This document shows positions 1 to 32,000 of a DNA stretch of 32,000 nt, piece after piece. The stretch is from NCBI GenBank assembly GCA_045599485.1, contig JAZRWA010000086.1, forward strand, positions 60,039 to 92,038, read 5' to 3'. The notes below the pieces were generated by a model. The model did not search any database. It saw nothing but the letters and a program-made list of their open reading frames with translations, and had not been told where the DNA came from. Position 1 is the stretch's first letter; the number at the start of each line of letters is the position of its first letter. Source of the stretch: Clostridia bacterium (GTDB lineage: Bacteria; Bacillota; Clostridia; Christensenellales; Aristaeellaceae). The translations under genes were made by a program, and so were the position numbers.

Positions 1-340
1 GCAGGGCATCCTGCCGCTGCAGCTGACTGATGGGATCTTCAAGAGATTGGTTCGTGACCATTGTCAGGACGCGTTCCTGCAATCCCTGGCGATCCAGATA
101 GGCGGCGGTCTTTTTTTCGTTTGCCCGAAAAACAAACAGATATAAGAAAAAAAAAGTGATCAATGCGGCGGCTGTGCCGGCAGCGAGTGGGATGACAGGC
201 TGGCGCGCGGCTGTCAGCAGCCGATAACCCAGCAATGTGACTGCGGCAACAGCTGCTCCGCTGACTGCGGCCAGCGCTGCGCAGCGCAGCAATGCCTGCC
301 GGTTCAGCCGCTTTTGAAAAGGAATCAGTGCTTTGATCAA
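1..340 (-). CDS. hypothetical membrane protein, N-terminal part only (gene runs off the left edge)
   Basis: Open frame to position 1. TTG at 340-338 (complement) lies 9 nt after AAGGAGG (complement of 350-356). The product LIKALIPFQKRLNRQALLRCAALAAVSGAAVAAVTLLGYRLL...AAGTAAALITFFFLYLFVF has two hydrophobic segments. The tabulated ORF 39..398 is a different frame with Arg/Ser/Cys-rich junk composition. Confidence 0.45.
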   Translation of the reverse strand, partial: MIKALIPFQKRLNRQALLRCAALAAVSGAAVAAVTLLGYRLLTAARQPVIPLAAGTAAALITFFFLYLFVFRANEKKTAAYLDRQGLQERVLTMVTNQSLEDPISQLQRQDAL

Positions 341-673
341 CCGAACGGGCCTCCTTTGGTACGCAGATGGGTTGAATAAGAGAAAAAACAGGATGCACTG
401 CCCTGCAGCAGTGGCAGAATACCCTCTGATTATCTGCAAAAAATGTGCCAAAATGAAGGAAAAAGGGGCTGACGGCCCAAGATTATTTTTTATAGGAAGA
501 TAAACTTTTCCGGATTGGTGTTCGCAAGCTTTTTGAAAGAAACAGAATGAAACGAAATGCTATCAATTGAAACTGATTCGATGTATAATAGCATCACGAC
601 GGTTTTGACGTGTCATGCTGCATGCAGCTTCCAAACATTCTTGAAATTTTTTTGAAACAAAACGGAATACAGA

Positions 674-689
674 TGGCACGGTATTTGCA
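674..689 (+). promoter_or_regulatory. sigma-54 (-24/-12) promoter in front of the activator gene
   Basis: TGGCACGgtatTTGCA matches TGGCACG-N4-TTGCW exactly, with GG and GC 12 nt apart. It lies about 70 nt upstream of ATG 760. Confidence 0.7.
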
Positions 690-759
690 TAGGAGAAAAG
701 TAAGCCCCCAAGGGCTGCGTTTGGATGTGCCGGACCTGTGATCCGGCTTTGGAGGAAAC

Positions 760-2679
760 ATGGTTCACATTGATTTTGCGCTGCCGTCCCCAACGATGAT
801 CCCTTTTGTCAAACAGGCCTGGTCCATGCATAATGAGGTCTTCGGTCCTCGTCTGTATGGGCTCGATTATCGGTATACCGTGGAATGTGAGATTTCACCC
901 ACGATTATTCTGGCCAAGCATTTCAAGGCGGATGTCGTTGTCAGCCGCGGCGGTACCGCTGCCAGTATCCGCAATCAGAATCCGATGACACCGATCGTGG
1001 AGATCCCCATCACCGCCAATGATTTGCGTTTGTCCATCCGGCAGGCGGTGGAACGCTATGGCGATATGCCCATCGGCGTGGTTGGAACGGCCAATATGAC
1101 ATGCTGCGTGGATTATCTGGGTGCGGAGTTCCCCTTTCCCGTGATGGCGTTTACGACACCGGATATTGCTCGGGATAATCTGCGGGAGGGGGTACAGGAA
1201 GCCATTCGCAGCGGCGCAAAGATGATCATCGGCGGCTTTTATACCATGGAGTTTGCCAAGGAGTTCGGTGTGCCGAGCGGTCTGCTGACTTCGTCGGCGG
1301 AATCGATTTTTTTGGCCATCACCGAGGCCAAGCGTCTTGCACAGGTCTTTCTGGCGGAACGTGAATCCTCCGCGGCCAATCGCGCTGTGCTGAACCATGT
1401 CAGCGATGGCATCATTGCAGTCGATCAGAACGGTGTGGTGCGTGCCTTTAACCCGGCGGCAGAGGCATTGCTTGGCCGCAAGAGCAGCGAAATGGTCGGA
1501 CGCCCGACCGAAAAGGTATTGCCGGATGGAAACCTGCTCAATCTTCTGAATTATAACAAGCCTTTCAGCGATGAAGTGGTGCGCATCAACGGCGAATACA
1601 TCCGCATGAACGGCAGCAAAATGATGGATGCGGATCGTCAGCTGGGGACAGTCATCACCATGCGCAGGGTACGGGAAAACAATGTGGTCAGCGGCAATAT
1701 GACCGGCAACCGCAGTGAAAAAACCAACAAGGCAAAGTATCATTTCCGCGATATTCTGGGAGAAAGTATCGTTTTGCAGGATATGATCCATCAGGCGCGC
1801 CAGTATGCAAAGGTGGATTCCAACATTCTGCTGTATGGTGAGACCGGTACCGGCAAGGAGCTGGTGGCGCAGTCCATTCACAACGAAAGTGAGCGCGCGG
1901 ACCGCCCGTTTGTGGCGGTCAACTGCGCGGCGATCTCACCGTCATTGTTTGAAAGTGAGCTGTTTGGTTATGTCGGCGGTGCCTTTACCGGTGCCAGCAA
2001 GAACGGCAAGGCGGGCTTTTTCGAGTCGGCGCACACCGGCACCATTTTTCTGGATGAAATCAGCGAAATTCCCCTGGAAATGCAGACAAGGCTGCTGCGC
2101 ATCATTCAGGAGCGAGAGGTGCGCCGTATCGGCAGCGACAAGGTGATCGAGGTGGATGTGCGCATCATCTGTGCCACCAATAAGGATCTGACCCAACTGA
2201 TCGCGCAGAACAAATTCCGTGAGGACCTGTATTACCGTCTCAAGGTGCTGTCCATCAATCTTCCCCCGCTGCGCAGCCGGGAAGGCGATGCCGCGCTGAT
2301 CATGCAGCATTATCTCAATTATTACGCGGCAAAATTCGGCAAAACGGAGATTCGTCTTTCCCCGGATGCTGCCACACTGGTCGGACATTATCCCTGGCCG
2401 GGCAACCTGCGTGAACTGCGCAATGTCTCCGAGCAGCTGGCGGTGTTGTGCTCGACAACCTATATTACACTGAGCGATGTAAAAAATGTGTTGCCGCAAA
2501 AGGAAGCGCCTCAGGAGACGGCGGCCGTTGCGGCCCCGGTGATGTCACTGCGGGAGAAAGAACGCCAGAAAATCCTGGATACGCTGCTGATCGCCAATAC
2601 CAAAAAAGAGGCGGCCAGTATGCTGGGCCTCAGTAAAACGACCCTGTGGAGAAAGATCCGCGAGTACGGAATCGAGTGA
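760..2679 (+). CDS. sigma-54-dependent transcriptional activator (PrpR_N-like sensor + PAS + AAA+ + Fis-type HTH)
   Basis: Walker A GETGTGKE, sigma-54 contact loop GGAFTGA, ESELFGY, and C-terminal HTH KKEAASMLGLSKTTLWRKIREYGI. The N-terminus VVVSRGGTAASIR is PrpR_N-like and SDGIIAVDQNGVVRAFNPAAEALLG is PAS-like. GGAGGAaacATG start; TGA stop. Confidence 0.95.
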   Translation: MVHIDFALPSPTMIPFVKQAWSMHNEVFGPRLYGLDYRYTVECEISPTIILAKHFKADVVVSRGGTAASIRNQNPMTPIVEIPITANDLRLSIRQAVERYGDMPIGVVGTANMTCCVDYLGAEFPFPVMAFTTPDIARDNLREGVQEAIRSGAKMIIGGFYTMEFAKEFGVPSGLLTSSAESIFLAITEAKRLAQVFLAERESSAANRAVLNHVSDGIIAVDQNGVVRAFNPAAEALLGRKSSEMVGRPTEKVLPDGNLLNLLNYNKPFSDEVVRINGEYIRMNGSKMMDADRQLGTVITMRRVRENNVVSGNMTGNRSEKTNKAKYHFRDILGESIVLQDMIHQARQYAKVDSNILLYGETGTGKELVAQSIHNESERADRPFVAVNCAAISPSLFESELFGYVGGAFTGASKNGKAGFFESAHTGTIFLDEISEIPLEMQTRLLRIIQEREVRRIGSDKVIEVDVRIICATNKDLTQLIAQNKFREDLYYRLKVLSINLPPLRSREGDAALIMQHYLNYYAAKFGKTEIRLSPDAATLVGHYPWPGNLRELRNVSEQLAVLCSTTYITLSDVKNVLPQKEAPQETAAVAAPVMSLREKERQKILDTLLIANTKKEAASMLGLSKTTLWRKIREYGIE

Positions 2680-2777
2680 AAACCTGCTGTATCCGATTGA
2701 AACCATATGAACAACAACGCACCGCGGTGAAAACAAAAACGGAAATACAGCGTCGCGAACCCATTTGAACGCAATTA

Positions 2778-2820
2778 GGACAGCAAAACCATGCTCTGGT
2801 GTTGCCGTCCTTTACTATTT
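2778..2820 (+). terminator. possible intrinsic terminator after the activator gene
   Basis: Imperfect stem GGACAGCAA (2778-2786) / TTGCCGTCC (2802-2810) with a long 15-nt loop, followed by T-rich tttactattttcatt. Confidence 0.35.
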
Positions 2821-3147
2821 TCATTCTCAATAGCTGTTAATAAATCACAAACAGTGTTTGAAATGTTCAAAAAGTTTCAAAACATTTCAACTGGTATCAA
2901 CTGGCACGATGACGAAACACAATGAAACGAGCGGAAGCAACCGGATTGAAACAGTCAATGAACCGTTTCGATTCCGTTGGAGAGGCTGCGGTACTTTTTT
3001 CCTTTTTGAAACGTGCGGCGGAGCTGAAAGCAGAGTTCCGGAAAACAATATTTCAGCGATTTGCTTTTGCATATATAATGTATGTTCATTTTGCATAGCA
3101 GGGAAAATGAAAAAAACTGAAAGATAATTTTACTTGAATCTCTTTTT

Positions 3148-3163
3148 TGGCACGCTTTTCGCT
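3148..3163 (+). promoter_or_regulatory. sigma-54 (-24/-12) promoter driving the MBL-fold gene
   Basis: TGGCACGctttTCGCT has GG and GC at the correct 12-nt spacing with one mismatch in the -12 box (TCGC for TTGC). It lies 125 nt upstream of ATG 3289 at the end of an AT-rich spacer, next to a sigma-54 activator gene. Confidence 0.6.
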
Positions 3164-3288
3164 ATTAAGTATGACAGAAGCATTTCCGGTTCTTCCGGAG
3201 ATGGGAAATCAGTTCAGTGCTCACGGCCGGTGCTGATGCCTGAAAAGAAAAGTTGGCCGGAGAATACAGAAAGAGAGAGGAACCCAAC

Positions 3289-4431
3289 ATGAAGAAGATC
3301 GCTTCTATCCTCCTGTGCGTGCTGCTGATCTGCGTTGCCGCTCTGGCTGTCGCTGAATCCGCGCCCGCCACCAGCACCTGGGGCTGGGTCGTGACCCCCG
3401 CCACGGTGGATGAGAACGGCTGCGTGACCGTCGAGATCGTCGAAGCCGCCACCTTCGAGAAGAAGACCTTCACCACCGAACCCCTGACCGTGACCAATGC
3501 CCTGACCGGCGTTACCCGCGCTGAAGCGGTGGTCGCCCTGTGCCAGGCCGACAACAGCATTGAGCTCGTCATGGACGCCGAAGGCAAGGTCATCAACATT
3601 GAACGCCTGATGCAGATGGCCGGCGGCTTTGGCCCCTCCATCGGCTTTATGGACTCTGCCAAGTACGGCGTTGAGCTGACCGGCGAGGGCGGCAAGCCCG
3701 GTGCCATGATGGCTCAGGCCTGGGTGCTGGCGACTGATTCCGACGCCCGCACCATCACCGTGGGCGACGGCAACCACTGCACCAACATCTTCGAAGAGAC
3801 CTACACCCTGGCCGATGACTGCCAGATCTTCGCTGTGGACAATACCACCACCGTTGAAGGTACTCTGGTGACCGGCAGCTGGGCCGGTGAACCCACCACC
3901 CTGGAAGAGATCGTTGTCTGCCCCGTGGGCGAAGACGGCGAGATCTACTACCAGCCCGAAAAGTACGTTGTGATCGCCGTGTTCGACGGTGATTACACCA
4001 CCTACGAGACCGCCAAGGTCGCTCAGCTGTATGTGTACAAGAACCCCGAAGTGCTGGCTGCCAGCAAGCTGGTGACCCCCGACAACACCACCTACGACGG
4101 TGTGGCCTGGATGCCCGCTGTGTCCGCTGCTGTTGAAAAGCATCAGTATGGTTTTGACGGCTCCTGCCTGCCCTTCGAAGTGATGGCCGATCGTTTCTAC
4201 TCCATCGGCGATTCCTACACCAATGTTTATCTGTTCGTCGGCGACGACGGCACCATGACCCTGCTGGACCAGGGCAACACCTGCGCCTCCTACCAGTACT
4301 GGCTGAACCTGGAAGCCATGGGCTTCGATCCCCGTGAAGTGGATAAGATCCTGCTGACCCACGGCCATGGCGACCACTATCAGGCTCTGGTTGAGAACCT
4401 GACCATGATCAACCACTATCAGGTGGGTTAG
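3289..4431 (+). CDS. secreted metallo-beta-lactamase-fold protein, part 1 (ends at in-frame TAG 4429-4431)
   Basis: SD agagagagg sits 8 nt before ATG 3289. Signal peptide MKKIASILLCVLLICVAALAVA. MBL motif THGHGDH at 4357-4377. The frame continues directly into 4432..5604 after a single TAG. Confidence 0.85.
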   Translation: MKKIASILLCVLLICVAALAVAESAPATSTWGWVVTPATVDENGCVTVEIVEAATFEKKTFTTEPLTVTNALTGVTRAEAVVALCQADNSIELVMDAEGKVINIERLMQMAGGFGPSIGFMDSAKYGVELTGEGGKPGAMMAQAWVLATDSDARTITVGDGNHCTNIFEETYTLADDCQIFAVDNTTTVEGTLVTGSWAGEPTTLEEIVVCPVGEDGEIYYQPEKYVVIAVFDGDYTTYETAKVAQLYVYKNPEVLAASKLVTPDNTTYDGVAWMPAVSAAVEKHQYGFDGSCLPFEVMADRFYSIGDSYTNVYLFVGDDGTMTLLDQGNTCASYQYWLNLEAMGFDPREVDKILLTHGHGDHYQALVENLTMINHYQVG

Positions 4432-5604
4432 GGCAACATCGCCTACGGCGAGCAGTATGCTGCTGTGCAGACCTCCGGCAACAACAAGGGCGGCTTCGAT
4501 TACCTCGGCTACCCCGAAATCGGCCCCGTGCTGACCGACAAGTCCATCTCCTACACCCTGACCGCTTGGGACACCTGGTATGAGTGGCAGAACGACTTCG
4601 GCGGCGGCGTTGAAGTGTATCCCTTCCTGACCACCGGTCATACCGCTGATACCGCTTCTTTCGTGTTCCGTCTCACCGCTACCGAAAACGATAAGGTTCT
4701 GGAAGCCGGCAAGACCGCTGCCTTCTGCTACATGGGCGGCTACGGCGCACAGAACAACCTGAAGTCCGGTTGGACCCGTCTGGCTTATGTGGATGGCCTG
4801 AAGTACATCCAGAGCGTTGCCGCTCCCATGGCCGCCGCTTCTGCTGACTACGTGTACAACGTTCCCCAGCACTCCAACCAGTATCCCTGGTACGATATTG
4901 CCAAGGCCTGCCAGGAGAAGAACATTCCCTTCCTGTCCGTGCTGACCGAGGGCCTGGACGCCATCCAGAACTTCTGCGAGAAGCGCATCTCCTACAACAC
5001 CTATGAGAACTTCTATCAGGCTTGGCTGAACGAGACCGACGAAGTGGGCAACCTGTTCTTCGAGCATGGCGGCTTCCGCTCCTCCATCTCCTCCAAGACC
5101 CTGCAGACCATCGAGGCCGGCGGTCCCTATAAGCGTGCTGAAGGCACCTATGAGCTGGAAGTTGTGGATGCCACCATCCTGCACGGCTTCGATATGTGGC
5201 AGAACCCCTCCGAGGAGTTCGCCGGCATGTACAACATCTACGGTTTCGAACTCTCCGAAGGTTTCGTCATCCCCAAGGATGCCTTCGTGCATGATCCCGA
5301 CAGCTACTTTGTGCAGATCGTCGGCCATGTGAAGGATGACTACGCCGGCAAGGTCGATTATGACACCAACTTCTTCGGTGCTGATAACTATGCTGTGCAG
5401 TGGACCAGCGGCCCCGTTGAAATTGCCAACCGTCCTACCGATTCCGCCTGGACCGAGATCGTCCGCACCACCCGCGTGAGCACTCTGGAAGAGGCTCAGG
5501 CTCTGCTGGATGCCATCGAGATCGGCAGCACCTACACCGTCCAGCTGGACAAGGTCAGCGACATCGTTGTGGCTGAAACTCCCGCTGCTACCTTCGTGAA
5601 GTAA
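4432..5604 (+). CDS. continuation of the same MBL-fold reading frame after the TAG (part 2; pseudogene half or read-through product)
   Basis: Same frame as 3289..4431. It contains the rest of the MBL domain (TTGHTADT with His at 4639-4641, CYMGGYG, PQHSNQ). There is no SD and the first possible start is GTG 4465. Codon bias matches part 1; TAA stop. Confidence 0.75.
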   Translation, partial: GNIAYGEQYAAVQTSGNNKGGFDYLGYPEIGPVLTDKSISYTLTAWDTWYEWQNDFGGGVEVYPFLTTGHTADTASFVFRLTATENDKVLEAGKTAAFCYMGGYGAQNNLKSGWTRLAYVDGLKYIQSVAAPMAAASADYVYNVPQHSNQYPWYDIAKACQEKNIPFLSVLTEGLDAIQNFCEKRISYNTYENFYQAWLNETDEVGNLFFEHGGFRSSISSKTLQTIEAGGPYKRAEGTYELEVVDATILHGFDMWQNPSEEFAGMYNIYGFELSEGFVIPKDAFVHDPDSYFVQIVGHVKDDYAGKVDYDTNFFGADNYAVQWTSGPVEIANRPTDSAWTEIVRTTRVSTLEEAQALLDAIEIGSTYTVQLDKVSDIVVAETPAATFVK

Positions 5605-5620
5605 TTCACCCGTATCCTTT

Positions 5621-5655
5621 GGAGCCGTGGCCCGCAGGGCCGCGGCTCCTTTTAT
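5621..5655 (+). terminator. intrinsic terminator of the MBL-fold gene
   Basis: 13-bp stem GGAGCCGTGGCCC / GGGCCGCGGCTCC (one G:U pair), loop GCA, then TTTTAT. Confidence 0.7.
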
Positions 5656-5661
5656 GTCCGG

Positions 5662-5700
5662 AAACAATAACAAAGGACGGCGGAATATCTTCCGTCGTCC
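5662..5700 (-). terminator. intrinsic terminator of mtnN (minus strand)
   Basis: 11-bp stem GGACGGCGGAA (5675-5685) / TTCCGTCGTCC (5690-5700) with one wobble pair. On the minus strand it is followed by TTTGTTATTGTTT. Confidence 0.55.
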
Positions 5701-5720
5701 TGTTCGTATATTTGATTGGA

Positions 5721-6410
5721 TTATTCCTGTGCCAACGCTTCCAGCAGCGCGGCGGCAGCGCTTGCGGCGGCTTGAGCGGCACTGACTTCATTGCGCTCGA
5801 AGGAATCCATGCCGCTTTCGTCACCGGTATCGCTCATGGCGCGGATGGCCATGAAGGGGATACCGTTGGCAAAGCAGGCATGGGCTGCGGCAGCGGATTC
5901 CATATCCACGCACAGCGGATGCCATGCGTCAATGATCAGCTGGCGACCTTCCTGCACAATGAACTGCTCTCCGCTGACCATGGTGCCGAAGAAAGCGGGG
6001 TAGAGCAGTTTGCCTTCGTCGTTCAGACGGCGGCAAATGCCCAGCATTTTTTCATCGCCGGGGAAATATCCGGCATCGGGCACGGGGCGGTAACGCAGCA
6101 TGCCGGGGTCGACATCGTGCTGTGCCAGACGCTCGGAAAAAGCCAGCGCATGCACGCCAAGGCGTGGATCCATACCGCCGGCGACGCCCACCATGATGAT
6201 GCGGTCCACCTGCCAGCGGTCGATCAGCAGCTGGGCGGTAATGGCAGCGTTCACCTTGCAGATGCCGGTGGCGGCGGCCACGATGTGCAATTTGCCGATA
6301 TGCGCCTCCATGATGGTGGTACGGGCAATTTCGGTTTCCTTTTCGATGGTCAGGTGGGCGATGACCGATTCGATCTCGGATTTCATCGCGCAAAGCAGGC
6401 CGATGGTCAT
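5721..6410 (-). CDS. mtnN: 5'-methylthioadenosine/S-adenosylhomocysteine nucleosidase
   Basis: MTIGLLCAMKSEIE...GICKVNAAITAQLLI...MVGVAGG...VSGEQF...CVDMESAAAAH...AIRAMSD is typical of the Pfs/MtnN family. AAGAGG SD; TAA stop. Confidence 0.9.
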   Translation of the reverse strand: MTIGLLCAMKSEIESVIAHLTIEKETEIARTTIMEAHIGKLHIVAAATGICKVNAAITAQLLIDRWQVDRIIMVGVAGGMDPRLGVHALAFSERLAQHDVDPGMLRYRPVPDAGYFPGDEKMLGICRRLNDEGKLLYPAFFGTMVSGEQFIVQEGRQLIIDAWHPLCVDMESAAAAHACFANGIPFMAIRAMSDTGDESGMDSFERNEVSAAQAAASAAAALLEALAQE

Positions 6411-6434
6411 ACAAATACCTCTTATCTCAATGGT

Positions 6435-7247
6435 TTATTGGTCGGGCTCCAGGTCGGCTCCGGGCATGACGGCCACCGTGCGGATCTTGCGGGCGGCGGC
6501 GGCACGCATCAGAGCGGTCTGTGCCGGTATGCTGCTGAAAATGTTGGCGGAGATGTGTTCCACGCCGTGGGGGCGCAGCTGCTCGGCTGCGGCGCCGATG
6601 ATGGCCTTGGCAAAGCCCTGACGGCGGTAATCGGCGCGTACATACAGACCTACCAGAGAGACGGAGTCTCCCTGACCGGCCAGAAGCACCTCGCTGACTG
6701 GATTCACGCCGCGGTAAAAGCCGAGGGCGCAGAAATGCTCCATCTGCATGCAGCGGATCATGGTGTTCATGTCCAACGTTTCGATACGGTAAGCATTGAG
6801 ACGCTGCATAAAGGCCATGGCGTCTTCCTGACTGCGCAGCGTGACCGGCAGCAGATTGCAGCTGACCGGCACACGGGAGGACCAGGCGGGCAGTTCAAAA
6901 TGCCACACATCCTGCGTGTCATCGGCCTTGAAGCCGGCTTTTTCGTAGAAGGAAAGCAGGTCGGCGTCTTCCGGCGATACAATGGTATACAGACGCGCGC
7001 GCAGACCAGGGGCCTCGGCTCTCATTTCCTCGGCACGCGCCAGCAGCGCGCCCAGCAGCAGACTGCGGGCGGCGGGCTGCGCCTCGATGGAAATAAAGAT
7101 GCGCAGCGGGGCGTTGGGATACATTTCGCCCTGCATAAAGCTGATGACCGTACCGGTGCCCATCGGCACCTGCTGATCATTGGAGACGATAAAGCAATTA
7201 CGGGGATCCAGACCCTGATAGGGGCCGATGGGATGTGAAAGCTGCAT
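6435..7247 (-). CDS. GNAT-family N-acetyltransferase (apparently two GNAT-like halves)
   Basis: Acetyl-CoA motif RRQGFAKAIIGAAAEQL in the C-terminal half and YEKAGF in the N-terminal half. Start moved to ATG 7247 (GAGGAActgatttcATG) rather than the table start at 7274. Confidence 0.8.
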   Translation of the reverse strand: MQLSHPIGPYQGLDPRNCFIVSNDQQVPMGTGTVISFMQGEMYPNAPLRIFISIEAQPAARSLLLGALLARAEEMRAEAPGLRARLYTIVSPEDADLLSFYEKAGFKADDTQDVWHFELPAWSSRVPVSCNLLPVTLRSQEDAMAFMQRLNAYRIETLDMNTMIRCMQMEHFCALGFYRGVNPVSEVLLAGQGDSVSLVGLYVRADYRRQGFAKAIIGAAAEQLRPHGVEHISANIFSSIPAQTALMRAAAARKIRTVAVMPGADLEPDQ

Positions 7248-7280
7248 GAAATCAGTTCCTCTGTGGCGGCGCAAAACGGC

Positions 7281-8735
7281 TTACTGCCATTCCACGCGGC
7301 CGGTCGTTTCGGAAGCGGTCAGATCGTAGAGCACATGCTCGACCTCGGGACGGTCGTGCAGGATGCGCATCGTCACACGCTCCAGCAGGTCGGAGGGCAG
7401 ACGGGCGGGATAATACTGCTGTGCGCCCTCGCCGATGTTGACGGCTTTCAGCACGATGACGGAGCGGGCGGAGCTGCCGGGCAGCTCCATCAGCAGGCAG
7501 AAGTGCTGCCGAACACGCTTCAGCTGTCCGGCGGCGTTCAATTCATCGGTAAAGATGGCGTCGGCGGCTCGCAGCGTCTGCAGACGGGCGGGCGTGACCT
7601 CACCCAGTACGCGCAGTGCCAGACCGCTTCCCGGGAAGGTCTGTTTGACCACCACCTCGGCGGGCATGCCCATGTAGGAGCCTGCTTCGCGCACTTCGCT
7701 TTTGAACAGTTCACGCAGGGGCTCAATGCGGGGCAGATCGGGATAGATGACGGGACGCTTGTTTTTGTCAGTGCCGTTCATCACTTCGGTGCAGATGGTG
7801 CCGCGGATCACACAGCTGAACTGACCAAGGTCCGCCAGAGTTTCATCCAGCACGCGCTGCAGCATATCACCGATGATCGCCTTTTTTTCCTGAGGATCGC
7901 GCACGCCCTTCAGCGCCTGCAGGAAGCGATCTTCCGCGTGCACATGGCAGATGTTCAGCCCCATCTGATCACGGTAGAAGGTCAGGAATTTTTCACCTTC
8001 CCGGTCACGCATCAGACCGGTGTCAATAAAGATGCACTGGAGGCGGTCGCCCAGCGCCTTGTGCGCCAGCAGCGCGCTGACGCCGCTGTCCAGACCGCCC
8101 GTCATGGAGCAAAGGGCACGGCCGTTGCCGACCTTGCCTCGGATCTCCTCCACCGCGCCCTGCACAAAGGCCTCGTAATCCCACCAGCGGCTGCAGCCGC
8201 ATACGCCGGTCACAAAGCTCATCAGCAGCGACATGCCGTCGGTATCATTGGATTCCATGGTGTACTGCATGCCGTACAGCTGACGGGCGGCGTCGGCAAA
8301 GCCGATGACCTCGTCCTCGCATTCGGCAATCTGTTCCACCCCGGCCGGCAGGCGCAGACGCCGCACGGCAGATAACAGGCGGTCGCAATCCTCCAGATTC
8401 CCGGTCAGGGGAGAGGACAGAAAACGCACGTGGCCGATCTTGTCGCACAGCGCGGTCTGCTGCACCTCAGCACCCAGTGCCCGGGCAAGCGGTACGGCGG
8501 CGGCACCCAAGGCCAGCACAGGCAGCTGACAGGCAGTTGGGTCAAAAGCCGGTTCCGCGGCGGCGCCGGCGGGGGCGCCGGACAGGATCAACCCCATTGG
8601 GGCCGCGGCGGCAATTTCGTTTTTGGTGACGGAGGCGGATACAATGCGGCAGTAAATGCGCTCCGCCCTCAGACTGCGCGCGATGGCGCGGCTGGAGCTG
8701 TCGTCAAAATTGATGATCAGAACCATGTCCTGCAT
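7281..8735 (-). CDS. GMP-synthase-like ATP pyrophosphatase with a degenerate glutamine-amidotransferase domain
   Basis: PP-loop TGGLDSGV, PFPG-like TFPGSGLALRVLGEVT and C-terminal GRVEWQ follow the GuaA layout. The N-terminal GATase-like region lacks the nucleophile Cys (PVLALGAAAV) and the His of the triad (YGMQYTME). GGGAGG SD. Confidence 0.85.
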   Translation of the reverse strand: MQDMVLIINFDDSSSRAIARSLRAERIYCRIVSASVTKNEIAAAAPMGLILSGAPAGAAAEPAFDPTACQLPVLALGAAAVPLARALGAEVQQTALCDKIGHVRFLSSPLTGNLEDCDRLLSAVRRLRLPAGVEQIAECEDEVIGFADAARQLYGMQYTMESNDTDGMSLLMSFVTGVCGCSRWWDYEAFVQGAVEEIRGKVGNGRALCSMTGGLDSGVSALLAHKALGDRLQCIFIDTGLMRDREGEKFLTFYRDQMGLNICHVHAEDRFLQALKGVRDPQEKKAIIGDMLQRVLDETLADLGQFSCVIRGTICTEVMNGTDKNKRPVIYPDLPRIEPLRELFKSEVREAGSYMGMPAEVVVKQTFPGSGLALRVLGEVTPARLQTLRAADAIFTDELNAAGQLKRVRQHFCLLMELPGSSARSVIVLKAVNIGEGAQQYYPARLPSDLLERVTMRILHDRPEVEHVLYDLTASETTGRVEWQ

Positions 8736-8753
8736 GATGCTTCGCCTCCCGGA

Positions 8754-9659
8754 TCATTCTGAGCAATACTCGGCACGAACGGTAAAATTGTTGTCATCCA
8801 GCCAGAAGGCCTTCTTGTAGGCGGTCTGCAGCGCAGCTGAAGTGTCCCGCCCGGTGATGCCGGTGGATGAGATCCCGCGGTCCAGCTGAAAGCTTCTGAC
8901 AGCCGCCGCGGTGGAGGGACCGTAGGTGCCGGTCACATATTCGGTCTCCAGATACCCCAGGTACTGCAGCTTTTTCTGCACCTCGGTCACCTCGGTGCCG
9001 CTGCAGCCGCCTTGCAGAGTGGTATCGGCCAGGTCGTGTACGGTGCCGTAGCCCAGCACGCGCCAGTCATTCAGCAGATGACTGCTCCGCTGCACCTTGT
9101 CCGGCATGTTGCCTTCCAGCACATGCACGGTAACGATCCCTTTTTCATCCCGGGTGCAATACTCCACCATGGCCACGTGCGAGGTGTTTCCGGCATCGGA
9201 AAAGCTGTAAAACACCCAGTCGCCCGGCTGCGGAATGTAGCCGGAAACGTACTCCCCTGTGGCTTTATACCATTGCTTTCCCCAGGAGGCAACATAACCG
9301 GTGCGGGCAATGTAGCGTCCCTGACGCAAAAACCATCTGAGCCCCGTGTTGGAGCCTGAGTACATGGGATACACATTGCGGAGAAGGGCAGTGCCGTACG
9401 TCCGGTCCACCTGATCGACGCACCAGCAAAGATACTCCGCGCACCACTGGGCATAGGGATCGCCGGACCATTCGCCGTACTTGCTGTAGCCGCTTTTTTC
9501 CTCGGTGTAGCCGAGCTCGCCCCGGGCAATGCTCAACAGCTGCGTAACATAGTCCGGCACGGGGTAATCGGGTTCCAGCACGGTTTCTTCCGCCAGTGCG
9601 AGGGGAGAAAACAGCAGCGCAAGCAGCAGCAGTACAGCCGTCACACTTCTGCGCGACAT
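8754..9659 (-). CDS. secreted CHAP-domain peptidoglycan hydrolase with C-terminal peptidoglycan-binding domain
   Basis: Signal peptide MSRRSVTAVLLLLALLFSPLALA. CHAP-like AQWCAEYLCW ... PGDWVFY ... TSHVAMVE. PG_binding_1-like GTEVTEVQKKLQYLGYL...GPSTAAAVRSFQ. AAGGAGG SD. Confidence 0.85.
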   Translation of the reverse strand: MSRRSVTAVLLLLALLFSPLALAEETVLEPDYPVPDYVTQLLSIARGELGYTEEKSGYSKYGEWSGDPYAQWCAEYLCWCVDQVDRTYGTALLRNVYPMYSGSNTGLRWFLRQGRYIARTGYVASWGKQWYKATGEYVSGYIPQPGDWVFYSFSDAGNTSHVAMVEYCTRDEKGIVTVHVLEGNMPDKVQRSSHLLNDWRVLGYGTVHDLADTTLQGGCSGTEVTEVQKKLQYLGYLETEYVTGTYGPSTAAAVRSFQLDRGISSTGITGRDTSAALQTAYKKAFWLDDNNFTVRAEYCSE

Positions 9660-9698
9660 CGTTTCTCCTCCTTTCAGGCTGACAGAACTTTACCCCTT

Positions 9699-9727
9699 AT
9701 TATAGCACAGAGGCGGAAGGTCGTCAA
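9699..9727 (-). promoter_or_regulatory. sigma-70-type promoter for the CHAP gene block
   Basis: On the minus strand: TTGACG (complement of 9722-9727), 17-nt spacer, TGcTATAAT (TATAAT = complement of 9699-9704). It lies about 40 nt upstream of ATG 9659. Confidence 0.5.
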
Positions 9728-9745
9728 ACCTCCCGCCTATAGGCA

Positions 9746-10522
9746 TTATCTGATATACTGCGGCAGCCGTTCCACGCTGCGGCGCAGTGCCTCGATGCTC
9801 TTGACTTCGATCACCGCACGCGCCCCTGATTGTTCACCGCGGGCGATCAGCGCGGCAATGTCCAGATGACCGTCACCCAGCGCCAGATGGCAGTCGGCGG
9901 CGGAATCGTGCAGGTGCATGTGCTTCAGTTCGTCAAAATGCCTGTCGTACAAGGGCATATCAACGCCGTGAGCCAGGTCGTTGTGCCCCACGTCCAGCGT
10001 CAGGTGGAATACAGGGCTTTGGAGCAGAAGTTCGATGGCTTCCAGCCGGAAGGAGTGATAACCGTCGGTGTTTTCCACGCAGACATTGACTTTTCCGCCG
10101 GAGGCTTTTTCACAGGCGTCGCGGAAAATTTCGGTGCAGCGCAGATAATCCTCCCGGTAGGCATCATACAGGTATACCTTGCGGTCGGGCTGCGTGACCA
10201 CGATGCCCTTTTCCCAATGCAGGTTGACGGTGGGCATGCCGGCATCGGCCGCCAGACGAATGGCATCGGCGGCGTTCTGCACATAGGCGGCGCGCACACG
10301 GCTGTCAAAGGCACAGGGGGTCAGCACTTCGTCCAGATGAAAGGTAAAATAGATGCCGTATCGGTCCTGCAGCTCCCGCAGCATCGGCGCGTTCATGCGG
10401 TCCAGCGTGCAGAGGGGAAAGCTCATGTTGAGCTCAACAAACTTCAGACCCAGCTCCGCGCACAGGGCAGCGCTTTCATCAATGGAGCGGTTCTCCAGCA
10501 GAAAAGGCATTCCGAAATCCAT
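9746..10522 (-). CDS. sugar-phosphate isomerase/epimerase (xylose-isomerase-like TIM barrel)
   Basis: FVELN...FTFHLDE...VNLHW...VCVENT...LTLDVGH...MHLHD pattern typical of AP_endonuc_2/TIM-barrel proteins. GGAAGGAG SD; the start abuts the upstream stop. Confidence 0.8.
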   Translation of the reverse strand: MDFGMPFLLENRSIDESAALCAELGLKFVELNMSFPLCTLDRMNAPMLRELQDRYGIYFTFHLDEVLTPCAFDSRVRAAYVQNAADAIRLAADAGMPTVNLHWEKGIVVTQPDRKVYLYDAYREDYLRCTEIFRDACEKASGGKVNVCVENTDGYHSFRLEAIELLLQSPVFHLTLDVGHNDLAHGVDMPLYDRHFDELKHMHLHDSAADCHLALGDGHLDIAALIARGEQSGARAVIEVKSIEALRRSVERLPQYIR

Positions 10523-10525
10523 TGA

Positions 10526-11287
10526 TCAGCGCTCCTTCCGGCAATGAACGGCGATGTATGTAGGAATGTTCAATTCCTTGAGACGGCCGCTTTCGTTGGT
10601 ATCTTCATAAACGGTGCGCAGCGAAAAGCCCGCCCGAAGCAGTGCGGCGATGGTCTCGCCTGCCGTGTGGGAAAACTGAACGCCGTAGTCCTGCTGTACC
10701 GAACGCTGCATCAGCATCGGATCAGTCAGAGGGTCAAAGGGCAGGGCCTGCACCAGCTCCTTTTCGTTATCATCCACGCAATAGTTGAAGCCGTTGTCAA
10801 AGCCGCCAAGCAGCTGGCCGCCGGGCTTCAATACGCGGTAGCATTCAATGAACAGAGGGTCCAGATAGCGGATATAGCAGGTGGAGACGGGCAGAAAGAT
10901 CAGATCGAAACTTTCGTCCGGGAAGGGCAGGGGCTCGGTCATGTCGGCCTCATGGATGTCGATGGTATATCCCATGCGGGCGGCAAATTCCCGGTCGGAA
11001 CGGCATTGCGCCGGGCTGATGTCCAGCAGCGTGCATTCGGCGCCAAGCGCGGCAAAAACGGGCATTTGCTGCGCGCCGCCGGCAGCCAGACCCAGCACTT
11101 TTTTTCCCTTCAGATCACGCAGCCAGGCCTTGGGCACCGATTTGTTGGGTGTCAGCAGCAAGTGCCAGCGGCCTTCGCGGGCACTTTGGTATTCCTCGTC
11201 CCGGATGGGCTGACCCCAGCGCCAGCCCTCGCGGCACCAGCGGTCAATGATCCCCGCGTTCATGCGGGTATATTTCATTTCTTCCAT
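10526..11287 (-). CDS. class I SAM-dependent methyltransferase
   Basis: Motif I VLGLAAGGAQQMPVFAALGAECTLLDIS, post-I/II FDLIF, and RVLKPGGQL. The start could also be the ATG 9 nt downstream. Confidence 0.85.
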   Translation of the reverse strand: MEEMKYTRMNAGIIDRWCREGWRWGQPIRDEEYQSAREGRWHLLLTPNKSVPKAWLRDLKGKKVLGLAAGGAQQMPVFAALGAECTLLDISPAQCRSDREFAARMGYTIDIHEADMTEPLPFPDESFDLIFLPVSTCYIRYLDPLFIECYRVLKPGGQLLGGFDNGFNYCVDDNEKELVQALPFDPLTDPMLMQRSVQQDYGVQFSHTAGETIAALLRAGFSLRTVYEDTNESGRLKELNIPTYIAVHCRKER

Positions 11288-11399
11288 ATAAATTCAATCC
11301 TTTCGCGGCGGCGGCCGCCTTTCCTATTTTACCACAGTTTCAGCGGGAATGATACCCTGTTTTGCAGGCGTCAAAGCGGCGCAAAATGCGGTGAAATTG

Positions 11400-11428
11400 T
11401 TGACACCACGCGGCAAATGTGTTATTAT
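11400..11428 (+). promoter_or_regulatory. sigma-70-type promoter of the rplU operon
   Basis: TTGACA (11400-11405), 17-nt spacer, TATTAT (11423-11428). Confidence 0.65.
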
Positions 11429-11434
11429 ATCAGG

Positions 11435-11530
11435 GTAAGCCGCTCGGGCGGGGCCTTTAAAATGCGCATCTGCGCTGCCTCGTGGCTGAAAGATGCCTGT
11501 GAAGCCCGGCGAGTTCTAAACAGGAGGTGC
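11435..11530 (+). promoter_or_regulatory. structured 5' leader of rplU (possible L21-leader type ribosomal-protein autoregulatory element)
   Basis: About 100-nt GC-rich leader between the promoter and the AGGAGG SD, with local hairpins (CCGCtcggGCGG, GCGCatctGCGC). The position matches the Firmicutes L21 leader, but I cannot verify the fold or covariation. Confidence 0.35.
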
Positions 11531-11537
11531 TGCCATC

Positions 11538-11843
11538 ATGTACGCGATTATTGCTACCGGCGGCAAACAGTACCGTGTCTCTCAGGGAGACGTCATCTAT
11601 GTTGAGAAACTGAACAACGAAGTGAACGACGAAGTCACCTTCCCCGTGCTGATGCTCGGCGGTGAAACCGTTCAGGTCGGCAACCCCGTTGTCGAGGGCG
11701 CTACCGTTACCGGTAAGGTCCTGCAGCAGGGCAAGGGCCAGAAGATCCTGATCCTCAAGTACAAGAGCAAGAAGAATTACCGCCGTAAGGCCGGTCATCG
11801 TCAGCCCTTTACCAAGGTCGAGATCACCGCGATCAACGGCTGA
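11538..11843 (+). CDS. rplU: 50S ribosomal protein L21
   Basis: [25 protein letters not shown]... is a canonical L21 N-terminus. AGGAGG SD. Confidence 0.97.
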
Positions 11844-12154
11844 TGACCAGGGTCATCCTGTATCACGACAAGGGCGGTGTGCCTTGCGGTTTTGAGTGCC
11901 GCGGCCATGCCGGTTTTGCCGAAGAAGGGTACGACATCGTTTGTGCGGCGGTTTCCGTGCTGGCAACGACCTGCGTCAACGCTTTGGAAAGCGTGGCGGG
12001 GCAGGCGCCGGAGCTGGAAACGGGGGACGGGCTCATCCGGGCACGTCTTGAACAGCCCAATCATGACGCTGTGGTGCTGCTCAAAGCCTTTGAACAAGGT
12101 ATACAGGATATCGGTCAATCTTATCCCAAGTACATCCGCATCACCGTGCGGTGA
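11843..12154 (+). CDS. prp: ribosomal-processing cysteine protease Prp (YsxB family)
   Basis: Located between rplU and rpmA. GFECRGHAGFAEEGYDIVCAAVSVLATT carries the conserved His/Cys pair of Prp. ATG overlaps the rplU stop (TGATG). Confidence 0.9.
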   Translation: MTRVILYHDKGGVPCGFECRGHAGFAEEGYDIVCAAVSVLATTCVNALESVAGQAPELETGDGLIRARLEQPNHDAVVLLKAFEQGIQDIGQSYPKYIRITVR

Positions 12155-12175
12155 ATAAAAACGGAGGAAGCTACC

Positions 12176-12460
12176 ATGATGAAACTCAATCTTCAGTTGT
12201 TCGCTCATAAAAAAGGTATGGGCTCCACCCGCAACGGCCGCGACAGCGAAAGCAAGCGTCTCGGTGCGAAGCGCGCTGATGGTCAGTTCGTGCTGGCCGG
12301 CAACATTCTGGTTCGCCAGCGCGGCACCCACATCAACCCCGGCGTGAACGTGGGCATCGGCAAGGATGATACCCTGTTCGCCAAGGCTGACGGTATCGTG
12401 CGTTTCGAGCGCCTGGGCCGCGACAAGAAGCAGGTTTGTGTCTACCCCAAGGAGCAGTAA
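12176..12460 (+). CDS. rpmA: 50S ribosomal protein L27 with N-terminal propeptide
   Basis: [37 protein letters not shown] matches L27, and the LNLQLFA extension is the Prp cleavage motif. Confidence 0.97.
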
Positions 12461-12472
12461 TTTTTTGCTCCC

Positions 12473-12504
12473 AAAGCCGCTGCCCGGTGCAGCGGCTTTT
12501 TTTC
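12473..12504 (+). terminator. intrinsic terminator of the rplU-prp-rpmA operon
   Basis: Stem AAAGCCGCTGC / GCAGCGGCTTT with a short loop, followed by TTTTTT. Confidence 0.8.
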
Positions 12505-12535
12505 CACTTTTGACGATCATGATCGGAGAGAATCA

Positions 12536-13414
12536 GTGAGCTATCAGATCATTACCGATACATCGGCCAACCTGCCTTCCTCCTATCTGCTGGAGCACGG
12601 CGTGGATATCGCCCCCTTCTCCTATTTTGTGGAGGGCGTTGAAATGCAGTGCCTGAACAGCACGGTATTTGACGGCAAAAAGTTTTATGACGATATGCGG
12701 GCCGGCATGAAGGTGACCACCTCCCAGATCAATCCGCAGACCTTTGAGGAATGCTTTGAGAAGTATCTGTCCCAGGGTCAGGACGTGCTGTTTATCTCCA
12801 TGTCCTCCGGCATCAGCGGCTCCTATAACTCTTCCATGATCGCCGCGGAGGCGCTTAAGGAAAAGTATCCGGAGCGGAAGATCGTATCCATCGATACCCG
12901 CGCCGCGTCCCTCGGCGAGGGCATTTCGGTCATGCTGGCGGTAAAAAACCGCGACAACGGCATGTCCATTGCCGATAACGAGGCTTTCCTGCGTGATCTG
13001 GTGCAGCATGTCTATCAGGTGTTTACGGTGGATGACCTGAAATACCTCAGTCACACGGGCCGTCTTCACAGCGCGGTGGCGTTTGTCACCTCCATGCTCA
13101 ATATCAAGCCTTTGCTCAAGGGCGATGAAATGGGCCGGATCGTCAACTTCGGTATTGTACGCGGCCGCAAAAAGGCTGTTCAGTCGCTGGCCCAGAAGTA
13201 TGATGAGCTGGTGGAAAAGCCCGGAGAGCAGACCGTTTGCATCGCGCATGCCGACTGTGCGGCCGAAGCCGCGCAGCTGGCGGAATTGCTGCGCCGCAAC
13301 CATCCGCCCCGGGAGATCATGACCGTCGATTATGAGCCGGTGACGGGCAGCCATGTGGGCCCCGGCACCATCGCTCTCTTCTTCCTTGGCGGGGAAAACG
13401 TGCGCGAAAAGTAA
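12536..13414 (+). CDS. DegV-family fatty-acid-binding protein
   Basis: MSYQIITDTSANLP...TSQINP...ISMSSGISGSYNS...HADC...GSHVGPGTIALFF is the DegV signature layout. GTG start 5 nt after GGAGAG. Confidence 0.9.
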   Translation: MSYQIITDTSANLPSSYLLEHGVDIAPFSYFVEGVEMQCLNSTVFDGKKFYDDMRAGMKVTTSQINPQTFEECFEKYLSQGQDVLFISMSSGISGSYNSSMIAAEALKEKYPERKIVSIDTRAASLGEGISVMLAVKNRDNGMSIADNEAFLRDLVQHVYQVFTVDDLKYLSHTGRLHSAVAFVTSMLNIKPLLKGDEMGRIVNFGIVRGRKKAVQSLAQKYDELVEKPGEQTVCIAHADCAAEAAQLAELLRRNHPPREIMTVDYEPVTGSHVGPGTIALFFLGGENVREK

Positions 13415-13471
13415 TACAAACAGTCCCTCAGGGCAAAAGACCTGAGGGGCTTCCACTGTATGGAGGATAAA

Positions 13472-14152
13472 ATGATTGCCGCAATTGTAAATGCCGCTGT
13501 GATTATCCTGGGCTCCCTCGTGGGATTGCTGCTGCACGGCAAACTGCCCGAGCGCTATAACGATGCCATCTCCAAGGGCCTGGGCCTGTGCACGGTGGTG
13601 ATCGGCCTCAGCACGGCGCTGAAGACCGCCAACATGCTGATCGTCATCATCTCGGTGGCGGTGGGCGGCTTTATCGGCTGCTTCATCGATATTGAAAAAT
13701 GGCTGGGCCGTCTGGGAACGACCATTGAAAACCGCTTCAGCAAGGGCGAGGAGGGCAGCTTTGCCAAGGGCTTTGTGACGGCTTCGCTGCTGTACTGTGT
13801 GGGCGCCATGGCCATTGTGGGCTCGCTGGACGCCGGCCTTCGCGGCGATTACAGCACCATCTTTGCCAAGTCCGTGCTGGACGGCGTGATGGCCATCTTT
13901 CTGACGGGCAGCTGCGGCATCGGCGTCATGGCCTCCGCGGTCACGGTACTGGTGTATCAGGGCTTTATCACCTTGCTGGCCGGAGCGGTAGAACCTGTGC
14001 TGACCGCGGCGGTGGTGACCGAAATGAGCGCGGCCGGCGGTGTGCTTATCATGGGCATCGGTCTCAACCTGATCCGCAAGGAGCACATTCCCGTGGGCAA
14101 CCTGCTGCCGGCTGTGCTGCTGCCTGTTGTGCTGACGGGGCTTTTTCTGTGA
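13472..14152 (+). CDS. DUF554-family membrane protein
   Basis: MIAAIVNAAVIILGSLVGLLL... is polytopic and Gly/Ala-rich, resembling YdfK/YqgA. Start moved to ATG 13472 (GGAGGAtaaaATG). Confidence 0.8.
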   Translation: MIAAIVNAAVIILGSLVGLLLHGKLPERYNDAISKGLGLCTVVIGLSTALKTANMLIVIISVAVGGFIGCFIDIEKWLGRLGTTIENRFSKGEEGSFAKGFVTASLLYCVGAMAIVGSLDAGLRGDYSTIFAKSVLDGVMAIFLTGSCGIGVMASAVTVLVYQGFITLLAGAVEPVLTAAVVTEMSAAGGVLIMGIGLNLIRKEHIPVGNLLPAVLLPVVLTGLFL

Positions 14153-14595
14153 GAATCGAGATCATCAAACATTTAAGACAGCTGACGGTGCTGGACGACA
14201 GCGGATCGGCTGTTTTTTGCTGCCGCACCGCGCTGGGCTTTTGCCCCGAAGGCAACAAGGAGCGCGCCGGGGATGGACGCACACCGGAAGGGGAATATTA
14301 TATCTGTTTGCGGCGGGAAAACGGCAAATTCGGTCCGTCACTGGGGCTCAGCTATCCCTCTTCTGCCGATGCGCTGCGCCTGCGGGCGGAAGAAGATTTG
14401 CTGGAATACATCCGCCAGTGTGAGCGTGAACAAAAAAGACCGCCCTGGGGCACAGCCCTGGGCGGAGAGATCTGTATCCATGGGGGAGGCAGCGGCAGAG
14501 ACTGGACTGCGGGCTGCATTGCCCTTGAGGCGGAGGACATTGCGCAAGTCTATGCCCTTTGCCGCGAGGGGGATCCGGTCAGGATCCTGCCGTAA
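14149..14595 (+). CDS. small YkuD-type L,D-transpeptidase catalytic-domain protein without a signal peptide
   Basis: ICIHGGGSGRDWTAGCIALEAEDIAQVY matches the HG...(S/T)xGC active-site motif. GTG start overlaps the DUF554 stop (GTGA). Confidence 0.7.
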   Translation: MRIEIIKHLRQLTVLDDSGSAVFCCRTALGFCPEGNKERAGDGRTPEGEYYICLRRENGKFGPSLGLSYPSSADALRLRAEEDLLEYIRQCEREQKRPPWGTALGGEICIHGGGSGRDWTAGCIALEAEDIAQVYALCREGDPVRILP

Positions 14596-15586
14596 CGCGG
14601 TAAATGGCAATGTACAGCGCGCCATCCTGTGCCAGCGCTTCGAAACGGATGGGGAACTCGTAATCGTTGCGGAAGATAAAGTTGATGCCTTTGGTGTTGT
14701 TGCCCACAGCGGCATCCATGCCAAGACACAGATAGGCGGCACCGTCCGCGCCGTGCGCTCTGCGGTCAATGATGGTGATGCCGGGCAGCTGCAGCACTGC
14801 GTTGTACAGGGTACTGGACACCTGACACACGCCGCCGCCCCAGCCGAGGTTCCAGCCGCCGGTGATCAGCACCGGACCCTTGATGTAGCCTTTGTTGGCT
14901 TTGAAGGGGCCGTAATGGTTGTTGTAGTTCAGGGTCTTTCCCGGGGCGAGCGTTTCACCGCTCATGGCCTCGCAGTTGACGCCGATATTGACCTCTTTGC
15001 CGTGTGCCATCGGCTCGGTGGAATTGATGACATAATAGGAAGTAAAGGCAGCGATGGGGGCCTCGTCCGTGCCGCTGAAGGCATCCGGCCAGATGGGCTG
15101 CAGCTCGCTGAAGGAAGCGGCGTCCACATAACCGTACTGGCGGTAATAATTGAGCACCGCCCATCCGTCCTCAAAGCCGAGGACGGATATTTTTGTGCCC
15201 GGCGTCAGGCTGAACAGCATTTCACTGCCGGCTTCGGGGGCGGAAAGAATCGAGGCACCGTGTTGCCCCACGGTAGCGGTGTAGGTGTAAACCTCCACGC
15301 CCCACGGCGGGGTATTGACTTTGTCGACCGGTCGGCCGACATTGAGGTGAGCGCGGTTGATATAGCCTTTGGCACCATTGTAGCCCACATAGGCCCATTC
15401 GGGATAGAGGGCATAGACCTGCACCGTGGCCCCCTTGCCTGCGGAACCGACAGGAGAGGACTTTTTGTTCATCTCGGAGCGGATGTACACATCCAGCGAG
15501 GTGGTGGTGGTATACAGGGCTGTTTCGGCGGCTGCCCCTGTGCACAGAAGCACAAGCAGCAGCAGCGGGAGCAGTAATTTTTTCAT
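14579..15586 (-). CDS. secreted VanW-family protein with two SH3b-like domains
   Basis: Signal peptide MKKLLLPLLLLVLLCTGAAA. SH3-like repeats (VYALYPEWAYVGYNGAKGYI; VLGFEDGWAVLNYYRQYGYV). VanW core GGGVCQVSSTLYNA. Confidence 0.85.
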   Translation of the reverse strand: MKKLLLPLLLLVLLCTGAAAETALYTTTTSLDVYIRSEMNKKSSPVGSAGKGATVQVYALYPEWAYVGYNGAKGYINRAHLNVGRPVDKVNTPPWGVEVYTYTATVGQHGASILSAPEAGSEMLFSLTPGTKISVLGFEDGWAVLNYYRQYGYVDAASFSELQPIWPDAFSGTDEAPIAAFTSYYVINSTEPMAHGKEVNIGVNCEAMSGETLAPGKTLNYNNHYGPFKANKGYIKGPVLITGGWNLGWGGGVCQVSSTLYNAVLQLPGITIIDRRAHGADGAAYLCLGMDAAVGNNTKGINFIFRNDYEFPIRFEALAQDGALYIAIYRVTAGS

Positions 15587-16071
15587 GCTTGCTTTTCTCC
15601 GGCGGGGGTCATGGGCGTACCGTTCAGGCTGCAGCTGACCAGCGTGTCACCCACATAGGATAATTTGAGGGAAAAGAAATCACGGCTTTCCCGGAGCAGG
15701 CGCAGAAAAACGCGGTCGCCTTCCCAAAGATTGAGCTCTTCGATCTGTTCGATGGGCACCCAGCGCAGCACGCCTTCGGCACAATCGGGCTTTACTTCGC
15801 CCTCGGCTTCGCTGGTGTAGAGAAAAATGATTTCGCTCTCCCAGCCTTCCGAGATGAAGGTGATATTGCCGCGGGGCACGGGGCGGATCAGCGTAAGACC
15901 GGTTTCCTCCATGACCTCGCGGGCAACGCACTCATCGGGCGACTCGTCCTTTTCAAGCTTGCCGCCCACGCCGATCCACTTGCCGGCATTGACATCCTTG
16001 TTCTTTTTGACGCGGTGCAGCATCAGGTACTGCCCTTCCCGCTCAATGTAGCACAGGGTGGAAAGGATCAT
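15583..16071 (-). CDS. NUDIX hydrolase (MutT-like)
   Basis: Nudix box GKWIGVGGKLEKDESPDECVAREVMEETGL. ATGA overlaps at both ends. Confidence 0.9.
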   Translation of the reverse strand: MILSTLCYIEREGQYLMLHRVKKNKDVNAGKWIGVGGKLEKDESPDECVAREVMEETGLTLIRPVPRGNITFISEGWESEIIFLYTSEAEGEVKPDCAEGVLRWVPIEQIEELNLWEGDRVFLRLLRESRDFFSLKLSYVGDTLVSCSLNGTPMTPAGEKQA

Positions 16072-16277
16072 TGCGGCTTCCTTTCGGTCAGACGTTCCCG
16101 GTGACCGTCCTCGTACTGGATGTAGGTGTTGTTCAGCTGTTCACGAAAACCGGCACGGAAATCGGCCAGATATTCCTGACGCAGGGCAGCCTGCTCTTCC
16201 AGTTCGGCGGCAGTCAGTCCCACGGTTTTTTTCTTTCTGGCCAGCTCGTTGATGCGGGCGACTTTCTCTTTGGTCAT
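16068..16277 (-). CDS. DUF896 (YnzC/UPF0291) family small protein
   Basis: MTKEKVARINELARKKKTVGLTAAELEEQAALRQEYL is typical of DUF896. Confidence 0.8.
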   Translation of the reverse strand: MTKEKVARINELARKKKTVGLTAAELEEQAALRQEYLADFRAGFREQLNNTYIQYEDGHRERLTERKPQ

Positions 16278-17245
16278 GCGTTCAGGGCCTTCTTTCGGTT
16301 GATCAGGCTGAGGGCGCAGGGCGCGGCCAGCAGCAGAGCATACACGGCGTAGAGCAGCAGACGGCTGGTTTCGGTGCGGTCGATCATGAACTCAATGCCC
16401 ACGATGCCGCCCACATCCAACGCCAGCACACCGATGATGATATACAGCGGCAGGTTCTTTTTTTCCTTTGCAGTGCGACGCAGGGTAAAAAGAACAGCGG
16501 GGATGGCCATCATGATGGCGGCTAGGATCTGCTGCATGTCCACAAAGGAACGGCGCATGTGGCTGTCAAAGCGCAGGCTTTCCCAGAAGGTCTGGGTAGC
16601 GCCGAACAGAAGCAGCGCCAGCAGCGCGGTGTCGCCCTTCAGGGATTTGTTTTTCATATAGAAGCAGAAGCAGACAAGCATCAGCACAAAGGCGGTCAGA
16701 TATTCAAACTGATAGGTCTTCAGCTTCCAGTCGTAGCCGTCCGTTTCGGAGAAGAAGGGGGATTTGACCACGCTCTCCACCAGCGTGCGGCTGCGTCCCA
16801 TCAATTCGGTAAAGCTCTCACCGATGCGCTCAAAGGCGATGAAGGCAAAGAAGGAAACAGCCAGAATATCCAGCAGTGCGGCCGCGCTGACCTTGCGGTT
16901 TTTGGCGGTCAGCACCGCGGCCAGTGCAGCGCCGCCGATGGCACCCACCATCGAATAACCGCCGCCCCAGAAGGAAACGGCTGCCCGCGGGGAGAACACG
17001 GCGTGAAAGCCAAAATCCAGCAGGCAGAACAGGATGCGGCTGACCACCAGACCGATGGGCAGTGCCAGGGCACCGAAGACGAGGGCGGTACCGTCCGTCA
17101 TGCGGGCCTTTTTGCACATCGCCGCAAACAGCAGCAGGGTCACCAGCACGCCGCCGGCGCACAGCAGACCGTACAGAAACACATTGGCGCCGAGGAAGGA
17201 AAACGAGGCGGTATCCTCAAAGGCTTCAAACAGGGCTTCGTTCAT
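16274..17245 (-). CDS. polytopic membrane protein, prolipoprotein diacylglyceryl transferase (Lgt)-like
   Basis: At least 7 hydrophobic segments. FWGGGYSMVGAIGGAALA and FWESLRFD resemble Lgt motifs. GGGGGAactgaaaATG start. The family call is tentative. Confidence 0.5.
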   Translation of the reverse strand: MNEALFEAFEDTASFSFLGANVFLYGLLCAGGVLVTLLLFAAMCKKARMTDGTALVFGALALPIGLVVSRILFCLLDFGFHAVFSPRAAVSFWGGGYSMVGAIGGAALAAVLTAKNRKVSAAALLDILAVSFFAFIAFERIGESFTELMGRSRTLVESVVKSPFFSETDGYDWKLKTYQFEYLTAFVLMLVCFCFYMKNKSLKGDTALLALLLFGATQTFWESLRFDSHMRRSFVDMQQILAAIMMAIPAVLFTLRRTAKEKKNLPLYIIIGVLALDVGGIVGIEFMIDRTETSRLLLYAVYALLLAAPCALSLINRKKALNA

Positions 17246-17247
17246 TT

Positions 17248-18231
17248 TCAGTTCCCCCAGGTGGCCGGGTCAACGGCGGATGCAAAGTAGATGATGTCGC
17301 TCTGGTCTCTCTCCTGCGCCTTCTGCATATAGAAGCCGCCGTTGAAGACCATGGTGGCGGTGTTGCCGCCGTCCAGGCAGAAGGCCTGCCGGCAGCCCAG
17401 GGCGTACATGAAGTCCGCCATCTGCTGCGCGGTGGCACCGGCAGAGGTGCTCATGCGGCCCTCGGCAACCACGCACACATAGGAGAGGGCATCCATCTGA
17501 CCGATGGCCAGACGGGGCTCTTTTTCGTTGGGGTTGTAGCTGTAGTTCTTGTCGACGGTCAGTTCCGCACCGTCCATGACCAGCGCCGGGCCGAAGGTGA
17601 AGGCGTTGATGATGGTGTGGCTGGTGGAGGAGACAAAGTCATCCACACCCGCGGATTTGATGAACAGATGGAAATCACCGTTTTCGTCGATGATCAGGAT
17701 ATCCTTGGTCTTGTTGGCCTTGTTGCGGATCTTGGTGCCCATGCGGTACTCAAAGCTGGTCTTGTTGGGGTCGTTGATGTAATAGTCGCCGCTGATGGCC
17801 AGCACCGCGTTGTATTTTTTGGCCATCGTGGAAACGAAGGCCGTTTTGCTGGAGGTCACCTTGGCGCCGGCAATGCCGGTGCGCATCTGGGAGGCGTCCT
17901 TGATCTGCACGTAGGCTACACGCCAGATGGTGCCGTCCTGCTCGATCTTCTGCAGCTGTACGCTGATGGAATCATCGTCATAGCTTTCTTCGGCATAGCC
18001 GGCGGGGTTGGGGGTCATACCGGGAGTGAAGTCGATGGGCAGGCTGTAGACGGCTTCCTCGGCGTTGGCGGAGGGCACCAGCAGGCGGAGCAGGGCTTCG
18101 CTGTTCCAGGCGTAGTCCATCCACTCGTACTGGTAATCGCTCAGCATCTTGCCGGAGGGAACGGCAAAGGGCAGAGCCAGCAGCATCACGGCGATGAGGG
18201 CGAAGAGAATGACTTTGGTGCTCTTTTTCAT
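17248..18231 (-). CDS. phosphodiester glycosidase (NAGPA/DUF2233) family protein, membrane-anchored
   Basis: N-terminal anchor MKKSTKVILFALIAVMLLAL. ISGDYY...TFGPALV...PRLAIGQ...CLDGGNTATMVFNG matches the family core. Confidence 0.8.
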   Translation of the reverse strand: MKKSTKVILFALIAVMLLALPFAVPSGKMLSDYQYEWMDYAWNSEALLRLLVPSANAEEAVYSLPIDFTPGMTPNPAGYAEESYDDDSISVQLQKIEQDGTIWRVAYVQIKDASQMRTGIAGAKVTSSKTAFVSTMAKKYNAVLAISGDYYINDPNKTSFEYRMGTKIRNKANKTKDILIIDENGDFHLFIKSAGVDDFVSSTSHTIINAFTFGPALVMDGAELTVDKNYSYNPNEKEPRLAIGQMDALSYVCVVAEGRMSTSAGATAQQMADFMYALGCRQAFCLDGGNTATMVFNGGFYMQKAQERDQSDIIYFASAVDPATWGN

Positions 18232-18250
18232 GATGGGAGGTTCCTTTCTC

Positions 18251-19714
18251 TCAGTTCATTTGTGTATCCAGATAATCCGTCATCAAAGGCGCAAGGTCGG
18301 TATGGGTGACGGATAAGAGAAGCGATTCAAAATCCGCCCGTGCGGCATAACCGAAGGCGAAGGCGTCGGCATAGGCGCGCAGGAACGGGGTCAGGTCACC
18401 GGCCAGCGTTTCCATCGCCAGCAGGCAGGCACAGCCGCGTCCGGTCACCACGGCGGAATAGACGTCATAGCTGCCAAAATAGCCGATCGGAGAGGCGGGG
18501 GTGACAGGGAGAGGGATGTATTCGCGCATCGGGGCATCGACCCGAAGCGTGACCAGATTGCGCCGGGCAGCGGCACCGCTGTTTTTCAGGGTGTAGCGCA
18601 GCATGGCGTATTCGGCCACGGCTTCATCCTGCCAGGGCTGACGGACGCTGTCGGAAGCTACCATGACGCCGAACCACTGGTGCGCCGTTTCATGGGCGAT
18701 GACCAGCTCCAGCGATTCTGCCCGATCCGAGGCAAAATGCGCATGATCGATCAGGGTGAAGGCGGTACCGGGCTCTGCGCTGAAGGGCAGAGCACCTTCG
18801 CACAGCACCAGCTGACCGTAGGGATAATCGCCCCACAGCGCCGTATAGGTGCGAAGCGCCTTGACGGCGTTCTGGACAGCTCGCTGCGCCGCGGCTTTTT
18901 CCCGTGCCCAGGCAGTGACCTGTATGCCGTCTGCCTGCCCGGAAGCGGCAACAAGATCGCGACTCAGCACAAAACTGAAATCCCGGGCGGCCAACAGCTG
19001 TGCGGTGTAGGTCACTGTTCCGTCGGAGTTTACGGTTTTGTCGCAGCGGCCGCCGCAGATCAGCTGCCAGTCCGAGGGCGCTTTGAGATGGACGGTGTAG
19101 TTGGCACAGCCGCTGATAAAGGGATCGCCGAGGGCACTGCAGCTGTCGGTGCGCCAGGCACCGTCCTGATAAAACGACAGCGTGGGCAGCGCGTGCAGCA
19201 TCTGTACGCCGTACGCCGTCTGCCCGAAGCGATGAGCACACAGGGGCAGGGACAGCACGCCGCGCAGCAGCAGAGTGCCGTTTTCCCCGGGCTGCAGCGG
19301 CGGGATGGGAATGTTCAGCACCGTGGGGTCCTGCACTTCCGGAGCGCAGGTAACGGCGGCATCGTTCCACCAGATACCCTGCAGCGTGAAGCCGCCGGCG
19401 GAAAAACCCTTCGGGTAACAGACGTCATACCATTCATCCAGGGCGGCAGGGCTTGCGGCCTCGTCAGAGAAGGCGTTGGCCCAAAGACGGACGCACAGGC
19501 TTTGCAGCTCATGACCCGTATCGTTGTGATAGTCAAGCGTCATGGTGACCGCCAGCGTGCTTTCCGCCGGGCGGAAAATCAGCTCATAATCATAACGGCT
19601 GAGCCCCGCGGAAGCATCCCGGGCGCGCTGCCCGGCGGTGACTTTTTTTGAATGCGGCCAGAGCAGCAAAGCCGCAAGGCACATCAAAAACAGACACAGC
19701 AAACAAAGCGGCAC
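18251..19714 (-). CDS. M1-family (gluzincin) metallopeptidase, membrane-anchored
   Basis: HETAHQWFG followed by WQDEAVAEY (HExxH-X18-E). Hydrophobic N-terminus. GTG start 6 nt after GAAAGG. Confidence 0.8.
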   Translation of the reverse strand: MPLCLLCLFLMCLAALLLWPHSKKVTAGQRARDASAGLSRYDYELIFRPAESTLAVTMTLDYHNDTGHELQSLCVRLWANAFSDEAASPAALDEWYDVCYPKGFSAGGFTLQGIWWNDAAVTCAPEVQDPTVLNIPIPPLQPGENGTLLLRGVLSLPLCAHRFGQTAYGVQMLHALPTLSFYQDGAWRTDSCSALGDPFISGCANYTVHLKAPSDWQLICGGRCDKTVNSDGTVTYTAQLLAARDFSFVLSRDLVAASGQADGIQVTAWAREKAAAQRAVQNAVKALRTYTALWGDYPYGQLVLCEGALPFSAEPGTAFTLIDHAHFASDRAESLELVIAHETAHQWFGVMVASDSVRQPWQDEAVAEYAMLRYTLKNSGAAARRNLVTLRVDAPMREYIPLPVTPASPIGYFGSYDVYSAVVTGRGCACLLAMETLAGDLTPFLRAYADAFAFGYAARADFESLLLSVTHTDLAPLMTDYLDTQMN

Positions 19715-19832
19715 GCGACGCCTTTCTATTATACACCTTCCTGCCGTGACCTGTCACCCCCGAACTTACAATTTTACGCTTTTTATCATACAATAAGAGG
19801 GCCCCCGATTGCAAAGAAAAAAAGCGTGTCGG

Positions 19833-19861
19833 TTGTAAATTATGTGTGAATATGCTAAAAT
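19833..19861 (+). promoter_or_regulatory. sigma-70-type promoter of the GNAT/hydrolase/murF-like/ddl operon
   Basis: TTGTAA (19833-19838), 17-nt spacer, TAAAAT (19856-19861). It overlaps the table start ATG 19842, which argues for the downstream GTG start. Confidence 0.45.
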
Positions 19862-19895
19862 ACCTCATGTATCAACTGAGCGAAAGGCTTCGATC

Positions 19896-20369
19896 GTGTT
19901 TGGTAAATTCTTTCTGAAACGGCGTTCGGTGTTCCGGGATGACCGGATTGCGCTGCTGATCTCTGACCGCAGCGAAACAGACCCCTCGATGGGCATCACC
20001 GACAGCTGGGTTTTTGATATTTATGAACTGGCTTCCCACCGTCGGGTGGGATATATCTCCCTGAGGATCGGGGAAAGCGCTTATCTGTATTACCTGGGGC
20101 ACATCGGCTATCGGGTGGATGAACCCTTCCGCGGTCATGGCTATGCCGGACGCGCCTGCCGTTTGCTGCGTCCGCTGCTTCGGCAGATGGGCATGAACAG
20201 TGTGGTCATCACCAACAATACCGAAAATACCCCCTCGCGGCGCACCTGCGAAAAGCTGGACTGCGAGCTGGAAAGCATCGTGCCGGTGCCGGCGCTCTAC
20301 CGCTATGCCTGCATGGACGCAACGGAAAAATGCCGCTATATCTGGCGTGTGGATGGGATGAAAGAATGA
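19896..20369 (+). CDS. GNAT-family N-acetyltransferase
   Basis: YRVDEPFRGHGYAGRACRLL is an acetyl-CoA binding motif. Start set at GTG 19896 (GAAAGG 8 nt upstream). The longest ORF begins at ATG 19842, so the start is uncertain. Confidence 0.7.
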   Translation: MFGKFFLKRRSVFRDDRIALLISDRSETDPSMGITDSWVFDIYELASHRRVGYISLRIGESAYLYYLGHIGYRVDEPFRGHGYAGRACRLLRPLLRQMGMNSVVITNNTENTPSRRTCEKLDCELESIVPVPALYRYACMDATEKCRYIWRVDGMKE

Positions 20370-21136
20370 AAGTTACGGTATCGGGCGTTGAAATCCATTA
20401 TGAGCAGTACGGCGCGGGCGAAGAGATTTTGTGCCTGCACGGCTGGGGCTGCGCGGTCAGGCATTTTGAGCCCATCGCCAAAGAGCTTGGCAAAAACCAT
20501 CATGTTACCGTGATCGATTTTCCCGCCCACGGTGAATCTTCCCGACCGCCTGAACCCTGGGGCGTGAAGGAATTCGGCGAGTGTACGCACAAGCTGATCG
20601 AGGCGTTGAAGCTGGGCAGGGTCGACATCATTGCCCATTCCTTTGGCGGCCGCGTGGCGCTGTATCTGGGGGCCCATCACCCCGGGGATGTGCGGCGGCT
20701 GGTGCTGACGGGCTGCGCGGGACTCAAAAAACCGCAGACCGAAGAGGGAAAAAAGCGTGCCGAGCAGTATCAGAAGCTCAAAAAGCTTTACGGCACGATC
20801 CAAAAGATCCCCTTTATGAAGGGCGCCGCTGAGGATGCCCTGAAGGCACTGCAGCAAAAATACGGCTCTGCCGATTACAACGCGCTGGATGATGAGATGA
20901 AAAAGACCTTTGTCAAGGTCGTCAATGAGGACCTGTCGCCGCTGCTTGCGCAGATTCAGGCATCCACGCTGCTGGTGTTTGGGGAAAACGACGCCGATAC
21001 ACCGCTGTGGATGGGGCAGCGGATGGAAAAGGAGATTCCCGACGCCGGACTGGTGGTATTCGAAAATGACGATCATTTTGCCTATCTGCGCCAGTGGCCG
21101 CGTTTCTGTGCCATTGTACAGGCCTTTCTGAAGTGA
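20366..21136 (+). CDS. alpha/beta-fold hydrolase
   Basis: MKVTVSGVEIHYEQYGAGEEILCLHGWG oxyanion region, nucleophile elbow AHSFGG, late DDHF. ATGA overlap with the GNAT stop. Confidence 0.85.
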   Translation: MKVTVSGVEIHYEQYGAGEEILCLHGWGCAVRHFEPIAKELGKNHHVTVIDFPAHGESSRPPEPWGVKEFGECTHKLIEALKLGRVDIIAHSFGGRVALYLGAHHPGDVRRLVLTGCAGLKKPQTEEGKKRAEQYQKLKKLYGTIQKIPFMKGAAEDALKALQQKYGSADYNALDDEMKKTFVKVVNEDLSPLLAQIQASTLLVFGENDADTPLWMGQRMEKEIPDAGLVVFENDDHFAYLRQWPRFCAIVQAFLK

Positions 21137-21144
21137 GGTTTTGC

Positions 21145-22713
21145 ATGTTTCTGACCGTATTGGCCGCCTGCGCGGCGGTTTTCGGCTGTCTGATGGTATC
21201 ACGGCGGCCGCTGCACTATTTTCAGCTGGAAAGCTATCAGTTTCCGGGCTACTGGAAAAGCTGCAGGCGCAACAGAAAACGACTGATGGTTTCCTGCATG
21301 CTGTGGCCCATGCTGTGGGGCGCGGCAGTGACCGTACTGGGCATTCTGGGCGCCCGGGGCGTATCGCTGTGGGGGTTGATTCCCCTGACGGTGGTGGTGA
21401 TCGCCTGGCAGCTGCTGTCCGCCTGGCGGCTGCAGCTGAAGCTGAAGCAGACGCCCGAAAAGAAAAAATTTGTGGTGACGGCCCGTGTCAAACGCCTGTA
21501 CGGCGCGCTGACGGCGGTGCTGCTCGCGGTGGCACTTTTCTGCGCGCCGCTGCTGGGCCTGCTGCCCCTTTGGGTCATGCTGGCGGGGCTCGTGGCCTGG
21601 CCGGTGGAGAAGGGCATTCAGCGTCTGTATATGCGGGACGCGCAGCGCAAAATGGAGGACGTGCCCGGTCTTATCCGCATCGGCATTACGGGCAGCTATG
21701 GCAAGACCAGCGTAAAAAACATGCTGTACGCCATCCTTTCGCAAAGGTACAATGTGCTTTCCACCCCATCCAGCTTCAACACCCCCATGGGTCTGACACG
21801 TGTGCTGCGGGAAAGGCTGGACAGCGGCCATCAGGTGTTTTTGGCAGAGATGGGCGCCCGTCACTGCCGGGATATCCGGGAGCTGACCGATTTTATCCAT
21901 CCCACCATCGGCATTCTGACCAGCGTGGGTCCGCAGCATCTGGATACCTTCAAAACGCTGGAAAACATCATCAGCACCAAATACGACCTGGTGCGGGCAT
22001 TGCCGCCGGAGGGCTTCGCGGTCTTTCCGGAAGACGGCGGCATCTGTACCGACCTGTACGAAAAGACAACGCACGTGCCCCGGTTGATCGCCGGACGCGT
22101 GGGCGGTGATGTGTGGGCGGAGGACATTTCCGTTTCTGCCCGCGGCAGCGCCTTTACGCTGTGCTTCGGCGATGGTGCAAAAGCGGCCTGCGAAACAAAA
22201 ATATTGGGTGCACACAACATCAGCAACATTCTGCTGTGCGCCGCGACCGCGCGCCGGCTGGGACTGACGCCCGCGCAGATCGCCCGCGGTATCAGCCAGA
22301 TCAAGCCGGTGGAGCACCGCCTGCAGCTGCTGGATCGTACCGGCAGCTATACCATCATCGATGATGCTTTCAACGCCAACCCCGCCGGTGCCAAACGCGC
22401 GCTGGAGGTGCTGCGTCTGTTCCCGGGACGAAGGGTGATCGTCACCCCCGGCATGGTGGAACTGGGCGCGGAGGAAGATCACTATAACCGCACCTTTGGC
22501 CGCCAGATGGCGGAGTGCGTGGATGTGGCCGTGCTCATCGGTCTCAGGCACACGCTGCCCATCCGTGAGGGGTTGCTGGAGGGCGGCTTCAAAGAAGAAA
22601 ACATCCACGCCTTTGCCAACCTCAATGAGGCGACTGTCTGGCTCAGGGGAGAAATGCGGCAGGGGGATTATGTTTTGTATGAAAACGACCTGCCCGATAA
22701 CTACAACGAATAA
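21145..22713 (+). CDS. murF: MurF-like Mur ligase (UDP-MurNAc-tripeptide--D-Ala-D-Ala ligase family) with an N-terminal polytopic membrane domain
   Basis: GITGSYGKTSVKNML P-loop, EMGARH, and DDAFNANPAGAKRALEVL are Mur-ligase/MurF-type motifs. The first ~165 residues contain about 4 hydrophobic helices. Start at ATG 21145 after GTGAGG. ddl lies directly downstream. Confidence 0.8.
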   Translation: MFLTVLAACAAVFGCLMVSRRPLHYFQLESYQFPGYWKSCRRNRKRLMVSCMLWPMLWGAAVTVLGILGARGVSLWGLIPLTVVVIAWQLLSAWRLQLKLKQTPEKKKFVVTARVKRLYGALTAVLLAVALFCAPLLGLLPLWVMLAGLVAWPVEKGIQRLYMRDAQRKMEDVPGLIRIGITGSYGKTSVKNMLYAILSQRYNVLSTPSSFNTPMGLTRVLRERLDSGHQVFLAEMGARHCRDIRELTDFIHPTIGILTSVGPQHLDTFKTLENIISTKYDLVRALPPEGFAVFPEDGGICTDLYEKTTHVPRLIAGRVGGDVWAEDISVSARGSAFTLCFGDGAKAACETKILGAHNISNILLCAATARRLGLTPAQIARGISQIKPVEHRLQLLDRTGSYTIIDDAFNANPAGAKRALEVLRLFPGRRVIVTPGMVELGAEEDHYNRTFGRQMAECVDVAVLIGLRHTLPIREGLLEGGFKEENIHAFANLNEATVWLRGEMRQGDYVLYENDLPDNYNE

Positions 22714-22724
22714 CGGAGGCACCT

Positions 22725-23921
22725 ATGGCTAAGATTCAGCTTGGCGTCATCTTCGGCAGCCGCAGCTGTGAACATGAAGTATCGGTCATCAGCGGTGTGC
22801 AGCTGGCCCGCGCGGCGGACCGTGAAAAATACGATGTATGGCCCATTTATATTGCCCGTGACGGCCGCTGGTATACCGGCGAAAAGCTGCTGGATATCAA
22901 GACCTACACCAACTTTGATCCCTTTGCCAAGGGACTGCGCCGTGTGACGCTCGATCTGACCGCAGGCAGCGGTGCGCTGATCTGCTACGAGGCGGCCAAA
23001 GGCCTTCTGGCCAAGGGCGTGACCCCGGTCACCCTGACGCGCCTGGACTGCGTCATTCCCGTGATGCACGGCCTCAATGGCGAGGACGGCACCCTGCAGG
23101 GGCTGCTGGAATTGGCCAACATTCCCTACAGCTCTTCCGGCGTGGCCGGCAGCGCCATCGGCATGGACAAGATTATGATGAAGCAGTTTTTCCGCGGTCA
23201 TGGCTTTCCCATTCTGCCGGATACCTGGGCGCTGCGCAGCGAGTGGAAAAAGGATCCCGACATGGTGATTTGCCGTGTGGAGGAAAACCTGCCTTACCCC
23301 GTGTTCTGCAAGCCGGCGTGCCAGGGCTCTTCCATCGGCGTCAGCCGTGCCGATAACCGTGAAAAGCTGAAGGAAGCGCTGGATCTGGCCTTCAGCTATG
23401 ATCGCCGTGTGCTGATCGAAAAGGGACTTCATAAGCCCGTGGAGGTCAACTGCTCCGTGCTGGGCTATGATGATGAAGTCGCGGCTTCCGTGACTGAGAT
23501 GCCCACCACCTCCGGCGGTGACTTTCTGGACTTTGCCGATAAGTACCTGTCCACCGGTGCCAGCAAGGGAATGGCCTCGCTCAAGCGTGTCATGCCCGCG
23601 CCTGTGGGTGAAAAGATGATCGCCCGCATCGAGGATGTTTCCAAGCGTGTTTTCCGTGCCATGGACTGCAAGGGCGTGGCGCGCATCGACTATATGCTGA
23701 CCGGTGAGGATGAGATGTACATCACCGAGATCAACACCATTCCCGGTTCCATGGCGTTTTATCTGTGGAACGAAAGCGGCCTGCCCTATCCCAAGCTGAT
23801 CGATAAGCTGGTGGAATATGCCCGCCGCGCGTGGGAAGACAAAAACGAAAACGATTATGCCTTCACCTCCGACATCCTGAACGGTGTGGTGCTGGGCGGC
23901 AAAAAAGGCGGAAAGCTTTGA
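22725..23921 (+). CDS. ddl: D-alanine--D-alanine ligase
   Basis: MAKIQLGVIFGSRSCEHEVSVISG, HGLNGEDGTLQGLLEL, GSSIGV and EINTIPG are canonical Ddl motifs. GGAGG SD. Confidence 0.93.
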   Translation: MAKIQLGVIFGSRSCEHEVSVISGVQLARAADREKYDVWPIYIARDGRWYTGEKLLDIKTYTNFDPFAKGLRRVTLDLTAGSGALICYEAAKGLLAKGVTPVTLTRLDCVIPVMHGLNGEDGTLQGLLELANIPYSSSGVAGSAIGMDKIMMKQFFRGHGFPILPDTWALRSEWKKDPDMVICRVEENLPYPVFCKPACQGSSIGVSRADNREKLKEALDLAFSYDRRVLIEKGLHKPVEVNCSVLGYDDEVAASVTEMPTTSGGDFLDFADKYLSTGASKGMASLKRVMPAPVGEKMIARIEDVSKRVFRAMDCKGVARIDYMLTGEDEMYITEINTIPGSMAFYLWNESGLPYPKLIDKLVEYARRAWEDKNENDYAFTSDILNGVVLGGKKGGKL

Positions 23922-23927
23922 TCTTAT

Positions 23928-23960
23928 TTCCGGGGACGCGGTGCGCCTCCGGAATTTTTA
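23928..23960 (+). terminator. intrinsic terminator after ddl
   Basis: 12-bp stem TTCCGGGGACGC / GCGCCTCCGGAA (one mismatch, one wobble), loop GGT, then TTTTTA. Confidence 0.65.
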
Positions 23961-24021
23961 TAGGGGGAAAACAAATATGATGCCGTAGTGGCAGGCACGC
24001 CTGAAGCATTGGAAACACGTA

Positions 24022-27012
24022 TTGGAAAAGGAATTTTACGAACCGCTGCAGACCATTGAGTTTGAAGGCTTTGTGACCGACAAAATGCTGTCTCCCGAAG
24101 AGGCGCAGGCTTGCACCCAATGGCACCCCATGCCCGAGGGGACACGCTGGGGCCGCACATGGGAGTATGCCTGGATGCGCGGCAGGATGGTCATGCCCGA
24201 AGCGGCCGCGGGGCAGCGCATCGTGATGGACCTTAACCAGGGCGGCGAGGCAACGCTGTTTGTCAACGGCGAAGCCTTCGGCACGCGGCGCGCCGAATGG
24301 GTGTATACACCGCACCATCTGATCAGCGATCAGCTGCTTACGCTCAGCGCTGTGCCCGGTGAAAGCTATGACCTGCTGCTGGAAAGCTATGCCGGTATGA
24401 CCCTGCCGCCCAACGGTGCCGCAGGCAGCTGCGTGGTGGGTCCCCTGCGGCAGGATACCGAGGATGGCATGACCCCGCCCGAGGGCACCATCCGTCAGAC
24501 GGTGGGGCACAGCACCTTTGGCATCTGGCATGAAAAGGCGTATGCCCTCTGGCTGGATGTGACCTGCCTGATGAGTGTGCTCAGTGCCATCGATCCCCAG
24601 AGCCTGCGGGCGGCGGAGATCGAGGAAGCGCTGGAACGGTTTACCATGACGGTGGATTTTGAAAAGCCCCGCAGTGAACGTGAACGGGATTATGACCGTG
24701 CGCGGGAGCTTTTGAAGCCCGTGATGCAGGCACACAACGGTAGCACCATGCCGCGCTTTACCGCCGTCGGCAACGCCCATCTGGACCTGAGCTGGCTGTG
24801 GAGCTACCGCGAGACCCAGCGCAAGGTGGCCCGTACCTTTGCGGCGCAGGTGCGCCTGATGGACCTGTATCCCGAGTACCGTTTTATTCAGAGCCAGCCG
24901 GAAAGCTACCGCATCTGCAAGGAGCTGTATCCGCGGCTGTACGAAAGGGTAAAGGAAAAGATCCGTGCCGGGCAATGGATCGCCGACGGCGCCATGTGGG
25001 TGGAACCGGATACCAACATGTCGGGCGGCGAAGCGCTGATCCGTCAGCTGGTGTACGGCAAACGCTTCTACCGGGAGGAATTCGGCGTGGAATGCCGCCT
25101 TCTGTGGCTTCCCGATACCTTTGGCTACAGCGCGGTGCTGCCCCAATTGCTGCGCGGCTGCGGCGTGACCGCCATGACCACGCAGAAGATCTTCTGGAAC
25201 TATAACGGCGGCGAGCGCTTCCCCTATCATTATTTTACATGGCAGGGCATGGACGGCAGCGAAGTGACCGCCTTCCTGCATATGGACTATACCTCCACGG
25301 TGGATCCTGCCACGATCATCGGCCGCTGGAGAGACCGTGTGCAGAAGCGCGGGCTCAGCCGCTTCCTGCTGCCCTACGGCTACGGAGACGGCGGCGGCGG
25401 TCCGACCCGCGATGACCTTGAGCTGCTGCGCCGCCAAAGGGATCTGGAAGGCGTGCCGAGGGTAGAGCAGGCTTCGCCGCAGCAGTTTTTTGACGAATAT
25501 GCCGCTGAGGGCGGTCCCAAAGAGCAGTATACGGGAGAATTGTATTTTGCCTGCCACCGCGGAACATACACCAGTCAGGCAGCGGTCAAACGCAACAATC
25601 GCCGCAGCGAAAATGCCCTGCGTGAAGCGGAACTGTGGAATGCCGTATCGGGCAGGGATTATCCCGCGGAGCAGCTCGAAAAGTGCTGGAGGGATGTGCT
25701 GCTCAACCAGTTCCATGATATCCTGCCGGGCTCTTCCATCGGCCGCGTGTATGAGGAAGCGGCTGTCCGCCATCAGCGTGTGCTGAAGGAGACGGAAGAA
25801 ATGACTCTGTCGGCGCTGGGCGGCCGCCTCGAAGGCCAAACGGGCGTCAGCTGCTTCAACAGCCTGTCCTTCAGCCGCCATGAAGTGATCGAAACGCCGA
25901 ACGGCTTCGCCGTGGCGGATGTGCCCTCCATGGGTGCTACTTCGGTCATCAGCACGGTCATGCCGGAGCATCCCGTCACCTGTGAGACGCAGGAGGACGG
26001 CAGCGTGGTGATGGGCAACGGTCTGGTCACGGCACGGATCAACTCTTTGGGCGAGATCGTAAGTCTGCAGGATAAAAACGGTCATGAGCGCATCCGCGGC
26101 ACCGCCAATGTGCTCAAAATGTATCAGGATACTCCGCGCAGCTTTGAAGCGTGGGACATTGACAGCATGACGGAAAACATGCCGATTCCTTTGGAGCAGC
26201 AGGGCACCCTCACGGTGGAGCAGCAATCGCCCTTCCGCGCAACACTGCGCGTGGAACGCCGCATCGGTACCTCTCTGTGGACGCAGCGCATCCGTCTGGA
26301 CTGCGACCGCACGCGTCTGGACTTTATCACCCATGTCGACTGGCAGGAGCAGCATTGTCTGCTCAAGGCGCATTTTGCCACGGGCGTCCATGCCGAAGAA
26401 GGCATCAATGAGATCCAGTTTGGTTTTATCCGCCGTCCCACGCATCGCAGCCGTCAGGGGGATAAGGATCGCTTTGAGGTGTGCAACCACCGCTTTACGG
26501 CTCTGTGCGATGAGGGACGCGGCGCGGCGGTGCTCAATGACTGCAAGTACGGTGTCAGCATGCAGGGGGATGAGATCGCTCTGTCATTGCTGCGCGGACC
26601 CCGTCATCCCGATCCGAAGGCCGATATCGGCGCGCATGACTTTACCTATGCTTATGACTTCTGGGACGGCGCTTTCCTGGACAGCCCCGTGGTCCAGGAG
26701 GGTCTGTGCCTGAACAATCCGCTGCGCGTGCTGCCCGGTCAGACGGAGACCTTCAGTGTGCTGGAAACGGATCGACCCAACATCATCGTGGATACCGTCA
26801 AAAAGGCCATGGATGGGGAGGACCTGATCCTGCGTCTGTATGAGTGCAAGCATGCCGCGACCGAAGCAAAACTGCAGCTGCATGTGCCTGCCAGGAAGGT
26901 GTTTGCCTGCGATATGGAAGAAAATATCTTGCAGGAGCTGCCCTTGGAGAAGGGCACGGTGCCGCTGAGCTTCCGCGGCTTTGAAATCAAAACCCTGCGT
27001 GTGCAGGCATAA
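24022..27012 (+). CDS. GH38 alpha-mannosidase
   Basis: GNAHLDLSWLW, WLPDTFGY and NQFHDILPGSSI are GH38 catalytic-core motifs, and the ~1000-aa size fits. The start is uncertain: TTG 24022 has no good SD (see the finding on 23963-24024). Confidence 0.9.
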   Translation: MEKEFYEPLQTIEFEGFVTDKMLSPEEAQACTQWHPMPEGTRWGRTWEYAWMRGRMVMPEAAAGQRIVMDLNQGGEATLFVNGEAFGTRRAEWVYTPHHLISDQLLTLSAVPGESYDLLLESYAGMTLPPNGAAGSCVVGPLRQDTEDGMTPPEGTIRQTVGHSTFGIWHEKAYALWLDVTCLMSVLSAIDPQSLRAAEIEEALERFTMTVDFEKPRSERERDYDRARELLKPVMQAHNGSTMPRFTAVGNAHLDLSWLWSYRETQRKVARTFAAQVRLMDLYPEYRFIQSQPESYRICKELYPRLYERVKEKIRAGQWIADGAMWVEPDTNMSGGEALIRQLVYGKRFYREEFGVECRLLWLPDTFGYSAVLPQLLRGCGVTAMTTQKIFWNYNGGERFPYHYFTWQGMDGSEVTAFLHMDYTSTVDPATIIGRWRDRVQKRGLSRFLLPYGYGDGGGGPTRDDLELLRRQRDLEGVPRVEQASPQQFFDEYAAEGGPKEQYTGELYFACHRGTYTSQAAVKRNNRRSENALREAELWNAVSGRDYPAEQLEKCWRDVLLNQFHDILPGSSIGRVYEEAAVRHQRVLKETEEMTLSALGGRLEGQTGVSCFNSLSFSRHEVIETPNGFAVADVPSMGATSVISTVMPEHPVTCETQEDGSVVMGNGLVTARINSLGEIVSLQDKNGHERIRGTANVLKMYQDTPRSFEAWDIDSMTENMPIPLEQQGTLTVEQQSPFRATLRVERRIGTSLWTQRIRLDCDRTRLDFITHVDWQEQHCLLKAHFATGVHAEEGINEIQFGFIRRPTHRSRQGDKDRFEVCNHRFTALCDEGRGAAVLNDCKYGVSMQGDEIALSLLRGPRHPDPKADIGAHDFTYAYDFWDGAFLDSPVVQEGLCLNNPLRVLPGQTETFSVLETDRPNIIVDTVKKAMDGEDLILRLYECKHAATEAKLQLHVPARKVFACDMEENILQELPLEKGTVPLSFRGFEIKTLRVQA

Positions 27013-27017
27013 CAAAA

Positions 27018-27041
27018 CCGCCGCCGGTCATCCGGCGGCGG
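27018..27041. terminator. hairpin between convergent genes (probably terminates the aminotransferase gene, possibly bidirectional)
   Basis: Perfect 10-bp stem CCGCCGCCGG / CCGGCGGCGG, loop TCAT. AACAAAA on the left flank gives a U-rich tail on the minus strand. The plus-strand tail is weak. Confidence 0.6.
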
Positions 27042-27055
27042 CTGCATTTGGTTGA

Positions 27056-28177
27056 TTACAGCTGCCGGAGATATCCGGACAGGGCATTCAGGCCGCCTTT
27101 GAGCGTTTCGGTATCGCAGGCGTAGCCCATGCGGAAGCAGTATTCCTCTTCAAAGCAATCACCGGGGGTGACAAGCGCGCCTGTCGCTTTGTACAGGCCT
27201 TCGCAGAACTGATAGGAAGGGATGCGGGGCGTGTAGTCGATCAGGGCGGTGGTACCGGCGGACGGCTTGACATAGCTGACCTTGCTTTCGGTCTGTACCC
27301 AACGGTCGAGCAGCGCCAGATTATCGCGGATAATGCCCCGGTTGCGGGTCAGCAGGGTGTCCTTGTGGCGCAGCGCCACCGCGCCGATGGCTTCATCCAG
27401 CATGCCGCAGGAGATCATGTTGTAATCGCGGTGACTCAGGCAGGCATGGCGGACGGACGCGTCATGCGTGGCGATCCAGCCCAGACGCAGACCGGCCAGG
27501 GAAAACACCTTGGACATGCTGCCAATGGAAATGCCTTTTTCGTACAGGTCGGCCACGGAAGGGGAATAATCCTCCGATTGGGTCAGGTGACGGTAGACCT
27601 CATCGCACATCAGCCATGCGTCCGCCTTGCGGGCAATGTCAATGATCTCCGTCAGCATCTCCGGCGGCATCAGCGCGCCGGAGGGATTGTTGGGATTGTT
27701 GATGCAGATCAGCTTTGCGCCGCCTTCGGCCAGCCTGCGCAGCTCCTCCATATCGGGCAGAAAGTCGTTTTCACGGCGCAGCTTCAAAATGCGCACATCG
27801 GCGCCATAGGACTCGGGAATGGAATACAGCTGCTGATAGGTGGGCATCACGCTGATGACCTTGTCGCCGGGCTCGATCAGCGAATAAAAAATGTGGTGAT
27901 TGGCGCCGGCTGCACCGTGGGTGGTGATGATCTCTTCCGCTTTGAGCGTCGTATAAAGCGAGGTTACGCCGACACGGAAATCCTCCCGTCCGACGATCTC
28001 ACCGTAGGTCAGACGGCGGGCGGAAAAAGCATTCAGAAAAGCGTTTTTATCCTCTCCGGCCAGGGCAAACAATTCGTCCAGAGAGACGGAATCCACACAG
28101 GTTTCGGCAATGTTCCAGACAGCGCCGTCTTCCCAGGCGTTCATCCATTCTTCCACTTTAAAGGGCTTGATGTTCAT
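27056..28177 (-). CDS. pyridoxal-phosphate-dependent aminotransferase (class I/II)
   Basis: NPNNPSG, and SMSKVFSLAGLRLGW (PLP-lysine motif). The ~370-aa size fits. Confidence 0.9.
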   Translation of the reverse strand: MNIKPFKVEEWMNAWEDGAVWNIAETCVDSVSLDELFALAGEDKNAFLNAFSARRLTYGEIVGREDFRVGVTSLYTTLKAEEIITTHGAAGANHHIFYSLIEPGDKVISVMPTYQQLYSIPESYGADVRILKLRRENDFLPDMEELRRLAEGGAKLICINNPNNPSGALMPPEMLTEIIDIARKADAWLMCDEVYRHLTQSEDYSPSVADLYEKGISIGSMSKVFSLAGLRLGWIATHDASVRHACLSHRDYNMISCGMLDEAIGAVALRHKDTLLTRNRGIIRDNLALLDRWVQTESKVSYVKPSAGTTALIDYTPRIPSYQFCEGLYKATGALVTPGDCFEEEYCFRMGYACDTETLKGGLNALSGYLRQL

Positions 28178-28258
28178 AAACAGGAACCTTTCTTTTGTAA
28201 AAAATGTACAATTTGTAAATTCGACGCCAAAAGGGGGAATCCTGCAAAAAAGTCAGCC

Positions 28259-28295
28259 TTGACAAGGATGTTTTTAACTTGTATATTGTATACAA
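28259..28295 (+). promoter_or_regulatory. sigma-70-type promoter of the gntR-pepF-fhs unit with an overlapping palindromic operator
   Basis: TTGACA (28259-28264), 17-nt spacer, TATATT (28282-28287). The perfect inverted repeat TTGTATA-ttg-TATACAA (28279-28295) overlaps the -10. Confidence 0.5.
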
Positions 28296-28317
28296 AGCAA
28301 AATGCGGAGGTTTTTTT

Positions 28318-28995
28318 ATGCGTCAGGAAAGCTTTGAACTGGTGGAGGAAAACAAGCCCATCCGGGATGTAGCGTATGAAACGCTCAAGCACGCGATCAT
28401 TACGGGCAAGCTTCCCGCCGGGGCGCACATTGTGGAAACAGCTTATGCCGAACAGCTGCACATCAGCCGCACACCGCTGCGTGAAGCGCTGCGCCGGCTG
28501 GAGCACGACGGCCTGGTGACGTATGAAGTTCGCCGCGGCGTAGTGGTGCGGGCCTTTACCATTGAGGATGTGGAAGAGATCTTTATGATCCGCAACGCCA
28601 TGATGATGCTGATCCTGCCTTCCATTGTGGAGAGGGTCACCGAAAAAGACCTGAAGGAGATGCGGGAGATCCTGTCGGATATGGACATTGCCATGGCGGA
28701 AGGGGATTGCGAGGCCATTGCCTCCTTTAACCGTGCTTTCCACAGCAAGATGGAACACCTGACCGACAAGAACCGCATCCTGCGTGTGATCGAGGATCAG
28801 GAAGAATACATCACCCGCTTTTCGGCCATTACGATTTCCAATATCCAGCGCAGGGAGGGCGCGCATCAGGAGCACCATCAGATTGTGGAGCTGCTGGAAA
28901 AGCGTGACCTGGAGGGACTGCGCGCGCTGATGGCGCATCATTTGCAGGAAAGCAGGGAAACCTGCCTTGCTGCGGTAAAAAAACACGTTTTCTGA
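28318..28995 (+). CDS. GntR-family transcriptional regulator (FadR/FCD-type C-terminal domain)
   Basis: Winged HTH AYETLKHAIITGKLPAGAHIVETAYAEQLHISRTPLREALRRLEHDGLV, with a His-rich FCD-like C-terminus (FHSKMEHL, HQEHHQIVELL). Start at ATG 28318 after GGAGG. Confidence 0.9.
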   Translation: MRQESFELVEENKPIRDVAYETLKHAIITGKLPAGAHIVETAYAEQLHISRTPLREALRRLEHDGLVTYEVRRGVVVRAFTIEDVEEIFMIRNAMMMLILPSIVERVTEKDLKEMREILSDMDIAMAEGDCEAIASFNRAFHSKMEHLTDKNRILRVIEDQEEYITRFSAITISNIQRREGAHQEHHQIVELLEKRDLEGLRALMAHHLQESRETCLAAVKKHVF

Positions 28996-29009
28996 TAACG
29001 GAGGAGCAA

Positions 29010-30788
29010 ATGAACTGGGATCTGTCCGTATATTATCGTGATTTTGAAGACGAAAGAATCGAAGCCGATTTTGCCGCCTGTGAAAAGCTGATTGGCGAGA
29101 TGGGAGACACGGTCAGCAAAGGCCTGTCTGCCCTGGAAACGCTGGAAAAAGAACAGGAGATCGGTGAAGAACTGGAACAGCTGTTTGGCAAGCTGGAATC
29201 CTTTGCCGAGCTGACCCTGTCGGTGGACGCCACCCATGAGGCAGCCACCCGCCTGTCCGACCGCTGCACACAGATGGCGGTGGGGCTGCAGCTGGCATCC
29301 TCGGCGCTGACCCGCTATGTGGGACAGCTTTCCGAGGAGGAGCTGGAAAAGCTGATCGCCTCTTCCGAAAAGCTGACGGCCTGCGCCTTCAGCCTGCGCC
29401 GTATGCGGGAGGAGGCTGCCCATCTGCCGGACGAACAGATCCAGGAGTGGCTGCTCAATATGTCCATCAACGGCGCGCAGGCCTTTGCACAGCTGCGCGG
29501 CAAGCTGGATGCAACGCTCAGCGTGGATTACCGGGATGAAAAGCTGCCCCTGTCCGCCGTGCGGGCCAAGGCAGAGGATGCCGATGCCGATGTGCGCCGT
29601 GATGCCTACCTGGCGGAGCTGGCGGCGTACCCCAAGATCGAGCATTCCATGGCTGCCTGCCTCAACGCCATCAAGGGCGAAGGCCTGACCATGATCAAGG
29701 CGGAGCATTTTGACTCCATCCTCGATCAGACGTTGTTCAACTCCAACATGGACCGGGAAACGCTGGAAGCCATGTGGACGGCCTGCCGGGAGTTTTTCCC
29801 CGCCTTCCGCCGCTATCTGCGCAAAAAGGGCGAGCTGCTGGGCTATCACAACGGTCTGCCTTTCTTTGGTCTGTTTGCGCCTGTTTCCATCGGTGAGGGC
29901 AGCGGCAAGGTCTATACCGTGGAGGAAGCCCGTCAGATCCTGATCCGCGAGCTGGGCAAGTTTACCCCCGAGATGGCGGAGTTCATCGACAATGCCTTTG
30001 AGCAGCGCTGGATCGATATGTTCCCGCATGACGGTAAAAGCGGCGGTGCTTTCTGTGCCGGCGTTCCCCACTGCGAGCAGAGCCGTGTGCTGACCAACTT
30101 TGCCGGCAGCCTTGGCGATGTCAGCACGCTGGCGCATGAACTGGGCCACGCGTGGCATAATTACTGCATGAAGGATCTGCCGCTGTGCATGCGCCATGAG
30201 CCCATGCCGCTGGCGGAGACCGCATCCATCTTCAACGAAACGCTGCTGGCCAATGCCCTGCGCGAGAGCGCGGACAAGGCCGAGCGCTTCATGCTGATCG
30301 AAAACAGCCTGCAGAACTCCACGCAGGTGATCGTGGATATCTATTCCCGCTATCTGTTTGAGACCGCTGTGATCGAGGGACGCAAGACGCACACTCTCTC
30401 GGCGGAAGAACTGAAGAAGCTGATGCTGGAGGCGCAGGAGCAGTCCTACGGTGACGGTCTGGACCCCGAATACCGCCATCCCTATATGTGGGCCTGCAAG
30501 AGCCATTACTATTCTCCGGGGCTGAGCTTCTACAATTTCCCCTACGCGTTCGGTCTGCTCTTCGGTCTGGGCGTATATGCCCTGTACCGCGAGAAGGGCA
30601 GCGCGTTTGTGCCGGATTATAAAAAGCTGCTGCGTTCCTGCGGCAGCGGCATGGTGGCCGATGTAGCGGCCTCCGTGGGCATCAATGTACGCGATCCCGA
30701 ATTCTGGCGTTCCTCCCTGCGCGTGGTGGAGGACGAGATTGAACAGTTTGTTTCCATGGCTGATGAATATTTGAAGGAGCGTAAATGA
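29010..30788 (+). CDS. pepF: M3-family oligoendopeptidase F
   Basis: HELGHAWH zinc motif with a downstream E ligand region. The ~590-aa size and overall layout fit PepF. GGAGGAG SD. Confidence 0.9.
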
Positions 30789-32000
30789 CGATGATGACCG
30801 ATCTTGAAATTGCCCAGGCCGCGAAGATCCGCCCCATTACCGAAATTGCCGAGGCGATGGACCTGAATGAAGAAAGCCTTTCCGCCTATGGCCGTTATAT
30901 TGCCAAGGTGGACCCCAAGTATTACCGCGAACTGCCGCAGAAGGGCAAGCTGGTGCTGGTCACCGCGCTGACGCCCACCGCGGCGGGCGAGGGCAAGACC
31001 ACCGTCAGCATTTCGGTGGCCGACGGCATGCGCAAGAACGGCAAAAACGCCGTGCTGGCGCTGCGTGAGCCCTCTCTGGGACCGGTGTTTGGCATGAAGG
31101 GCGGCGCCGCCGGCGGCGGCTATGCCCAGGTGCTGCCGATGGAAAACATCAATCTGCATTTTACCGGTGACCTGCATGCCATCACCGCCGCCAACAACCT
31201 GCTGGCGGCCATGGTGGATAACCACATCCAGCAGGGCAACAAGCTGGGCATCGATCCCCGCCGTGTCGTTTTCCGCCGCTGCATGGACATGAATGACCGT
31301 CAGCTGCGCCAGCTGCTCAGCGGCATCGGCGGCAAGGGCAACGGTATGCCCCGCGAGGATGGTTTTGACATCACCGCGGCCTCCGAGATCATGGCGTCCT
31401 TCTGCATGGCCGATGACCTGATGGACATGAAGGCACGCATGGGCCGCATCGTGGTTGCCCGCACCTTTGAGGATAAGCCCGTGACCTGTGCCGATATCGG
31501 CGCCCAGGGTGCCATGACTGCGCTGCTGCGCGATGCCATGATGCCCAACTTGGTGCAGACCATTGAAGGCACTCCCTGCCTGATGCACGGCGGCCCCTTC
31601 GCCAACATTGCCCACGGCTGCAACAGTGTGGCGGCGACCAAGCTGGCCCTCAAGCTGGGCGACTATGTGGTGACCGAAGCGGGCTTCGGTGCCGATCTGG
31701 GTGCCGAAAAGTTCATTGACATCAAGTGCCGTGCCGCGGGCATTTATCCCTCCTGCGTGGTGCTGGTGGCGACTATCCGCGCCCTCAAATATCACGGCGG
31801 CGTGACCAAGGATCAGCTGAATAACGAAAACGTGGAAGCCATGCTGCAGGGCTGCGGCAACCTCTTCCGTCATATGGACAACATTACCGGCGTGTGGAAT
31901 GCGCCTGTGGTGGTGGCCATCAACCGCTTCTATACCGACAGCGAAAACGAGATCGCCGCGCTGAAGAAGGCTATTGAGGATCGAGGCGCCGCCTGCGCGC
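30785..32000 (+). CDS. fhs: formate--tetrahydrofolate ligase, N-terminal ~405 codons (runs off the right edge)
   Basis: [22 protein letters not shown]..., [38 protein letters not shown] and [14 protein letters not shown] are canonical Fhs motifs. ATG 30785 overlaps the pepF stop (ATGA). It is absent from the ORF table because it has no stop in the window. Confidence 0.95.

What the first reader, a model, noticed from the sequence alone, without database searches (positions are those of the whole stretch)
3289..5604. One in-frame TAG bisects the catalytic domain of an otherwise pristine, codon-optimised secreted MBL-fold gene
Table ORFs 3253..4431 and 4465..5604 are the same reading frame, separated only by TAG at 4429-4431 (CAG GTG GGT TAG GGC AAC ATC).

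- The first part has a signal peptide and the MBL motif THGHGDH (4357-4377). The stop falls 17 codons later.
- The second part carries the remaining MBL-type elements (TTGHT with His at 4639-4641, CYMGGYG, PQHSNQ), so the domain itself is cut.
- The second part has no SD and only a GTG at 4465.
- Both halves keep the same strong codon bias. Pro is almost always CCC and Thr is ACC, as in rplU and rpmA here, whereas neighbours such as the activator use CCG.
- No other stop or frameshift occurs in 2.3 kb, and the gene has its own sigma-54 promoter and a strong terminator.

This does not look like an old decaying pseudogene. The options are a very recent nonsense mutation, a base-call error, programmed read-through, or TAG decoded as an amino acid (pyrrolysine or a suppressor tRNA).
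Basis: partly seen in the sequence, partly recalled or inferred. Interest (0 to 1): 0.7.

Follow-up and report, generated by a model that had tools for sequence, protein, structure and literature searches.

The report
In-frame TAG codons, probably translated
The single TAG inside this otherwise perfect secreted-enzyme gene is real, and because close relatives carry many TAG-only "stops" inside other intact genes and never end a gene with TAG, this group of gut Clostridia probably reads TAG as an amino acid (most likely glutamate), which would be a new kind of bacterial genetic code.

Summary
One TAG (4429-4431) splits a 771-codon, signal-peptide-bearing MBL-fold gene. There is no other lesion, and both halves share the same extreme codon bias.

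The nearest orthologue is intact and has CAG (Gln) at this site. It comes from a horse-faeces Clostridia MAG with about 90% nucleotide identity and the same gene order. On that evidence alone, the TAG is a single C>T nonsense change.

The relatives change the picture. In about 85 kb from the sister species (three independent assemblies) I found 11 more in-frame stops. They lie in nine otherwise intact genes: the sigma-54 activator, an M1 peptidase, YkuD, GntR, GNAT, an ABC ATPase, a phosphodiesterase-family gene and two membrane proteins.
- All 11 are TAG. None is TAA or TGA, and there are no frameshifts.
- Where an orthologue is available, TAG faces Glu six times, Asp once and Gln once.
- None of about 50 genes in the genus ends in TAG.

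Best reading (about 0.55): TAG is translated in this genus, probably as Glu through a suppressor tRNA, so the MBL gene is functional. Main rival (about 0.3): an ordinary recent nonsense mutation in this strain. No tRNA(CUA), prfA or pyl gene could be examined, so the mechanism is inferred.

The parts
1..340 (-). 5' part of a membrane-protein gene that runs off the window. Its orthologue in the sister species carries three in-frame TAGs.
   Evidence: One search gives the translation ...KALIPFQKRLNRQALLR...DRQGLQERVLTMV.... Searches show L001 TAGs at 1672, 1216 and 1036. The window has GAA (Glu) at 74-76 opposite the first of these.
435..450 (-). Perfect sigma-54 -24/-12 consensus upstream of the membrane-protein gene.
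   Evidence: TGGCACATTTTTTGCA with 0 mismatches. The window holds 6 matches at up to 1 mismatch, against 1.8 expected.
674..689 (+). Perfect sigma-54 -24/-12 consensus upstream of the activator gene.
   Evidence: TGGCACGGTATTTGCA with 0 mismatches.
760..2679 (+). Sigma-54-dependent activator with PrpR_N, PAS, AAA+ and HTH_8 domains. It is intact here. Its orthologue in the sister species has an in-frame TAG opposite Glu530 (GAG).
   Evidence: Searches give the domains (Sigma54_activat E = 1e-70; PrdR/PrpR-like). Searches show the TAG in the orthologue.
3148..3163 (+). Sigma-54-type promoter of the MBL gene, with one mismatch in the -12 element.
   Evidence: TGGCACGCTTTTCGCT. No sigma-70-like site was found in 2600-5800.
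3289..4428 (+). Codons 1-380 of the MBL-fold gene: signal peptide, N-terminal domain, and the start of the MBL domain with H358-x-H360-x-D362-H363.
4429..4431 (+). The in-frame TAG (codon 381). The nearest orthologue has CAG (Gln). Other homologues have L, K, Q or I. The site lies in a subfamily-specific loop.
   Evidence: In the AF2 model, residue 381 sits in a low-confidence coil after helix 361-374.
4432..5604 (+). Codons 382-771 plus the TAA stop. This part holds the rest of the MBL domain (invariant H451 and H528) and a C-terminal domain. Codon bias and dN/dS match the first part.
5621..5649 (+). Intrinsic terminator of the MBL gene.
   Evidence: 13-bp stem with 11 GC pairs, followed by TTTTATG.

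Best explanation
**What happened (shown).** The TAG at 4429-4431 is a real, evolutionarily recent CAG>TAG change. It lies in an intact, highly expressed, sigma-54-controlled gene for a secreted 771-aa MBL-fold protein.

**How it is read (inferred).** The organism belongs to a genus of animal-gut Clostridia in which UAG is not an efficient terminator and is translated. I therefore expect the full-length protein to be made, with an ordinary residue at position 381 in a variable surface loop.

**Most likely mechanism (inferred, not shown).** A tRNA with anticodon CUA, probably derived from a tRNA-Glu and charged with glutamate, reads UAG. Release factor 1 would be lost, weakened or outcompeted. 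Family-wide avoidance of TAG as a terminator would have made this step cheap.

**Shown.** The recurrence of in-frame TAGs, their restriction to TAG, the residues they face, and the absence of TAG terminators.

**Inferred.** That UAG is translated at all, that the amino acid is Glu, which tRNA and release-factor changes are responsible, and that the window's own species shares the trait.
For: 1. **The site and the gene.**
   - The orthologue in L001/L080 (GCA_024404275.1) is an uninterrupted 771 codons with CAG at this site. It is 91.7% identical in nucleotides, 94% in amino acids, and syntenic over 17.8 kb.
   - dN/dS is 0.115 upstream and 0.127 downstream of the TAG.

2. **Eleven more in-frame stops in the same genus, all TAG.**
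   - Activator: L001 3952.
   - Membrane gene: L001 1672, 1216 and 1036, with a true TAA end at 532.
   - M1 peptidase L080 17901, GNAT L081 1942 and YkuD L082 6413.
   - ABC ATPase L007 4120 and a membrane paralogue L007 14296.
   - GntR L096 3839 and a phosphodiesterase-family gene L096 10682.
   - In seven of these genes the orthologue alignments run full-length and gapless across the TAG, at 88-98% identity.
   - Coding potential continues on both sides.
   - dN/dS downstream of the TAG is 0.18 in M1 and 0.11 in the activator.

3. **Independent sources.** The TAGs come from an NCBI MAG, Logan SRR27361835 and ENA ERZ27247129, plus the window itself. The three sister-species sources are 96.5-97.4% identical, so they are strains of one species.

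4. **No other kind of lesion.** There is no in-frame TAA or TGA and no frameshift. Random nonsense mutation would give TAG only 52-59% of the time, so P(10 of 10 TAG) is 1.5e-3 to 5e-3.

5. **Residues facing TAG in the nearest orthologue.**
   - Glu six times (GAG or GAA), Asp once and Gln once.
   - Two of the Glu cases are GAG/TAG polymorphisms within one species.
   - GAG is expected to supply only 11-21% of new TAGs. GAA>TAA, which would be equally likely under a G>T mutation bias, is never seen.

6. **TAG is not used as a terminator.**
   - None of about 50 distinct genes in the genus ends in TAG.
   - The typical bacterial share is about 20% (PMC3549826).
   - The homologous GNAT terminator is TAG in sister clade L092 and TGA in this genus.

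7. **The sister clades are clean.** L092, L098 and L097 (50 kb) have no in-frame TAG.
Against: - The window itself has only one in-frame TAG in about 9,900 codons. At the sister species' density about five would be expected (Poisson P about 0.04). The window's species may therefore not share the trait, or may share it only weakly.
- At this site TAG faces Gln, not Glu.
- The TAG sits in the most codon-optimised gene of the window. A rare, poorly decoded codon would be most costly there.
- All TAGs that could be polarised are young. The two that more than one strain covers are strain-specific, and none is shared between strains or species. That pattern is also what short-lived nonsense polymorphisms look like (PMC7918605).
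- TAG terminators are also rare in the sister clades (1 of 39). Their absence is therefore a family trait, not proof of reassignment in this genus.
- No tRNA of any kind lies on the held contigs. prfA and the pyl genes could not be examined.
- Two large screens for alternative codes report no bacterial TAG reassignment (PMC8629427; bioRxiv 10.64898/2026.04.02.715157).
Confidence: 0.55

Rival explanations
1. This is an ordinary, very recent nonsense mutation or polymorphism (CAG>TAG, a C>T transition) in this strain. It truncates the protein at residue 380, before His451 and His528, and so knocks the enzyme out. This could hold whether or not the sister species suppresses TAG. The loss could be neutral or selected, for example to shed a very abundant secreted protein.
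For: - The orthologue has CAG, and the column is variable.
- C>T is the commonest route to TAG, giving 30-42% of new TAGs when transitions are favoured.
- There is only one in-frame TAG in the 32-kb window.
- In-frame stops are common as short-lived polymorphisms in bacteria (PMC7918605).
- The sister species carries a TAG in the activator of the same regulon. If that TAG is not suppressed, the gene has been silenced twice.
Against: - It does not explain 11 further TAG-only in-frame stops in nine intact genes of the closest relatives, with no TAA, TGA or frameshift.
- It does not explain the Glu bias of the facing residues.
- If all those TAGs were nulls, roughly one gene in seven of the sampled sister species would be knocked out.
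- The downstream half shows no relaxation of selection, though a very recent event would leave none.
Confidence: 0.3
2. This is a sequencing or assembly error: the true codon is CAG.
For: A single-base difference from the orthologue. No second assembly of this species exists in the collections to confirm it. Look-ups of both halves and of PNP and rpmA failed, and both metagenome scans were empty.
Against: - The other ~29 genes in the window are free of frameshifts and stops, so this is not a noisy assembly.
- A random error that lands on a stop, and specifically on the one stop codon that relatives tolerate, is improbable.
- The relatives' TAGs come from three independent assemblies.
Confidence: 0.07
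3. TAG encodes pyrrolysine, using pylTSBCD, either at selected sites or genome-wide. This would resemble the recently described archaeal 'all TAG = Pyl' code.
For: TAG is translated and rare as a terminator, as in Pyl-using organisms. Pyl-decoding Clostridia exist (my own knowledge). Lys faces this column in four MBL homologues.
Against: - TAG faces Glu or Asp in 7 of 8 cases and never faces Lys in the nearest orthologues.
- No methylamine methyltransferase or pyl gene lies in about 120 kb of genus sequence.
- There is no PYLIS-like structure.
- The TAG sites are young and not conserved.
Confidence: 0.05

Closest known systems
TAG-recoded gut bacteriophages (genetic code 15: Lak, crAss-like, Garnet and Topaz phages)
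   Same: The in-frame stops are exclusively TAG and sit in otherwise intact genes. The setting is the animal gut. The presumed agent is a CUA suppressor tRNA, and TAG terminators were already rare beforehand (bioRxiv 10.1101/2021.08.26.457843).
   Different: Here the genes are chromosomal bacterial genes lying among rplU, rpmA, ddl, murein ligase and lgt, not phage genes. TAG density is far lower, at about 0.01-0.05% of codons. TAG faces Glu rather than Gln. The hosts of those phages, including an Oscillospiraceae lysogen, are reported to use the standard code.
Known bacterial stop-codon reassignments: UGA to Trp (code 4) and UGA to Gly (code 25)
   Same: A stop codon has become a sense codon in a bacterial lineage. 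The codon is absent as a terminator and present in-frame in conserved genes.
   Different: The codon differs. All known bacterial stop reassignments involve UGA (PMC8629427). Those lineages use the codon abundantly, and their tRNA and release-factor changes are documented. Here usage is sparse and the machinery has not been seen.
Pyrrolysine decoding of UAG (Pyl-using bacteria and archaea, and the archaeal 'all TAG = Pyl' code, bioRxiv 10.1101/2024.09.30.615893)
   Same: UAG is read as an amino acid, and there are few TAG terminators.
   Different: There is no link to methylamine methyltransferases. The facing residues are acidic. The pyl genes were not examined.
UAR to Glu codes of eukaryotes (peritrich ciliates, code 30; Blastocrithidia, code 31)
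   Same: The same inferred amino acid, glutamate, for UAG.
   Different: These are eukaryotic nuclear codes in which UAA is reassigned as well. Here TAA remains the commonest terminator.
Laboratory amber-suppressor strains and RF1-deleted E. coli (for example C321.deltaA; PMC6207430)
   Same: A CUA suppressor tRNA, with or without loss of RF1, makes in-frame UAG tolerable.
   Different: Those strains are engineered or selected in the laboratory. Here the trait would be natural and lineage-wide.
Short-lived in-frame stop polymorphisms in bacterial genes (PMC7918605)
   Same: The in-frame stops are young and strain-specific, and dN/dS stays below 1.
   Different: That phenomenon involves all three stop codons at low per-genome rates. 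Here only TAG is seen, in roughly one gene in seven of the sister species, and with a Glu bias.

Membership tests
Stop-codon reassignment (alternative genetic code) | The codon occurs in-frame in many conserved, otherwise intact genes. | tested here: met
   There are 12 in-frame TAGs in 10 genes across 4 independent assemblies of one genus. The orthologue alignments are gapless, and dN/dS is 0.1-0.2. Only one of the 12 is in the window's own genome.
Stop-codon reassignment (alternative genetic code) | The codon is not used as a terminator. | tested here: met
   None of about 50 distinct genes ends in TAG. Sister clades are also low, at 1 of 39, so this criterion does not discriminate on its own.
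Stop-codon reassignment (alternative genetic code) | The in-frame codon aligns consistently with one amino acid. | tested here: inconclusive
   Glu six times, Asp once and Gln once, from the nearest orthologues. This is suggestive of Glu, but n = 8, and one alignment (the L007 paralogue) is approximate.
Stop-codon reassignment (alternative genetic code) | A cognate tRNA with anticodon CUA is present. | not testable with these tools
   No tRNA gene lies on any held contig of the genus.
Stop-codon reassignment (alternative genetic code) | Release factor 1 (prfA) is lost or altered. | not testable with these tools
Pyrrolysine system | pylT, pylS and pylBCD are present, and TAG occurs in methylamine methyltransferase genes. 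| not testable with these tools
   None was seen in about 120 kb of genus sequence, but the genomes are not available. The facing residues argue against it.
Nonsense pseudogene | Orthologues carry a sense codon at the site. | tested here: met
   CAG in L001/L080.
Nonsense pseudogene | There are further lesions (other stops, frameshifts, lost motifs) or relaxed selection. | tested here: not met
   No other lesion was found. All invariant residues are kept, and dN/dS is 0.12 in both halves. A very recent event would also look like this.
Metallo-beta-lactamase fold superfamily | The HxHxDH motif plus the downstream His ligands. | tested here: met
   PF00753 matches at E = 2.4e-9, 37.9 bits against a cut-off of 22.7. 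H358, H360, D362, H363, H451 and H528 are invariant in 27 homologues. The PDB profile search gives B3 enzymes (GOB-18, AIM-1) as best hits, over the first motif region only. The specific activity is unknown.
Sigma-54-dependent gene | A -24 GG / -12 GC promoter and a cognate AAA+ activator. | tested here: met
   TGGCAC-N5-TCGC lies at 3148-3163. An adjacent activator carries a Sigma54_activat domain. Function was not tested.

The most novel reading that the evidence does not exclude
A genus of uncultured animal-gut Clostridia (the window's organism and the species of GCA_024404275.1) uses a previously undescribed bacterial genetic code. In it UAG encodes glutamate and is read by a tRNA-Glu-derived CUA tRNA, with RF1 lost or restricted. 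This would be the first non-UGA, non-pyrrolysine stop reassignment in bacteria. It would also have been caught at an early stage, while the codon is still very rare and polymorphic between strains.
Probability: 0.35. Interest if true: 0.9.

Novelty: new variant of a known kind. Interest (0 to 1): 0.72.

Why it matters
- **A new kind of bacterial code change.** All accepted stop-codon reassignments in bacteria involve UGA. UAG is known to be translated only as pyrrolysine or in phages. A free-living gut bacterium that reads UAG as a standard amino acid would add a new bacterial code.
- **A view of an early stage.** The codon would be rare and strain-polymorphic, and already avoided as a terminator in the wider family. 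That makes the codon-capture and ambiguous-intermediate models directly testable.
- **Annotation.** Roughly one gene in seven of the sampled sister species is currently split or flagged as a pseudogene by code-11 gene calling.
- **Phage biology.** It also bears on how TAG-recoded phages and their Clostridia hosts interact.
- **If the rival is right.** The finding is then just a fresh knock-out of an abundant secreted MBL-fold protein, of local interest only.

Tried and rejected
**Searches for the same species**
- Exact-sequence look-ups found nothing for the 380-aa first half, the 379-aa second half, PNP or rpmA of the window. The window's own species is not in the collections.
- A degenerate DNA pattern across the TAG found nothing in the JGI metagenomes, and neither did a protein-seeded scan.
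- The first protein search returned no homologue above 63% identity. It did not return the 94%-identical MAG orthologue, which came only from the genome-contig scan.

**Tests of other mechanisms**
- PYLIS-like or read-through structure downstream of the TAG: the fold is no better than shuffles (z = 0.58). Rejected.
- A shared nucleotide context around the 12 TAGs: none.
- tRNA scans of the window and 20 loci found no tRNA in the genus contigs. The only hit was a tRNA-Leu(GAG) in a sister-clade locus.

**Arguments I weakened or dropped**
- 'No TAG terminators' as proof of reassignment. It is weakened because the sister clades also almost never use TAG.
- A split gene with a restart at GTG 4465. 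The restart has no SD, it would separate metal ligands onto two chains, and all homologues are single chains. Rejected.
- A G>T mutation bias as the cause of GAG>TAG. It predicts equally many GAA>TAA changes, and none is seen.

**Structure**
- The AF2 model of the fused protein has mean pLDDT 66.6 and is below 50 around residues 359-435. I used it only to say that residue 381 is not in a confidently predicted secondary-structure element. I did not run a fold search.

**Literature**
- Searches for a described bacterial TAG reassignment found none.
Full report
**1. The observation**

The window (58% G+C) carries one reading frame from ATG 3289 to TAA 5602-5604. Its only interruption is TAG at 4429-4431.

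- The product has a signal peptide, an N-terminal domain with no Pfam match, and an MBL-fold domain. The HxHxDH motif is H358-H363.
- His451 and His528 lie after the TAG and are invariant in 27 homologues. A 380-residue product would therefore lack part of the metal site.
- The second ORF begins only at a GTG.
- Codon bias is extreme and identical in the two halves. Pro is CCC in 26 of 27 codons, Thr is ACC in 65 of 70, and Lys and Gln use only AAG and CAG. rplU and rpmA use the same Pro and Thr codons, whereas the neighbouring activator favours CCG.
- A sigma-54-type promoter lies at 3148-3163 with one mismatch, and a strong terminator at 5621-5649.
- Upstream is a PrpR_N-PAS-AAA+-HTH sigma-54 activator.

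**2. What faces the TAG**

Full-length homologues of 780-920 aa are common in gut Clostridia. Some carry SLH or dockerin anchors.

- In the closest subgroup the TAG column holds L, K, Q or I. It sits in an indel-rich, subfamily-specific loop.
- In an AF2 model (mean pLDDT 66.6) residue 381 is in a low-confidence coil after helix 361-374.
- A scan of GTDB species representatives found L001. This is contig JAKSQG010000009.1 of 'Clostridia bacterium Horse_feces223', GCA_024404275.1.
- L001 is syntenic with the window at about 90% nucleotide identity. Its MBL gene is uninterrupted, 94% identical in protein and 91.7% in DNA, and has CAG (Gln) at the site.
- dN/dS between the two genes is 0.115 before and 0.127 after the TAG.

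The change is therefore a single, recent C>T transition at a non-conserved site. It is not an ancient TAG and not a decaying gene.

**3. The unexpected part**

While comparing neighbours I found that the sister species itself carries in-frame TAGs.

| Gene | Locus and position | Residue faced |
|---|---|---|
| Sigma-54 activator | L001 3952 | window GAG (Glu530) |
| Divergent membrane-protein gene (three TAGs, ends at TAA) | L001 1672, 1216, 1036 | window GAA (Glu) opposite the first |
| M1 peptidase | L080 17901 | window GAT (Asp) |
| ABC ATPase (frame continues 28 codons) | L007 4120 | no orthologue in hand |
| Membrane-protein paralogue | L007 14296 | Glu (approximate alignment) |
| GNAT | L081 1942 (Logan SRR27361835) | GAG in the window and in L080 |
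| YkuD | L082 6413 (ENA ERZ27247129) | GAA in the window, GAG in L080 |
| GntR | L096 3839 (second SRR27361835 contig) | GAA in the window and in L097 |
| Phosphodiesterase-family gene (TAG just before the conserved ...LILVTADHG) | L096 10682 | no orthologue in hand |

L007 is a second contig of the same MAG. L081 and L082 came from looking up the exact RplU protein in other assemblies, which gave more contigs of the genus.

- L080, L081, L082 and L083 are 96.5-97.4% identical, so they are strains of one species from different samples.
- In seven of these genes the alignment to the window orthologue is full-length and gapless at 88-98% identity.
- Coding potential continues across each TAG.
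- dN/dS downstream of the TAG is 0.18 for M1 and 0.11 for the activator.

**4. Is this more than chance?**

With the window's TAG there are 12 in-frame stops in 10 genes, from four independent assemblies.

- **TAG only.** All 12 are TAG. There is no in-frame TAA or TGA and no frameshift. From the window's codon usage, random nonsense mutation yields TAG only 52-59% of the time, so P(10 of 10) is 1.5e-3 to 5e-3, and smaller for 12.
- **Bias towards Glu.** Where a near orthologue exists, TAG faces Glu six times, Asp once and Gln once. GAG should supply only 11-21% of new TAGs. A G>T bias would produce as many GAA>TAA changes, and none is seen.
- **No TAG terminators.** None of about 50 distinct genes in the genus terminates with TAG. 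TAG makes up about 20% of bacterial stops irrespective of G+C (PMC3549826).
- **One terminator has switched.** The homologous GNAT terminator is TAG in sister clade L092 and TGA in this genus.
- **The sister clades are clean.** L092, L098 and L097 (50 kb; Ddl 78-81% identical for L092 and L098, M3 peptidase 79% for L097) have no in-frame TAG. They have only one TAG terminator in 39 genes, so avoidance of TAG as a stop is older than the genus.

**5. Interpretation**

The simplest account of TAG-only, Glu-facing, in-frame codons is that UAG is translated in this genus, most likely as glutamate.

- The codons lie in intact genes under purifying selection, recur across strains and assemblies, and occur in a lineage that never terminates at TAG.
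- A CUC>CUA anticodon change in a tRNA-Glu copy would be a one-step origin. That idea rests on my own knowledge and was not tested.
- Under this reading the window's MBL gene is functional, and residue 381 is an ordinary residue in a variable loop.
- The density is low: about 1 per 7 kb in the sister species and 1 per 32 kb in the window. The TAGs that could be polarised are young. Both fit a recent or still inefficient reassignment.

**6. Caveats and rivals**

- The window's own genome contributes a single TAG. It faces Gln, and it sits in the most codon-optimised gene of the window. At the sister species' density about five would be expected. So this particular TAG may still be a plain, very recent knock-out (about 0.3).
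- The sister species' TAG in the activator of the same regulon could then be read as a second, independent silencing of the MBL gene.
- A base-call error (about 0.07) cannot be excluded without reads, but the window is otherwise free of lesions.
- Pyrrolysine (about 0.05) is disfavoured by the acidic facing residues, the lack of any methylamine-methyltransferase context and the absence of a PYLIS-like structure.
- No tRNA lies on any held contig. prfA and the pyl genes could not be examined, because the genome-collection scans were exhausted and the window's species is absent from all collections.

**7. Comparison with what is known**

- Accepted bacterial stop reassignments all involve UGA (PMC8629427). 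A 2026 screen of 2.7 million assemblies lists no bacterial TAG reassignment (bioRxiv 10.64898/2026.04.02.715157). Such screens need many aligned codons and would miss a codon this rare.
- TAG recoding is common in gut phages, including a prophage in an Oscillospiraceae host that itself uses the standard code (bioRxiv 10.1101/2021.08.26.457843). A prophage-borne suppressor is therefore an alternative source of read-through.
- UAG = Glu is known only in eukaryotes (codes 30 and 31).
- In-frame stops as transient polymorphisms are known in bacteria (PMC7918605), but they involve all three codons.

**8. Verdict**

- The specific site is a recent CAG>TAG change.
- Lineage-wide evidence makes translation of TAG the best-supported explanation (about 0.55), with glutamate the likeliest meaning.
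- The mechanism is inferred, and decisive tests need the whole genomes, reads or proteomics.

Noticed in passing
window 435-450 (-) and 674-689 (+): Two perfect sigma-54 -24/-12 consensus sites lie back to back. One is upstream of the divergent membrane-protein gene and one upstream of the activator gene. Together with the MBL promoter at 3148-3163, they suggest a three-unit sigma-54 regulon with an auto-regulated activator.
   Followed up: partly
L001 1036-3954 (= GCA_024404275.1 contig 9) against window 1-2936: Synonymous divergence between the activator orthologues is dS about 0.88, against 0.2-0.5 for the neighbouring genes, while the protein is 90% identical. Nucleotide identity is 78-80% here and about 90% elsewhere. 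This segment also holds four of the MAG's TAGs. It may have a different history, for example recombination from a more distant relative.
   Followed up: partly
L092, L098 and L097 (sister clades of the genus): TAG is almost never used as a terminator: 1 of 39 genes, against about 20% typical for bacteria. These loci have no in-frame TAG. Avoidance of TAG stops therefore seems to predate the in-frame TAGs.
   Followed up: partly
L001 4879-7194 (MBL orthologue), residues 523, 532 and 534: The horse-MAG orthologue has Cys, Asp and Gly where the window has Tyr, Tyr and Trp. Nearly all homologues share the window's Tyr523 and, among the closest homologues, Tyr532. Position 534 is less conserved. 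These could be local errors or real divergence in the MAG. The window's copy is the more consensus-like.
   Followed up: no
L007 5974-8622 (same MAG as L001): There is a second, 882-aa paralogue of the MBL-fold protein, 38% identical to the window's. It lies near a paralogue of the membrane-protein gene. The membrane-gene/MBL-gene pairing is therefore duplicated in the genome.
   Followed up: no
window 7281-8735 (-): This is a 484-aa protein with no confident Pfam domain. It is 95% conserved between the two species with dN/dS 0.055, so it is a strongly constrained gene of unknown function.
   Followed up: no
window 12533-14086 (-), 28174-28986 (-), 30617-31873 (-) and 3214-5673 (-): These long antisense ORFs (up to 819 aa) are artefacts of the high G+C and strong codon bias. 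The real genes on the opposite strand are DegV, DUF554, GntR, formate-tetrahydrofolate ligase and the MBL gene.
   Followed up: yes
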